Source: Chloropicon primus (Eukaryota). From it: 64,000 nucleotides of DNA. The stretch is from assembly GCA_023205875.1 (NCBI GenBank), contig CP060764.1:558001-622000 (forward strand), read 5' to 3'. The translations under genes and the position numbers were made by a program. Below the pieces are notes generated by a model. That model ran no database searches, was not told the origin of the DNA, and was given only the letters and a program-made list of their open reading frames with translations. Below, piece after piece: positions 1 through 64,000 of the stretch (its first letter is position 1; each line of letters opens with the position of its first letter).

Positions 1-2229
1 CGCGCGAGTGACCAGTCTATAGATCATGACCTCCTTGGATTGCCCTAGCCTGTGAGCTCGGGCCTGAGCTTGAATGTCATTGTGGGGGTTCCAATCCGAG
101 TCGAAGATGATGACCGTGTCAGCAGTTGCGAGATTGATGCCCAGGCCACCGGCTTTCGTGGACAGGAGGAACACCGAATACTTTCCATCCTTGTCAGAGT
201 TGAAAGTGTCCACAGCTTTTTGCCTTTCCTTTCCTTTTACGCTGCCGTCCAAAAGCAGGGGCTCAATGCCCTTTATTTCCAACCACTCCTGCACCATGTC
301 AAGGACCAGCACAAACTGGGAGTAGATCAACACCCGGTGGCCACCCTTGAAGAGCTTCTCTAGCATCCTCTCCAGCAGCTCGAGTTTCCCCGACCTCTTG
401 GTGAAAGTCTCTATCCTCCTCTTCGACAGGGTGTTGAAGTTCTTCGTGATCAGAGACGGGTGCTGACAGCATTTTCGAAGGTCCATCAAAAGGTTCTTCA
501 GGCCGCTGACTTTGGTCTTACTCTTGCTTGACAGCAGCTGAAAGTTCTCCATCAAGAGGGCCTTGTACACATCCTTCTGCTCGTGGCTCATTTCAACCAG
601 AACGATCTGCTCCTTTTTCGGAGGAAGCTGCTTGAGGACGTCGCGTTTCATCCGCCGCAGGAGGTGAGGTTTCAGCAGCTTGTGGAGCTCCTCAATCTGA
701 TCCTCGGTGCTGATGTCCGAAAAATCCTCCAGGAACTCGTCCACCTGGTTGTAGCTGAACTTCTTCGGATCAATGAAGTGCATCAGCATGAACAGCTCCT
801 CAAGGTTGTTCTGCAGAGGCGTGCCGGTTAAAATCACCCTCTGCTCGCAACTGAACCTTGTCAGCGCCCCGAAGAGCTTTGAAGCCCTATTTTTCAGGCG
901 GTGCCCCTCATCTATGATCATGCTCCCGTATTCCAGCTTGCCTAGCTCGCTCCCGCCCTGAAGGACCATCTCGTACGTCGTCAAGATGAGATGAACCTTC
1001 ACCCGGCGGCTCAGGGGAACCTTCTTGCCAACCGCATGAGCGCTGGCGAATTCGTGCTTGTATATGACTTTCCTGTCTTCCGCGTTCCCCGAGTAATTCA
1101 CGACGTTCAAGTGAGGTGCCCACTGCTCGGCCTCCCTCTGCCAGTTCAAAATCGTTGACAGCGGCGCTACCACGAGGTGCGGCCTCGCGCACCCCCTTGA
1201 CACGAGAGAAGCCACCAGAGATAGCGCCTGCACCGTTTTGCCCAAACCCATTTCGTCGCCCAGTATCACGTTCTGCCCGGTCTGCCACGAGAACTCCAGC
1301 CAGTTCAGGCCCTCCAGCTGGTAAGCGTAGAGCTCGTTCTTGTCGTCCCCTATCTTCAGGAAATCTGGCGTGGCCTCGTATTTTTGGAACGCAGACCTCT
1401 TCTTGATCGACCCGAATTTGCACAAAGAGAACGGGTCCTTCTTCCTCGTTCCCAGAACCCCCTTCGCGAGCTCGTAAATCGGCTTTCTTTCCCTCCAAGC
1501 CTTCAAAGCAGCTTCGAAACCGACTCCTTTCTGCCGGCAAAACTCGACCTCCTCCCAGGTCGCTTCCCCGTAAGGGAGCCCCTTCCACTTGACGTAGAAC
1601 TGCTCCACCTCTGTGTTCTTGTTGAACTTTCTGCCGATCACCCTTTCGACCGTGATGAAGTCGGGGTCGAAACCCATCGCAAAGGCGCTGCCTGGGTCTT
1701 CGCCCTTTCCCTTTCCGTTCTTCTCCCGAAAGCTCTTCAGCTTGGACCTCAAGCTGATCTGCGCCCTCGAGTAACCCTCCTCTTTTCGAGCGCAGGCCCT
1801 CTCCACCTCCGCCTCCGGCTCCCACGTGGTGTGCAGGTACGACAGATCCTTCCATCGCACCTGAAGCTCCCTCTTGTACCCCCCGTCCTCCCCCTCCTGC
1901 GTCTGCCTCGAGCTCAGGATCTGCTGTATGTCCGTGTAGTCCGTTTCCTTTTCTCCCGAAGACTCTGTCGTCGTCGTGCCCAAGGACTCGCTCTCCGAAC
2001 TCGTGTAGTAGTCCTCCTCGTCCGAAGTCGGCAGCTCCGCGTAACCGCCTCTCCCCCTCCCCGAGGACGGAGACCCTCGCCTCCCTCCGCCTCGGGACGA
2101 GGACGCCCCCTTCCCACGAGCAGCAGAAGCCCGCGTCTTTCTCCCGGGGTTCACCCTCGAGTCACCGGACGAAGAATCCGACGTCGTGGAGCTCCCTCCG
2201 CCCCCTCGCTTCGACCTCCGCGTCCTCAT
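1..2229 (-). CDS. CHD-family (chromodomain-SNF2) chromatin remodeller; 3' part runs off the window
   Basis: Absent from the ORF track because the frame has no stop inside the window. Hand translation from ATG 2229 gives MRTRRSKRGG..., chromodomain-like segments (VRWKDLSYLHTTWE; FYVKWKGLPYGEATWE), Walker A ILGDEMGLGKTVQ (ATG of EMG at 1251, same frame), DEGHRLK and LTGTPLQNNLEELFMLMHF. Confidence 0.9.
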   Translation of the reverse strand, partial: MRTRRSKRGGGGSSTTSDSSSGDSRVNPGRKTRASAARGKGASSSRGGGRRGSPSSGRGRGGYAELPTSDEEDYYTSSESESLGTTTTESSGEKETDYTDIQQILSSRQTQEGEDGGYKRELQVRWKDLSYLHTTWEPEAEVERACARKEEGYSRAQISLRSKLKSFREKNGKGKGEDPGSAFAMGFDPDFITVERVIGRKFNKNTEVEQFYVKWKGLPYGEATWEEVEFCRQKGVGFEAALKAWRERKPIYELAKGVLGTRKKDPFSLCKFGSIKKRSAFQKYEATPDFLKIGDDKNELYAYQLEGLNWLEFSWQTGQNVILGDEMGLGKTVQALSLVASLVSRGCARPHLVVAPLSTILNWQREAEQWAPHLNVVNYSGNAEDRKVIYKHEFASAHAVGKKVPLSRRVKVHLILTTYEMVLQGGSELGKLEYGSMIIDEGHRLKNRASKLFGALTRFSCEQRVILTGTPLQNNLEELFMLMHFIDPKKFSYNQVDEFLEDFSDISTEDQIEELHKLLKPHLLRRMKRDVLKQLPPKKEQIVLVEMSHEQKDVYKALLMENFQLLSSKSKTKVSGLKNLLMDLRKCCQHPSLITKNFNTLSKRRIETFTKRSGKLELLERMLEKLFKGGHRVLIYSQFVLVLDMVQEWLEIKGIEPLLLDGSVKGKERQKAVDTFNSDKDGKYSVFLLSTKAGGLGINLATADTVIIFDSDWNPHNDIQAQARAHRLGQSKEVMIYRLVTRA

Positions 2230-2813
2230 GCTCCCACCCACCCCGCCAACCACACGCAACACGCTCTCTCCCGAACACACCCCAAGGCCTTCTTTTCCAC
2301 ACTCGCCACAAAACAACCTCTCGCTCGCTCACGCGTGAACGAGGTCAAGCTTGGCGTGAACCCTCCCCACTCGTGACCTCCCTCGTGTCGCCCTTGCCTT
2401 CCCCTTCGCCTCCCTCCCCTCCTCTCGTCGTCGCTCTCTCTCTCTCGTCACTCTCTCTCACTCTCTCTGCCAATTGGCGGGAATGTGAATCCCAAGGAGA
2501 TCTCCTCCAGGGAGGGAAGGATTGATTGACAATGGGGGACTTGGCTTGATGGAGGGGTGGAAGGAGCAAAGGGGGTTGCATTCGGGTCTTGGAGCTCCCT
2601 CCCTCAGCAACAATGGCGTGCATGCATTCTCGATGGGGCACAGAGAGAGAGAGAGAGAGGCTGCTCGTACAAAGGAGTGCAGAAAGAAACATGAAATATT
2701 TACAAGAATTGTGATCCGGGACTTGCTGCTGTTGTCGCCGCTCACGACACGATGGCGAGCAGGATTTGGAATGTGGGGTTTGGCCGACCCCCCGTTCCGG
2801 TCCAACCGAAAGC

Positions 2814-5123
2814 TCAAGGCCACTCGATCTTGTCCAGGTCCTCTGCCGTTGGGTTCTCCTTGGGCGATTCCCTCGGGTTCTTGCCGCTCGACCCCACCCC
2901 GCGAGGCTTGTAGACGGCCCTGGGGACCTTGGCGCCCGCACCCTGCGCGCTGCTCGGCTGCTGCCCCTTGACGGCCTGTGCAGCCCCCGATCGACCCGCC
3001 GGCCTCCTGCCCCTGTAGGCCCCCCCCCCGGAGGACATGCCGCCGGCGCCCGAGTCGTGCGCCATGACGATGACCTCGGGCCTCTTGTTGTTGTGGCTTT
3101 TGCAGCACCTCCTGAGCTCCTCCGAGACGACTTTTTCGATCTCGTTTAGGGACGAGTTCAGCGGCAGGTCCTTCAAGCGAGTCTTCACGAACCGGTTCAT
3201 CTCGGAGATGAGCCTTCCCTCGTCGATCCACATGGCCCTCGCCGTTATCCTCAGGTTGACCTGGATGCCGGTCGGGACCTTCTCCCTCGCCTTCGCCTTA
3301 GTCTTCGATGCCAGCCTGTTCATCACCTCGACGTTGGTGAACACGATGCCCTCCTGGGCGATCTTCATCCTCTCGTACAGCTGCATTTGGTCCGAGGTGC
3401 CCGTCCCCTTGCCCCCGTCGTTGTAGAAGCTGAAGAGCTTGACGTTACCGACGACCTTGGCGAGGGAGGACAGCTCCCCGACCTGGCTCGCGCTTCTCTT
3501 GGCCCCAAACCCGATCATCTGGCCATTCCTGATGACGTTGGTGTTCTTAATCCCGCAGTGCTGCTCCGCCATTGCGGCGTGGGCCTGGAGGAAGGCGTAC
3601 TCCCCGTGCACGGGAAGGAAGTTGTCCGGGTTGACCATCTTCAGCACCTCCTTCTGCTCCTCCTGGTACGCGTGCCCACTCGTGTGGAGGTTCTCGTCCC
3701 GGCCCATCGCGATCTCGCACCCGTAGCCGGCGAGGGAGTTCATCATCTTCATCACCCTGGACTCGTTGCCGGGGATGACCTTGGCGGAGTAAAGGATGAG
3801 GTCGTCCGGCTGGATCTTCAAAAATGGGCTCGCCCCGAAGGCGGCGAGGTTCAGCGCCGCCCTGGGCTCCGCCTGAGACCCCGTCGTGACGATGACGAGC
3901 TTGTTCGCGTCGTACCCATCGATGGCCTCCTCGATGTCGAGGAGCTCCGCCGGGTCGAAGGGAGCCCTCCCGGCCCTGTGGGCGGCGTCCAGGTACTGGG
4001 CGAGCGAGGGCCCCGCGAACGCGAGCTTCCTCCCGCAGGCGTCCGCGGCCTTCTTGAGGAGCCCGAGCCTGTTGATGTTGGAGGCGAACTGGGTGGCGAT
4101 GATCCTCCCCTTCCCGTGGTGCCCCGCCATCCGGTTGGCCAGGGCCAGGCCCACGTCGGACTCGCTCGTCGTCCTGCCCGGCGCCAGGACGTTCGTGGAG
4201 TCGCTCATCAGCAGGGTGGCGCCCTCCTGGCCGATCCTCTCCAGGGTCGTCCTGTCGAAGGCGTCCCCGTCCAGGTCCTCGGGCTTCTCCTCTATCCGCC
4301 AGTCCCCGGTGTGCACGATGTTGCCGCTCTCGGACCTGAAGATGCAGCCTATGCAGTCCGGGATGCTGTGCGTCACCCGGAAGCTCTCGAACTCGAACGG
4401 CCCAGTCTGAAACCTCTGCCCGACCTCGAACGTCTTGAACCTCGACGTGTTCCACAAGTTGTACTCCTTCATCCTCCTCTCGATCAGGTTCATCACGAAC
4501 TTGGTGGCGTACACCGGCGTGCTCGGGTCCAGCCCCGGCAGAACCCAAGCCAGCGCCCCGATGTGGTCCTCGTGGCCGTGCGTGATGATCACGCACTCGA
4601 TGAGATCCTTCCACTGGTGGAGGAAGCTCGTGTCGGGCAAAACTTTTTGCATCCCTATCTCGGCAAAGTCAGGGAACATGAGGCCCGCGTCCAGCATGAT
4701 GTACCTGTCCTTGTGCCCCACCAGCATGCAGTTCATCCCAATTTCCCCGAGGCCTCCTATGGGGAGAATCCTGAGGGGCGGGCCCTGGCCCTTGGGCGGC
4801 CCGGGGAAGGGACGGTTTCCACGGGACTTGAGACTCGACCCGAGGTGGCTCACCCCGTCGCTAGACTTCCTCAGTCGAAGCCGCTTCTTCAGGAACGGGC
4901 TCTTCTGGCCCCCGCCCCCCCCGCCCCTGCCCCTCCTCTGGCCGGCCTTCACGGCGACGTCCCTGCCTTCGCCAAAACTCCAGCGTGACGAGGCCACCGT
5001 GGCAGCGCGACGACGACCACGACGAAAACGACCACGACTAGAGCATGACGACGACGACGTCGTGGCGGACGACCTCGTCGCCTTGGGCGCCACCGTGGCA
5101 GCACCCGTCCCGCTCGCCCTCAT
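2814..5123 (-). CDS. RNJ: Ribonuclease J (metallo-beta-lactamase/beta-CASP), plastid-type
   Basis: PIGGLGEIGMNC, ITHGHEDHIGAL, HSIPD, HTGDW, HTSGHA and PVHGE motifs; Ser/Arg-rich N-terminal transit peptide from ATG 5123. Confidence 0.93.
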   Translation of the reverse strand: MRASGTGAATVAPKATRSSATTSSSSCSSRGRFRRGRRRAATVASSRWSFGEGRDVAVKAGQRRGRGGGGGGQKSPFLKKRLRLRKSSDGVSHLGSSLKSRGNRPFPGPPKGQGPPLRILPIGGLGEIGMNCMLVGHKDRYIMLDAGLMFPDFAEIGMQKVLPDTSFLHQWKDLIECVIITHGHEDHIGALAWVLPGLDPSTPVYATKFVMNLIERRMKEYNLWNTSRFKTFEVGQRFQTGPFEFESFRVTHSIPDCIGCIFRSESGNIVHTGDWRIEEKPEDLDGDAFDRTTLERIGQEGATLLMSDSTNVLAPGRTTSESDVGLALANRMAGHHGKGRIIATQFASNINRLGLLKKAADACGRKLAFAGPSLAQYLDAAHRAGRAPFDPAELLDIEEAIDGYDANKLVIVTTGSQAEPRAALNLAAFGASPFLKIQPDDLILYSAKVIPGNESRVMKMMNSLAGYGCEIAMGRDENLHTSGHAYQEEQKEVLKMVNPDNFLPVHGEYAFLQAHAAMAEQHCGIKNTNVIRNGQMIGFGAKRSASQVGELSSLAKVVGNVKLFSFYNDGGKGTGTSDQMQLYERMKIAQEGIVFTNVEVMNRLASKTKAKAREKVPTGIQVNLRITARAMWIDEGRLISEMNRFVKTRLKDLPLNSSLNEIEKVVSEELRRCCKSHNNKRPEVIVMAHDSGAGGMSSGGGAYRGRRPAGRSGAAQAVKGQQPSSAQGAGAKVPRAVYKPRGVGSSGKNPRESPKENPTAEDLDKIEWP

Positions 5124-5771
5124 CACCGGATGCCTCAATTCAACCAACACGAAGCTCCTGGCGTCCCCCACTCGAGTCGAGCAGAGCAAAAACCAACAAC
5201 AAAAAAGAAAAAAAGGTGATTTCCTTGTTCACGCGATGAACTCCGAAAAGAACTCGGTCTTCTTCCGCCGACGTCGCACCCGTCAAGCGATAGATGCAAA
5301 CGAGCGAGTGATCGACGAACACAAGCGCTTATTGATAAGATAAGATAAGGTAAGACAACCGAACAAACCGAAACAAGAGTCGTGGCCAACGCCAACGCCC
5401 AACTCTCTCTCTCTCTCTCGCCGTTCTATCCAGAACTTTTTTCACTTTTGGGTACACTGAATGAACGACCGATTTGTACACCTAATGAATGACTCTTGAT
5501 GGATAATTTTGAGAATTATGATGGGACCCTTTTGAGTTTTTGGGACTTGTAACGCCATGGTAACGCTTCCTCCGCGTCGTTGTTGTTCTCCTCCTCCTCG
5601 TTCTGCTTCCTCTCCTTCGTTGGCAGAAGGGAGGAAGGGATCGGCGACGAGGAAGGTTTCGTCATCATCGGGTTCGTGCTCTTTCTCTATCCTATTTCTT
5701 TTTTATATATAGATCGGCTTCGTGTGCTCGCACGCCCTCACACACACACACAGAGAGAGGGAGGGAGGGAG

Positions 5772-6485
5772 ATGGCGTCGATCTTGTACGTGCAGGAGAT
5801 CAAGGGGTTGCTGGGCGGGGCGGGGCTACACACGCACGCCGGACAGTTCGGGAACCCGAGCCTCGAGGACGTGTGCGATGCGGTGGACGAGCTCCGCCGG
5901 AAGATCAGGGGGGAGGCCGGAGAACGGAAGACCCAGGCGACGACGACGCAGAGGAGCTGGGGGTCCCTGCCGCCGAAGAAGAGGAGGATGTTCGGGTCGA
6001 ACGGGGATGCCGGCGCCAACCGGGAGAACCAGGAGCCCAACCGCCCCGCGCCGAGACCCGCGAAGACGTCGCCGACGGTCTCCAAGTGGACGGACGAGGA
6101 GGACGACGTCATCATCGAGACGTACAAGGCCCTGTTCTCGCGCGAGAGGAAGGGCATGTGGCACAAGATCGTGGCCCGTCTCCCCGGGAGGACCCTGCAC
6201 GGGTTGAAGAAGAGGTGGCAGGAGGCGAAGCACCGGCCGTCCTCCAAGCTCGGGGCCTTTCAGGCGACCCTCGGCGACGCGATCTCTTGGAAGTGGAGCA
6301 GGAAGGAGGACGAGCGCCTCATCGCCGCGCACAAGGCCGTGGGGGAGTACCACGGCTCGTGGACTGAGATCGCGAGCTGGTTTCCGGGACGGACCAAGAA
6401 GGCCGTCAAGCTTCACTGGGACCACGCGCTGCAGTTCAACGCGGGCAGCGCCCTCCGAGCGTATCGGCTCTCCTTGCTGCAATGA
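5772..6485 (+). CDS. Myb/SANT two-repeat DNA-binding protein
   Basis: KWTDEEDDVII...WHKIVARLPGRT..LKKRW and KWSRKEDERLI...WTEIASWFPGRTKKAVKLHW; basic NLS-like PPKKRR. Confidence 0.8.
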   Translation: MASILYVQEIKGLLGGAGLHTHAGQFGNPSLEDVCDAVDELRRKIRGEAGERKTQATTTQRSWGSLPPKKRRMFGSNGDAGANRENQEPNRPAPRPAKTSPTVSKWTDEEDDVIIETYKALFSRERKGMWHKIVARLPGRTLHGLKKRWQEAKHRPSSKLGAFQATLGDAISWKWSRKEDERLIAAHKAVGEYHGSWTEIASWFPGRTKKAVKLHWDHALQFNAGSALRAYRLSLLQ

Positions 6486-6613
6486 ACCAAGCACATACAC
6501 CATTTTACTTTACAACACCACTAAAACTCGGGCGGCCGCCGTCGGCACCGCTGCAACAGGCGCCACGCGCCGATCTTTTAATGTACAAAAGCGAACCAGC
6601 CGGGGACCTTCAT

Positions 6614-7173
6614 TCATTCCCCCGAAACCGCCTGCGCCCCTCCCAAGGTCACGTCCAGCTTCTCGGCGAGGGTGGCGATCCAGGACTGGTCTATCTTCGT
6701 GAACCCCCTTTGCGTGTCACTGCAGACCAGCATGACGCCGTCGTCACCCAGGGGCTGCATGATCAGAGCCTGCACTGTGTCTGGCAGGTAAGTGAACTCG
6801 ATTCTTCCCGGATACACACGCAAGTTTGGTATGTAATTGCCCTTGTCCTTGTCGATCATGGTGCTGCACATGGGCCCCATCTCGGCCCCCTCGCCGCATG
6901 CGTTCGAGGTGTCCGCGAAGCCGAGGTGAGAGACGCACTTTCCCTTGTAGAACACGACCAGGCTGCACGCCGGCGTCGAAGCCTTCAGGGAGTCGTAGCA
7001 CCACTGGATCTCCTCGGCGGCGTCTTCCTCGAGGGCCTCGGAGAAAAACTCGACGAGGGAGCCGCCCTGGTCGACTTTGGGGTACGTCCTGGCCTTGATT
7101 GAGCTCCACTGCAGTCCTGGAAGGAAAGGGGAGCGAGGCGAGCACGTTTTAGCACACGAATCCATGGATTGTT

Positions 7174-7211
<38 letters not shown>

Positions 7212-7739
7212 AGTATTGATTGAAGGGGGGGTAGACCGAACTCACCTGTGAGGACGCAAGCGGCAGAGAGCACGATCCCGATGACATCGGCACGAGACTG
7301 GGAGCTTCCAGCGTCGGAGACTGGCGCGACCCCCGAAAGGACCCTGTTCAACAGGATGCTCGATATTCCGGCCTTATCCCGCGTCATGGGCCGAGGGGAA
7401 AGAAAAAAGTCAGTCGTGGCTCGAGTTAGTCCAACGAGCAACCCAAAGGTTTTCTCGCCGCAGGAGACCAAGGGAAGAGGAAGGACGGAGTCACGAGGGA
7501 CACCAGAAGCACGGAAGGGGAAGGAGGCGACCCTCACTCACCGTTCCGATCCAGAGGGGAACCTTCTTCAACACCTCGGTCGTGAAGTCTCCCGACGACT
7601 TGGTCGCGCGCGTCGTTCTCGCAGATCCGCGGTTGCCTTGCTCGCGCCGAGGACACCGGAGCGGCGGCGACGCGGGCGAGGCTCGCGGCTCCCCTCTCCC
7701 CCGGCGCCCCCTGCACCGAGAACGCACCACTCTCGCCAT
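6614..7739 (-). CDS. CCB4: Cofactor assembly of complex C subunit B (CCB2/CCB4 family), 3 exons: 7739-7542, 7372-7246, 7116-6614
   Basis: LLNRVLSGVAPVSDAGSSQSRAD, TGLQWSSIK, PNLRVYPGRIEF and DTQRGFTKIDQSW resemble plant CCB4. Introns 7541-7373 (GTGAGT...AG, CTGAC branch site) and 7245-7117 (GTGAGT...CCAG) join in frame. Confidence 0.82.
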
Positions 7740-7809
7740 CCTTCCAGACACAGAGACAGGGACAGACAGAAGGGAGCCAAGCTTGTTAAATTATAGATCA
7801 TCAGATTAT

Positions 7810-9582
7810 TTACACGAGGTTCCCCTGGCAGGAGAGGCCAGAGCAGGGCTGGAAGGGATTGGTGTCGGGCACGATGGCGACCTGTGTATTGACGGTGAGG
7901 GTGGTGTCAACGATCAGGACGTCCCTGTGGCCAGGGAACTCGAATTGGATGTAGAACCCGGCCCAACCACCCTCCGCAGGAGGCTTCATGCTGGCGCTGT
8001 ACGTCACGGTGTCCTGCGTCTCGGCCACTGGTTGGATCTCGTCGTCCAGCCACACCAGCTGGATGGGGCAGACGCTCGAGCCGTAAAATTCGAGGCGGGG
8101 CAGGGCGCAGTCCTGGTCCAGGTTGAACCACCTGAAGTCCTTCCGCCCAGACTTGGGATCCGTGTGGGAGTGTCGAAGGTGGACCGATTTTGGCTTGGAC
8201 TTGTACGCTCCGGACAAGTCCAGGGTCACGTTGATGGTCGCGACCTGGGCCATGCCCTCGCCCTCCGAGGAGAGTGTCCAGCTCAACTCCGGGAGGACGG
8301 GCGCCTGCTTCTTCTGGCGCGCGACGTTGAGGGTGTGCACCCAAGAGATCAGGGAGGGGACGATTTTCGTCAAGCCCGTGACCTCGATGTGGTCGGCGTT
8401 CGGTGCCCTGAGCATCAGTTTCGGGCCCGGCATCTCGTCCCACCACAAGTGGTCATCCGTCACCTGGAAGAATTCGTCCCCAGTCGCCGAAATCACGAGC
8501 TTTGGGAGCTCGGCGTAGCGGTCCTTGTAGACGAAAGGGTCCATCAGAGCGAAGAACGCATCCATCTCGGGCGTGTCCATCCAACCCATAAGGCCCTCGT
8601 TATAGTAGTCCTTCGCGATGAAGGACATGCCGCCATAGTTCTTCCACCACATGTGGAAGCCATCAGACATCTTGAGCAAGTCGAACACCACTGGGGCAAC
8701 GCCGATGACTCTCTTGTCCACCGCTGCCGTGAGCCAAGAGGCCCAGCCCCTCTTGCTCGCACCGAAGATCACCCACCCCTGAGGGACGTTCTGCTTCATG
8801 CCGCAGTGCTCGCAAGTTGCAAGGAACTCCTGCGTCGCATCCATTGCCCTGACCACGGCTTTCGTGATGGGCACTTGCGAGGGCCACCGGAAGGCTCTGT
8901 CGTTTGGATCCCCGGCGTGCTTGGTGTCGAGGTACCTGCGCCAAGCGTACGCCACCAGGGTGTCCTCCGTCATGTTCACATTCAGAGGGTTTGGGTCGTT
9001 GGGGAACGTGCAGGGCATGTTCGGCGTCTGGAAGAGGGCTACTACGACCTGCTTCGTCGTGACCGCCAGAGTGGAGACCAACAACAGGTCACTCCCGGTT
9101 GGTCCATCTCCGGCGAGTACTATTGGGTCCTCCCCTTGGGTCGGCCAAAGCATCGCCGTGTCTATCGTTCTGTCAAGGTCGTGAGGGACGATGACAATCA
9201 GGTCGTGCTGCCACAGACCGCAAGAACCCGCCTCATCCTCCGTCAGCCATTGTTGGGACGTCAGATTCAAAGAGTACGCCGTGTAGCTCCCAATCAACGG
9301 CACGTGTTTCTCGTAACTCGTGTTGTAGACCCACTTGTACTCTGGCGTCGGCAAAGCCATGTACCTGTCCAGGTCCGTGGACCCATCCTCTGACGGGTGC
9401 ACCCTAAGGTTACGGTTCAAGTCCAAACCTTGGCCACTCCCGGATAATGGAGAAGTGTCGTCCTCCGCCTTGGACAAAAATGGCGTCCGTCTAAGCGCTG
9501 CTGCTCCCACCAGGAGCTGGGCAAGCGTCACCGCCACCAGCACCGCTGCCCGAAGGATCCAAGTTCCCGTATTTGTCCCCAT
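7810..9582 (-). CDS. Secreted PqaA/AprA-family (PhoPQ-activated pathogenicity-related) alpha/beta-hydrolase-like protein, copy 1
   Basis: Signal peptide (WILRAAVLVAVTLAQLLVGAAA); LTSQQWL, KAVVRAMD, GASKRGW, ATGDEFF and NADH motifs. Confidence 0.85.
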   Translation of the reverse strand: MGTNTGTWILRAAVLVAVTLAQLLVGAAALRRTPFLSKAEDDTSPLSGSGQGLDLNRNLRVHPSEDGSTDLDRYMALPTPEYKWVYNTSYEKHVPLIGSYTAYSLNLTSQQWLTEDEAGSCGLWQHDLIVIVPHDLDRTIDTAMLWPTQGEDPIVLAGDGPTGSDLLLVSTLAVTTKQVVVALFQTPNMPCTFPNDPNPLNVNMTEDTLVAYAWRRYLDTKHAGDPNDRAFRWPSQVPITKAVVRAMDATQEFLATCEHCGMKQNVPQGWVIFGASKRGWASWLTAAVDKRVIGVAPVVFDLLKMSDGFHMWWKNYGGMSFIAKDYYNEGLMGWMDTPEMDAFFALMDPFVYKDRYAELPKLVISATGDEFFQVTDDHLWWDEMPGPKLMLRAPNADHIEVTGLTKIVPSLISWVHTLNVARQKKQAPVLPELSWTLSSEGEGMAQVATINVTLDLSGAYKSKPKSVHLRHSHTDPKSGRKDFRWFNLDQDCALPRLEFYGSSVCPIQLVWLDDEIQPVAETQDTVTYSASMKPPAEGGWAGFYIQFEFPGHRDVLIVDTTLTVNTQVAIVPDTNPFQPCSGLSCQGNLV

Positions 9583-9876
9583 ACCCAACACAACAACACA
9601 AAGGCACGCCAAGGACCTTGGACACTGTCCCCTCCCGCCCAAAGGCACTTGCCAGAATTTACCTTCCCTCGTGGTTTGGCGGCTCGATGGTGTGAGAGGG
9701 GGGGCGCACGTGAGCACCACGTGGAAGCCAGCAGGCAGCAGAGGAAGAAGAGATGGAGGGAATGCCCACCCCATCTTGGGGCTTGCTTCTTCCTTGTGGG
9801 CCTCCCCTGCCCCTGATTGGCGCTGGTGCAGGGATACCAAGGAAAGGGTGATGGTGATGACCACTTGGCGCTGGTG

Positions 9877-9912
<36 letters not shown>

Positions 9913-10045
9913 ACGGACCACCGAGCAGAGGACGGGTTGGCTTGGCCAAGGAAGGCCTCACCTGGCAGACAAATGTGCTTGGAATCAGCCCTTGTGGAAT
10001 CATCGATCAAAAGCACTTTATTATAACTATAGTCACAGCAAACTT

Positions 10046-11827
10046 TTAAACCAACTTGCCTTCGCACTCGGCGCCAGAGCAGTCAGGGAAAGGAAGCTTC
10101 GTGGGCACGATGACGGTCTGAGTGGTCACCGTGTAAGGGAGCTCGAAGAAGAGTTCGGAGATTCCTGGGAATCTGAACTCGACAAAGAAAGCTCCCCAGC
10201 CCTTTGGAGGAGCCTTCAAGCTCACGCTGTAGGTCCACTGAGAGTCCGTCTGCTCGACGGGTTCGATCACGTCGTTCAACCAGACCAGTTGGATGGGGCA
10301 GATTCCACCGTCCAACTTTGGAAGGGCGCAGTTCTTGTCCAGGTTGAACCACCTGAAGTCGAGCCTGCCAGAATCTGGGTCCGTGTGAGAGTACTGCAGC
10401 CAAACCTTCTCTGGCTTGGGTCCCGCCTGAACATCCACGGTCACGTTCATGACTCCGGTCTCGTCCGGGGTCCCTTCGTTTACGTGAGCGAAGCTCCACG
10501 TGATCCTTGGGTGCTGTGGAACCTGGTCAGCGACGGTGAGCTCCCTGCCCTCGGCGAGGGCCTTCTCCTGGCTGAAGCCATTCCTGACGTTGACGACGAA
10601 TGATATCACACTAGGAAGAAGGACGGGGATTCCGGTCATCTCACTGTGGTCCGCGTTGGCGGCCCTGCAAAGGAAGTTGTCGCCAGGCATGTCGTTCCAC
10701 CAGAAGTGATCATCCATGACCTGGAAGAACTCGTCCCCAGTCGCCGTAATCACCAACTTGGGCATGGTCAAACGTTCTCTGTAAACGTAAGGGTCGATGA
10801 TATCCAAAAGATCTTGGAACTCTGGAGAGTCGAGCTCCCCCATGAGGTTCTCTTCGGTGTAGTCATGGATCGCGAAAGACCAGCCACCGAAGTTTTGGTA
10901 CCATCTATGGAAGAGCTGGTGCTGGTTCGCGGCGTCCATGACAATGGGCGCCATACCGATGATGCGCTTGTCCACGGCTCCGGTGGTCCAGGTCGTCCAG
11001 CCTCTCTTGCTTGCGCCCATGGCAACAAAGTTGGTCGTCTTCAGAGGCCTCTTCACGCAGGAGGTGCACTTGGACAAGAAGTCTTGGGTGGCATCCATGG
11101 CGCGGACTGCGGCCTTGGTCATAGGAAGTCTGAGAGGCCACTCCTGAGCCCGAGGGTCACCCTTCCTGGTGAGTTCGATGAACTTCTTCCAGGTGTAAGC
11201 GATGACGGCGTCCTCCTCTCTGTGCTTCTGGATTGGGTCGTCTGGGAACAGGCACTTCTGGTTGGGCACCTGGAACAGGGCGACGGTGACTCCTTTCGTT
11301 CCGGTGGCGGCAGCGGAGCCCAACAAGATGTTCTGCGTCTTGTCGTTATGAGTTCCTGGGGGGTCGATTCCCTCCGTGATGAACATGATGGCCGTCTCCA
11401 CCGTGTCGTCCAAGTTGTCTGGCACGAACACGAACATGTCGTGGTGCCAAACGTTGCAGACGGTTCCAACCTCCTTCTCCGTCAACCACGTCTGAGACGT
11501 CAGAACCACCTCGTAAGCGGTCCAGCCAGAGATTCCAGGCATAATGCCCGTCATCTTGGTCCCGTTGTACTCCCACTTGTACGATGGATCAGGGGTGGCG
11601 ACGTACTTGTCCAGGGCCGTGCCATTGGACGCAGGGTCCACGCGAAGGTTCTTGTTCAAGTCCAGGCCTTTGCCATCCCCCGAGTAATAGACGTCCTCCT
11701 TCTCCCTTCGGTAGACTGGCTTCTCGAAACCCGTGTACTTGATGCCCTCGACCGTGGAGCAGACCAAGGCCAATACAAGGGCAACACTGGCCATGCAGGC
11801 CAGCCACGTTGCCTTCCTCGTCGTCAT
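10046..11827 (-). CDS. Secreted PqaA/AprA-family protein, copy 2
   Basis: Signal peptide (WLACMASVALVLALVCSTVEG); LTSQTWL, PMTKAAVRAMD, GASKRGWTTW, ATGDEFF, NADH. Confidence 0.85.
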   Translation of the reverse strand: MTTRKATWLACMASVALVLALVCSTVEGIKYTGFEKPVYRREKEDVYYSGDGKGLDLNKNLRVDPASNGTALDKYVATPDPSYKWEYNGTKMTGIMPGISGWTAYEVVLTSQTWLTEKEVGTVCNVWHHDMFVFVPDNLDDTVETAIMFITEGIDPPGTHNDKTQNILLGSAAATGTKGVTVALFQVPNQKCLFPDDPIQKHREEDAVIAYTWKKFIELTRKGDPRAQEWPLRLPMTKAAVRAMDATQDFLSKCTSCVKRPLKTTNFVAMGASKRGWTTWTTGAVDKRIIGMAPIVMDAANQHQLFHRWYQNFGGWSFAIHDYTEENLMGELDSPEFQDLLDIIDPYVYRERLTMPKLVITATGDEFFQVMDDHFWWNDMPGDNFLCRAANADHSEMTGIPVLLPSVISFVVNVRNGFSQEKALAEGRELTVADQVPQHPRITWSFAHVNEGTPDETGVMNVTVDVQAGPKPEKVWLQYSHTDPDSGRLDFRWFNLDKNCALPKLDGGICPIQLVWLNDVIEPVEQTDSQWTYSVSLKAPPKGWGAFFVEFRFPGISELFFELPYTVTTQTVIVPTKLPFPDCSGAECEGKLV

Positions 11828-12319
11828 ATCGTCACTCAACCTTGTCCCGTTCTCCTCGAACCGAAGCCAAGGTCCCGAGTAAAGTAAAGTTGGGTTGGAA
11901 CCAAACTCGTGACAACTCGTGACAAGTTTTGGCAACGGAAAAGTCACAAGGCCTCTTCCTTGGACTTGGTTAACCAAAGAGAACAGCCGCCAACAACTTT
12001 TCCCACACGTTTACGTTCCAACTCCAAGGAAGAGGCAATGAGTTGTCCTTTCGGCAAGAGAAGAGGAAGCGGAGCTTCGGGCAACGGAAGCCAACCCTCC
12101 TCCGCTCCGTCCAAGCATCCTCATCATCACCCGTGGCTCCTCTCCACTTCACTCGAACCCTCAAGAGTAATCCTTTGCGGCGAAAGTTTCCCACAAGCTG
12201 GGCGCAGCCATCCGGTCCCGTGCTGCTGAAGGAGGGCGAGGAAGGCGAGGACGAGGACGAGGACGAGGAGGAACTGTGATCGGTCATACGATAGGATACA
12301 TTTCTTTAGTTGGTGTTGG

Positions 12320-14074
12320 TTAGACCAAGGTGCCGGAACACTGCGTGCCCTGGCAGTCAGGGAAAGGCAGGGTGTTTGGCACCGTCACCACTTGGGTGTT
12401 CACAACCAGTGGGTACTCGACGATGCCCTCGGTCACTCCTGGGAAGAAGAACTGCACGAAAAAGGCACCGAAAGGGTTGGTGCTTGGTGCCGGCATCGAG
12501 TAGTTGTAAACGATCTCCGCATCGCTCGTGGAAACTGGTGTCAATGGCTTCTCGATCCAGGGATAAGGGTGAACGCAGACGTTGACGCCGTGGTAGTTGA
12601 TCGTGGGTCCAGGGCAAGTTTTGTCGACGGAATACCACCTCCAATCAAGGCGAGCCGAGTCCGGATCGGAGTACGAGTAGACCACGTTGACTTTTGTTGG
12701 CTTGAGCGCGGCCGCGGAACCCAGCGAGAGGGTCACGGTCAAGTTGGCAACCTGATTGGCACCGTCTCCCGTGTACGACAACTGCCAATCCAGCTCCGGG
12801 TTCGATGCGACGTCGCTGTGCTGCATGATGCCGTAGGCCCAGGCGATCATGCTCGGCAGGGTCATTGGGCACCAGCTTGCATCCCTGTGATCCGCGTTTA
12901 CCGCGATCAGACTGTGCTTCACTCCAGGCATATCATCCCACCACACGTGGTTGTCGTAGGGCATGAAGAACTCGTCGTTCGTTCCGGAGACAACGAGCTT
13001 TGGGGTGTCCTTGAGTCTGTCCTTGTACACGATAGGATCGACGATCGCCATCAACGCGTCCATTTCCGGCGTGTCGATCTCGTCCATGATCTGCTCGGCG
13101 TAGTAATCCGAGATCGCGAACGACCACCCGCCGAGCGCTTGGTACCAGAGGTGGAAAGTCTTCTTGAAGTTCAGAGCATCCATCGCAATCGGAGCGATTC
13201 CTTTGACTCTCGTGTCCACGGCACCGGTCAACCAAGTCGTCCAGCCCCTCTTGCTTGCGCCGAAAACGGTGAACCCTTGGGGGTACTTCCCCTTGGTGCC
13301 GCACTCATCGCACTGGTAGATGAACTCTTGGGTCGCGTCCATGGCTCGCACAGCGGCTTTGACCATGGGGAGCCTGGCTGGCCACAACTCCGCCTGCGGG
13401 TCCCCGGCCTTCTTCAGGTCCAAGAAGCGGCGCCAAGTGAAGGCGATGAAAGCGTCCTCCCCCCTGCTTTGCTTCTTCGGGTCGGCAGGGAAGGTGCAGG
13501 GCTGGTTCGGTATCTGAAGAAGGGAGACGCCGATGGACTTGGTTCCCACGGCCAAGTTCGCTGCCATGGCAATGTCCTCGTCGGTAGGGGAAACCTTTCC
13601 GGGAGGCCCGTTGTCCCCAGAAATGTAGAACTGAGCCGTCGCAAAGTTCGTGAGCTTGTCGGTCGGGTTCACGTCGTCTGGAATGATCACAACCAAATCG
13701 TGCTCCCACAGAGAGCAACTCGAATCCGCATCCGTCAGCCACCTCTGCGACGTCAGCTTCAGCATGTACCCCGTCCAGTGCTTGACAGAGGACACCACCC
13801 CCTTGATGCGAACGCCAGTGTCCACCCACTTGTACTCCGGGTCGGGCATCTTCAGGTACCTGTCCAAAGCCGTTGTTCCATCTTCTCCCAAAGGACTTTC
13901 TCTCAGGTAAGACCTCGCGCTTCCAAAGGCCTCCCCACTCGTGTCTTCGTCCTGGGGGAGCACAAGCGGCGAAGCCTTCCGCCCTTGGACCGCGCCGTGC
14001 AGTGACAACACAACTGCGGCAAAGAGGGCCGTCACAACGATGCTCTTCCTCAACGGCGCCATCATCATCACCAT
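12320..14074 (-). CDS. Secreted PqaA/AprA-family protein, copy 3
   Basis: Signal peptide (SIVVTALFAAVVLSLHGAVQG); LTSQRWL, PMVKAAVRAMD, GASKRGWTTW, NDEFF, NADH. Confidence 0.85.
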   Translation of the reverse strand: MVMMMAPLRKSIVVTALFAAVVLSLHGAVQGRKASPLVLPQDEDTSGEAFGSARSYLRESPLGEDGTTALDRYLKMPDPEYKWVDTGVRIKGVVSSVKHWTGYMLKLTSQRWLTDADSSCSLWEHDLVVIIPDDVNPTDKLTNFATAQFYISGDNGPPGKVSPTDEDIAMAANLAVGTKSIGVSLLQIPNQPCTFPADPKKQSRGEDAFIAFTWRRFLDLKKAGDPQAELWPARLPMVKAAVRAMDATQEFIYQCDECGTKGKYPQGFTVFGASKRGWTTWLTGAVDTRVKGIAPIAMDALNFKKTFHLWYQALGGWSFAISDYYAEQIMDEIDTPEMDALMAIVDPIVYKDRLKDTPKLVVSGTNDEFFMPYDNHVWWDDMPGVKHSLIAVNADHRDASWCPMTLPSMIAWAYGIMQHSDVASNPELDWQLSYTGDGANQVANLTVTLSLGSAAALKPTKVNVVYSYSDPDSARLDWRWYSVDKTCPGPTINYHGVNVCVHPYPWIEKPLTPVSTSDAEIVYNYSMPAPSTNPFGAFFVQFFFPGVTEGIVEYPLVVNTQVVTVPNTLPFPDCQGTQCSGTLV

Positions 14075-14386
14075 CAAGTCTCTCCCCAGTTCACCTCACC
14101 AGGAGTCTCCAAAAAGCCGCCAGCTTGTCCTTGGGACGAACTCTCCTCTCTCTCTTCACTTTTCACTTTTTCAGAGGAAGAGGACGCGAGGTGAGTTGTG
14201 GATGGCGGTGCGGAGCTCGGGAAGGGAGTTGAGAGGCCTACTGCGCGACACAGATGGAAGCATCGTGTCCTTGTCTTTCGAAAGAGCCCTCGCTCGAAGC
14301 GAACGACGCTCTGTTGAGGATTTGAGGGCTGAGAATCAGGTCTGGTTTCGCTTGTGTCTGTGTTTTGTGTCCAAGAGTGAAGAGTG

Positions 14387-15904
14387 ATGAGAGTGAAGGT
14401 GCGCGGGAGTGAGGGTGGTTGGATGAAGGCGGCGGTGGTGGCGGCTTTGATGGTGGGATGCCTCGCGTCCGTGGTGGAGGGTGGCGTCGTGGAGGAAGCG
14501 ATAGCTTTCGCGGAGGGACGGAAGGAAAAGTATGTGAAGGAGTTGATTGATTTGGTGAACATCCCTTCCATCTCGACCCTGCCAGAGCACGAGGGGGACA
14601 TGAGGCGCGCAGCGGATTGGGTGAGCAAGCGGTGCGGTGAGGCTGGTCTTGAGAACATGGAGGTCATGGAAACAGGGGCTCAGCCTATCGTGTACTGCGA
14701 TCACATGCACGCCCCGGGCGCTCCGACTGTGCTTGTTTACGCGCACTACGACGTTCAACCCGCGGACCCTTTTGAGTTGTGGGACCACGAGCCCTTCGAG
14801 GCCAGGCACAGGAACGGCAGGATCGAGGGGAGAGGCGCGAGTGACGACAAGAGCGGCGTCCTTCTCAGCATCCAGGCCGCGGAGGCGGTGCTGAAGACGA
14901 CGGGGGGCAAGCTCCCCATCAACGTCAAGTACCTGTTGGAGGGCCAGGAGGAGATCGGCTCGCCCAACCTGGAAGCTTTCTTGAGCGACAAGAAGAACGC
15001 GGACAAGTTCTCCGCGGACTTGTGCTTCTCCGCCGACGGCGGGCAGCTCTCCGAGAAGCAGCCGAGGGTCATCACGTCTCTCAGAGGCCTGGCTGCGGTG
15101 GAGGTGAACTTGAAGACGGCCAACTCGGATTTGCACAGCGGCACCTTTGGTGGCGCGGCCCCAAATGCCTTGCACGTGCTGACGGAGATGGTGGCCAGCT
15201 TGCACAACCCCGACGGCAGCGTGAACATTCCTGGCTTCTACGATGACGTGCAAATCATGAGCGAGGAGGAGAAGGCGAACACGGAGTTCCCCGACGCCTT
15301 CCTCGAGGCGGGAATGAGAGCCGACGGAATCAGGGGCTTCCCGGGAGAGGAGGGCTTCGGCCCCTTCGAGAGGACTGCCGTGAGGCCGACTCTGGAGATC
15401 ACCGGAATGTGGGGAGGCTTCCAGGGGGACGGCGTGAAGACGATTGTACCCAAGGAAGCGAACGTGAAGATCGCTTGCAGGCTCGTCGCGAACCAGCACG
15501 CCGAGAAGATTCAAAAGCTGGTGAGGCAGCACCTGAAGAACATATGCCCAGACTACGCGGACCTCACCTTCATCGGCGGAAGCTTTGACAAGGCTCAGCC
15601 TTACGCCGTGGCCTTTGATGCCCCGAGCTCCATCATCACGAAGGCGGTTCTTGAGAAGACGTTCGGCGAGACTGCGTACTTCACCAAGATGGGGGGAACC
15701 ATCCCGGGAATGAATCTCTTCCGCCAGAAGCTGAATGCCGAGTCCGCCCTGCTTGGATTCTCCGAGCCTGACAACCAGCTCCACGCCCCCAACGAGTTCA
15801 TGAGGGAGAGCATCTACCACAAGGGAAGGGAGGTCTACATCAGGCTGTTCCAGGAGGTCGCGGACCATTTTCAGAGGGACGCGACAGCGAAGAGCGAGCT
15901 TTGA
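14387..15904 (+). CDS. M20 family metallo-dipeptidase (CNDP/Dug1-like)
   Basis: YAHYDVQPAD, GRGASDDK, EGQEEIGS, DLHSGTFGG and HAPNE motifs; hydrophobic N-terminus (alternative start ATG 14423). Confidence 0.88.
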   Translation: MRVKVRGSEGGWMKAAVVAALMVGCLASVVEGGVVEEAIAFAEGRKEKYVKELIDLVNIPSISTLPEHEGDMRRAADWVSKRCGEAGLENMEVMETGAQPIVYCDHMHAPGAPTVLVYAHYDVQPADPFELWDHEPFEARHRNGRIEGRGASDDKSGVLLSIQAAEAVLKTTGGKLPINVKYLLEGQEEIGSPNLEAFLSDKKNADKFSADLCFSADGGQLSEKQPRVITSLRGLAAVEVNLKTANSDLHSGTFGGAAPNALHVLTEMVASLHNPDGSVNIPGFYDDVQIMSEEEKANTEFPDAFLEAGMRADGIRGFPGEEGFGPFERTAVRPTLEITGMWGGFQGDGVKTIVPKEANVKIACRLVANQHAEKIQKLVRQHLKNICPDYADLTFIGGSFDKAQPYAVAFDAPSSIITKAVLEKTFGETAYFTKMGGTIPGMNLFRQKLNAESALLGFSEPDNQLHAPNEFMRESIYHKGREVYIRLFQEVADHFQRDATAKSEL

Positions 15905-15954
15905 GCGGAGGAGCGTTCATTCTTGGCCTTTTCCTTATTCCAAAATCATTATTA

Positions 15955-17004
15955 TCAGTAAAAAGCTTTGGCATACTTTTCACTTATTGCCCAAAGCTTC
16001 TTCCCCAAATCCCTTCTCTTCGACTCGGGAGCGCTCCCTTGCTCGTTGCAGTCGGCGTAAAACCCGCCGCCCTTGATGGACGGAGCCGTCGCGCAGTAGA
16101 CGGTCGTGGCAGCGCCCTGGTCGATCGACTTCAAGAACGGAGTCACGGCCACTTTTCCAACAGACTGCATCAAGACAGGGACCTTCAGGTGACGCTGCAG
16201 CTTCGTGACGATGACCCCCGGGTGGACGGCCACCGCGATCACATCGTCCCCCTTTGCCCCCTCCTTGAGCCTGCAGTTGAGCTCCCTCGCGTGCAGCACG
16301 TTGCTCAGCTTCGCCTGGCCGTAAGCGCTCCAAGGCTTGTAGACGCTGGGATCACTCAGTTCTTCCTCGTCGAGAATGCCCTTGGGCTTGTAGCTCATGT
16401 AATGAGCCGAGCTGGACACGTTGACGATCCTGCCTTGGGGAGCTCCCTTCTTCCTCGAGGTCTCCTTCATCTTGTCCAGCAGCAAGTGCGTCAGCAGGAA
16501 GTGACCCAAGTGATTCGTGGCCCACTGAAGCTCGTGGCCATCCTTGGACCTCCTGAACTCAGGAAGGGCCATGATTCCCGCGTTGTTGACGAGGATGTTC
16601 AAGTCCTTTCCCGTCTTCTTGAAGTCCCTAGCGAACCCCTTCACGGACTCCAGTGAGCTCAGGTCGAGCTCCATCTGGTGCACCAACTTCCCCTCCCCCC
16701 CAATCTCTCTCGAAACCCAGTCCTTCCCCCTCTCAGCGTTGGTCCTCCCCGCCAGGACAACTTCACACCCCCTGCCAGCGAGCTCCCTCGCAGCAGCCAG
16801 GCCAATCCCGGAGTAGGGCCCCGTGACGATAGCGACCTTCCCCTTCCCTTCCCACTTGCCACCCGCCACAACGTCCCGTGCGGTGGAGCTCGCCCCAAAC
16901 CCGCTCGGCCCCTTCATCCCAGTGAAGTACCTGAGCATCGCCAAGGGATTCAGCTGCTTCCACGACCCCCCCGCCTTCACTTCGTAACGCTCCGACTCCG
17001 CCAT
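15955..17004 (-). CDS. Short-chain dehydrogenase, TIC32/retinol-dehydrogenase-like
   Basis: GPSGFGASSTA, VTGPYSGIG, NNAGIMA, NHLGHFLLT, catalytic YGQAK, HPGVIVT. Confidence 0.88.
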   Translation of the reverse strand: MAESERYEVKAGGSWKQLNPLAMLRYFTGMKGPSGFGASSTARDVVAGGKWEGKGKVAIVTGPYSGIGLAAARELAGRGCEVVLAGRTNAERGKDWVSREIGGEGKLVHQMELDLSSLESVKGFARDFKKTGKDLNILVNNAGIMALPEFRRSKDGHELQWATNHLGHFLLTHLLLDKMKETSRKKGAPQGRIVNVSSSAHYMSYKPKGILDEEELSDPSVYKPWSAYGQAKLSNVLHARELNCRLKEGAKGDDVIAVAVHPGVIVTKLQRHLKVPVLMQSVGKVAVTPFLKSIDQGAATTVYCATAPSIKGGGFYADCNEQGSAPESKRRDLGKKLWAISEKYAKAFY

Positions 17005-17428
17005 CGTTACCCCTGAAAGCCAAACGAAACCAATGTCAGTCCCTCGAGGAGGTGATGAAGTTGATGCAGGTGATTCCGCCTTGCCCTTGGCGATGGTTTG
17101 GTCCGGTCGTGCTGCTTGGTCGTCCGGCGCGTCGTATGTACCAGAAGGTTGACACGCAACGCACGCACGCACTGCCTCGTTCTCGTCTCCTCGTCCTCAC
17201 CTTTGGCACGAAGCGAAGCGTGATCGAGAAGATAGAAGAACATTCTCAAAGAGCGGAGACGGCGAGGGACGGCTGAAGGCGAAGAGGAGGAAGGGCGGCG
17301 GAGCGAGGAGCGAGGAGCGAAGACGGCGGCGAGGGTGTTGGTGCACCTTACTCGATCGATCGAGTTGTGACGGAACAGTGTCGTGAACGGTTTTTGGGTT
17401 TTTTTTGGGGGGGGTTGTAGTTGTAGGG

Positions 17429-18886
17429 ATGGAGAGGGGTGTGGGGTGTAGAGGGATGAGGACGAGGAGGAGGACGGGAGGTGTGCGGTGTGGGGGAGGG
17501 GTACCGCAGAGGAGGAGGGGTCTGGTGCAGAGGAGGGCGCAGTTGAAGGATGAGGTGCACGTGCTGAAGCGCGACGATCTCGTGGAGTACATAAGCCAGG
17601 GCTGCCGGCCCAAGGAGGAGTGGCGCATCGGGACGGAGCACGAGAAGTTCGCTTTCAGGCTTTCGGACAGGAAGCGGGCGGACTACAGCGATATCAGGCA
17701 GATGCTGAACAAGCTCTGCAAGGAATTCTCGTGGGACCCCATCATGGAGGGGGAGAACATCATCGGGGCGACGCTGGAAGGCCAGTCGGTGACGCTGGAG
17801 CCGGGAGGGCAGCTTGAGCTGAGCGGGGCGCCGCTGAGGACCCTGCAGGAGACCTGCGCGGAGACCCAGTCCCACCTTCACCAGATGAAAAGCATCGCCG
17901 CGGAGCAAGGGATAGCCTTCCTCGGCCTCGGGTTCGACCCCTCCTCGACTTTTCCCGAGTGCCCCATGATGCCGAAGAACCGCTACAACATCATGAAGGC
18001 TTACATGCCCACCAGGGGTAACCTGGGGCACGACATGATGTTCCGCTCGTGCACTATTCAGGTGAACCTGGACTTTGAGAGCGAGGAGGACATGGTGAGG
18101 AAGGCCAGGGCCTCGCTTGCGCTGCAGCCGGTCGCGACCGCGCTCTTCGCGAACTCCCCGCTGAAGGAGGGGAAGCTCACCGGGTACCAGAGCTACAGGA
18201 GAAGGGTTTGGGACGACGTGGATCCGGACAGGTGTGGCTACTTGCCCTGGATCTTCGAGGAAGGCTTCGGCTTCGAGAGATATGTAGACTACGCCTTGAG
18301 CGTTCCCATGTATTTCGTGTACAGAAACGGCCGCTACATTGACGTGTCCGGCCAGTCTTTTGGGGACTTCATGAAGGGCAACCTGAGCGCCCTCCCTGGC
18401 GAGGTGGCCACCATGAAGGACTGGGAGGATCACCTGACGACAATCTTCCCGGAGATCAGGCTGAAGAGGTTCCTGGAGATGAGGGGGGCGGATGGCGGCC
18501 CGTGGGACATGATCTGCGCCCTCCCGGCCTTCTGGGTCGGCCTGCTGTACGACGAGCAGGCCCTCGGCGAGGCGGAGGAGCTGGTGTCGTCCTGGACCGC
18601 GAAGGACAGGCTGCTCATGCAGCAGAACGTCGCCAAGGAGGGCCTGAAGCTCAAGTGCGTGGGAGGGGGCGGTGCGCCGACAACCATGCAGGAGCTCGCC
18701 AAGGAGGTCTTGAGAATCAGCGCGGGTGGATTGGAACGCAGAGGGTACAACGAGGTCGATTTCCTGGACAAGCTGAACTGCATTGCGGGCAGGGGACAGT
18801 CGCAGGCCGAGGACTTGATGTCCAAGTACACCAACCTGTGGAATGGCAACATCGACCCCATCTTTGTGACTCAGTACGGCCTGTGA
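17429..18886 (+). CDS. GSH1: Glutamate-cysteine ligase, plant/plastid type
   Basis: WRIGTEHEKF, LEPGGQLELSGAPL, MPKNRYNIM, TIQVNLDF, HLTTIFPEIRLKRFLEMRGADGGPW; Arg-rich transit peptide. Confidence 0.95.
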   Translation: MERGVGCRGMRTRRRTGGVRCGGGVPQRRRGLVQRRAQLKDEVHVLKRDDLVEYISQGCRPKEEWRIGTEHEKFAFRLSDRKRADYSDIRQMLNKLCKEFSWDPIMEGENIIGATLEGQSVTLEPGGQLELSGAPLRTLQETCAETQSHLHQMKSIAAEQGIAFLGLGFDPSSTFPECPMMPKNRYNIMKAYMPTRGNLGHDMMFRSCTIQVNLDFESEEDMVRKARASLALQPVATALFANSPLKEGKLTGYQSYRRRVWDDVDPDRCGYLPWIFEEGFGFERYVDYALSVPMYFVYRNGRYIDVSGQSFGDFMKGNLSALPGEVATMKDWEDHLTTIFPEIRLKRFLEMRGADGGPWDMICALPAFWVGLLYDEQALGEAEELVSSWTAKDRLLMQQNVAKEGLKLKCVGGGGAPTTMQELAKEVLRISAGGLERRGYNEVDFLDKLNCIAGRGQSQAEDLMSKYTNLWNGNIDPIFVTQYGL

Positions 18887-19055
18887 GCTCGCAGACTTGT
18901 CTTTTGTGTTTTTGTGTTTCATAAAGATCACTTTTCGGATTACAAAGATTCTTTGTAACATACCGGTTTAGAAAAATATACAGCTCCGCTTGCTTGTGCG
19001 CACGCCGGGGCGCGGCGAAGAAAAAAATGCTTGTTTTTGGTACACATGGGGGTGG

Positions 19056-20099
19056 TCAGAGTCTCTTCCTCTTGGCTCTCACCGCGGGCAGCTCCCACCA
19101 AGCCACCGTGGGAAAGGCGTGGTGCTCCTCGTGGCACGCGCCAAAGTGGAAGCACGAGAGGAGCGAGAGGACCCACGGCCAGTCGTTGGACCTAGACGAA
19201 TGCTCCGAATCCGGATGGTCCTTGTGCGGCAGGTACGTCCCGAAATAGAAGAGCTGGAACCCCGAGACCAAGGACGGGAGAGCCCAGATCATCGCCACCC
19301 GGACGACCATGGAGCCGAACTCGATGTGCAGGAGCCTGTGGCCCACCGCGCAGAAGGACCAGAACTGGAAGCTCTCCCAAAACAGCTGCCAGAAGGTCGA
19401 GTAGTGCCCCATGAACCGAGAGAGCCAAGTCCTCAGCCCCCCCTCGTAGTAGTCGGGGTCGTGCTCGGAGGTGGGATCGGCGTGGTGCCGCCAGTGGTCC
19501 CTGTACAGCAACTTGTAGGAGAAGGACGCGTAGCAGAACGCCAGGACGGAGCCAATCAAGTGGTTCAGCTTGCTGAAGCTCGGGGTGACTTGACCGTGGA
19601 TCGCGTCGTGCACGGTGACGAAGAGCCCCGTCGTGACCCAAGCCCGGAACACGAAGACGGCTGCCGCCGACGCGAGCTTCGCCAGGCCGCCTTGACCCAG
19701 GCCGACGAACACGTTCGGCATCACGCTCTCGGGCTGCGCGAACATCAGGGCCAGGGTGGCGAGCCAGACCCCGAAGATGAGCGACGCGAGGGAGAGCCCC
19801 ACGATGTCGCGCGAGTACGGCGCAAGCTCCGAGGCAAGCCGCCTCGCCGCGAACCAGCGGGGCCAGGCCCAGCGCTGGTTGTCCACGAGGAGGGGCATGA
19901 ACTCCGGGGCGTGAACGTCCCGGAGAACCGCGTGCGCCATGGCGTTGATCGCGAACGTGTCGAGAGCCCTCGGGGCCACCGCTCGTCGCTTGGATCGGGC
20001 AGCGCGAACCACGGACCCCCGAGCAGAGCCAATCGTGGCCGCTCGACCAGAGCCAGCAACCGTCGCCCTCCTCGCCTTGGTGAGCACCCCGCGAACCAT
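19056..20099 (-). CDS. crtW: Beta-carotene ketolase (CrtW/BKT-type, membrane di-iron desaturase fold)
   Basis: Three His boxes (TGLFVTVHDAIHG, HWRHH, HEEHH) plus the CrtW signatures QLFYFGTYLPH and P-x-V-x-WWELP; transit-peptide-like N-terminus. Confidence 0.82.
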   Translation of the reverse strand: MVRGVLTKARRATVAGSGRAATIGSARGSVVRAARSKRRAVAPRALDTFAINAMAHAVLRDVHAPEFMPLLVDNQRWAWPRWFAARRLASELAPYSRDIVGLSLASLIFGVWLATLALMFAQPESVMPNVFVGLGQGGLAKLASAAAVFVFRAWVTTGLFVTVHDAIHGQVTPSFSKLNHLIGSVLAFCYASFSYKLLYRDHWRHHADPTSEHDPDYYEGGLRTWLSRFMGHYSTFWQLFWESFQFWSFCAVGHRLLHIEFGSMVVRVAMIWALPSLVSGFQLFYFGTYLPHKDHPDSEHSSRSNDWPWVLSLLSCFHFGACHEEHHAFPTVAWWELPAVRAKRKRL

Positions 20100-20587
20100 C
20101 TTGGGAGACAGGGAGCACAATGCTCTCGGGCCTGCTCCGCTCGCCCCTTGCCGTTTTCGGCCGTTACGACAGAGGCCTCCTGAGCCTCACATTTCATCTC
20201 CAGTTGTAAGCTTATTGTAAGTGTCGCTTTTTGCTCGGCAAAGGCGAGGTGTGGTCAACGGAAGAGGGGAGGATGGCCAAGGGAGCCTCTCTTCCTCCGC
20301 GGTGGCGTGGCATCCGCAATGCAATCGAGAGCCGCGTCACCACCACCATCATCCGCCATGCCATCGATCATCGCCACCGGCCACCTGCCCCTGTCAAACT
20401 CAATGCATTCATCGAGAGAGCGCATCGTTCGTAAGATGTCTCGAGACCTCGTTCCGGGCACAATCACAATCACAACCAACCTCACTTCCCTTGGCCTCCA
20501 ACCTTTCTCTCTCTCTCACTCACTCTGGCAGAGGATGCTTTTTCGCTGCTGCTGGTGAGGGCCGAGCCCTTCACCGTCATCATCGTC

Positions 20588-21295
20588 ATGCGGTTTGGGC
20601 CGAAGAGCGTGGCGAGGGCGAGGGCCCTGTGGAGCTGCGACAGGGCCAAGTGCGCGTGCACCCTGTGCCTCGCGACCTACACGAGCCAAACCACTCCTTT
20701 GTCGTCGTCGTCGTCGTCGTCGTCGTGGGACTTCTTGGAGTGGGCGCGGAGCGGGAACCTCCTCCAAGGCGATGAGGAGGACGCCGTGACCGCGTCGCTG
20801 CCGTCGTACTTTCACGTGTTCGGCGTGGACCCTCGCGAGTTTAGGATCGACCTCGGGGAGCTCGAGTCCAGGTACAAGACCCTGCAGAAGCATCTGCACC
20901 CGGACAAGCTCGGGGCGAAGGGAGGCGAGGAGCTGAGGGATGCGGGGGAGAGGTTCTCTGCCCATGTGAACGAGGCGTACGGGACGTTGAGGAGGCCTTT
21001 GCTGAGGGCGAACTACATGCTTGAGCAGAGGGGGGTCGGCACGGAGGAAGGCTCGACCATGGCCGACTTGGACTTCCTGCAGCAGGTGATGGAGATCAGG
21101 GAGAGGCTCGAGGGGGAAGTCTCGGGAGAGGAGCTGGAGGAGCTGGAGAAGGAGATCAACGCCAAGATAGAGGAACTCGTGGACGAGATCGGCCGGTTGA
21201 TTCAGGACGACGACACCCTGCTCTCGGCGAAGGAGCTGACGGAGAAGCTCAAGTACTTTGAGAACATCAAGAACGAAATCCTGCGGCAAAAATAA
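20588..21295 (+). CDS. HSCB: Fe-S cluster co-chaperone HscB/Jac1
   Basis: J-domain YFHVFG...YKTLQKHLHPDK, VNEAYGTLRRPLLRANYML, FLQQVMEIRE, KLKYF. Confidence 0.9.
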   Translation: MRFGPKSVARARALWSCDRAKCACTLCLATYTSQTTPLSSSSSSSSWDFLEWARSGNLLQGDEEDAVTASLPSYFHVFGVDPREFRIDLGELESRYKTLQKHLHPDKLGAKGGEELRDAGERFSAHVNEAYGTLRRPLLRANYMLEQRGVGTEEGSTMADLDFLQQVMEIRERLEGEVSGEELEELEKEINAKIEELVDEIGRLIQDDDTLLSAKELTEKLKYFENIKNEILRQK

Positions 21296-21385
21296 AGTAT
21301 GTGTACCATGAGAAAACCTCTTTTCTGTCCTTGTTGTTCGTGTGAATAAAATAACGCAAGAGGCAACGCAACGACCTCGCCAGGT

Positions 21386-23170
21386 TCAGCCCTGGCTTGC
21401 CTTGTGATGCTCTTTCGCCATCCTCATGGCGTGCTGGAACCTCTTGATGAGCTCCGTGTTCTCGTTTTCTATCCTGCAACCCTCGAAGTAGGCCTGGGCC
21501 GCCTCCTCCCAGTTCCCGAGCTCCTGCTGAGCCATGCCTTCCCTGTAGTACGCCTTCATGTAGTCCGGCTTGAGCGTTCTCGCGACCACGGCGTCCTCGA
21601 GGGCGGCCTGGAAATTCTTCAGCTGGATCTGGGCGGCGCTCCTGTTCGCAAAGGCGGCGGAGTTGGAGTTGTCGCTCTCGATGGACTGGGTGTACAAGTC
21701 TATGGCCGCAGCAAAGTTCGCTTTCCTGAACTCCCCGTCCGCCTTTGACTTGAGGTCGGCCGCCTTCTCGGAATCCAAGACCTTGATCTCGATGTCAGCC
21801 TTCTTCATCTCGTTGCCCTCGCTGATCTCCTCGATCGTGAAGTCCTTGACGTACCCGTCCTTCTCCTTGGCGTCCTCGATCATCCCGTCCTCCGTCCACT
21901 CCACGCCCGGGATCCTCTCCGTGATCGGCAGGAGCTTCCTCAGAGCATTCCTGCCCTCCATCACGGCGGCGGCGTGAATCGGCTTCAGGTTATCCTTGTC
22001 GACGGCGTTCGCGTTGCCGCCCTTGTTCACCAAGGAGGTGATGAGGGAGGCGTCGTCCATGGAAGCGGCAATGTGCAAGGCGGTTGCGCCGTTCATCGCC
22101 AGGGCATTCGGGTTCGCCCCCGCCTCCAGCAAGAGATTCACGATCCTCTTGTCACCCGCAGCGACGCTGGCGATCAGGGGGGTCACCCCAGACGTGTCCG
22201 GAATCTCCAAATCCACCGTCTGCTGGTCCTTCTTCCTCGCCCCCGCGGCGTTCTTGTCACTGAACTGGAGCAGGTACTTGACGCACCCCTCGTTTCCCGA
22301 TCCGGCGGCGCAGTGCAGCGGGGTACCCAAGTCGCTGCTGGCGTTAACGTCCGCCCCGAACCGCACGAGCTTCTTCAGGGACTCCAGGTCGCCGGACATG
22401 GCGCTTCTGTGGATGGGAAACGACGAGGACGAGGAGCAGAGGTTCGGGTTGGCGCCCGCGGACTCGAGCAGATATGACACGACCTCAGTCTGAGCGCTCG
22501 CCGCGGAGAGGGAGAGGGCCGTCTCCCCCTCCACGTCCTGCGCGTCCACCGGAATGTTGTGGGCCTCGACGAGGTGCTTGCAGAGAACCAAGTTCCCCAG
22601 CTGGGCCGCGAAGTGGAGAGAGTTTTTCTGGTTGCCGTCCCGCACTTGGTCGAGGGGGAAGCCCTTGTCGGCCTCCCCCTCCGAGGCCTCCTTCTGGGCG
22701 GCCACGAGGTCCTCCAGGAGCGAATCGAAGTTCTCCGGAGTGCCCTCCCGCGTCGCCTCGAACAGCTTCTTCACCTTCTCCAACTGAGCAAAGGCCTTTG
22801 CCGCCTCGTTCTGCTTCCCCTTGCGAGTCAGGGACCCCCACGGCTCGTTCTCATCCTGCTTCGTCAAGTGCACCGTCACCTCCCTCGCGTTGGTGTCCAG
22901 CGTCCACGTCGTTTCCGTGTGCCGCACGGGCGCCCACAGCTCCTCGCAATCCACCAGCGTCAGAACTCCCTGCTCCGTCTTGTACCCCACGCGTAACGTA
23001 TTCTCCGTCGTTTGCACGAGCACCTTTGAGGTGGAGCACCTGCTGAGGTCCTCCCCCCTCGGTCCCGCCCGGGGCAAGCTCACGCGGACTTCCGCTTGCT
23101 CCCCATCATCGACGAAGGTGTACCCTTCCCCCTCCGTCGCATTGAACCCTGGCACGCTGTGCAACTCCAT
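21386..23170 (-). CDS. CS-domain / ankyrin-repeat / TPR protein (probable co-chaperone)
   Basis: N-terminal CS-like region (LWAPV..ETTW..VTVHLTK..W), repeated ankyrin motifs (GETALSL, GTPLHCAA, GVTPLIA, GATALHIAA) and C-terminal TPRs (AFANRSAA, KAYYREG). Confidence 0.85.
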   Translation of the reverse strand: MELHSVPGFNATEGEGYTFVDDGEQAEVRVSLPRAGPRGEDLSRCSTSKVLVQTTENTLRVGYKTEQGVLTLVDCEELWAPVRHTETTWTLDTNAREVTVHLTKQDENEPWGSLTRKGKQNEAAKAFAQLEKVKKLFEATREGTPENFDSLLEDLVAAQKEASEGEADKGFPLDQVRDGNQKNSLHFAAQLGNLVLCKHLVEAHNIPVDAQDVEGETALSLSAASAQTEVVSYLLESAGANPNLCSSSSSFPIHRSAMSGDLESLKKLVRFGADVNASSDLGTPLHCAAGSGNEGCVKYLLQFSDKNAAGARKKDQQTVDLEIPDTSGVTPLIASVAAGDKRIVNLLLEAGANPNALAMNGATALHIAASMDDASLITSLVNKGGNANAVDKDNLKPIHAAAVMEGRNALRKLLPITERIPGVEWTEDGMIEDAKEKDGYVKDFTIEEISEGNEMKKADIEIKVLDSEKAADLKSKADGEFRKANFAAAIDLYTQSIESDNSNSAAFANRSAAQIQLKNFQAALEDAVVARTLKPDYMKAYYREGMAQQELGNWEEAAQAYFEGCRIENENTELIKRFQHAMRMAKEHHKASQG

Positions 23171-23485
23171 CTCTCCCTTGGCTCCCTTCTCTCCTCCCCT
23201 TGACACACACACACACACACACACGCACGCAGACACAGACACAGACAGACAGAGACGACACGAAGGTGGTGTTCAGTCGCACAACATCCTCACCCTTGGG
23301 TCATTTCCTTCGAACGACAGCTCATTCGAAAGAAGGAGAGATTTTCATTTCGCCTGCGCCTTCCCTTTTGACCTCTCACGCGCCCTTCGTACCGAACACC
23401 GTCGCCTTACCTTGGTCTCTCCTTGTGGTGCTCGATCCGCCGCCTGCCCTGTGAATAAGAGAGAGAGAGAGGAGAGGAGGAGAAG

Positions 23486-24475
23486 ATGGAGGTTAAGACA
23501 GCGGAGGGGTTCAAGAAGGAGGTGGAGGGAGGGGAGGGGGGTCTTGTTGTGGTGCACTTCTGGGCGCCATGGTGCGAGCCATGCAAGCAGATGGACGAGG
23601 TCCTGGACGTTGTGTGCAAGGAACGGAAAGGGAAAGAGGTGAAGGTGTTGAGGGTGGAGGCGGAGAGGGACGAGCTGGAGGAGGTGACGGAGGCGTACGA
23701 GGTGTCCATGGTGCCGCACTGCGTGTTCATCAAGGAAGGGAAGGTGGTGGACGTCCTCGAGGGGGCGGACCCGAAGGGCCTGTTCGATATGGTGGCGAAG
23801 CACGCGCCCAAGGTGGCCGAGGGCGTCGAGGAGGCGAAGAGCCCGGAGGAGGAGAAGAAAGTTCTCTTCGCGCGTCTGGAGAAGCTCACCAAGGCTGATC
23901 CGGTCGTCCTCTTCATGAAGGGGAGCCCGCAAGAGCCTCGGTGCGGGTTCAGCAAGAAGGCTGTCGCCATGCTGGAGAAGGTGGGAGCAAAGTTTGGTCA
24001 CTTCGACATCCTCTCGGACGAGAGCGTCAGGCAGGGCCTCAAGGAGTACTCCAATTGGCCGACGTACCCGCAGCTGTACGTCAAGGGCGAGCTCCTGGGC
24101 GGTTATGACATCATGCAGGAGATGGACGAGAGCGGCGAGCTCGAGAAGGAGGTCGTCCTGAAGGAGGAGACGATCGAGGAGAGGCTCCAGGGCCTCATTG
24201 ATTCGGCCCCTGTGATGCTGTTCATGAAAGGGAACCGGGAGGAGCCGAGGTGCGGGTTCAGCTCCAAGGTGGTCAAGGCTCTGGACGACTGCATCGGGGG
24301 AGACGCCTACAAGACTTTTGACATTCTGCAAGACCAAGTCGTCCGGCAGGAGCTCAAGACTTTCTCCAACTGGCCGACGTATCCGCAGCTCTACGTCAAG
24401 GGCGAGCTCATCGGGGGCTGCGATATCATCCTGGAGATGTCTGAGAGCGGGGAGCTGAAAGAGGCCCTGATCTGA
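23486..24475 (+). CDS. GRXS17: Multidomain monothiol glutaredoxin (thioredoxin domain + 2 CGFS Grx domains; GRXS17/Grx3-PICOT-like)
   Basis: HFWAPWCEPC thioredoxin domain; two copies of FMKG...PRCGFS...SNWPTYPQLYVKGEL.GG.DI. Confidence 0.92.
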   Translation: MEVKTAEGFKKEVEGGEGGLVVVHFWAPWCEPCKQMDEVLDVVCKERKGKEVKVLRVEAERDELEEVTEAYEVSMVPHCVFIKEGKVVDVLEGADPKGLFDMVAKHAPKVAEGVEEAKSPEEEKKVLFARLEKLTKADPVVLFMKGSPQEPRCGFSKKAVAMLEKVGAKFGHFDILSDESVRQGLKEYSNWPTYPQLYVKGELLGGYDIMQEMDESGELEKEVVLKEETIEERLQGLIDSAPVMLFMKGNREEPRCGFSSKVVKALDDCIGGDAYKTFDILQDQVVRQELKTFSNWPTYPQLYVKGELIGGCDIILEMSESGELKEALI

Positions 24476-24574
24476 GTGCTCGGGACCTTGATCGATCGGG
24501 AAGCGCGGGGCTTCCCCTGACCACCATATGAATTTATCCAATACAATTTTAACTACTCGTGTGTTTTCTCACAA

Positions 24575-27568
24575 TTACAAGCGTCTTCCCGGGCCGCCCT
24601 GCGTTAGCTGAAAGGGAGCTGGAGGCTGTGGAGTCCCCCCTTGCGTGGAAACTTGGTCGCTCAGGGACATCAGGAGGTCGACCATGAGGGAAAGCTTCTT
24701 CGTCATGCTTCGCGACAGCTCCTTGACCTGCTGGTCCACGAGATCTATCCTATTCTCCACCTTTGTCAAGTCGACGTTGGCCACGGCGGGACCACCCCCC
24801 AGGTTGAGACTCTTCGCCCTGTAAGAGAGCTCCTCCTCTTCCGTCTTCTCTATCTCGGCCGAGATTTCGGCCTCCTTCTTCGCAAGCTGCTTCAGAATCG
24901 TGGTCATCTCCGCCTTGTCCAAGACCCCGTCCGCGTTCACGTCGTACTTGGCGAGAAGCTCCATCGGACCCTCAGTCTCCAGGAGAAGGAGAGCCTTGGG
25001 GTAGTCCTTGAGGGCCTCCTTGAGCTCCTCGATGTCCACGAGGTCGTCCTGATTCTTGTCCGACAGCTTCAGGTCGCTTACCAGCTGGCTGACCTTGTTC
25101 TTCTGCCCAACCAGCTTGGAGAGCATGTTGCCCGCCTGCTTGGCCAAGTTGGAGTAAAAGTGGAGGTCCTCCTCGGTCTCCTCCTCCTTGACCTCGGCGT
25201 AAGCGTCCGTGATAATGGCCAAGAACATGTTCAACAAGATCATGAACACGAAGGTGACGAACAAGTAGAACAGGAGCGGAGCCATGATGCTGTTGGTGTC
25301 CGCCATCGCTTGGTAGTCGAAGTCTCCGAGCAAGAGCCTCATCAAAGCACCGAACGAGTCGCCCAAGGTCTTGAACTCCGCGAGCTGCATTCCGAAGCAG
25401 ACGTAGAACGCCGCCGTGAATCCAAAGATCACAATGCAAGCCATCACCATGAAGAAGAAGATGTCGGTCACGCACCTCGTCACCGTGCCGATGATCGAGT
25501 TCATCCTTGGCACCTCCGTCATGAACTTGAAGATCTTGAAGTACAGGAGGAAAAAGTTGACGGCAGAGACGTTCAGCTCCGAGACCGCAAACCAACCAAT
25601 CGGAGGGAAGTCGATGTAGTTGATGTTCAAAGCCTCGAAGTCGAACCTTGACAGAATCAGGTACGTCGAGAGCTTCAGCCCAATCACGCAGTACAGGATG
25701 ATCAAGTTCAGCCAGTCCAAGTAGTTCCAAGGATCCTTGAAGTAAGCCCACCCACCGGCCTTGATCTCCAGGATCTCCAAGAGCGTGTACCAAACGATGA
25801 AAGCCACGAAGGCCATCTGCAGGACCAGGATCACCATTCCCGTCGTCCCGAAATAAATGAAAATCTTGAAGGTGTCTATCTGCACGCTCTCGTGGACGAG
25901 ACCGAAGCTTGGGAACTCGACCATGTACCTCACGTTCGACACGAGGTTCGTCTCGGCGTTCAGCAACGAAAAGTCGTAGATCACGGCCCTCGTCTTGTCA
26001 TCGATCCAAGCGTTCTTCTGCAGGTCCCCGACCTGGTCCAAGTACAGCTCCTTCGCGGAGCACTTTTGGTTGCAGGTGCTGTCGATCTGCGACGAGCACG
26101 CGCAGTTACCACACTTGGACTCGTCCATGAACTTGAGGAACATCTGCAAGGAGACGTAGGGGAGCCTGCACTGGTTCGTGGTGTCCCTGACCATCTGGCA
26201 CTTGGGCAAGTGCTCCTGAAGGCCAGAGGGGATCTCGGCCTTGATGTTCGCGTGAGGAATGTTCACGCAGCCCTCTAAGGGGTCGTTCTGGGCCTGGAGG
26301 AGCTTCCTCAAGTTGTACGTGCCGTGCCCGTCCCCGTACTTGTTGCTCATCAACCGCCTCGATGAGGGCGCAGGCGCAGGGGCCGTCGAAGCCTTGTTGT
26401 AGATCAGGCTGAAGGTCACAGTCGCCTTGACGTTGGGGAAAGCCTTGTCCTTGTAAACCACCTCGATGGGCGACCTTGGGTCCATCGTGGCCTGGCCCTC
26501 CGCCGCGGTCGAGAAAAAGGCGCCAGACACGATGTTGATCTGCTGCTGACTGAAGTCGTTTGGCGTAATCGCCCCGCTGCTCGTCCCGATCTGAAGCCAG
26601 TCCGGAACGACCCCGAACTTGGCCAGGCTCGCCTGGTCGATCTCCCAGTTGGACGAAACAGCCCCGTTGTTGATCAGGCGGAAGCTAAAGGTGTGGGTGT
26701 CCGAAGCGTCTGTGATCTCGAACGCCTTGTTGATGCTGAAGGTGTTGTCCCCGGCCACGCCGCCCGTGACCTCCGCGAGCAAAAGTACGGGCGAGTCCAC
26801 AGAAGTCATCGGTGGTGGCGGTGGTGGTGGCGGTGGCGCCACCGGTGCGACTGGGACCACGTCCGCTGGCACGTCGAACTTGTCCACGCAGGCCTTGAGG
26901 GACTGAATCACAACGGAGGAGCACCTTTCCAGCTCCTGTGCAAAGTGGTTGGGGGTCAAGTTCGGAAGAACGTCCAGCGCGAACCCGTCCTGTGAGTACC
27001 TCCCGTATTTCCCGCTCACCTTGTACAACTTGGTCGTGTTGAGCTTGTCTATCGACTGGTACTCAAATGGTCTAGTGAAGTTCTGAAGTCCAATGTAAGC
27101 GTTGCTCCCCGGGATGTGGATCGGTATCGTCTCCTTGGTGTCACTGGAGTAGTCCTGCGCGCAGAATATCTCTTGGTTGTACACCTCCTTGAGGTACGAA
27201 GGAACCTCGCAATTCGCGAGTTTGCTCCTGACCTGTCGTAGCCTCGGCGCCGACAGGATCCTCCCCCTGCCGCTCAAAAAGAGCCTGTCGATCTGGCTCA
27301 TGTAGTTCCCGTCGGCGTTCTGCTGGGGAAACAAAGTGTCCGCGTAGTGCCCTTGCAGCAGCGAGTACACCTTGTCCAGCGTGTCGCTCTCGTCTCCCTC
27401 TCCCGGCGAGAAAGTGTTCGAGTGCATCGTGTTGATCTCATACTGCACCGAGGAAGGCTTGCTGATAAATGTCACGACGGAAAACAGTATGACGAAAATC
27501 ACGTAGGTGATGAAGGCCCTGAACTCCTTGTTTCGGAGGGCCCCCTTTACGTTCTCTTCCATTGACAT
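24575..27568 (-). CDS. Polycystin-2 (PKD2/TRPP)-like cation channel with EF-hands and a coiled coil
   Basis: TM1 followed by a large loop (APRLRQVR, WIDDKTRAVIYDFSLLN), YFKDPWNYLDW, pore LMRLLLGDFDY, ILLNMFLAIITDAY; EF-hand loops DKNQDDLVDIEE and DVNADGVLDKAE. Start uncertain. Confidence 0.88.
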   Translation of the reverse strand: MSMEENVKGALRNKEFRAFITYVIFVILFSVVTFISKPSSVQYEINTMHSNTFSPGEGDESDTLDKVYSLLQGHYADTLFPQQNADGNYMSQIDRLFLSGRGRILSAPRLRQVRSKLANCEVPSYLKEVYNQEIFCAQDYSSDTKETIPIHIPGSNAYIGLQNFTRPFEYQSIDKLNTTKLYKVSGKYGRYSQDGFALDVLPNLTPNHFAQELERCSSVVIQSLKACVDKFDVPADVVPVAPVAPPPPPPPPPMTSVDSPVLLLAEVTGGVAGDNTFSINKAFEITDASDTHTFSFRLINNGAVSSNWEIDQASLAKFGVVPDWLQIGTSSGAITPNDFSQQQINIVSGAFFSTAAEGQATMDPRSPIEVVYKDKAFPNVKATVTFSLIYNKASTAPAPAPSSRRLMSNKYGDGHGTYNLRKLLQAQNDPLEGCVNIPHANIKAEIPSGLQEHLPKCQMVRDTTNQCRLPYVSLQMFLKFMDESKCGNCACSSQIDSTCNQKCSAKELYLDQVGDLQKNAWIDDKTRAVIYDFSLLNAETNLVSNVRYMVEFPSFGLVHESVQIDTFKIFIYFGTTGMVILVLQMAFVAFIVWYTLLEILEIKAGGWAYFKDPWNYLDWLNLIILYCVIGLKLSTYLILSRFDFEALNINYIDFPPIGWFAVSELNVSAVNFFLLYFKIFKFMTEVPRMNSIIGTVTRCVTDIFFFMVMACIVIFGFTAAFYVCFGMQLAEFKTLGDSFGALMRLLLGDFDYQAMADTNSIMAPLLFYLFVTFVFMILLNMFLAIITDAYAEVKEEETEEDLHFYSNLAKQAGNMLSKLVGQKNKVSQLVSDLKLSDKNQDDLVDIEELKEALKDYPKALLLLETEGPMELLAKYDVNADGVLDKAEMTTILKQLAKKEAEISAEIEKTEEEELSYRAKSLNLGGGPAVANVDLTKVENRIDLVDQQVKELSRSMTKKLSLMVDLLMSLSDQVSTQGGTPQPPAPFQLTQGGPGRRL

Positions 27569-28414
27569 GTTGCCTCCTCTGTCACCGCCTGCCAAAGGCA
27601 ACGCTGTCTATCTATCTACAAATACACCTCAACACCAAGGTTGGTTTGCAACCAGCCTGGGCTCTCGTCTTCGTCTGACCAGTTCTTCTTCCTCTACCAG
27701 GCAAAGGTCTCGGTCCTCCCTCCCAAGGGTCTCGGCATTTGTCTTCCTCTCCAAACCTCTCTTGTATCTCAAAATAGCTGGACCCTCAGTGGCCAGTGTC
27801 TCCAAATCCCCCACCCACCTGACCTCTCTTGTTGATCCGAGGCAGCCGCCTGCCCTTCCAAGGTCAAGGTCCTCCCCTTGCCTCACTGCCTTCACTGCCT
27901 CTCCAGGTCTTGCCTCTTCCAAGGTGCTGCCTTGGTGGGTCACCTCCTCCGTTCGTCGTACAACGAACTGAACTTCAAATGTCCTTGGGGCCCGTTGGGA
28001 GGAGATGGTTTGAAATGGTAAGGTTTAGCATTCATGGAGAGACGGAGACGCGAGGACGCGGCAGGATCCTTTGACCTGACAATCAAAAGTGTACCACTAC
28101 GAAAGGACGGAGCGAGCGGAGAGTGTACCACCACGAGGACGCATTGGCCTTATCATGGATGCAGGAGATCTTTCCCTCTCGAGAGTCCAAGAAGATCATC
28201 TGAACCATCGGGCACTATCGGCACTGGGCAATCAATCGACTCGAGGAGGAGGAGGAAGACAACCTCGTGTGGATCATTGCGTGCGTCAGTGTGCGTGCGT
28301 GCGTGTGTGTGTGTAGGGGGACTCCCGAGGGCTGCGGTGCGGAGATGATATGAGTATTACAACAGTCGGTCCTGCTCGCATAATAAATGATGGTGCCCCT
28401 GCATTCGAGAACTC

Positions 28415-30259
28415 CTAACCCTCTTCTTCTTCTTCTTCCGCGCGTGGAGGAGGAGGAGGTTGGCTCGTCGAATCCACGCTCACCCAAGGCAGCAGAGACT
28501 GCAGGAGGATCGACAGGGTGTTTCCCTCTCGGAGCTCGTCCCCGCCGAGCTGCACGGTCTGCTGCAGGCCGGGTTGCTGCATCGCTTGCTGCTCCTGCTG
28601 AGCACCAGGGCCCCCCATCTGGAGCAACTCCTGCGGGATCTGAGCAGGGCCCATCTGATCCTCTGGAATGATGTGCCTGTACATGTTGACCTCGCTGGGG
28701 GGCCAGATCTCCTTCTGGAGGGCGCGCCAGTCCGCTGCCATCCCGTCCGCGTCCTCCGCCTCCACCACCTCCTTTGCGACGCTCAGCATCCACGTCTGGA
28801 TCTCGGTGTCCTTCCAAAGCTCGTACTGCTTTTCCACGAAGAGGCGGACCAGGTGGTCGAGCGAGGCATTGTTACCAGAGGAAGAATTCTTGAAGAGGGG
28901 CTTCTGCAGCACCGGTTCCCACGAGGCCATCGTGATCATGCCTTTGTCGCTGAGTTTCTTCAGGAGCTTCGCCAGGCCAAAGGGGTACGTTTGGATCGCC
29001 TGGGACAAGAGCTCCGCCGACGTCGTCTCCGCCAATGCCGTATCCTTTTCTCCGTCGTCGCGGTCCGGGTCTCTCTCGTGGTACCACTTGGCCATCGCCA
29101 CTGAGTACAGAAAGTTTGGGTACAAGGACAGGTTCTTCTCGCCGTTCTCGTATTCGGAGACCATCCGAAACAGAAACGGGTATTCTCTCGCCCGGATGGA
29201 GTGAAAGTCGATGCAGAACAGGACTCCCATCGGATCGCTCTTGTCAAAACTGAGGAGGAGCTTGCTGAACTCCAAGGCCGCGCGATGGCACCCTCTCCTC
29301 GACAGGGAGCCGATGTACCTGAACAGAACCTGAAACATCATCTGGTTCTCCTCAACTTTGTAGCTCAGCCTAAGGCTGCCCTTTGTGACGTCAAACCACG
29401 GGTGAAACGCGCTCTCCAGGCAAAAGATGCACCTCTCGAGGAACGAGTCTGCGGTGGCGAAGTCCCCCGTGTGCGAGTAAATGTAGAAAAGACTCAGAAG
29501 AGTGTCCAAGTGGTAGGGGTTCTTCCTCAGGAACTCCACCAGGTTGTTGGGATCGTGCGTGGCGGCGATCGCATCGAACTTCCGCTGGAGATCCCTGTAG
29601 TCCTGCGACCAAGTGTACTCGAAGTCCAAGCCTCCGTCCGAAGAATTTCCCGTGTGAGCCATGCCCAGACCGCTGTCTGGCTTCCGCCAGTTCGCTGGTG
29701 GCTCGAACAGCTTGTTCTTGTTGATCCTCCGCAGTCTGTGTTGCCTCGTGGCCCTCTCCCTGCTCGCGCTGAAGGCTCCGGAGCCGAATATCCGCCTCAT
29801 CTCCCTCTCGGGCGACAGGAAGTTCGCCTCGATCGTCAGGAGGTCATGTGCCTCGGCAACTCGACGAGTTGACGTCGATGCTCTCTCTGTGACCTCGCTG
29901 CCTCCGAACTCTGAGATCAGAGCGTCTATGTCTTCTTCCTCCTCTCCATCCTCCTCGTCTTTGGCCTTCCCCTTGGTCTTCTTCCCCTTGGTCTTCTTCT
30001 TCTTCTTCTTCTTCTCGCTCTTCTTCCCCTGCTTCGTGGAGTCGACGTCCCGAGCTTTGGCCTCCTCCTCCTCCTCCTCCTGACTCTCACTCTCGGCTTC
30101 GTCATCCCCGCTATTCGACAAGAGGGCGAAGGCCGACGACGCCATCCCGGAACCCGAGAAACCAATGGGCTCCTCCTCCTCGCTCTCGCTCTCGCTCTCC
30201 TCCCCCCTCAACGCTGCCTCCCGCTCCTCCTGCAACCTCCTCAAGTGCCTGGACGCCAT
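28415..30259 (-). CDS. TCF25: TCF25/Rqc1 ribosome-quality-control protein
   Basis: MASRHLRRLQ, EMRRIFGS, HDPNNL...PYHLDTLL, RRGCHRAALEFSKLLLSFD.SDPMG, LYPNFLYSVA. Confidence 0.88.
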   Translation of the reverse strand: MASRHLRRLQEEREAALRGEESESESEEEEPIGFSGSGMASSAFALLSNSGDDEAESESQEEEEEEAKARDVDSTKQGKKSEKKKKKKKTKGKKTKGKAKDEEDGEEEEDIDALISEFGGSEVTERASTSTRRVAEAHDLLTIEANFLSPEREMRRIFGSGAFSASRERATRQHRLRRINKNKLFEPPANWRKPDSGLGMAHTGNSSDGGLDFEYTWSQDYRDLQRKFDAIAATHDPNNLVEFLRKNPYHLDTLLSLFYIYSHTGDFATADSFLERCIFCLESAFHPWFDVTKGSLRLSYKVEENQMMFQVLFRYIGSLSRRGCHRAALEFSKLLLSFDKSDPMGVLFCIDFHSIRAREYPFLFRMVSEYENGEKNLSLYPNFLYSVAMAKWYHERDPDRDDGEKDTALAETTSAELLSQAIQTYPFGLAKLLKKLSDKGMITMASWEPVLQKPLFKNSSSGNNASLDHLVRLFVEKQYELWKDTEIQTWMLSVAKEVVEAEDADGMAADWRALQKEIWPPSEVNMYRHIIPEDQMGPAQIPQELLQMGGPGAQQEQQAMQQPGLQQTVQLGGDELREGNTLSILLQSLLPWVSVDSTSQPPPPPRAEEEEEEG

Positions 30260-30281
30260 CTTCCACACCACTATAACCGAC

Positions 30282-30540
30282 CCTTCCCTCCCCTGCTCCC
30301 GATCGATCGATGCCGATGGCCGAGGCTCCTCCTCGCTCCTCGGTTGACACCTATAACCCCAATCCCTATCGTCGTGTTTGACAAAAACGCGTCAGTGGAA
30401 AGTTCGTGAGACGAAGCTTCGCCCTCGATCACCACACCCCCTCCCCCCCTCCCTCCCTCGCGAACAGACCTCCTTCCCTCCCCCTGCTCCCGATCGATCG
30501 ATGCCGATGGCCGAGGCTCCTCCTCGCTCCTCGGTTGACA
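30282..30540. repeat. Direct repeat of 68/69 bp (30282-30349 and 30472-30540) in the divergent intergenic region
   Basis: CCTTCCCTCCCC(C)TGCTCCCGATCGATCGATGCCGATGGCCGAGGCTCCTCCTCGCTCCTCGGTTGACA occurs twice, differing by one C. Confidence 0.93.
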
Positions 30541-30770
30541 GCTGATCCCGTGGACAAGTTCTCGTCCAGGACCAGCACCAAGGTGGTCAACAGGTGGAGC
30601 TTAAGGGCGCGCTGCTGGAGGCGGGGGACGAGAGAGAGAGAGAGAAGGGTCGAAGAGGACTACTGAAGGAATCTTCATGGCTTTCCATTGATCAAGGTTC
30701 TTTGGTGGAGAACATGTCCTGAGGTGAAGGATTTTGAGACTCGAAAGTGTCTAGGAAGGCGTTTGGCAGG

Positions 30771-33377
30771 ATGGCGAGGCGGGGGGATACCAAAGTGGAG
30801 TTTGCTGCAAGCACCACGAGGGGTGGTGGCGGCCTGCTGCAGAGGATGAGTTCGACGGCGGGGAGCACTCAGAGGACAAGGAGTGCCCACGCGACGAGAG
30901 TCGTCGCGAAGAGCTCCCTCACGAAGAATTTGCTGGAGAGGGCCCTGAACAACAGTTTCCTCTTCAAGTCGCTCAAGGCGAACGTTATCTCGCAGATTGT
31001 GGCTTCCATGTTCGAGGTGAAGGTGCCCGCGGGCCGGACGATCATCCACGAGGGCGAGGATGGAGACAACTTCTACGTTGTCACGGCAGGAAAGTTCGAT
31101 TGCATCAAAGAAATCAAAGGCCAGCCGGTAAAGTTGCTCGAGATGCTACCAGGCATGTGCTTTGGGGAGCTGGCTTTGCTTTACAACACCGCGAGAGCGG
31201 CAAGCATCTGCGCCACGACCGACTCCACTGTCTGGGCGCTGGACAGGGAGTCTTTCAACATGACGGTCGTATACCACTCGGAGGAGACTCGTGCGGCCCA
31301 GATTCTGCGTTCCTCCCAGTTCTTCTCCTCGCTCAACGAGCACGAGCTGACGGTCCTTATTCACCAGACCGAGAGGAAGATCTACAAGACGACGCCGCCG
31401 GGCGAGCAGGGCGAGATCATCCTGGAGAAGGGCAAGAGCTGCGAATGCTTGCGCATTCTGATGGAAGGGGAGGTCACCGTCACCCACCTCATCAACAAGA
31501 CTGAGCCAGTGAGCAGGACTTTGGGGCCCGGGCAGGTCTTCGGGGTGGTGGAGGCGGTGAGGAACCAGACCGTGGACGCGAACGTGTACGCCACCGGAAA
31601 GACGAGCTCGGGCACGACCGTGCTCAAGGTGCCGAAGCAGGTGTTTGAGGACGTCAAGGGGAAGCTCTCGAAGCAGATTATGGACGCTGCGATTGTGCAG
31701 TACCTGGCGAGGTCGCCCATCACAAAGGCCCTGAACCAGGAGGGCCTGCTGTCCCTCTGCCCCCTCTTCGTGAGGGAGAAGCTCCGGCCCTACTTCCAGC
31801 CCTTCCCGAACGGGATGACCAAGGAGATCAGCATCTTGGACGAGGGCTCGGTGTCGTACAAGGGGAAGACCCTCTCCACTCCCGGGAAAATCTTCGGAGA
31901 GGAGGTCCTGAACGGCCAGTACAGGGTGCCTTGCATCACGACGGGTGAGAACGGGGCGTCCATGTTCGTGCTCAAGGCCGAGAAGATGAACGAGGTCAGG
32001 AACCAGATCGAAAAGTCCAAAATGCTTGCCACGCTCAAGACGGTGCAACTTTTCATCTCACTCTCCCAGTCGGAGCTCGAGGCCCTGGCGGACGCTATGC
32101 AGGCCTACGACTTCAGGAGGGACGAGATTCTGATCAAGCAGGGGGACCCTGGTGACAATTTCTACATCTTGTGCTTCGGGGAGCTCGTGGTCCTGAAGAC
32201 CCAGGACGACGGCCGGGTGGACGAGCTCATGAGGCTCAAGGAGGGCTGCTTCGGCGAGCGTGCCCTGCTGGAGAACAAGCCGAGGGCGGCGACGATCAAG
32301 GCGGTGACGAACGGCAGGGTTTATACCATCGCCAAGGAGGCCTTTGAGGAGCACCTGGGAAGCTTGAGCGAGCTCATGGCCCTTTACACCCAGGAAGTGG
32401 AGCGCCAGCAAATGAACGAAAAGATTCAGTTCAACGACTTGCAGGCCATGAAGACGATCGGGGTGGGCTCGTTTGGAAGGGTCCGGCTGGTGTACCACAG
32501 CCTGACCAACGAGATCTACGGAATGAAGTCCCTCTCGAAGAAGCTCATCGTCAGGTACCGGCAGGAGAACCACATGAGGAACGAGAGGCTTCTGTTGAAC
32601 AAGATCTCCCACCCCTTTTGCAGCAGGCTGATCAAGTCTTTCAACCAGGGGTCCCACGTGCATCTCGTCACGGAGTACTCCCTCGGGGGAGAGCTCTTCC
32701 ACCTCCTGGACAGGCAGGAGGACGGGCACTTCGAGGAGTCCCAGGCAAAATTCTACGCCGCTTGCGTCATTCTGGTGCTGGAGCACCTGCACTCCAAGGG
32801 AATCATCTACCGTGACCTCAAGCCGGAGAACTTGATGCTCGACACGGAGGGCTACATCAAGGTCATTGACTTTGGGTTCTCCAAGGAGATCGACGGGTAC
32901 ACGTACACGGTTTGCGGCACCCCTGACTACATCGCGCCGGAGATCATCACCATGCAGGGCCACACCAAGGCCGTGGACTACTGGTCGCTTGGGGTGCTGA
33001 TTTACGAGATGATCCTGGGCGTGCCGCCTTTTGGCACCACGAACGAGTCCGAGCAGCAAGTGTACAACAACATCTTGGACAACAACTACCACATACCGGA
33101 GGACATCTCCGCGGATGCCGCGGATTTGATCTCGAGGCTCCTGCTGAACGACCCAAACAGGCGTCTTGGAATGCAGAGGAAGGGAATTCGTGACGTGAAG
33201 GAGCACTCTTGGTTCAGGGACATCGACTTCATCAAGCTGGAGAGGAAGAAGGTCACTCCCCCCTACAGACCACAGAACTTTGAGGAGTTCGACGCTTCGT
33301 ATTTTGACAGGTACGACGACGCGGAGGACTCCTCCGCCGCCCCGTTCACCAGCGGAACCTGGGACGATTGCTTCTGA
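30771..33377 (+). CDS. Cyclic-nucleotide-dependent protein kinase (PKG-like architecture: several cNMP domains + AGC kinase)
   Basis: GDNFYVV...FGELALLYNTARAAS and GDNFYIL...FGERALLENKPRAAT; kinase GVGSFGRV, YRDLKPEN, DFGFSK, CGTPDYIAPE; C-terminal SGTWDDCF. Confidence 0.93.
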   Translation: MARRGDTKVEFAASTTRGGGGLLQRMSSTAGSTQRTRSAHATRVVAKSSLTKNLLERALNNSFLFKSLKANVISQIVASMFEVKVPAGRTIIHEGEDGDNFYVVTAGKFDCIKEIKGQPVKLLEMLPGMCFGELALLYNTARAASICATTDSTVWALDRESFNMTVVYHSEETRAAQILRSSQFFSSLNEHELTVLIHQTERKIYKTTPPGEQGEIILEKGKSCECLRILMEGEVTVTHLINKTEPVSRTLGPGQVFGVVEAVRNQTVDANVYATGKTSSGTTVLKVPKQVFEDVKGKLSKQIMDAAIVQYLARSPITKALNQEGLLSLCPLFVREKLRPYFQPFPNGMTKEISILDEGSVSYKGKTLSTPGKIFGEEVLNGQYRVPCITTGENGASMFVLKAEKMNEVRNQIEKSKMLATLKTVQLFISLSQSELEALADAMQAYDFRRDEILIKQGDPGDNFYILCFGELVVLKTQDDGRVDELMRLKEGCFGERALLENKPRAATIKAVTNGRVYTIAKEAFEEHLGSLSELMALYTQEVERQQMNEKIQFNDLQAMKTIGVGSFGRVRLVYHSLTNEIYGMKSLSKKLIVRYRQENHMRNERLLLNKISHPFCSRLIKSFNQGSHVHLVTEYSLGGELFHLLDRQEDGHFEESQAKFYAACVILVLEHLHSKGIIYRDLKPENLMLDTEGYIKVIDFGFSKEIDGYTYTVCGTPDYIAPEIITMQGHTKAVDYWSLGVLIYEMILGVPPFGTTNESEQQVYNNILDNNYHIPEDISADAADLISRLLLNDPNRRLGMQRKGIRDVKEHSWFRDIDFIKLERKKVTPPYRPQNFEEFDASYFDRYDDAEDSSAAPFTSGTWDDCF

Positions 33378-33521
33378 CCAGAGCGGCTGGTCGCAACAAG
33401 CTGCAGCGTGCTGTACAAAATATTGTTTCATACACTCTTGATGCTGCGGAAAACACACACAAAAAAAAGACGTTTATATTCTTTTTTCCTCTCTTCCCCC
33501 CCCCCTCTCTCTCTCCCTCTC

Positions 33522-34447
33522 TCACGACTTTTTGGTGATCTCGCCCTCGCCGTAGAGGCACAGCAAGTCCTCCCTGAAGCCGTACTCGAGCGCCGCGGAC
33601 ACGAAGGCGAAGAGGAGGAGGCTCTGGATGCCGTGCACGATGTTCTCGCCGCTCAGTGCGACGCCCAGAACCTCGCCGATGGTGGAGGTCTCCCTGTGAC
33701 CCGGGTTCAGCGTCGAGAGCCCCCTCGTGAGGGCGAACGCGAGAACGACCCCCGACTTGAGCTGCGTGTTCTCCACGTCATTGGTCACGGCGTACCTGTA
33801 CGTGAGCGCAAAGAGGGCACTGCTTGCGACTGCGGAGCCGAGCGACAGGATGTCAAAGTCCAAAAGCAGAAGGGGGAGGCTGAAGAGGGCGCCAGCTCCC
33901 GCACCCGCGACCGCGCACTTTAGCGACTCTATCCTCTCGGTGCTCTCCTTCAGCAGGGCCACCAGGTCCTCCTGCTGGGCGCCCACGCTGTCGAGGTCCT
34001 CCTTGGCCTTCTCCACCTCCGCGAGCCTGTCCTGAAGCTCCTCGATGGATTCCGCACGGAGCTTTCCCATCCGCCTCCTCTCGGCCTGAAGGGCCGGCGA
34101 GTCCTCTGGTATGGCTTCCCTCGCCGCTTTCAGCTCCATAACGTCCCGCATCGCCTTGTTCAGCTTCTCCCCCCTTTCGCTCTTCATCAGGCGCTCCACG
34201 GCGGACCTCGCCTCCAGGTTGTCGTCGCCATTCTCGTCCTCCCGACTCGACCCTGCGACCACAACGTCCCGACCCCTCCCGCACGAGGCCCCGTCCTCAG
34301 CCTCCCTCCTGAGCCTCGCAGCCCTCGCCCACGCCTGCCTCCCCCCGAGAAATCCCACGCCCCTCGCTGTGCAAACCACCCGAGACTCCGCCGCCCTCCC
34401 CCTCGTCCCCCCCCTTCCTCCCCCCTTCCTCCCCCCCCCCCCTCCAT
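33522..34447 (-). CDS. Conserved hypothetical membrane protein, probably plastid-targeted (coiled coil + TM helices); start ambiguous because of a G12 run
   Basis: ERIESLKCAVAGA...ALFALTYRYAV...NTQLKSGVVLAFALTRGL resembles, from memory, a plant/cyanobacterial uncharacterised family. The first in-frame ATG is internal (MKSERG). Confidence 0.6.
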
Positions 34448-34640
34448 CCCTCTTCTGCCGTGCCAGCCCTCTCCCCCCTCCTCTCCCGCCTTTCGCCGAC
34501 GACTCCGCGCGCCAAACCCCGTCACGATGCAGACGGTCGCCCAGCGCGGGGAACGGAAACGGAAGAGGAGAGGAGAGAGCCTTTGCTTTAGCGATGGCGG
34601 CGGCGTTGCCATCACCAACTCCGTCGTAACTAGGAGGAGA

Positions 34641-34680
<40 letters not shown>

Positions 34681-34716
34681 CGCTCCGTTAGGTACTGGCG
34701 TTGTGTGTTGGCCAGG

Positions 34717-36165
34717 ATGAGCGCGAGTGTTGGCGAGGAGGGGAGGGGCGATGCCGTGGTCGTGGAGGAAAGGGTGCTGGCCACCGTGAAGGCCAAGGAC
34801 TTGCGTTGGCTCGTGGGCGAGCGGAAGAAGAAGAAGAAGAGAGGTGGTGGTGGTGGTGTTGAGGAGGAGGAAGAGGAGGAGGAGTGGAGGATCGCGTTTG
34901 CAGGTGGGGGGAAGGACGACGAGAAGCTCGTGGTGGCGTTGGCCTTCGGCTCCAGGCTCTCTTGCGTGGCGTTCGAGAGGCGTCGGGGGGGCGGAGCCTT
35001 CGAGCTGACGGACAAGTACGAGCAGAACGCCCCGACGAGGGTAACCGCCCTGGTTTGGACGAGGCTGGACTTCGGGGAGGACGGAGGCGCGTGGTACCTG
35101 GCCCTGGGGGGAAGGGACGGCACCTTCAGGCTCCTCGATGAGACCACCCGAGTGGTTGTGCACGAGTCGCGGGCGGATTCCACGGCCGTCCTGTCGATTC
35201 AGGCGCACAACCTCGCCATGGGTCTGCGGAGAGACTTGCAAGGTGTCACCTCCCAGGGGCTGACCTTGGTCTTCGAGGGCGCCGTGTCCCTCGTGCAGCT
35301 GGAGGACTTGATCCGAATCCACCAGGACCACAAGAGGCGGCCGAAGAGGCCGGGAAAGGGTCTCCGCAGGGGCAGCAGGGACGGGGCGGCGGACTTTGCC
35401 AAGTTCAACCTGGCCACCGCGACGGCGGGCGCGTGCGATGCCGTGGCCCTTGGGTGCGCCAACCTCCCCCTCCAGGAGCAGCTCCTCGGCTCTGGCGGCG
35501 ATGGCGCCGACGGGAAGCGGAGGAGGGTGAGGATCGTGGTCGCCGGAGCGGACCCCGCCCTCTCTTGCGTCCACGTCGACACCAGGGGCGCCGACGCGTT
35601 GAGCTTGGGAATGTCGCTTCTGTCCACCGCGCTGGATTGGGCGCCGAGCCTGCCCCTCCTCGGGAGGCTGAAGAAGAAGGTGGCGACCAGCACGACGAAG
35701 AAGGAGGACGAGGGCGCCTCGCCGATCTCCTCCAAGGTTCCCTTCGTCGATCCCACCAGGCAGGTGCACTCCCTTCGGCTCGCTCCGAACTTTCCTCTCG
35801 TGGCGTGCTGCGACGCTCTGGGCAGAGTCCTCGTGCTCGACGCCGCGAATTTCCTCGTGTCCCGCGTGTTCAAGGGGTACAGAGATGCCCAGACGGCGTG
35901 GCTCTGGTGCGAGGGCACCCTCCTGCTGGCCATCCTGGCGCCCAAGAGGCTTCGTTTGGAGGTGTGGGACTACTTTCGAGGGAGGAAGGCGAAGCATTTT
36001 GATTGCAGCCCGAGGGACAGGCTCGCCAGGCCCCCTTGCACCATAGTCGCCAGCTTGGAGAGCCAGGCGGTCGCAGGTGGTCAGGGCGAAGCCGTCAGGG
36101 CGTCCTTCACGGACGAGGGGGACCTCTTGCTCACGGGAATCGGGGGAGCCGCTCGCGTATTATGA
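34717..36165 (+). CDS. Rab3-GAP non-catalytic subunit N-terminal-domain protein
   Basis: DPTRQVHSLRLAP..LVACCDALGRVLVLD...RVFKGYRDAQTAW...LAILAPKR.RLEVW matches the RAB3GAP2 N-terminal domain signature. Confidence 0.8.
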   Translation: MSASVGEEGRGDAVVVEERVLATVKAKDLRWLVGERKKKKKRGGGGGVEEEEEEEEWRIAFAGGGKDDEKLVVALAFGSRLSCVAFERRRGGGAFELTDKYEQNAPTRVTALVWTRLDFGEDGGAWYLALGGRDGTFRLLDETTRVVVHESRADSTAVLSIQAHNLAMGLRRDLQGVTSQGLTLVFEGAVSLVQLEDLIRIHQDHKRRPKRPGKGLRRGSRDGAADFAKFNLATATAGACDAVALGCANLPLQEQLLGSGGDGADGKRRRVRIVVAGADPALSCVHVDTRGADALSLGMSLLSTALDWAPSLPLLGRLKKKVATSTTKKEDEGASPISSKVPFVDPTRQVHSLRLAPNFPLVACCDALGRVLVLDAANFLVSRVFKGYRDAQTAWLWCEGTLLLAILAPKRLRLEVWDYFRGRKAKHFDCSPRDRLARPPCTIVASLESQAVAGGQGEAVRASFTDEGDLLLTGIGGAARVL

Positions 36166-36294
36166 GTTCGATGATCGGTCCTGTGTGTGTGCGTGTGCGT
36201 GTGTGTGTGTGAAACTAGTTGTTGTACAAAGACTAATGGGTAATAATGTATCATATGTAAGGAGTCGTGTACCGATAGACAGACAGTTTTTAGC

Positions 36295-37029
36295 TCAGGT
36301 GAGCTGCAGCTGCGTGCAGAGGAACGAATGCAGGTCCACGAGCTCGTCCTCCGACCTCAGCGAATGGCCGAGCCCCGGATAGGATCTCCAGCTGACGTCC
36401 AGGCCAAGCTCCTCTAGCTTCCTCGAGGTGCTCTGGCCCCAGGAGGGAAGCACAAAGTCGTCGTCCGCGCCGTGCGCCATCCAGAACCTTGGACGCTGAT
36501 CCCCCTTCGAGCTGCTTCCCTCGAGCTTCTCAAATACTTTCGCCTCGTCGCAAAGGTACGAACTCATGCTGAAGACGCCAGCAAGGTCGTGCTTCGTTCT
36601 TAATCCCAGCTGGAGGGCGAGCCCCCCTCCCATGCTGAAGCCTCCGACGGCAATCTTGGACGCCTTAATGCCGGAGGCAACCAACTCGTCCAAGAGTCCC
36701 TCGATCTGCTCCACGCTCCTCTCCACAGTCTCCGTCTGCTCCGGGCTCGATGGCTCCATCCCGAGCCTGTCGAACCACACCGACTCCACGCACCCCGCCA
36801 AGGTGTACCTTATCGGTCTCGCCGAAGGGAACGCCGTCCGCACGCCCTTCTCGTGCAAGGACCTCACCATCCTCTCTCCCCTCAAACCATACTCAAAGTT
36901 TTTTCCCGTGTCCCCGCTCCCGTGCAGGAAGACCACCGCACCCTTCGCCGAACACAACGACGACGACGACGACGACGCTCCCCTCTTCATCGCTCTCGTC
37001 AATGGATGACTCGCCACCGCCCTCCTCAT
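36295..37029 (-). CDS. Lysophospholipase-like / acyl-protein thioesterase (alpha/beta hydrolase)
   Basis: FLHGSGDTG, WFDR, nucleophile GGFSMGG, HGADDDFV, YPGLGH. Confidence 0.9.
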   Translation of the reverse strand: MRRAVASHPLTRAMKRGASSSSSSLCSAKGAVVFLHGSGDTGKNFEYGLRGERMVRSLHEKGVRTAFPSARPIRYTLAGCVESVWFDRLGMEPSSPEQTETVERSVEQIEGLLDELVASGIKASKIAVGGFSMGGGLALQLGLRTKHDLAGVFSMSSYLCDEAKVFEKLEGSSSKGDQRPRFWMAHGADDDFVLPSWGQSTSRKLEELGLDVSWRSYPGLGHSLRSEDELVDLHSFLCTQLQLT

Positions 37030-37443
37030 CAGGCGCCGCGCGCAGCAGCTTCAGTCCGATCGATCATAACGGGCCAGCGGCGAGGCGGAGGAGAGAGAGA
37101 GAGGACGGGTGGGACGACGAGGAGTGGGACGGAGGAGGGCAGGTGGAAGCGTCGCCTTCTCGTGATCCTTCTCGAGAGAGAGAGTGGGACGTCGCGCGCT
37201 CGAAACAAGCGACGAGAAAGGAGCTGCGATCGATCGATCGGCTCGGCTTTGGCTTTCGTGCGTGCGTGCGTGCGTTAAGGGTGACGAGAGAGGAAGCGAT
37301 CGGTGCATGCGGCGTGGCCTCTGCCCGGCAGGAGATCTCGCGGTCTTCTACGCCTTTGCGATCGAGAGACGGTTCCGAAGCGGCGAGTTCGAGCTTGAGG
37401 TGGAGGAAGGCGATCGAAGACTCAAGAGTCCGCGTGAGGGAGG

Positions 37444-38127
37444 ATGGAGAAGGGGGAAGGAGGGGCGAGGGGCGAGGACGTGGCCGTCGCGGAGGAGGAC
37501 AGCAGGGGGATGGCCTTGAGCCGAATGAGCCCCGTGAGCCTACGTGACGTGTTCCTGGAGCAGCAGAGGGAGATCAGGAACGCGGAGGACCGGGTCATGC
37601 AGCTCCAGTGCACGTACAACGAGGAGAAGGTGAGGATGCAGAAGGTCACCGAGGAGTACAACTTGCTCAAGGCGGAGACGGAGAGGAACAACCAGAGGCT
37701 GATCGAGGTGACGGAGGAGACCCTGCAGCTGCAGAAGGAGTTCCAGGGCCTGTGCCGCGAGATCGAGGACCTCAACTGCAGCAAGCTTCACCTCTCGAGC
37801 CAGATGAGGCTGCTCAAGCAGGAGTACGGCCAAGTCAAGTACTGCTTCGCGACCGAGGGGGAGGACTTTGAGATCGCGCTCAAGGCCTTGGAGGGCGCCA
37901 ACGCGGAGATCGAGGACTACAACAGGACGTGGGGGGAGTGCGAGCTGGTGAGGGAGCTCAAGAGCAGGGCCGACGAGTTCACCACCAGCTTGAAGCCTCC
38001 CCAGGGCGGGGGTGGTGAAGCGGCGGGGGGGCGCGTCGATTGGGGCCTGGATGACGTCGCGGCCAGCGTGATCGATCGCGTGGGCTCCCTCCGGGACACC
38101 GGCAAGAAAAAACTTCTGAAAAAATAA
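37444..38127 (+). CDS. Hypothetical coiled-coil protein
   Basis: 227-aa ORF with strong GC3 codon bias and an E/Q/L heptad pattern; no family recognised. Confidence 0.6.
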   Translation: MEKGEGGARGEDVAVAEEDSRGMALSRMSPVSLRDVFLEQQREIRNAEDRVMQLQCTYNEEKVRMQKVTEEYNLLKAETERNNQRLIEVTEETLQLQKEFQGLCREIEDLNCSKLHLSSQMRLLKQEYGQVKYCFATEGEDFEIALKALEGANAEIEDYNRTWGECELVRELKSRADEFTTSLKPPQGGGGEAAGGRVDWGLDDVAASVIDRVGSLRDTGKKKLLKK

Positions 38128-38171
38128 AACCACCAAATTAGAGCGCTGCTTGCTTCTTGCTCTTCTTCTTC

Positions 38172-39353
38172 TTAGAGTCCAGACTTCCTTTCCTCCATGC
38201 CTTTGAACAACACTTTGACTCCGTTCTCTCGGTACTCCTCCCCCTCCCTCCTGATGCGGTTCCCGTCCGCGTCGATGCGCTTCCCAGGCGCGAGCTTCAG
38301 CTGTGGGAACGCCAAGCCCGCGAGAAATTTCAGCAAGTCCACGCTCAAGATCCTCTGCAGGATCCTCGGCGTGTCCAGGTACTGGATGTTGGCGCCCGTG
38401 TCTGTCGTGGCGGCGATCGGGAGGACCTTCTCGATCAGCTCCTCGCCCACCTGCTCGGGCTCGTCGGCCAGAATGTCGAAGAACTTCCTCTCGTTCGGAG
38501 TGGCGTCCGACAGGAGCATGTCCGTGAAGACCATTCCCGGCGACATCGTGTGCAAGGAGACGTTTTCCACGCCCCCGTACTTGTCCATCTCCTTCAGGAT
38601 GGACTGGGTGAATTGTGGCATGCCCCTCTTGGTCGCGCCGTAGGCGGACCAGCCCGGCGTGGCCTCGCCCTTCACTCCGCTGCCGGTCACGTTGAAGATG
38701 TGCGCCCTCCGGCCGTTCTTCTGCACCTTCATCACGTTGATGGCCGCCCTGGTGCACAGAAGGACCCCCATGAGGTTGCACCCCACCACGCCCGCCAAGT
38801 TCTCCGGAGTCTGCTCCCACAACGGGATCTTTCCCCCGTTTCGACCGGCGTTGTTGATCCAGATGTCCACGTCCCCGAGCTTGTCCTGGGCGAAGGACGC
38901 GAGGGAGTCCACGGAAGAGGAGTCCCCGACGTCGCACACCGTCGCGTACGCCGAGCCGCTCCCGTACAGGGCGTTCAGCGCCTCCTCCGCGGCCCGGATC
39001 CTCCCCTCGTCGATGTCACAGATAACCACCGAGAAGCCCCTCTTGGCGAGGGCGTCCGCGAGAGCGAAGCCCACCCCCCCGGCGGCTCCCGTCACCAACG
39101 CCGTCTTCCTCCCGAGGCTCCTCCAGTACGCCTCCGAGTCCGTCTGCACCGCCTCGCTCTGGGCGACCTGCAGCCTCCCTCCCCTTCTCCTCCTCCTCAG
39201 GGTAAGGGTAAAGGTGGCAGCACTCTTCCCAGCTCCGGAGGCGCAGGGCTTGGCATTCCTCGCATGCCTCCTCGTTCCGGCCCGACTCTGCCCGTGCCAC
39301 CTCGCCCCGCACCCAGCCCTCCCTCCCTTCACCCCGCTCGCCGTCACCCTCAT
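38172..39353 (-). CDS. SDR, chlorophyll b reductase NOL/NYC1-like
   Basis: VTGAAGGVG, DIWINNAG, AYGATKRG, HTMSPGMVFTDMLL, FFDILADEPE; transit peptide. Confidence 0.78.
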   Translation of the reverse strand: MRVTASGVKGGRAGCGARWHGQSRAGTRRHARNAKPCASGAGKSAATFTLTLRRRRRGGRLQVAQSEAVQTDSEAYWRSLGRKTALVTGAAGGVGFALADALAKRGFSVVICDIDEGRIRAAEEALNALYGSGSAYATVCDVGDSSSVDSLASFAQDKLGDVDIWINNAGRNGGKIPLWEQTPENLAGVVGCNLMGVLLCTRAAINVMKVQKNGRRAHIFNVTGSGVKGEATPGWSAYGATKRGMPQFTQSILKEMDKYGGVENVSLHTMSPGMVFTDMLLSDATPNERKFFDILADEPEQVGEELIEKVLPIAATTDTGANIQYLDTPRILQRILSVDLLKFLAGLAFPQLKLAPGKRIDADGNRIRREGEEYRENGVKVLFKGMEERKSGL

Positions 39354-39740
39354 CAGCTCCCTCCCGTCGTCCTCGTCGTCGCCGTGGCTCTCGTCGATTC
39401 GCCAAAAACCGAGATCTTATCCTCTAGGAGCAAGAGCTCTCTTGAAAGTCTGCAAAGCAAAGGACGGGACCGACAGGAGGAGGAGGAGGAGGAGGAGAGG
39501 TCACTGCAATGGGGGGACATTGAAGGTTTGGTGCTGTTTCTGTGTTTGTATTACAGGCAGGCAAACAAGCAAGCATGCGGGCGATGCCCCATTTCAATGA
39601 GGCAGAGCTCGCACCAGTGAGAGAGAGAGAGAGAGTAGATCGAAAGCAATGTGAAGAACAAAACAGCAAGCAAAGCAAGAGGTGTGACATGCACGAGTCG
39701 GTTGGAGAAAAGAATCATCGGCGTCGAATCACGCTCACTC

Positions 39741-40517
39741 CTATCCCTCTCTGAACTCCACGTAGAGTGTATCATTCACTGGAAAATCACGTTCGAAGGA
39801 GATGGGCCCAGCGCGCATGAAGATATCGGCCATCTGGTCCGCCAAGAAGTGCCTTGCCCTCATCAAAGAGTGGCGATCGTGGCCCTCGAAGGAGCTGCCC
39901 CCCGCATTGGCCTCCGCGAGGGCAAGGTTGGGGCGGAAGAGGCCTTCTGGGATGACCTTGGCCTTGGACGACTGGCCGCCCATGGAGAGGGTGATCTCCC
40001 CGTGGGCATTGGTGTGAAAGTGACCATCGCCCTTGGCGTGAGCGTTGTAACCCCTCTCCCTGCCGCCAGAGGAATGGCCACGGGCGCCCTCACGAAGAAG
40101 TTGGGGTCGTTGTCCCGCGCCCTGCGACGCTTCCGCGTAATCCCCCGTCGAGGTCTCCGTGTACCCCTTCTTGTTGTGGGAGACCGCGTGGACCATTCCG
40201 CCGGCCTCGGAGGCGGTGAACGCTGGGGCCGCGGCGGCGTAAGCCATGTGGCCGGTGATCGTCCCCGAGGCGCTCTCGGTCGCCCCGGCGGTTCCGAGGT
40301 CCAGAGAAGCCGAGGCGGCGAAGCCTTCCGGGCTCTTGCTCGAGGCCTCGGCGCCCCCGTACCCGCTCACCGAGGTGTCCGCATGGTAGCGAGGCTTCGT
40401 CCAGGACGGCTTCTTGTAGCCCCTGCTGTGCCTCCTGTAGCCCCACCAGTCGTCCGAGGCGGAGGCCGAGCTCACCGCCAGGAGACCCAACACAATGTAA
40501 GCGAGCGTGGTCCTCAT
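39741..40517 (-). CDS. Orphan secreted Ala/Gly/Ser-rich protein
   Basis: Signal peptide MRTTLAYIVLGLLAVSSASA, then WWGYRRHSRGYKKPSW and a low-complexity A/G/S body; coding-like codon bias. Confidence 0.65.
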   Translation of the reverse strand: MRTTLAYIVLGLLAVSSASASDDWWGYRRHSRGYKKPSWTKPRYHADTSVSGYGGAEASSKSPEGFAASASLDLGTAGATESASGTITGHMAYAAAAPAFTASEAGGMVHAVSHNKKGYTETSTGDYAEASQGAGQRPQLLREGARGHSSGGRERGYNAHAKGDGHFHTNAHGEITLSMGGQSSKAKVIPEGLFRPNLALAEANAGGSSFEGHDRHSLMRARHFLADQMADIFMRAGPISFERDFPVNDTLYVEFREG

Positions 40518-40908
40518 CGCAGATGTCAACTTTTCGTAACGTCGCCCTTGGCGTTTCTTTCTTCTTGGCGAGCGAGCGAGCGAGCGAGCGAAGGCTTCGT
40601 AGTCCGGTCCTCGTGCGACGCGGTCTCGACGATTATGGCGCCCCCACTGGTGCGATCCGTCCCTCTCCCTCGGACGAGGGCGGCTATGGTACCACAGCGC
40701 CATTTGGCAAAATGGCCGCCAAGAAAATATTTTGCCTCTCCATTGCCACTCCATTCCCATGGAGGGGATATTATCAGAGGACGATGGGGTCGGGAGGCCA
40801 CAATTCGATTGGAACCTCGCGCCCGAGAACCAAAAACACCCGACAACGACCCGCCTCTCTTCCTGTCTTCTGACTTTCGTCCAAGCAAGACTTTGAAACA
40901 TCGAGAAG

Positions 40909-41481
40909 ATGATGAACAAGATCACCAGCCTCGCCATCATCGCTGCTCTCTGCGCAGCGGGTGCCTCCGCCACCGGGGAGGGGCACGATGAGCACGAGTA
41001 CGAGTGGAAGAACCGCGCCTCCTCCAAGGCTGGGGGAAGCTCGAAGGCCAGGACGGTTGGGGCGATCTTTGACGTCGTTGCCTTGACCGACAACCATGCC
41101 ACCGCCGATTGCTGGGGGGAGAACTGCGGGGCCCAGGGCAGAGCTGTGTCCGACGCCTTTGCCGCGGATTACTGGGGATCCGAGGCCATTGCCAAGTCCG
41201 ACTCCAGGGCCGGCGCGATGATCGAGGACACCGTGGCCACGGCGGGCGCGGACACCCACGATTCCTCCGATGCCTTGGGACCTCACGCCAGGGCCGTGGC
41301 CAAGACGATGGCCGACGCCAACGCGTACTCGTACCTCTGGAAGAAGGACCACGGAGGAGACAACCCTACCCCACCACCAGAGCACAAGTGGGACCACGGT
41401 GATGATCCAGTTCCTCCACACAAGCCATGGGGCTACAAGCCATGGTCCCGCAAGCCAAAGTGGGGCTGGGCTCACGAGTAG
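40909..41481 (+). CDS. Orphan secreted Ala-rich protein with a His/Lys/Pro/Trp-rich tail
   Basis: Signal peptide MMNKITSLAIIAALCAAGASA; A-x-A-x-A body; tail PPHKPWGYKPWSRKPKWGWAHE. Confidence 0.7.
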   Translation: MMNKITSLAIIAALCAAGASATGEGHDEHEYEWKNRASSKAGGSSKARTVGAIFDVVALTDNHATADCWGENCGAQGRAVSDAFAADYWGSEAIAKSDSRAGAMIEDTVATAGADTHDSSDALGPHARAVAKTMADANAYSYLWKKDHGGDNPTPPPEHKWDHGDDPVPPHKPWGYKPWSRKPKWGWAHE

Positions 41482-41822
41482 ACGACTCCGCTCGAGCAAC
41501 TCTCCCGCCCAAGCTTTCCAATGATGTGCACACCAATGTGCATGTCGTGCATGTTCCCTGTCACTCCTCCTGGAGAAAGAGTTTGAAGGGCTTGGGGCTT
41601 CCATTTCCATTTCCATTCCTCTGCATGATGTAACAGACCCAAACGATGCAGCGGGTAACACCGTATTGCGTTTTAGACTAAAATACAATCTTACACGATT
41701 TGCATGTCGATTGATCTTCCCTCCCATCCCGTGGGTTCTGTCCCACACCGACACACCACGTTTCTCTTACGCATCGATCCCTCGCGCGCCCCTCCTCCTC
41801 CTCCGTCCTTCCCCCACCAGCA

Positions 41823-41876
41823 CCCCCCTCATGGCGATGTCCCCCCTCATGGCGATGTCCCCCCTCATGGCCATGT
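41823..41876. repeat. 18-bp tandem repeat, three copies (CCCCCCTCATGGCGATGT)
   Basis: Three consecutive units visible; the third has one substitution. Confidence 0.9.
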
Positions 41877-42061
41877 CTGAAAAGCGCTGCTGACCACTCG
41901 TCGAGCATGAGAGAGAGAGAGGAGAGGTGATCTCGCTCGCCGCCGCACAGAACGCAAGCTGCTGCTGGAGGAGAAGGGAGGGGCAACGCAACTGGGCGAG
42001 GAAAGCGGGAGACGCAACATCGTGGCAACTTGGAGACGCCTTGTTCCTCTTCCGTGGCACA

Positions 42062-43776
42062 ATGGTTCTTCGTCGAAGGGGGAGCCGTTACGCGTCGTTA
42101 CGTCTGAGTGGAAGCGGAAGCAGCATGACGAGGAGTGGGGCGTGGGTACTTGCTTTGGTGGTGGTTCAAGCCATCGCTTGTGGGGTCGGTGGCCAGGAGG
42201 ACTTGTCGGGCCGTCCCACCGATCTCGAGGCCACGGAGACGTCGCCCAACGACTTGTCCATGCTGAGCGACGAGGAGCTTATGGCCGAGCTCGAGCGCAG
42301 GAAGGCGGAGCTCGGAAGGAGGGAGCCCCTCCGACGAACGCAACTACGAGGGGTCCGGACCTCGCCGCACTTGACGAGATCGCGATTCCTTACCCGCGGA
42401 ACGACAGCAACTACTACTTGAGCGCAAACGAGACGGTGCCATCTTACCCCATCGACAACAGCGCGTTCCAGGCTCCGGTGAAGGATTTCGTCCGAGTCTT
42501 CGACGGCGAGTTTGTCGTCGTCAGCAACACTAGCGGCGTCGCGATGTGCAAGCCCTTCTTCCTGACGGGATGGAACTCATGGGACGTCACCAGGGTCCCC
42601 AGGATACAGTCGTACAGGAGCATGAACGGCCAGCGGGCCCTGACGCAGCAGCTGCAGACGGCCTCCCAGAGCGGACTGAACGTCCTCAGGGCCTGGGCCC
42701 ACACCATCGATCCGAGCTACCCCGTGATGAAGGCCCCGGGGGAGTACGACGAGGAGGGCCTCAAGGCCATCGACTACCTGCTGAGCGAGGCGAGCAAGTA
42801 CGGCATCAGGGTCGTGCTCTCCTTCGTGGACAACTGGAAGTACCCCGGGGGCGTGGACCAGATGCTGGACTGGAGCGCCACCGCGCCGGAGAGGGAGATC
42901 CCGGTGCCCGGCTCCCTCCTCGAGGGGGGGGACTATAACCAGAGATCTCTGTCCGCGGACGTCAAGAATTACATCGTGCGGAGACACAGCTTGTTTTACA
43001 CGGACGAGGGGGCGAGGGACATTTACAGGGACTACGTGAGGACCTTGGTGAACAGGAAGAACGCGTACAATGGCAGAGTGTACAAGGAGGATCCCACCAT
43101 CCTGGCGTGGAACCTCATCAACGAGCCCAGGTGCGAGTCCTGGCTGGTCTGGGATTGCAAGGAGAAGCTCCAGGCTTGGATCGAGTCCGAGTCGGCGTAC
43201 GTGAAGGAGCAGGACCCCAACCACCTGGTGACCGTGGGTGAGGAGGGATTCTGGTCGAGCGGGAGTCCGAACGAGTACGCCAACCCCACAAGCTGGGCCA
43301 AGGACATGGGCCAGGACTTTAAGCTGAACCACATGCCCAAGGACATCGACTTTGCGACCATCCACATTTGGCCGGACACGTGGAAAAGACCCGAGGAGTC
43401 CTTCCAGAGGTCTTGGATCCTCACGCACATGAGGGAGGCGGAGGAGGAGCTGGGCAAGCCGCTGGTTCTGGAGGAGTTCGGAAAGAGCATCGAGAGCTAC
43501 GAGGATGGCATCGAGGCGAGGAACCAGGTGTACCGATCGGCGCACGAGCTTGTCGAGGAGAGCGTGAGGAATAATCGAGGTTTGAAAGGCTCGATCTTTT
43601 GGAACTGGGAGTCCAATCTCCTGCGCAAGCCGGGGACGTATGAGGTGGACACCGAAGACACCACGTTCGCGCTCATCAAAGAGCACACGGGGAGAATGAA
43701 GGAAATCCAAGCGAAGAAGCAGGCTTTCGATTGCGAGGACGCGGCGGCGGCCAGGGTGCTTTACGCCCCAAAGTAA
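42062..43776 (+). pseudogene. GH5 endo-beta-1,4-mannanase copy A, frameshifted at ~42312-42316 (pseudogene or assembly error)
   Basis: The signal-peptide N-terminus (ATG 42062) is in a different frame from the catalytic domain (WNLINEPRC, VTVGEEGF, LVLEEFGK); no convincing intron bridges the two. Confidence 0.7.
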
Positions 43777-43830
43777 AGAGTTTTAATTTGAGTCCAGAAT
43801 AAAATTCTTTTTGGAAAAAAAAATCCACGA

Positions 43831-45501
43831 CTAGACCTCGCATCGGAAGGAGCACTTTTGGGCAGACATTTCGTTCATTCGCCTGGCGTGCTCCTTGACG
43901 AGCTCGAACGTCGAGTCCCCGTTGTTGATTTCGTAGCTTCCAGGGCTTCGGATCAAATCCGTCTCCCAGTTCCAAAAGCACGAGCCTTTCAAACCTCGAT
44001 TCTTCCTCACGCTCTCCTCGACAAGCTCGTGCGCCGATCGGTACACCTGGTTCCTCGCCTCGATGCCATCCTCGTAGCTCTTGATGCTCTTTCCGAACTC
44101 CTCCAGAACCAGCGGCTTGCCCAGCTCCTCCTCCGCCTCCCTCATGTGCGTGAGGATCCAAGACCTCTGGAAGGACTCCTCGGGTCTTTCCCACGTGTCC
44201 GGCCAAATGTGGATGGTCGCAAAGTCGATGTCCTTGGGCATGTGGTTCAGCTTAAAGTCCTGGCCCATTCCCTTGGCCCACCAAGTGGGGTTGGCGTACT
44301 CGTTCGGACTGGCAGCAGACCAGAACCCCTCCTCGCCCACGGTCACCAGGTGGTTGGGGTCCTGCTCCTTCACGTACGCCGACTCGGACTCGATCCAAGC
44401 CTGGAGCTTCTCCTCGCAATCCTCGACCAGCCAGGACTCGCACCTGGGCTCGTTGATGAGGTTCCACGCCAGGATGGTGGGATCCTCCTTGTACACTCTG
44501 CCATTGTACGCGTTCTTCCTGTTCACCAAGGTCCTCACGTAGTCCCTGTAAATGTCCCTCGCCCCCTCGTCCGTGTAAAACAAGCTGTGTCTCCGCACGA
44601 TGTACTCCTTCACCTCCTGTTCCAGGTTGTCTTGGTTGTAATCCCCGCCCCCGAGGAGGGAGCCGGGCACCGGGATCTCCCTCTCCGGCGCGGTGGCGCT
44701 CCAGTCCAGCATCTGGTCCACGCCCCCGGGGTACTTCCAGTTGTCCACGAAGGAGAGCACGACCCTGATGCCGTACTTGCTCGCCTCGCTCAGCAGGTAG
44801 TCGATGGCCTTGAGGCCCTCCTCGTCGTACTCCCCCGGGGCCTTCATCACGGGGTAGCTCGGATCGATGGTGTGGGCCCAGGCCCTGAGGACGTTCAGTC
44901 CGCTCTGGGAGGCCGTCTGCAGCTGCTGCGTCAGGGCCCGCTGGCCGTTCATGCTCCTGTACGACTGTATCCTGGGGACCCTGGTGACGTCCCATGAGTT
45001 CCATCCCGTCAGGAAGAAGGGCTTGCACATCGCGACGCCGCTAGTGTTGCTGACGACGACAAACTCGCCGTCGTAGACTCGGACGAAATCCTTCACGGGG
45101 CCGGGGGACGCGTCGTTGTCACGGAAGCACGTGCCGTTCTGTGCGTACGCCGGAACGATCTCCTCGAGGACCACGCTCTCCTCGATCTCTGGTGGGGCGT
45201 CCCCATCCAAAAGCTGCTCCGAAGTCTTTCGCGCGAGCTCGGCCTTCCTGCGCTCGAGCTCGGCCATAAGCTCCTCGTCGCTCGCGGACATTAACGTCTC
45301 GAAGGACAAGTCGTTGGGCGACGTCTCCGTGGCCTCGAGATCGGTGGGACGGCCCGACAAGTCCTCCTGGCCACCGACCCCACAAGCGATGGCTTGAACC
45401 ACCACCAAAGCAAGTACCCACGCCCCACTCCTCGTCATGCTGCTTCCGCTTCCACTCAGACGTAACGACGCGTAACGGCTCCCCCTTCGACGAAGAACCA
45501 T
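43831..45501 (-). CDS. GH5 (subfamily 7-like) endo-beta-1,4-mannanase copy B, intact and secreted
   Basis: Signal peptide (AWVLALVVVQAIACG); GWNSW, RAWAH, DNWKYPGG, catalytic NEP and EEFG, DFATIHIWPD. Confidence 0.9.
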   Translation of the reverse strand: MVLRRRGSRYASLRLSGSGSSMTRSGAWVLALVVVQAIACGVGGQEDLSGRPTDLEATETSPNDLSFETLMSASDEELMAELERRKAELARKTSEQLLDGDAPPEIEESVVLEEIVPAYAQNGTCFRDNDASPGPVKDFVRVYDGEFVVVSNTSGVAMCKPFFLTGWNSWDVTRVPRIQSYRSMNGQRALTQQLQTASQSGLNVLRAWAHTIDPSYPVMKAPGEYDEEGLKAIDYLLSEASKYGIRVVLSFVDNWKYPGGVDQMLDWSATAPEREIPVPGSLLGGGDYNQDNLEQEVKEYIVRRHSLFYTDEGARDIYRDYVRTLVNRKNAYNGRVYKEDPTILAWNLINEPRCESWLVEDCEEKLQAWIESESAYVKEQDPNHLVTVGEEGFWSAASPNEYANPTWWAKGMGQDFKLNHMPKDIDFATIHIWPDTWERPEESFQRSWILTHMREAEEELGKPLVLEEFGKSIKSYEDGIEARNQVYRSAHELVEESVRKNRGLKGSCFWNWETDLIRSPGSYEINNGDSTFELVKEHARRMNEMSAQKCSFRCEV

Positions 45502-45900
45502 TGTGCCACGGAAGAGGAACAAGGCGTCTCCAAGTTGCCACGATGTTGCGTCTCCCGCTTTCCTCGCCCAGTTGCGTTGCCCGGTTGGTCGCGCGCCTCC
45601 CTCTCTCGCCGCCGCTCCTGCTGAGCAGATAAGCCTTGCGTTACAGCCCGCCGACGAAAACCTTCCACGCCTCCGTTCCTCCTCTCCTTGGTACGCAATA
45701 CCCTCGAGTGAGGTATCAATCGAAAGCCCGTGAGACGTACTTTGATCCCCTGGTGTTGTGTTCCCCCTCTCGGTCCTCGATCACCCGCCCCTCGCAAGGC
45801 AAACCTCCCCTCTCCTCGACCTTGGCCGCCCTGGGATCGATATCGATGGATCTCCTCCGCTCGTTCCCGCGCGCGGGTAGGAGAAGAAAGAGGAAGGCGG

Positions 45901-47595
45901 ATGGCGACGGAGGCCAGGCAATACGTCCGGTCACCGTCCAAGGGGGCGGGCCGGGTAGGGAGGGAGGGGAGGCGGTCGTCCTCTTGCATTTGCTCTTGCT
46001 CTCGCCATGCGCCGTGCTCGCGAACAAGGGATCGGGCCTTGTGGTTCGCGTCGCGCGGAAGGCGACGCTTGGTCGATGGCCGGTGGAGGGTGGCCACTGG
46101 AGATGATCGGCAGACTTGTAGCGACGGGGGCGTCGACTCGCTGCGGGGTAGGGGCGGGAAGGAATTGGAGGCGCTGGATCTCGTCATGCAGAGCAGGTCG
46201 GGGAGCGGCAGCGAGGCCATGCTGATTCGAGGGGGGAAGAGGCTCGAGGGCGAGGTTGGGATCAGTGGGTCGAAGAACTCTGTGCTGGCTCTGTTGGCGG
46301 CGAGCCTGCTGCTCCCAAGGGGGAAGGTGACCCTCTCCAACGTTCCCCTTGAGCTCACGGACGTTAGGAACATGGTCAAAGTCCTCTCTTCCCTGGGGGC
46401 GCGGGTTTCTGACGCCTCGGGGGGTTCGGGCGGGAACACTCTGGAGCTGGACTCCTCCAGCTTGAGCAGCTGCACGCCGAACCCAAGCTACGTGAGGGAG
46501 CTGAGGGCCAGCTTTCTCGTGACCGGGCCGCTGCTCGCTAGGCTGGGGGAGGCCAGGGTGTCGCTGCCGGGAGGCTGCAAGATCGGCACGAGGCCAGTGG
46601 ACTTGCACCTCGAGGGCCTGAAGAAGCTGGGCGCGGAGATAGATTATCGCGAAGACTATGTGCGGGTGGCCATTCCGAGAGGAAAGGCCGGCCTGGTCGG
46701 GGCGGAGGTGAAGTTCGACTACCCCAGCGTCGGGGCGACGGAGACGGTGATGATGGCGGCGTGCTGCGCGGAGGGAACGACCACAATCCTTAACGCTGCG
46801 AGAGAGCCGGAGGTGGAAGACTTGGGGTACTTCTTGGCTCGACTGATCCCGGGGGCATCCCTGGACGGCCTGGGGACGAGCAAGATCGTCATAAGCGGCG
46901 CGGGTGGCGCGGGACTCGATTCGTCCTCCTCCTCGCCGCGCCACGACGTCGTGCACTCTGTCATACCGGACAGGATAGAAGCTGGGACTTTTCTTGCATG
47001 CGGCGCGATCACGGGGAGCGAGGCTTTGGTGCTCAGGGGGGTGAATTACCCCCACGTGGAGACGATTTCAGAGGTCCTCAGGAGCATGGGTTGCGACGTG
47101 AGCTCGGCCGAAGGGAGTGACCTGGTGTCCGGGCCTCCGTGTTGTGACCTGGTGCTAAGCTCCCCGAGGAGCGGCGGCTTGGGTGCCGTGCCGTTCGTGG
47201 AGACGCTGCCTTACCCAGGCTTCCCGACGGACATGCAGCCCTTGATGTGTGCGCTCTTGAGCACCTGCAAGGGCAAGTCCGTCGTCAAGGAGACTGTCTT
47301 CGAGAACAGGATGAGCACGTGCGCGGAGCTTGTCAAGATGGGGGCTCGCATCGAAATCACGGACAAGAATTCAACGGCATTGATCACTGGGGCGCCCAGC
47401 GGGCTCGTCGGGAGCACGGTTCGCGCGACCGATCTCAGGGCCGGCTCTGCTTTGGTGGTCGCCGGCTTGGGGGCCACGGGGGAGACCCTCGTTTGCGATA
47501 TGAGTCACGTCGATAGGGGTTACGTGGACCTGGAAGGGAAGCTGAGAAGCATCGGGGCTGATGTGGAGAGAGTAAACATCGCAGAACAAGAATAA
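45901..47595 (+). CDS. murA: UDP-N-acetylglucosamine 1-carboxyvinyltransferase (MurA) with an N-terminal transit-peptide-like extension
   Basis: SGSKNS, LRASFLVTGPLL, LPGGCKIGTRPVDLHL, PSVGATE, NAAREPEV, PDRIEAGT, PYPGFPTDMQ, VFENR, DLRAG, HVDRGY. Confidence 0.93.
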   Translation: MATEARQYVRSPSKGAGRVGREGRRSSSCICSCSRHAPCSRTRDRALWFASRGRRRLVDGRWRVATGDDRQTCSDGGVDSLRGRGGKELEALDLVMQSRSGSGSEAMLIRGGKRLEGEVGISGSKNSVLALLAASLLLPRGKVTLSNVPLELTDVRNMVKVLSSLGARVSDASGGSGGNTLELDSSSLSSCTPNPSYVRELRASFLVTGPLLARLGEARVSLPGGCKIGTRPVDLHLEGLKKLGAEIDYREDYVRVAIPRGKAGLVGAEVKFDYPSVGATETVMMAACCAEGTTTILNAAREPEVEDLGYFLARLIPGASLDGLGTSKIVISGAGGAGLDSSSSSPRHDVVHSVIPDRIEAGTFLACGAITGSEALVLRGVNYPHVETISEVLRSMGCDVSSAEGSDLVSGPPCCDLVLSSPRSGGLGAVPFVETLPYPGFPTDMQPLMCALLSTCKGKSVVKETVFENRMSTCAELVKMGARIEITDKNSTALITGAPSGLVGSTVRATDLRAGSALVVAGLGATGETLVCDMSHVDRGYVDLEGKLRSIGADVERVNIAEQE

Positions 47596-47756
47596 ATAAA
47601 TCACTCGTCGTCATACGTCGTACGTCGATGCATCAACAACCAACATCGCCTTCTTTGTCCCTCCCTCCGCACACCCCGCATCACCGCATCTCTAGGAGGA
47701 GAATCGGGAGAGCCACAAACAGGGAGAGGGAGAGGTTCGCCACACTGGGTTGAGGA

Positions 47757-49274
47757 ATGATCGGCGGGCGTCTGGGAAACCACGCGTACGTCGTGGGAGC
47801 CTCCGCGGGGCTCCTCCTCGCGCAGCAGCTCGCTTTGATGCGGGAGACCACAGCGGAGGAGGGAACTTTGCGGCGAGATCTCGACTTGCGTTTTGTTTCT
47901 GTTGTTCTCCGTCACGGGGCACGAGCACCCCTGTCGGAGAACTTTGGCGCTCACGACCACAAGTGGGAGTACTGCGGGCAGGCGTACCATGCGGTGAAGA
48001 CTAACATTCGGGGCCTGGACAACACGGACAGGCCCGTGAGCCAATCGGATGAGAGGCAGACCAAGGTAAAGTTGACGAAAAAGTCCTGGTTGTGTGTGCG
48101 TCTCTCTCTCTCTCTCCTTCTCTCTCTGACAATGCCTTTTGATCGTGCGCGCGCGTTGGTGTGTGCTGTGTCCCTTCTCTCCTCGCTGCAGGTTGTGTTC
48201 GAGGGGGGCTGTAAGAAGGGTCAGCTCACTTCGGTGGGACAGCTGCAGGCGCTGCAATTGGGCGATTGGCTGAGGGAGCGGTACGTTTCGAACGGCTTCC
48301 TCCCGCCGTCGTACAACGCGAGCGCGCTCGAGGTGCGCTCCACCAACATTAGCAGGACGCTGGACACGGTGACGGGGGTTCTGACCGGGCTGTACCCGGA
48401 CGCGGAGGATCCCATCATGATCGAGACCTGCGACGACAGGAGGGAGTGGCTGTATCCGAACCATAGGAACTGCAAGCGCCTGAGCCAGCTGATGGCTCAG
48501 AAGAGGGTGACGTTGGAGGAGAGCAGGATGGCAGGGAGCCATGCGGCATTGGAGGAGAAGCTGAAAACTGCGTTGGAAGTTCCTGCCAGCGAGAGGCACA
48601 TCCGATTCGTGGAGGCTTACGACGTCTGCAAGACAGTGTTGTTTCATTCTGCAAGGCACCACATGAAGATGGACGACGGGCTGCTGCGGGAGCTGGAGCT
48701 GGTCGCAACGAAGCAGATGAAAGCCTTTGTGGCTCCCGAGGACAACGCAGAGATGCTGTCCCTCTCCATAGGAAAAGTGCTGCAGGATTTGCTCCAAGGA
48801 ATGGAGAGGGCAGCTTCAGGTAAGTTGGCGCGGACGACACACCGGATCGCAAAGTGCTGACGCGCGCGTGACCCCCCCACCCCTTTCTCCCCCAACGCAG
48901 GAGAAGCCGAGTCGGCGAAAACCAAGATGAAGCTTTTCAGCGGGCACGACACCACCTTGATGCCCTTGCTGGTGGCTTTAGGTCACGAGCTCAGGGACTG
49001 GCCCCCGTTCATGTCGAATCTGATCTTCGAGCTGTACTGGAGCGAGCGAGACGGGAAGCACTACGTCAAAATTGACTACAACAAGGAAGTTCTGAGGGTG
49101 GAGGGCTGTGACCGCGACGGTTACTTGGAACTCGGCCAGCTGAACGACAGGCTGAGGCCCTTCATGCTCCAGGACTACAGCTCTCAGTGCAGCGCGGTGG
49201 AGGCGGCCACCAAGGAGCATCATGGATCCGTGTCCAAAAAGCTCGCGGCGGGCGTGTCCAACGGCGTGGAGTAA
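47757..49274 (+). CDS. Histidine acid phosphatase (ACP6-like), 3 exons: 47757-48065, 48192-48819, 48901-49274
   Basis: RHGARAP, GQLT..G, RSTNISRT, GHDTTLMPL. Introns 48066-48191 (GTAAAG...GCAG) and 48820-48900 (GTAAGT...GCTGAC...GCAG) give a continuous frame. Confidence 0.88.
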
Positions 49275-49444
49275 CTCTTTAATCCAATCCAGAACACTTA
49301 TGAACGCTTGATGAAGATCACTCTCTCCCCCCTTCCCTCTCCTGCCTCCGGCACTGCTGGGCAAAGCTTCTCATGGATGAGGATTGAGATCTTCCGCGCC
49401 TCTCAATTCTTGTGGCGGGAGTCGCGCGAGTTGAGGGGGAAGTG

Positions 49445-50560
49445 ATGAAGGCGCCGCTAGGGAGGGGAGGAGGGAGGGGGAAGGCGGAGGAGTCGCGTTC
49501 GGCTTCGCCCTCGTCCTCGTACCTGTCGTCGTCGTCGTCGTCGTGCCTCGTGGGTGTTGGCAGGAGGCAGAGGAGGCCGGTCCAATGGATGAAGGGGGCG
49601 GGGCTCGAGAGAACGAGGCGAGGAGGGGCGCACGCCAAGGCCCTGAAGGCCAAGCCGACGTCGTCCTTTGACGAGGTGGAGGAGGGAAGCACCGAGGTGG
49701 CCTCTGGTGGTGCGGAGGCGGCGTCGATAAGCACGCCGGGAATGGACTATGCGGACCTCGCGGTCAAGGTTGGGGCAGCTGTGGCCTTCGGCGCTTTCGT
49801 GGACCTGCAGTTCGGCTTCGAGAAGGCGGAGGCTTATTTCACGGGCTACATCTTGGAGCAGACCCTGAGCGTGGACAACCTCTTCGTCTTCATCCTCCTG
49901 TTCGACTACTTTAACGTGCCGGAGAAGGGGAAGGACCGTGTGCTTAGTTTCGGGATTTACACTGCCGCGGTATTGCGCGGGGTACTCATTTTGCTGGGAA
50001 GCGAGCTGATCGAGAAGTTCGAGCCTGTTCTGCTCGTCTTCGCAGGAATTCTGCTGTACTCCGCGTACGGCGTCCTCTTCGACGACGGCGGGGACGAGGA
50101 CGAGGACTTGAACGACAGCGCCATCGTGAAATTCTGCAAGAACTTCATCGATGTGTCGGAAGACTACGACGGGGACAAGTTCTTCACGGTGCAGAACGGC
50201 GTCAAGGTGGCCACGCCGCTTCTGCTGGTCCTTGCGGTGGTGGAGCTGAGCGACCTCATTTTCGCCGTGGACTCGATCCCTGCGGTTTTCGGGGTGACCA
50301 AGGATCCTTTCATCGTGTACACTTCGAACATGTTCGCCATCGTGGGCCTCAGGAGTCTGTTTGGGGTCGTGTCGACGGCCATGGCGAGGCTCCAGTACCT
50401 GGAGAAGTCCGTGGGAACCGTCCTGGCGTTCGTGGGCTTCAAAATGATAGCGGACTTTGGCGGATTTCACATCACCAACAGCCAGTCCCTGCTCACGGTG
50501 TGCTCCATCCTTGGCGCCGGCGTGGTGTGGAGCCTGGTCGCGGGCGAGGCGGAGGAGTAG
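49445..50560 (+). CDS. TERC: Thylakoid membrane protein TerC
   Basis: YFTGYILEQTLSVDNLFVF, ATPLLLVLAVVELSDLIFAVDSIPAVFGVT.DPFIVYTSNMFAIVGLRSL; transit peptide. Confidence 0.92.
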   Translation: MKAPLGRGGGRGKAEESRSASPSSSYLSSSSSSCLVGVGRRQRRPVQWMKGAGLERTRRGGAHAKALKAKPTSSFDEVEEGSTEVASGGAEAASISTPGMDYADLAVKVGAAVAFGAFVDLQFGFEKAEAYFTGYILEQTLSVDNLFVFILLFDYFNVPEKGKDRVLSFGIYTAAVLRGVLILLGSELIEKFEPVLLVFAGILLYSAYGVLFDDGGDEDEDLNDSAIVKFCKNFIDVSEDYDGDKFFTVQNGVKVATPLLLVLAVVELSDLIFAVDSIPAVFGVTKDPFIVYTSNMFAIVGLRSLFGVVSTAMARLQYLEKSVGTVLAFVGFKMIADFGGFHITNSQSLLTVCSILGAGVVWSLVAGEAEE

Positions 50561-50625
50561 AGCAGAGAGAGAGAGAGGGAGAGAGAGGAGAAATAAAAAA
50601 TATGTATCAAGGTGTAGTACACAAT

Positions 50626-51975
50626 TTACGATAGGATACAGGTGAGGCCCCTCTTCAGTCGTGCGCAGGCCTCCGAACACTCCTCCTCGGTCAGGTTGGC
50701 ATAGGCCACTCGGATATGGCCGTCGCTTCCGCAAGAGCTGCCTGGTATGATGCACACCTTGAACTCCTTGACGAGCCTTTCCACAACTTTGGCGTCGTCC
50801 AGGCCCCGAGGGAGCTTGGCCCAGAGGTAGATCGCCCCCTGCGATTTCGTGATGTTCTCGTCACCGAGGGGACTCAGAGCGTCGAGGGCCTTCTTCCTGT
50901 TCCCCTCGAGGAGCTTCACCCTCTCCTTGACCCACTCGCTGCCGGCCTCCAGGGCGCCCAACGCCATATGCTGCGAGATCTGGGCCGGGCATATGGGGAT
51001 CGTGTCCTGCGCCTTGAGCAGCGATTCTGAGAGCTCTCGGTTCGACTGGCAATAGCTGAGGTACCCCATCCTCCAGCCCATCATTCCATACGCTTTGGAG
51101 AATGAAAAGATATTGATCACGTTGGGCCCCGACACAAACTCCGGCCTCACCTCGGTGTCCTCGTAGACGAAGTTCTCGTATGTGTTGTCGACGATGAACC
51201 ACGCGTTCGCGGCCTCGCAGAGGTCAGCCATCTTGACCAGCATGGCTCGAGGGATGATCACCCCGGAAGGATTGTTCGGAGTCACAACCACGACGGCTTT
51301 GATGTCCCCCCCCTCCTTCATGCGCCTTTCGAGCCAGCCAAGGTCGGGGAGCATGGTCTGCGGATCGCAGGGGCCCAAGTCGACCCCCGGACCGCCCTCC
51401 GTCATCTGCAGAGCCATGAGGTGGTTGAAGTAGTAAGGAACGAACAACACCACGTTGTCATTGCTATCTGCCACGCTCAGCAACGCGTTCATGAACGCTT
51501 GGTTTGCCCCGGTCGTGACCATCACGTCCACGCCCTCCAGCTTGTTTTCGACCAGGAGTTTCTTCTTGAGCGCCTCCCTCAGGGCTGGCAGACCCTCGCA
51601 CGCACCGTAGGCGTGGACCTCCTCGCCCCTCAAGCTCTCCAGGGCCATCTGCTTGGCCCTCGAGGGGGGGGACCAGTGGACCACGCCCTGGGCGAGAGAA
51701 AGGACTTCGTCGTTTCCCCCGCCCTCCGCAATCAGCTTCTTCATCTGCACAACCACCGGAGAGTCCGTCGAAAGGATCCGCCTCGAAACGCTTGCCCCCC
51801 CCTCGTTCACAGATGATGCCATCGCGGTGGACACCAGCCTCACCCTCCTCCTCTCCTCCCACCTCGTGGCGTCGCTCGTTCGGTGGCTCGTTCGGGCGCA
51901 AGTGGACGACGATGGCGGGTGGCAACGGCACTGCCTCCCCGTCGTCGACGTCCGCGACAGAAAGCGGCCGAGCAT
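50626..51975 (-). CDS. PLP-dependent class I/II aminotransferase, ISS1/VAS1-like
   Basis: LSLAQGVVHWSPP, VMVTTGANQAF, PYYFNH, TPNNPSG, DNTYENF, FSFSKAYGMMGWRMG. Confidence 0.88.
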   Translation of the reverse strand: MLGRFLSRTSTTGRQCRCHPPSSSTCARTSHRTSDATRWEERRRVRLVSTAMASSVNEGGASVSRRILSTDSPVVVQMKKLIAEGGGNDEVLSLAQGVVHWSPPSRAKQMALESLRGEEVHAYGACEGLPALREALKKKLLVENKLEGVDVMVTTGANQAFMNALLSVADSNDNVVLFVPYYFNHLMALQMTEGGPGVDLGPCDPQTMLPDLGWLERRMKEGGDIKAVVVVTPNNPSGVIIPRAMLVKMADLCEAANAWFIVDNTYENFVYEDTEVRPEFVSGPNVINIFSFSKAYGMMGWRMGYLSYCQSNRELSESLLKAQDTIPICPAQISQHMALGALEAGSEWVKERVKLLEGNRKKALDALSPLGDENITKSQGAIYLWAKLPRGLDDAKVVERLVKEFKVCIIPGSSCGSDGHIRVAYANLTEEECSEACARLKRGLTCILS

Positions 51976-52046
51976 CTTTCTCACCGTCGTCGTCAGTTGT
52001 CGTCGTTCGGCTTTCAAAAAAAAAAAAAGAATGGATGACAAGGATC

Positions 52047-52880
52047 TTATTGTGATCCACCGACGAGCCTGTTGGCTTTCGCGCAGCGGATCAGGCCCGT
52101 GGAAGCGATGTGGTTGGTGGGCTCGAGCTCGAGGGCTACCCTGAAGTCCTCCCTCGCCTTGTTGAACCTCTCGAGCTTTTCCAGGGCCAGCCCCCTCCTC
52201 AAGTGGGCCTTCACCTTGAGGTTCCTGTTGTCCGCGAGGATGCCGGTGCCGATGGCGCGGTCGCAGGTCTCCACGACCTGCTCATACTCCCCGACCTGCC
52301 TGTAGCACTCCGCTGTGTTGATCAAAAGGGCAGCCCGCATGCTCTGCTCCTCCTTGCTGCTGTCCTGCAGGAGGAGCGAGATGGACTCCTTGTACAGCTT
52401 GATTGCCTTCTCAAAGTTCCCTTCCTTAAAATGGGCGTTCCCCTGGCGCTTGGCCTCCTCAGCGCTCGTGGGCAGCGTCTTGAGGTGCTCCTCCACCGCT
52501 CTGAGCTCCTGCTTGATCTGCTCGCTGTGGGGGCTCATCCTCAGGCCACACTCGAAGGCTTCCTTCGCCTCCTTGTGCTGGTTCATGTTCACGAGGCAAA
52601 CTCCCGCCCGCCAGTGCCCCTTGACCCAGTTTGGGTTGATCCGAACGGCCTCCCTGGCGTCCGCCAGGCCCTCCTCCCACATCCTGAGCGCCGCGTACGT
52701 CGAAGCCCTGTTCGTCCACACGTCGTACGCCACGGGGTTCGCGTCCAGGGCCTTGGTGTACCACTCAATCGCTTGCCTGAACTGATGCCTGACGTAAAAA
52801 GAGTTCCCGCGCTCCTTCAACACCTGAGCCTTCTTCCTCTGGCCCTCCTCCAATCCCCCCTCCATCGCCGTAGTCGTCAT
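52047..52880 (-). CDS. TPR-repeat protein (STI1/HOP-like co-chaperone domains)
   Basis: Two TPR clamps: LKERGNSFY...NRAST...WVKGHWRAG and KRQGNAHFKEG...KAHLRRG. Confidence 0.85.
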   Translation of the reverse strand: MTTTAMEGGLEEGQRKKAQVLKERGNSFYVRHQFRQAIEWYTKALDANPVAYDVWTNRASTYAALRMWEEGLADAREAVRINPNWVKGHWRAGVCLVNMNQHKEAKEAFECGLRMSPHSEQIKQELRAVEEHLKTLPTSAEEAKRQGNAHFKEGNFEKAIKLYKESISLLLQDSSKEEQSMRAALLINTAECYRQVGEYEQVVETCDRAIGTGILADNRNLKVKAHLRRGLALEKLERFNKAREDFRVALELEPTNHIASTGLIRCAKANRLVGGSQ

Positions 52881-53289
52881 ACGCCAACCCAACCCTTCTG
52901 TAATCCCCAATCCCTTCCCCCCCACAAGAGCAGAGCAAGATCGAGAGAGTTGGATTCCGCGTGGTTGACCCTCACTCGAGGCGCCAGAAAAGTTCAGCGA
53001 GGGTTACTCGATATCGCAAGGTCTTCGGATGCACTTCCGCCTCTCGTCTCTCCCCCCTCCGTTCTCCCGACCGACAACGACAACGAACGACAAGGACAAC
53101 CGCGCTCCGCACTGTCCGAGCGTTTCGATCCCGGCGTTACTTTTGGCTGCTGCTGGCGCCGAGGGGAGGGGACGAGGTGGTTGCGGTCGAGGTTGGCGGG
53201 AAGGACGGGGAACCTTGTGACGGCCCAGTCGTAGCCGTCCTCTCTCCTGTCTCTTGTCTCTTGTCTCTTGTCTCTCTGGGGGCGGCGCG

Positions 53290-54072
53290 ATGAAGGAGGT
53301 TCCGGTGGTCCTGCCGGAGGACGAGGTGCGGATGCATGAGGAGGACAGGAAGGACCTCGACAGGGCCAAGGAGAAGAACAGGGAGACGACCAAGGCGGCG
53401 AAGCGTGCTCTGCGGGTGGCGAGGGAGACGCAGGAGGTGGCGGAGCACACCCTCGCGGCGCTGGATGGGCAAACGGAAAAGATTAACAAGTTGGACGGGA
53501 AGATGGTGGACATGAAGGAGGACGTGAAGAACTCGGAGTCCTACCTGCGGTACATCACGAGGGCTTGCGTCTGCTGCAGTTGCTTCGTCAAAGACCCCAC
53601 GATAAAGGAGGAGGGCCACTGGTCCAAGGAGGTCAAGAAGCAGGCCGCGATCGAGAAGAAGGCCAAAGCCCTGGCGAAAGACAAGGGGAAGGGGAAGGCG
53701 GAAGTCGAGCGCACGTTCAGCGAGACCGGGAGGCCGGACAAGCTCAAGGTGGTTGGGGAGATGGTGCCGATGAAGGTTGTGGGCGGGGAGGACCTCAAAG
53801 AGATCGACGCGGAGTTCTACGTGCAGGACAAGGCTCTGGACGAGATCTCAAGCATCGTGGGCAACCTTCAGGGAATGAGCAAAACCATGGGCGAAGAGAT
53901 TGCGAAGCAGAACGTGATGATCGACGAGCTGGACACGAAGGCGACCCCGCTGAAAGACCGGATCAGGGATATGAACACCAGGACCCGCCTGAACAAGATC
54001 CACCTGAAGAAGGAGTCCAACTCCAGCGTCATCAACGACGTTGGCTCCACCTTGATCAAAACGATGAAGTAA
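53290..54072 (+). CDS. SNAP-25-family Qbc SNARE
   Basis: Two SNARE helices (RALRVARETQEVAEHTLAALDGQTEKI; QDKALDEISSIVGNLQGMSKTMGEEIAKQN) separated by a Cys-cluster linker. Confidence 0.85.
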   Translation: MKEVPVVLPEDEVRMHEEDRKDLDRAKEKNRETTKAAKRALRVARETQEVAEHTLAALDGQTEKINKLDGKMVDMKEDVKNSESYLRYITRACVCCSCFVKDPTIKEEGHWSKEVKKQAAIEKKAKALAKDKGKGKAEVERTFSETGRPDKLKVVGEMVPMKVVGGEDLKEIDAEFYVQDKALDEISSIVGNLQGMSKTMGEEIAKQNVMIDELDTKATPLKDRIRDMNTRTRLNKIHLKKESNSSVINDVGSTLIKTMK

Positions 54073-54114
54073 AACCCCAGCATTCATTCACACGGACACG
54101 GGTCAATTCTTTGG

Positions 54115-55851
54115 TTACACGGTCGGGAGGAACTGTCCCACTCCGTGCTCGTCTGCCGTCTCCCTGAAGTCTTGTTCCACGGACGGCAAAGTCTCTGTTC
54201 CCGGCTCGTACATGATGTAGCCATCGCCGCTCGCGACCTGCTTCATCACCCTGCTCGTGAACAAGCCGAACCTCCCGATGTAGTTCATGAGGCTTGGCCT
54301 CAGTTCTTTCCCCTCCTCCGGCCTCGCCTCCACCTTCCAGCCACAGACCTCGCCGCACCTTTCGCAATGGATTGAACGGTACTGGAGCCCGTAGGGCACC
54401 ACACCTATCAGACCAATCTGGTCTCCCGTCCTGATGTTCGACACTCGAGACATAAATAGGCCCTCACCGTCGCCGTCCGGGTCCAAGTCCTGGGGCAGGA
54501 GCCACCCAGTTCTCGGGTGGCTCAATGTCAAGACTACGTCCGAGGTGAACCCGATGACGCTGCCGCAGGCTCCTGAAGTTGGCGACTGGAATTGGCACCT
54601 CAATAACTCCTTCCCGCCCGAGGCACGGCCGTCCTCCTGAGCGGGTGCCAGAAACCGCTGAACGTAGTGGTGCACCCCAGTGAACCTTCTAAGGAGCATG
54701 AGGTACTCCATGATCGCGCTGGTGTTCAGGTCGTGGGAAACCACGGCCTCCGCGAATGCCACGTTCTTTGCATCCACGCTTGTGAGGTCGAACTTGAACC
54801 CCACGTAAACGCCGCACCCTGAGCAGTAGAGCTGGTGGATGATGGGGCTGTTGAGCACCCTTGCCAGTTTGTTATACTGGATGTAACGGATGCTGTACTC
54901 CTTCTGCAAATACATGTCGAGCATTTGAAGCACTTTCGTGTCCATCGTGGAAAGCGTGATCATCCCTTCGCTCTTCGTCCTCACGCCTCTCAGTCCGTCT
55001 GGCGGTTCTTTTACGACCGCGAACTTGCCAGAGTCCCCCGAAAGCCCCATCCGCAGACCCCTCAAGACCTCTTTCTTGTGATAGATACGTTTTTTGCAAG
55101 CCTTGCATTCGTACCAGCCGCTCTCGTCGCACAGACGGCCGCACGTCTCCCCGAGCCGCTTGCAGCTCAGGGCGAGTCCCGCCAGATCTCGTGAACAAAG
55201 GTTCCCAGCACAGATCAGGGACAGGACTGACTCAGGGAGATCATCCAGGCCCCCCGGCCTCGCGTTCTCCACCTCGCCGTTCCCCCCCGCTCCCTCTTCC
55301 CCGTTCCTCCTCCCAATGATTTCCAGGATCTCATCCAGTGACGCCTTCACCCCCGCGCTCCCCGTCGTGGTGTCCAGCCGAACATAGTAGTCCGCTCCCA
55401 GCACCAGCGGGTCGTACTCAAAGCTTCCATGGTACGACCGAATCAAGCCCTGCAGCTCGTCCCAAGTCTGCGGCTTGTGGCCGTCTCGGGCGGACGAGGT
55501 GGAGGCCCTCTCCTCCAGCCTCCTTTTCCACACTTGCTCGTTCGAGGCGTAGCACTCGACCACAAACAGCTTCGCCGCTGGCCCGGCCGCCTCCTTCGCT
55601 TGCTCGAATTGCCGCTCGCTCGATAGGGTTGCGTCCACCACGCAGGTGACTCCTAACCTCGCCTGCTGCTTCACGACACTCCACAACACTCGAAGAGAGA
55701 TTTCGTTCGCGTCTTCCTCCGTCCTTCCCACGAGCTCTGCTTTGATATCATCCTTGTCCAAGAGCGGCAACTTGGCCCTCCGAGCCAACTCCCTCGCGAC
55801 CGTCGACTTCCCACTGCACGGGTGGCCCTTCAACACCACAACCCAACCCAT
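54115..55851 (-). CDS. P-loop kinase (AAA_33-like) + F-box + two Yippee/Mis18-like Zn domains
   Basis: KGHPCSGKST...LLDKDDIK; LDDLPESVLSLIC...DLAGLALSCKRL; YECKAC...LYCSGCGVYVGFKF; C..(GACG)...IHCERCGEVCGWK...YIGRF. Confidence 0.72.
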   Translation of the reverse strand: MGWVVVLKGHPCSGKSTVARELARRAKLPLLDKDDIKAELVGRTEEDANEISLRVLWSVVKQQARLGVTCVVDATLSSERQFEQAKEAAGPAAKLFVVECYASNEQVWKRRLEERASTSSARDGHKPQTWDELQGLIRSYHGSFEYDPLVLGADYYVRLDTTTGSAGVKASLDEILEIIGRRNGEEGAGGNGEVENARPGGLDDLPESVLSLICAGNLCSRDLAGLALSCKRLGETCGRLCDESGWYECKACKKRIYHKKEVLRGLRMGLSGDSGKFAVVKEPPDGLRGVRTKSEGMITLSTMDTKVLQMLDMYLQKEYSIRYIQYNKLARVLNSPIIHQLYCSGCGVYVGFKFDLTSVDAKNVAFAEAVVSHDLNTSAIMEYLMLLRRFTGVHHYVQRFLAPAQEDGRASGGKELLRCQFQSPTSGACGSVIGFTSDVVLTLSHPRTGWLLPQDLDPDGDGEGLFMSRVSNIRTGDQIGLIGVVPYGLQYRSIHCERCGEVCGWKVEARPEEGKELRPSLMNYIGRFGLFTSRVMKQVASGDGYIMYEPGTETLPSVEQDFRETADEHGVGQFLPTV

Positions 55852-56020
55852 CACGGGCAGCAAACCCGAAGATAAGATATTGATTATTGATAAGGGGAAC
55901 GAAGGAGAGCGAGAGGTCGAACTGGGTTGGTGCTGCTTCGTCTGATGAGTGGTAGACGTGGTGGTGGTGAGGGAGCGGAAGGACAGAGGAAGTCCACAGG
56001 TGGGTGACCGTGTGCCCGCC

Positions 56021-56773
56021 ATGCTGAGGTTTCTCAGGCCAGCAATCTCTATCTCTGCGTGGAGGAAACCATCATCATCATCGTCATCAACAACATCATC
56101 AACAACAACAACATCAACGTTATTGTTATCGTGGAGGCTGGCTTGCAAGGGTGGCGAGGAGGAGCGCGGGTACCAGACCATTGCGGGCGTGACTCGAGCC
56201 GAGCTTGAGGCGAAGAAGTCCAAGTTCGTGGCGATTGCTGCACCGGTGCGGACGCCCGACGAGGCGATGGAGTTTCTTCGTGGCGAGGCGGACGCGGCGG
56301 CTTCTCACAACTGCTTTGCGTATAAGATCGGCTGGGAGCAAAGGTCGAGCGATGATGGCGAGCCTTCGGGGACAGCGGGCCGCCCGATCCTCTCCTCCAT
56401 CGAGCAAGAGCAACTGGACGGCGTCTGCGTGGTCGTGACACGGTACTTCGGAGGCGTGAAGCTGGGGACAGGTGGCCTCGTGCGAGCCTACGGCCAGTCT
56501 GCGCGAGAGTGCTTGAAGCTCGCGGACCGGGTCGAGGTGAAGCCAATGCTGCGGAGGCAGCTCGCGGTGGGCTTCGAGGACATCGGCCCCGTCTTCAGCT
56601 TCCTCGACGCCTCGCAGGACCTCTTGCGGAGGGTCAGGGAGGACGCGTACGTCGACGAGGGCGTCGTGGTGACCGTCGAGATGGGTGTGGAAGCCGCGGG
56701 GGAGGTGGACGACCACCTGAAGCAGGTGACGCGCGGAAGGGTCTTCCTGCGAGACCTCGGAGAAAGCAAATGA
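56021..56773 (+). CDS. IMPACT/YigZ family protein (UPF0029)
   Basis: KKSKFVA, ASHNCFAY, DDGEPSGTAGRPIL, VTRYFGGVKLGTGGLVRAY. Confidence 0.93.
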   Translation: MLRFLRPAISISAWRKPSSSSSSTTSSTTTTSTLLLSWRLACKGGEEERGYQTIAGVTRAELEAKKSKFVAIAAPVRTPDEAMEFLRGEADAAASHNCFAYKIGWEQRSSDDGEPSGTAGRPILSSIEQEQLDGVCVVVTRYFGGVKLGTGGLVRAYGQSARECLKLADRVEVKPMLRRQLAVGFEDIGPVFSFLDASQDLLRRVREDAYVDEGVVVTVEMGVEAAGEVDDHLKQVTRGRVFLRDLGESK

Positions 56774-56818
56774 GCTCTTGTGTTGCATTGCATCATCACC
56801 TTTCGTCGTCGTCGGTTT

Positions 56819-56976
56819 CCACCTCAGCTTCCTTCTGCGAAGGCGTACAAGTGCGAGGTGTGTGGCTTCAAGTGCGTTCGGGACGACAACGCGGCAATGC
56901 GGCTTCTCAAGCACTTGTGTGCATGCAATCGATCAAAAGTAATGTAGGCTCTTCGGGACCTGGTCCCTGGAGGATG
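56819..56976 (+). mobile_element. 3'-terminal remnant of a TnpB/Fanzor-like RNA-guided nuclease gene with a downstream hairpin (putative non-autonomous element / omegaRNA scaffold)
   Basis: Hand translation of 56819-56947: PPQLPSAKAYKCEVCGFKCVRDDNAAMRLLKHLCACNRSKVM*, i.e. a second Zn-ribbon CxxCG plus the RuvC-III RDxNAA motif. No upstream start or RuvC-I/II. Palindrome GGGACC-T-GGTCCC at 56955-56967. Confidence 0.65.
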
Positions 56977-57011
56977 CCCCCTAAAACCCTAAAACCCCTA
57001 AAACCCTAAAA
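56977..57011. repeat. Interstitial telomere-type repeat, four units of CCCTAAAA (TTTTAGGG on the minus strand)
   Basis: CCCCCTAAAA CCCTAAAA CCCCTAAAA CCCTAAAA read directly; TTTTAGGG is a known green-algal telomere motif. Confidence 0.85.
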
Positions 57012-57313
57012 TTCGGTCCCATCTTCTGGATTTCTTTCAACGGGTTCGACGGCGGAAGAGACAGTCGCGGACTGACACGGACTGTGACTGTGACTGTGAC
57101 TTGTGCGGCGACGCGGGGGCGTGACAGGCGACGGGGAGGGCTCTTCGTTTTCGGCTGCGGACCGAGTGGCTTGGCTTCTTTCTTGCGTCTTTTTTTCCCC
57201 GTCTTCGTCTTGTTTTCTTTTTTCGGAGGAGGAGGAGGGAGTCGCGCCGTGACGTGGCTTGAGGAATCTGCTGGACTCTCTCTCTCTCTTCTTGACGCTC
57301 GCGCTTGACGACG

Positions 57314-59377
57314 ATGCAGAGAAAGGTGGTGGTGAGGGAGAGGAGGGAGTACGCGGCGGCGCGCGGCGGGCTGTCGTCCTCCAAACCGAACTCCACGTCA
57401 AGCTTGAGGCGGGTGGAGAGGAAGACGACGCCTCTGCAGAGGGGGGAAAGGCTCAGGACGAATGTCGCCATGCCGAAGCGGCCACCGACGCACCACACGG
57501 CGAGTAGGTCCAAGGTGGAGCTCATCAAGGAGAGGAGCGACTACTTGCGCCACCCCCTGCTCGAGGACCTCGTGGACGGGAAGCCGAACGTGAGCAACGA
57601 CTCGGTCCAGCTCATCAAGTTCCACGGGTCTTACATGCAGGACGACAGGGAGGCGAGGGCTTTCGGCCGGGGAAAGGCGTACCAGTTCATGCTCCGGACG
57701 AGGCAGCCGGGAGGTTTCGTCTCCAACAAGCTTTACCTGACGATGGACGACCTCGCCACGGATTTCGGGAGCGGGACCCTGCGACTGACGACCAGGCAGA
57801 CCTACCAGCTCCACGGCGTCCTGAAGGACGACCTCAAGTCCGTCTTCAGCACCATCATCAAATCGATGGGGTCCACGCTCGGGGCCTGCGGGGACGTGAA
57901 CAGGAACGTCCTGGCGCCGCCCCACCCGTACAAGAACAGGAAGGACTACGTGCACGCGCAGGAGTTGGCCAACAACATCGCTGACCTGCTCGCTCCGCAG
58001 TCGGGGGCGTACTACGACGTGTGGCTGGACGGCGAGAAGTTCATGACGGCCGAGAAGGAGGACCCGAAGGTCACCGAGGATAGGGCCTTCAACGGGTTCG
58101 GAACGAACTTCGAGGGCTCCCCCGAGCCCCTGTACGGGGCGCAGTTCCTGCCCAGGAAGTTCAAGATCGCGATCACCGTCCCGGGGGACAACTCGATAGA
58201 CGTGCTGACCAACGACGTCGCGATTGTCGTGATGACTGGCGACGACGGCGAGGTGTGCGGCTACAACATTCTGGCCGGAGGCGGGATGGGGAGGACTCAC
58301 AACAACCAGAGCACCTTCCCGACCCTGACGGAGCCTTTGGGCTACGTGGACAAGGACGACATCTATCACATCTGCAAGGCGATTCTCGCGACGCAGAGGG
58401 ACTACGGAAGGAGGGACGACAGGAGGCAGAGCAGGCTCAAGTACCTCGTGCACTCGTGGGGCATCGACAAGTTCAGGCTCGTGGTGGAGCAGTACTTTGG
58501 AAAGAAGATGCAGCCGTTCAAGCCCTTGCCAAAGTGGGAGCACAAGAACTACCTGGGCTGGGGGGAACAAGGGGACGGCAACCTCTTTTACGGAGTCTTC
58601 GTGATGAACGGCAGGCTCAAGGGAGAGGGGAAGAAGATGCTCAGGCACCTGATCGAGAAGCACGAGCTGACCGTGATGATCAGCGCGGAGCAGAACCTCA
58701 TCTTGTGCGACATCAAGCCAGAGTGGAAGCAGGAGATCCAGGAGAGCCTGGAGAGCGTGGGGTACGTCGACTACGAGAAGTCAGACCCCCTGGACGTGAA
58801 GTCGATGGCATGCCCCGCCCTGCCCTTGTGCGGGCTGGCCCTCACCGAGGCGGAGAGGGGGATGCCCCAGATCAACGAGAGGATCCGCCGCTTGATGACC
58901 AAGGTCGGCCTGCCAAGCGACGACGGCTTCGTCATCAGGATGACGGGGTGCCCCAACGGGTGCGCCAGACCTTACATGGCCGAGCTCGGCTTTGTCGGGG
59001 ACGGCCCAAACAGCTACCAGCTGTGGCTCGGGGGGAGCCCCAACCACACGAGGCTGGCGGAGCCCTTCTTGGACAAGATGAAGATCGACAAGATGGAGGA
59101 GACCCTCGAGCCTCTCTTCTACTTCTTCAAGACCAGGAGGGCCTCCGCGGAGGAGTCTTTCGGCGATTTCTGCGCCAGGGTCGGCTTTGACGTCCTCCGG
59201 GTGTACACCAAGGCCTACGTCCCACCCCCCTCCATCGCTCAGCTCCCCAGAGTCGGCGTGGAGGCCGAGGCTTTCGAGCAGCTCAAAGCCATTGCCGAGA
59301 AGCAGAACAAAACTTTGTCCGAGGTCGCCACGGAGGCCATCGCGGCCTACAGCGCCTTTGCCCTCAAGGGCAAGTGA
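57314..59377 (+). CDS. SIR: Ferredoxin-dependent sulfite reductase, plastid
   Basis: [42 protein letters not shown]; siroheme/4Fe-4S ligands [12 protein letters not shown] and [11 protein letters not shown]. Confidence 0.96.
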
Positions 59378-59538
59378 CCGCTGCTCGAGTAGTGCCGCTG
59401 CCGGTTAGTAAAACAAGAAATTGATTGTGTAACTCATCCTTAGCGTCGGTTGAACGAAGTGTGCGCCCAAGCACCAGTGAAAAGAAGAGGTATTAGATTA
59501 CCCTGCTGTGAAAATGAATTAAAAACGCATGCGGACAC

Positions 59539-59725
59539 TTAGGCGAACATCTCCTCGAGCGCCTTGGTGTTACCCCAAAAGAAGTGAGCCCTGGCGATCT
59601 TTCCGTCCTTGACAGTCCATTCCTGAAGATCGCACTGTGGCCCAACGCTCTTGCCGGAGGCCTTGACAACAGGCTCGTAGGTGGCCTTCATGTAAACCTT
59701 GTGTGTGCTGTGGTTTGCCTCGCTC
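59539..59725 (-). pseudogene. C-terminal fragment of a SnoaL/NTF2-like protein
   Basis: YMKATYEPVVKASGKSV...QEWTVKDGKIARAHFFWGNT..LEEMFA* has coding-like codons and a SnoaL-like terminal strand pattern, but there is no room for a full N-terminus before the COPE stop. Confidence 0.4.
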
Positions 59726-59821
59726 GGGTCGGGTTGTTTCGCAACCGACCGACACGACGAGACCGACACGAAAGAGGAAGAGTATAATAAAGTATCCTTC
59801 GTGCATCCTTCGCTTAAGGGA

Positions 59822-60703
59822 CTAAAAAGCAGCCGCGGCTTGGGCGAATTTCTCCTCCAGGGAGTCCATCTTGCGAACGAGCGGGTGGTTTGGGCTGGCC
59901 GTCTTCAGCTGCGCGAGGTACTTGGCGGCCGGCTTCTGCAGGTGCAGGCTCGCCGTCACGGCGTTGGCCAGGGTGTCCGCGTTCCTCGGGTCCTTGCTCA
60001 AGGCCTCGAGAATCTGCTTCTCCGCGGAATCGAACTTTCCCATCACCATGTTGCAGATCGCGCTCCCGTTCAGCAGCTTGGGCGTCCAGTTGAACCGGTC
60101 CCCGAGCTCCTGAAAGATGTACTGGGCCTCCTGAACGTGGTCTCCCCCGAGCTGGATGTCCACCCAGGCGTTCGCGAGCTGCGTGAGAGGCGCGTCGTCG
60201 TCCTTCTGCTGCATGACGTCCAAGAGCTTCTTGGCAACGTCCGGCCGCTCTATTTGGAGGGCCACCTGGATAGCGAGAGCGAGAAGCTCGAGGGACCCCG
60301 CGCTCGAGCAGCACTTCATGGCCTCCTCGTACTTCTCCGTTGCCATGTAAATCTCTCCGCAGAGCTCGGACAGGAGCAAGTTGCTGGCGTACGCCTCGTC
60401 GCTCAGCCACTCCTCGACCTGCTCCACGACCTCGTCCTTCTTGCTGGGGTCGAGCCTCACCGTCGCAAGAAGCTTGCAAGCCTGCAACGCCACCTCGCTG
60501 TCGTCCGTCACCTCCTCGATGCACACGTTCGGCTGCCCCATCTCTATGTACGCCCGGTACTTGAACACCTCTCGGCTCACCGTCTCCGCACCTCCCAAGT
60601 CGTCGTGCTCCAAGTCCTGCGCCTCTCCTATCGCCGCTTGGTACGCTCCCAAGTGAAAGTTGTTCCGCAGCGCGTACAGCAAATCCCTTCCTCCCTCCGC
60701 CAT
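59822..60703 (-). CDS. COPE: Coatomer subunit epsilon
   Basis: LYALRNNFHLGAYQAAI, YRAYI, DDAPLTQLANAW, QEAQYIFQEL, LLNGSA, EALSKDP. Confidence 0.94.
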   Translation of the reverse strand: MAEGGRDLLYALRNNFHLGAYQAAIGEAQDLEHDDLGGAETVSREVFKYRAYIEMGQPNVCIEEVTDDSEVALQACKLLATVRLDPSKKDEVVEQVEEWLSDEAYASNLLLSELCGEIYMATEKYEEAMKCCSSAGSLELLALAIQVALQIERPDVAKKLLDVMQQKDDDAPLTQLANAWVDIQLGGDHVQEAQYIFQELGDRFNWTPKLLNGSAICNMVMGKFDSAEKQILEALSKDPRNADTLANAVTASLHLQKPAAKYLAQLKTASPNHPLVRKMDSLEEKFAQAAAAF

Positions 60704-61102
60704 CCTTCCACAAAACCTAAACAAAACAAAACAACCAAAAGCCTCCTCCCCTCTCTCGACCCTCGCCCCTTCCGGCTTTGCTCCGCAAAGGTTGTTCCTC
60801 CGCAAACCCTCGCTCCGCTTCGCTCTCGGCGCGACCACGTGTCACACGTGTAACACGTGCATAGAACGAGCGGTCGTTGAGAGAGGAGGAGCCAAGGAGA
60901 AAGAGCTGTGGCAACAGTCGGCGGCTTGGATTGGCTTGACGACGACGAGGACGAAGACGACGAGGGAGAAAGGTATTCGAGGAGGGAGCGACGAGTGCGC
61001 GCGTTCGTGCTTCCAAGGGAAAAGGGAGGGAGAAGGGAGCGAGGAGGAGATTGGACACCAGCTTCGGGATTGGATTGGGATCGGGATTGGGATTGGATCC
61101 AA

Positions 61103-61155
61103 ACACACACACACACACACACACGCACGCACGCACGCACGCGCGCGCGCACACA
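61103..61155. repeat. Compound microsatellite (AC)n-(ACGC)n-(CG)n, preceded by (GGATTG)n at ~61067-61097
   Basis: Directly visible in the COPE / RETICULATA-related divergent intergenic region. Confidence 0.85.
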
Positions 61156-61329
61156 CCCAAGGAGCAGGAGTGAACCGCGCGAGCACGTGGGTGTGACTCG
61201 ATCGGACGGAGGAAGACACGAGTTCGTAGTCGAGAGGCTTGCTTGGAGTGGAGGAATAATTCTTCTCGATAACTCCATCACCGTCACCGTCACCGTAATA
61301 ATCTGTTGTCGAGAATAGACCAGAAGGCG

Positions 61330-62739
61330 ATGAGGGCGACGACGACGAGGGTGCAGGTGTGCGAGGCGAAGGGCTCGGCCTCGGTCTCGCGCGGGAGGGG
61401 TCTCGGTGTGGCTCCGAGGGGCAGGAGCACGATGATGTTGATCGGGGAGAGGGGGAGGAGCAGAGGGGTGGGGTGCAGGGTGAAGAACGACGATGGGTCC
61501 ATCTACTACAGCGAGGATGCCCTTGATGGCAAGGCGGGGAGCGAAATGTCCTCTCCGGCGAGCACCTCGGCGGACGGGTCGGCCCAGAAGGCCGGAAGCT
61601 GGGAGCCTAGCGAGGAGAACGCGGGGCGTTGGGACGCGGCGGACAAGTGGCTCGGGATCGAGGATAGCAGCGGTGGCTGCAACGGAGGCGGCAACGGAGG
61701 CGGCAGCGGAGACGGCAGCGGAGGTGGAGGAGAGGGGAGCGGGGGTGGCGACGAGGAGGAGGAGGACGCGCTTCTGCCTCTCAACGAGGCGGAGAAGCTC
61801 GCCAAGGACGCGAAGATTCCCGAGGACTGGCAGGGTCTTGCCAAGCTGGGCGGTGGCCTGAGGCAAAGCGTCCTGACCAAGTACCTGGCCCTGCTCAAGG
61901 CCGGGGGAATGGTTGGGTTCCTGGCGGGAAAGTTTCCGATTCTCAGGGACAGGCTCATCCAGGATGACAGGTTCTTGTTTAAGGTCGCCACGGAAGTGCT
62001 GATCGACTCGGGGTGCGCCACGCTTGCGGAGGTGAAGAAGAGGGGTCCCGCTTTCTGGGGGGAGTTCGAGTTTTACTTGAGCGACCTTGTGGTCGGCATC
62101 TTCCTTGACGTCGCCCTGGTGACCCTGCTGGCTCCGACTTGCATGGCGGGTGCGACCAACATCGTCAAGGTCGCCGGGAAAACGAAGGGCCTCGCAAAGT
62201 ATTCGCAGATGTTCCTGTCGTTCCAAAAGAGCCTGCCGTCGGCGGTGTTCGAGAAGTCTGTCAAGGGGCTTAGGGTCTACACACCGCAGCAGAGGATCAC
62301 CGCCTTCTTGTACAAGGGCCTGGAGTACGCTTTCGTTGGATTCGCGTGTGGACTGGTGGGGCAGAGCATGGCCAACACCGCCATGATCGCCAAGAGAGCC
62401 TACAAGAGGTCAAAGATCGCCTCGCAGTCGTCCGACGCGGCGGGTGCCTCGGTGGCGGGTCTGAGCGCCGGCGAAGGAGACTTCGACTCCGAGGTCCTGG
62501 ACGAAGTTCCCGTGCCTCCTCTGTTCCGAACGGCCTTGGTTTGGGCGCTCTTCATGGGGGTGTCCTCGAACACGAGGTACCAGGTGGTCTTCGGCCTGGA
62601 GAGGCTCGTGGAGGGCACCGTGCTGGCCAAGAACGTCCCAATGATCGCCAACTTGGCCACGATAGCCATTAGGTTTGCCAACAACATTTATGGAGGGGAG
62701 CAATTCATTGACATGGCGAGGTGGGCTGGCGTGCAGTAA
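61330..62739 (+). CDS. RETICULATA-RELATED plastid envelope protein (DUF3411)
   Basis: Gly-rich linker, RDRLIQDDRFLFKVATEVLID, FWGEFEFYLSDLVVG, FMGVSSNTRYQVVFGLER, RFANNIYGGEQFIDMARWAGVQ. Confidence 0.92.
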   Translation: MRATTTRVQVCEAKGSASVSRGRGLGVAPRGRSTMMLIGERGRSRGVGCRVKNDDGSIYYSEDALDGKAGSEMSSPASTSADGSAQKAGSWEPSEENAGRWDAADKWLGIEDSSGGCNGGGNGGGSGDGSGGGGEGSGGGDEEEEDALLPLNEAEKLAKDAKIPEDWQGLAKLGGGLRQSVLTKYLALLKAGGMVGFLAGKFPILRDRLIQDDRFLFKVATEVLIDSGCATLAEVKKRGPAFWGEFEFYLSDLVVGIFLDVALVTLLAPTCMAGATNIVKVAGKTKGLAKYSQMFLSFQKSLPSAVFEKSVKGLRVYTPQQRITAFLYKGLEYAFVGFACGLVGQSMANTAMIAKRAYKRSKIASQSSDAAGASVAGLSAGEGDFDSEVLDEVPVPPLFRTALVWALFMGVSSNTRYQVVFGLERLVEGTVLAKNVPMIANLATIAIRFANNIYGGEQFIDMARWAGVQ

Positions 62740-62849
62740 CTCAGGGAACCGAGCCAAGCAAAGGTGCACGAATTTTTATTCTTGAATACATGTTTCGGGC
62801 TTTTTTAGGGACGACTGCACCGTGTACACGGCGGGCCTCTCCTTTCTTT

Positions 62850-63803
62850 CTACTCAATGTCCAGCTCCTTCAGCGTTTTCATGACGATGTTCGAGATGAA
62901 AGTGGTGGCGAGGAGTGTGCCCCCCACACCGATGGCCAGGGGGGCGACGCTCCCGAGCGATCCCGAACCGCCCCCGCTCGTCTGCTCGAGCACGGACTTG
63001 CTCACATCGCCGGCGCTGACGTACGCGAAGGTTCCAGGAAACATCCCCAGCCAGGACCCCAAGACGTACGAGCCCAGGTCCACGCTGGTCAGGCCGTAGA
63101 GGTAGTTCGACAACGCAAAGGGGAGCAAGGGGGAGAGCCTGAGGAAAAGCACGAGCTTGAAGGACTCCTTCCCGATTGCCTTGTCTATCGCCGCGAACTT
63201 CTCGTTCTTCTGAGCGATCTCCAGCACCCTGTCCCTCGCGACGTAGCGAGCGATGAGGAACGCTATGGTCGCCGCGATGGTGGCGCTGATGGAGACGATG
63301 ACGGAGCCCAAAAGGGGCCCGAAGAGCACGCCGGCCGTCATGGTCAGGGGTATTGCTGGCACGGCGAGGACTTCCAAGACTATGTAAGCCCCTGCATAGG
63401 CGAGGTAACCAAAGCTCCCCCACTCCTCCAGCAGGGCGCTGAAGACCACGAGTGACGAGTAGATGTCATCCTTGTAGACCACGCCCAGGCCGACCAGAAG
63501 GGCAATGCCCAGGACCGCGGCCCCGGTCCCGGCCAGCGCGGTCGCGCTCCCGCTTCCTCCCCCCTCCTCCGCGCCCTGCTCCCCCCCTTCCGCGATAGAC
63601 GACGACGCGGTGGTCGAAGTCTCCTCCTCCCTGGTCGCCCTAGTCGCCCCCCTCCCTCCGACAACATCTTCGCGCCCCCTCGCTTCCCTGGCGGGTCTCA
63701 CAGCCAGCCTCCTCTTCGGAAGATGGTGCGCGGGCTTCCTCCGCCGACACCCCGGCCCTCCCAACACCCCCGCCGCAACCCTCGACCTCGCACCGATCGC
63801 CAT
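62850..63803 (-). CDS. TVP38/TMEM64 (VTT/DedA, SNARE-associated) membrane protein, plastid-type
   Basis: LEVLAVPAIPLTMTAGVLFG, AFLIARY, LRLSPLLPFALSNYLYGLT, GMFPGTFAYV. Confidence 0.92.
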   Translation of the reverse strand: MAIGARSRVAAGVLGGPGCRRRKPAHHLPKRRLAVRPAREARGREDVVGGRGATRATREEETSTTASSSIAEGGEQGAEEGGGSGSATALAGTGAAVLGIALLVGLGVVYKDDIYSSLVVFSALLEEWGSFGYLAYAGAYIVLEVLAVPAIPLTMTAGVLFGPLLGSVIVSISATIAATIAFLIARYVARDRVLEIAQKNEKFAAIDKAIGKESFKLVLFLRLSPLLPFALSNYLYGLTSVDLGSYVLGSWLGMFPGTFAYVSAGDVSKSVLEQTSGGGSGSLGSVAPLAIGVGGTLLATTFISNIVMKTLKELDIE

Positions 63804-64000
63804 CTTCCTTATCCTCATCCACTGCCAGCCACGAGCTCCTGAGATTCTGGAGAGATCCTCTCCAGCTTTGAGCCAGGAGCCAGGAGGAGAACTTGAGGAG
63901 GGGGAGAGCTTGATGTGGTGTGAGTGTGATGTCAAGGCAGGGTCAAGGCGGGGGTGTCCAAGGACTCGAGGGTGAGGCTGGGCAACTGGGAGCGGGAGGA

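Follow-up and report, generated by a model that had tools for sequence, protein, structure and literature searches.

A Fanzor2 C-terminal remnant beside a telomere-like array in Chloropicon primus, probably an inert relic in a host 3' UTR

Between two host genes of Chloropicon primus, in the 64-kb stretch of DNA analysed here as a whole (the window), lie a short coding remnant and, just beyond it, a telomere-like array. On balance, we consider it probable that the remnant is a piece from the 3' end of a Fanzor2 gene, since rearranged and likely an inert relic that now sits in the 3' UTR of the upstream IMPACT gene, and that the array likely came in on its own and does not serve as a guide. An earlier note on this DNA had read the same arrangement as an omegaRNA whose guide would be telomeric DNA, a reading that we hold to be unlikely.

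Host genes and coding remnant

The window is intron-poor, with a G+C content of 60% and some 40 genes in its 64 kb, and the gap of interest is bounded by two genes on the forward strand. Upstream stands an IMPACT-family (UPF0029) coding sequence at 56021..56773 (Pfam PF01205, E 5.6e-35), whose protein has its best named relative in Chloropicon roscoffensis at 60% identity, and downstream a sulfite reductase coding sequence at 57314..59377 (Pfam PF01077 and PF03460). At both of the two sister-species sulfite reductase loci the upstream DNA is different, and no empty site was seen in them. As for the wider neighbourhood, a single reverse-strand frame at 54115-56223 joins an AAA_33/kinase-like P-loop domain, a weak F-box-like stretch and a Yippee/Mis18 domain; a purine-rich stretch near the IMPACT start (55940-55975) is similar to the beginning of the sulfite reductase frame (57325-57345; loose end 57325), which is probably a matter of low complexity; and two convergent genes at 42544-45501 look like an inverted duplication, the antisense stretches 43032-43490 and 44084-44542 being identical.

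Within the gap, a 55-residue forward frame with a GTG start (56780-56947) contains ...QLPSAKAYKCEVCGFKCVRDDNAAMRLLK... and closes with a TAG stop at 56945-56947; its CxxCG-x(3-6)-RDxNA motif is the only one in all six frames of the window. The peptide matches PF07282 (E 0.0012), NF038280 IS607_TnpB (E 0.006-0.008) and the mimivirus Fanzor2 structure PDB 9b0l (E 0.023, with three C2H2 zinc-finger chains ranking higher), all of its profile scores lying below the curated cut-offs. A search of the Atlas gave a first match of 0.96, with 30 of 30 matches in PF07282, and annotation points the same way: 14 of the 20 plasmid matches listed are annotated as TnpB or transposase (the other 6 are unannotated), as are 9 of 12 phage matches when mobile element proteins are included. 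Indeed, a profile built from 48 viral and phage C-termini ranked the remnant first among 1340 frame pieces (11.4 bits), a score reached in none of 60 shuffled windows, where the best was 11.1 bits. Protein searches with the 55 residues were less telling: one gave nothing, and another returned 31 matches with 4-19 matched stretches each, a pattern typical of multi-zinc-finger proteins. A profile search led to 436 TnpB/Fanzor-like proteins, none of them named Chloropicon in the 120 listed.

From these weak but agreeing profile matches, together with the DNA homology described below, we identify the peptide, on sequence grounds, as the C-terminal remnant of a Fanzor2/TnpB protein, in agreement with the tail proposed in the earlier note. 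Profile matches and high-depth contigs place the remnant at 56837..56921 (+), where it would comprise the second zinc knuckle (CxxC), the RuvC-III Asp and the next codons. The RuvC-I DPG and the shifted RuvC-II Glu are absent, since homology ends at ~56818, and the upstream frame lacks a first CxxC.

A multicopy Fanzor2 family in the same genome

Other genomic copies, which the earlier note had called for, do exist: a multicopy parent family is present, matching 56841-56896 at ~85% in run X1, possibly the run from which this DNA derives. Among the contigs listed for that run, seven family contigs match these positions at ~82-89% over 36-51 bases, and one subfamily contig carries the match on to 56921. 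Over position 56884, the family contigs sum to a depth of ~4470, against 119 for the locus (~35x). Contig depth is in itself no copy number, but an excess of this size suggests a multicopy family. The loose ends of these contigs read KNLGGA(K/E)V before the match and RN(I/V)LLKH after it, much like a Fanzor2 C-terminus, and one family contig was recovered from an independent metagenome run (X8). Runs X1 and X3 hold at least three family variants at 56841-56921, which differ in the RuvC-III motif and in neighbouring codons and have depths of ~3600-3900, 630-680 and 200. In X3, depth over the 3' coding part of the family sums to ~4200, compared with 284 for the contig of IMPACT. The coverage of X3 is that of an RNA run, and if it is one, the Fanzor family or its omegaRNA may be well expressed in Chloropicon primus.

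The parent is likely the Fanzor2* TIR family of this alga, or an older, diverged branch of it. Chloropicon primus has been reported to carry a species-specific IS605-like family of 25 members (PMC6731263, in part), and at least 36 of 56 IS605 rows in the relevant supplementary material of PMC12301720 are genes of this species. Passages of 10.1101/2023.08.09.552727 and PMC10711439 describe these IS605-like proteins as Fanzor2* and place them in non-autonomous elements that carry TIRs and make variable 5-nt target duplications. The supplement of PMC10530073 has no Chloropicon rows, and 12 of the 20 supplementary files of PMC6731263, when searched, gave no match. Family motifs found no true match in viral contigs (L003 being a chance match), in metagenome contigs or in prokaryote genomes, where L004 lacks a relevant frame.

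Comparison with the family also brings out how badly this copy is damaged. Directly before the zinc-ribbon codons, at 56818..56836, lies an inverted (-) copy of the family sequence that should precede them: once the family's 5' loose end is reverse-complemented, 16 of the 19 columns agree with it, and in both sequences the inverted piece and the forward match adjoin without a gap. Of 3979 random 72-base stretches, 2.6% scored as high (P 0.026, with the position constraint uncounted). Given such an inversion, the likeness of the 'QLPS' part of the peptide is not genuine coding homology, and the whole of the upstream sequence is gone, two of the three catalytic residues with it. Around the RuvC-III Asp, the family reads RD(E/A)NGA and the window RDDNAA, and three letters are missing in frame near 56899-56902. 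Further on, 56922..56947 (+) may be a decayed frame end running up to the stop codon, on a by-eye likeness between CNRS in the window and CNSS in the family's 3' loose end; the alignment needs a 9-base gap, under half of the letters agree, and no family contig aligned there. Divergence is thus uneven, with similarity high over the key codons and low beyond them. Such unevenness fits a diverged or older subfamily; a right end more than 20% different could then have escaped notice.

Hairpin and candidate right end

Past the coding remnant, the palindrome GGGACC-T-GGTCCC (56955-56967) folds as RNA into 5 bp and a 3-nt loop, enclosed in a predicted single-copy hairpin at 56947..56978 (+). The palindrome and longer stem of the earlier note are there, but unlike the peptide and the array they do not exceed chance: the window holds 23 palindromes of this shape, and the fold z of -1.2 for 56945-56980 compares with -0.6 to +1.0 for seven other stretches and +1.0 for the entire finding.

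The note had further supposed that exactly the omegaRNA-bearing part of an element was retained, whereas what is conserved is the coding tail. Among the matches listed for X1 and X3, 56922-56977 has no second copy at 80% likeness, only the locus's own contigs appearing; X1 depth returns to 119 over 56915-56955, as it should for a hairpin stretch without such a copy, and the extra X1 depth over 56956-57037 is accounted for by array matches alone. For 12 candidate scaffold ends, single-sequence prediction found no Watson-Crick 5-base pseudoknot partner upstream, only partners containing G-U pairs; in IS607 TnpB RNA a pseudoknot is required, and one is predicted for Fanzor2* (both in passages of PMC10711439). 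Rfam returned two chance-level matches, and a bacterial promoter scan, not relevant here, returned nothing.

Could the remnant still include, at ~56977, the right end of a diverged subfamily now extinct, whose element landed beside an existing array that became a nominal guide by accident and is functionless now? We regard this as rather unlikely, although the spacing speaks for it. The array starts 96 nt past the RuvC-III Asp codon, or ~108 with the two gaps restored, which fits the relatives: in related viral and phage elements, of which 24 of 50 loci were informative, the shared sequence ends 105-138 nt past this Asp in five groups and ~250 in one. The small, stable hairpin directly before the array would suit a right end as well, as would the variable 5-nt target duplications of Fanzor2* insertions (10.1101/2023.08.09.552727, in part), were it not that 56922-56977 has no second copy at 80% likeness among the matches listed, that 56700-57320 contains neither a convincing TIR pair around the remnant nor a matching left TIR, and that direct repeats suggest that hairpin and array entered together. 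These repeats, a possible insertion footprint at 56950..57026 (+), consist of TCTTC at 56950-56954 and 57022-57026 and GGTCCC at 56962-56967 and 57015-57020; a 5-base direct repeat with 6-base inverted ends, over a span of 55-79 bases, occurs at two places in the window, the array included, the pattern having been chosen post hoc. The TCTTC repeat brackets only the 67-base unit of hairpin plus array.

The viral and phage comparison gave some observations of its own. Phage groups L011, L028, L006, L016, L008 and L043, with their kin, carry DPG-type TnpB elements whose shared sequence ends sharply 105-138 nt past the RuvC-III Asp, some of them without the zinc cysteines. The 3' ends of the 50 viral and phage elements gave no blastn match to the window DNA, and a telomere-like array stood behind none of the 50.

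The telomere-like array

The array occupies 56978..57011 (+) and reads (CCCCTAAAA CCCTAAAA) twice, an exact 17-mer duplication that points to slippage. Its four CCCTAAAA units start at 56979, 56987, 56996 and 57004, and matches to the CCCTAAAA pattern number five in the window against 0.48 expected, a count reached in none of 100 shuffles. Each unit has 3-4 C. Chloropicon telomere units, on the other hand, are reported in part of PMC12301720 as (TT)TTTAGG, ranging from TTTAGG to TTTTTAGG and always with two G, and in passages of PMC6731263 and PMC8287931 as CCTAAAAA. Read as a guide against any mix of the three reported telomere units, the array yields a best perfect seed of 9 bases, and all 22 guide starts leave at least four mismatches in 20. 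With three or four C per unit in place of two, the proposal that the guide position is filled by telomeric sequence fares poorly.

Nor do other family copies appear to be followed by the repeat, as the earlier note had wondered. In X1, eight other contig entries align with the array once one or two letters are skipped; all of them lie near single-locus depth and none at family depth. In two of them the array is preceded by at least 255 unrelated letters, which bear no clear resemblance to 56938-56977 (best P 0.05). Considering that short contigs break at repeats, a few family copies could still abut arrays. The CCCTAAAA-type arrays of several other contigs, met at the loose ends 56978 and 56979 in X1, also differ from the two-C telomere unit, and could be left over from an earlier telomere sequence. 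In mammals, telomeric arrays have been found inserted at breaks, with a duplication in 5% (rodents) to 16% (primates) of cases (PMC2246262, in part). A unit unlike the reported product of the host telomerase weakens such a break-repair origin of the array too. On a rough count of ~8 arrays, ~50 tails and ~4 Mb of non-coding DNA, an array would come to lie beside a Fanzor tail by chance in ~1% of genomes.

We might also consider the array as a host cis-element, either a telo-box-like motif of the sulfite reductase promoter or a signal for the IMPACT 3' end, with the Fanzor fragment as an unrelated neighbour; to us this seems quite unlikely. The sequence AAACCCTA, telo-box-like by a label used in land plants, occurs twice (56984 and 57001), 65-100 bases before the sulfite reductase transcript start, so that the array lies between the end of one transcript and the start of another, and similar arrays stand elsewhere in the genome. 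Yet no other AAACCCTA occurs in 64 kb with some 40 genes, and it is absent upstream of the orthologue in both sister-species loci. A telomerase RNA gene was considered and rejected: a template of ~1.5 units would be expected, four units of 3-4 C would add at least three G where the host repeat has two, and Rfam gave no meaningful match.

Transcription over remnant and array

In three of four RNA-like runs, X4, X5 and X6, one ungapped contig leads from the IMPACT coding sequence through the remnant, ending at 57020, 56985 and 57021, respectively; the fourth has no cover there. A contig of X3, a run labelled as DNA, ends at 57011, whilst the DNA contig of X1 continues unbroken. X3 looks RNA-like in its gap at 57012-57081, its high sulfite reductase depth and its lack of other array contigs. 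In three of the four such runs that cover the array, contigs end 0-10 bases past it, bearing in mind that the RNA labels are guesses and that contigs show neither strand nor true ends. Sulfite reductase transcript contigs start at ~57075-57170. Run X7 and the wild metagenomes X8 and X9 leave the locus uncovered and are uninformative.

RNA spanning the putative scaffold and the repeats, as the earlier note had predicted, probably exists, the coverage coming from long-RNA-like runs only. Its simplest reading is an IMPACT 3' UTR of 240-250 bases, longer by eye than many 3' UTRs in the window, at 56774..57021 and enclosing both remnant and array; the forward strand is taken from the gene, the contigs being strandless. 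Continuity of the RNA-like contigs with the IMPACT coding sequence is what one expects of a 3' UTR.

The same contigs could be read more ambitiously, as the precursor of a trans-acting omegaRNA that is cut from the IMPACT 3' UTR, loaded onto an intact Fanzor2* and steered to CCCTAAAA arrays, matching interstitial ones fully and telomeres partly. To this, the strongest form of the earlier note's proposal, we give very little credence. In its favour, RNA-like contigs cover both scaffold and repeats and break off shortly past the latter, and it sits well with the deep family contigs in the RNA-like X3, with the 96-nt spacing near that of related groups and with the ghost omegaRNAs that functioned with SpuFz1 in human cells (PMC10432273, in part). 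The putative scaffold, however, is not conserved with the active family and has, by prediction, neither an unusual fold nor a Watson-Crick pseudoknot partner, the match to the reported telomere has at least four mismatches, and the locus is a single one whose RNA is continuous with host coding sequence. Just as improbable, in our view, is its boldest form, in which a host 3' UTR has adopted a Fanzor guide-RNA end and the released omegaRNA sends the abundant Fanzor2* nuclease to interstitial CCCTAAAA arrays, or lets it bind telomeres without cutting (through the 9-base seed), acting as a host-encoded decoy or retargeting RNA. Were it true, a host transcript would be steering a eukaryotic RNA-guided transposon nuclease to telomere-like DNA.

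Discussion

How might an inert relic of this kind have come about? We posit that break repair deleted all but the tail of an element from an older Fanzor2* branch, the small inversion being of the kind that such repair leaves, and that the tail was then taken up into a host 3' UTR. The array would have entered either as a short insertion that duplicated its flank or as a seed of two units, later doubled, and the RNA of remnant plus array would be loaded onto no nuclease. Several observations count against this account: the array begins at a distance from the Asp codon close to that of five related groups, RNA-like contigs end just past it, and chance adjacency is rare; so too do the three-C units, the lack of an empty site and the uneven divergence. 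As a relic, the locus adds little, hinting at more than one generation of Fanzor2* in Chloropicon and at fragments that end up in host mRNAs. At the level of its listings, a full-text literature search gave no telomere-guided Fanzor or TnpB, passages of PMC12636532 included, and no transposon nuclease redirected by a host transcript to telomere-like DNA.

Several known systems offer points of comparison. In the portions of PMC11832414 and PMC10711439 consulted here, ApmFz2 (PDB 9B0L) and the IS607 TnpB of ISXfa1 share with the remnant a zinc ribbon followed by the RuvC-III motif; they are, however, whole enzymes with a 150-247-nt RNA, ISXfa1 needing a pseudoknot, and none of this is demonstrable for the remnant. 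The interstitial telomeric sequences left at mammalian double-strand breaks (PMC2246262, in part) resemble our array in its shortness (34 bases) and its short flanking direct repeats, whereas here the unit differs from the host telomere and no empty orthologous site was seen. Closer in kind are the ghost Spu-1 loci of Spizellomyces punctatus (PMC10432273, in part), which likewise have no intact nuclease gene and keep a 3' Fanzor part. Those 134 loci retain both inverted repeats and a conserved scaffold without the ORF, whilst here conservation lies in the coding tail, and what follows it is single-copy. The nearest comparison is with the Fanzor2* family of Chloropicon primus itself: although only ~100 bases are left here, partly inverted and with no TIR pair or target duplication identified, protein homology points to the same genus, the genome holds a multicopy family with a Fanzor2-type C-terminus, and the depth ratio of family to locus is comparable in magnitude to the 25 members reported.
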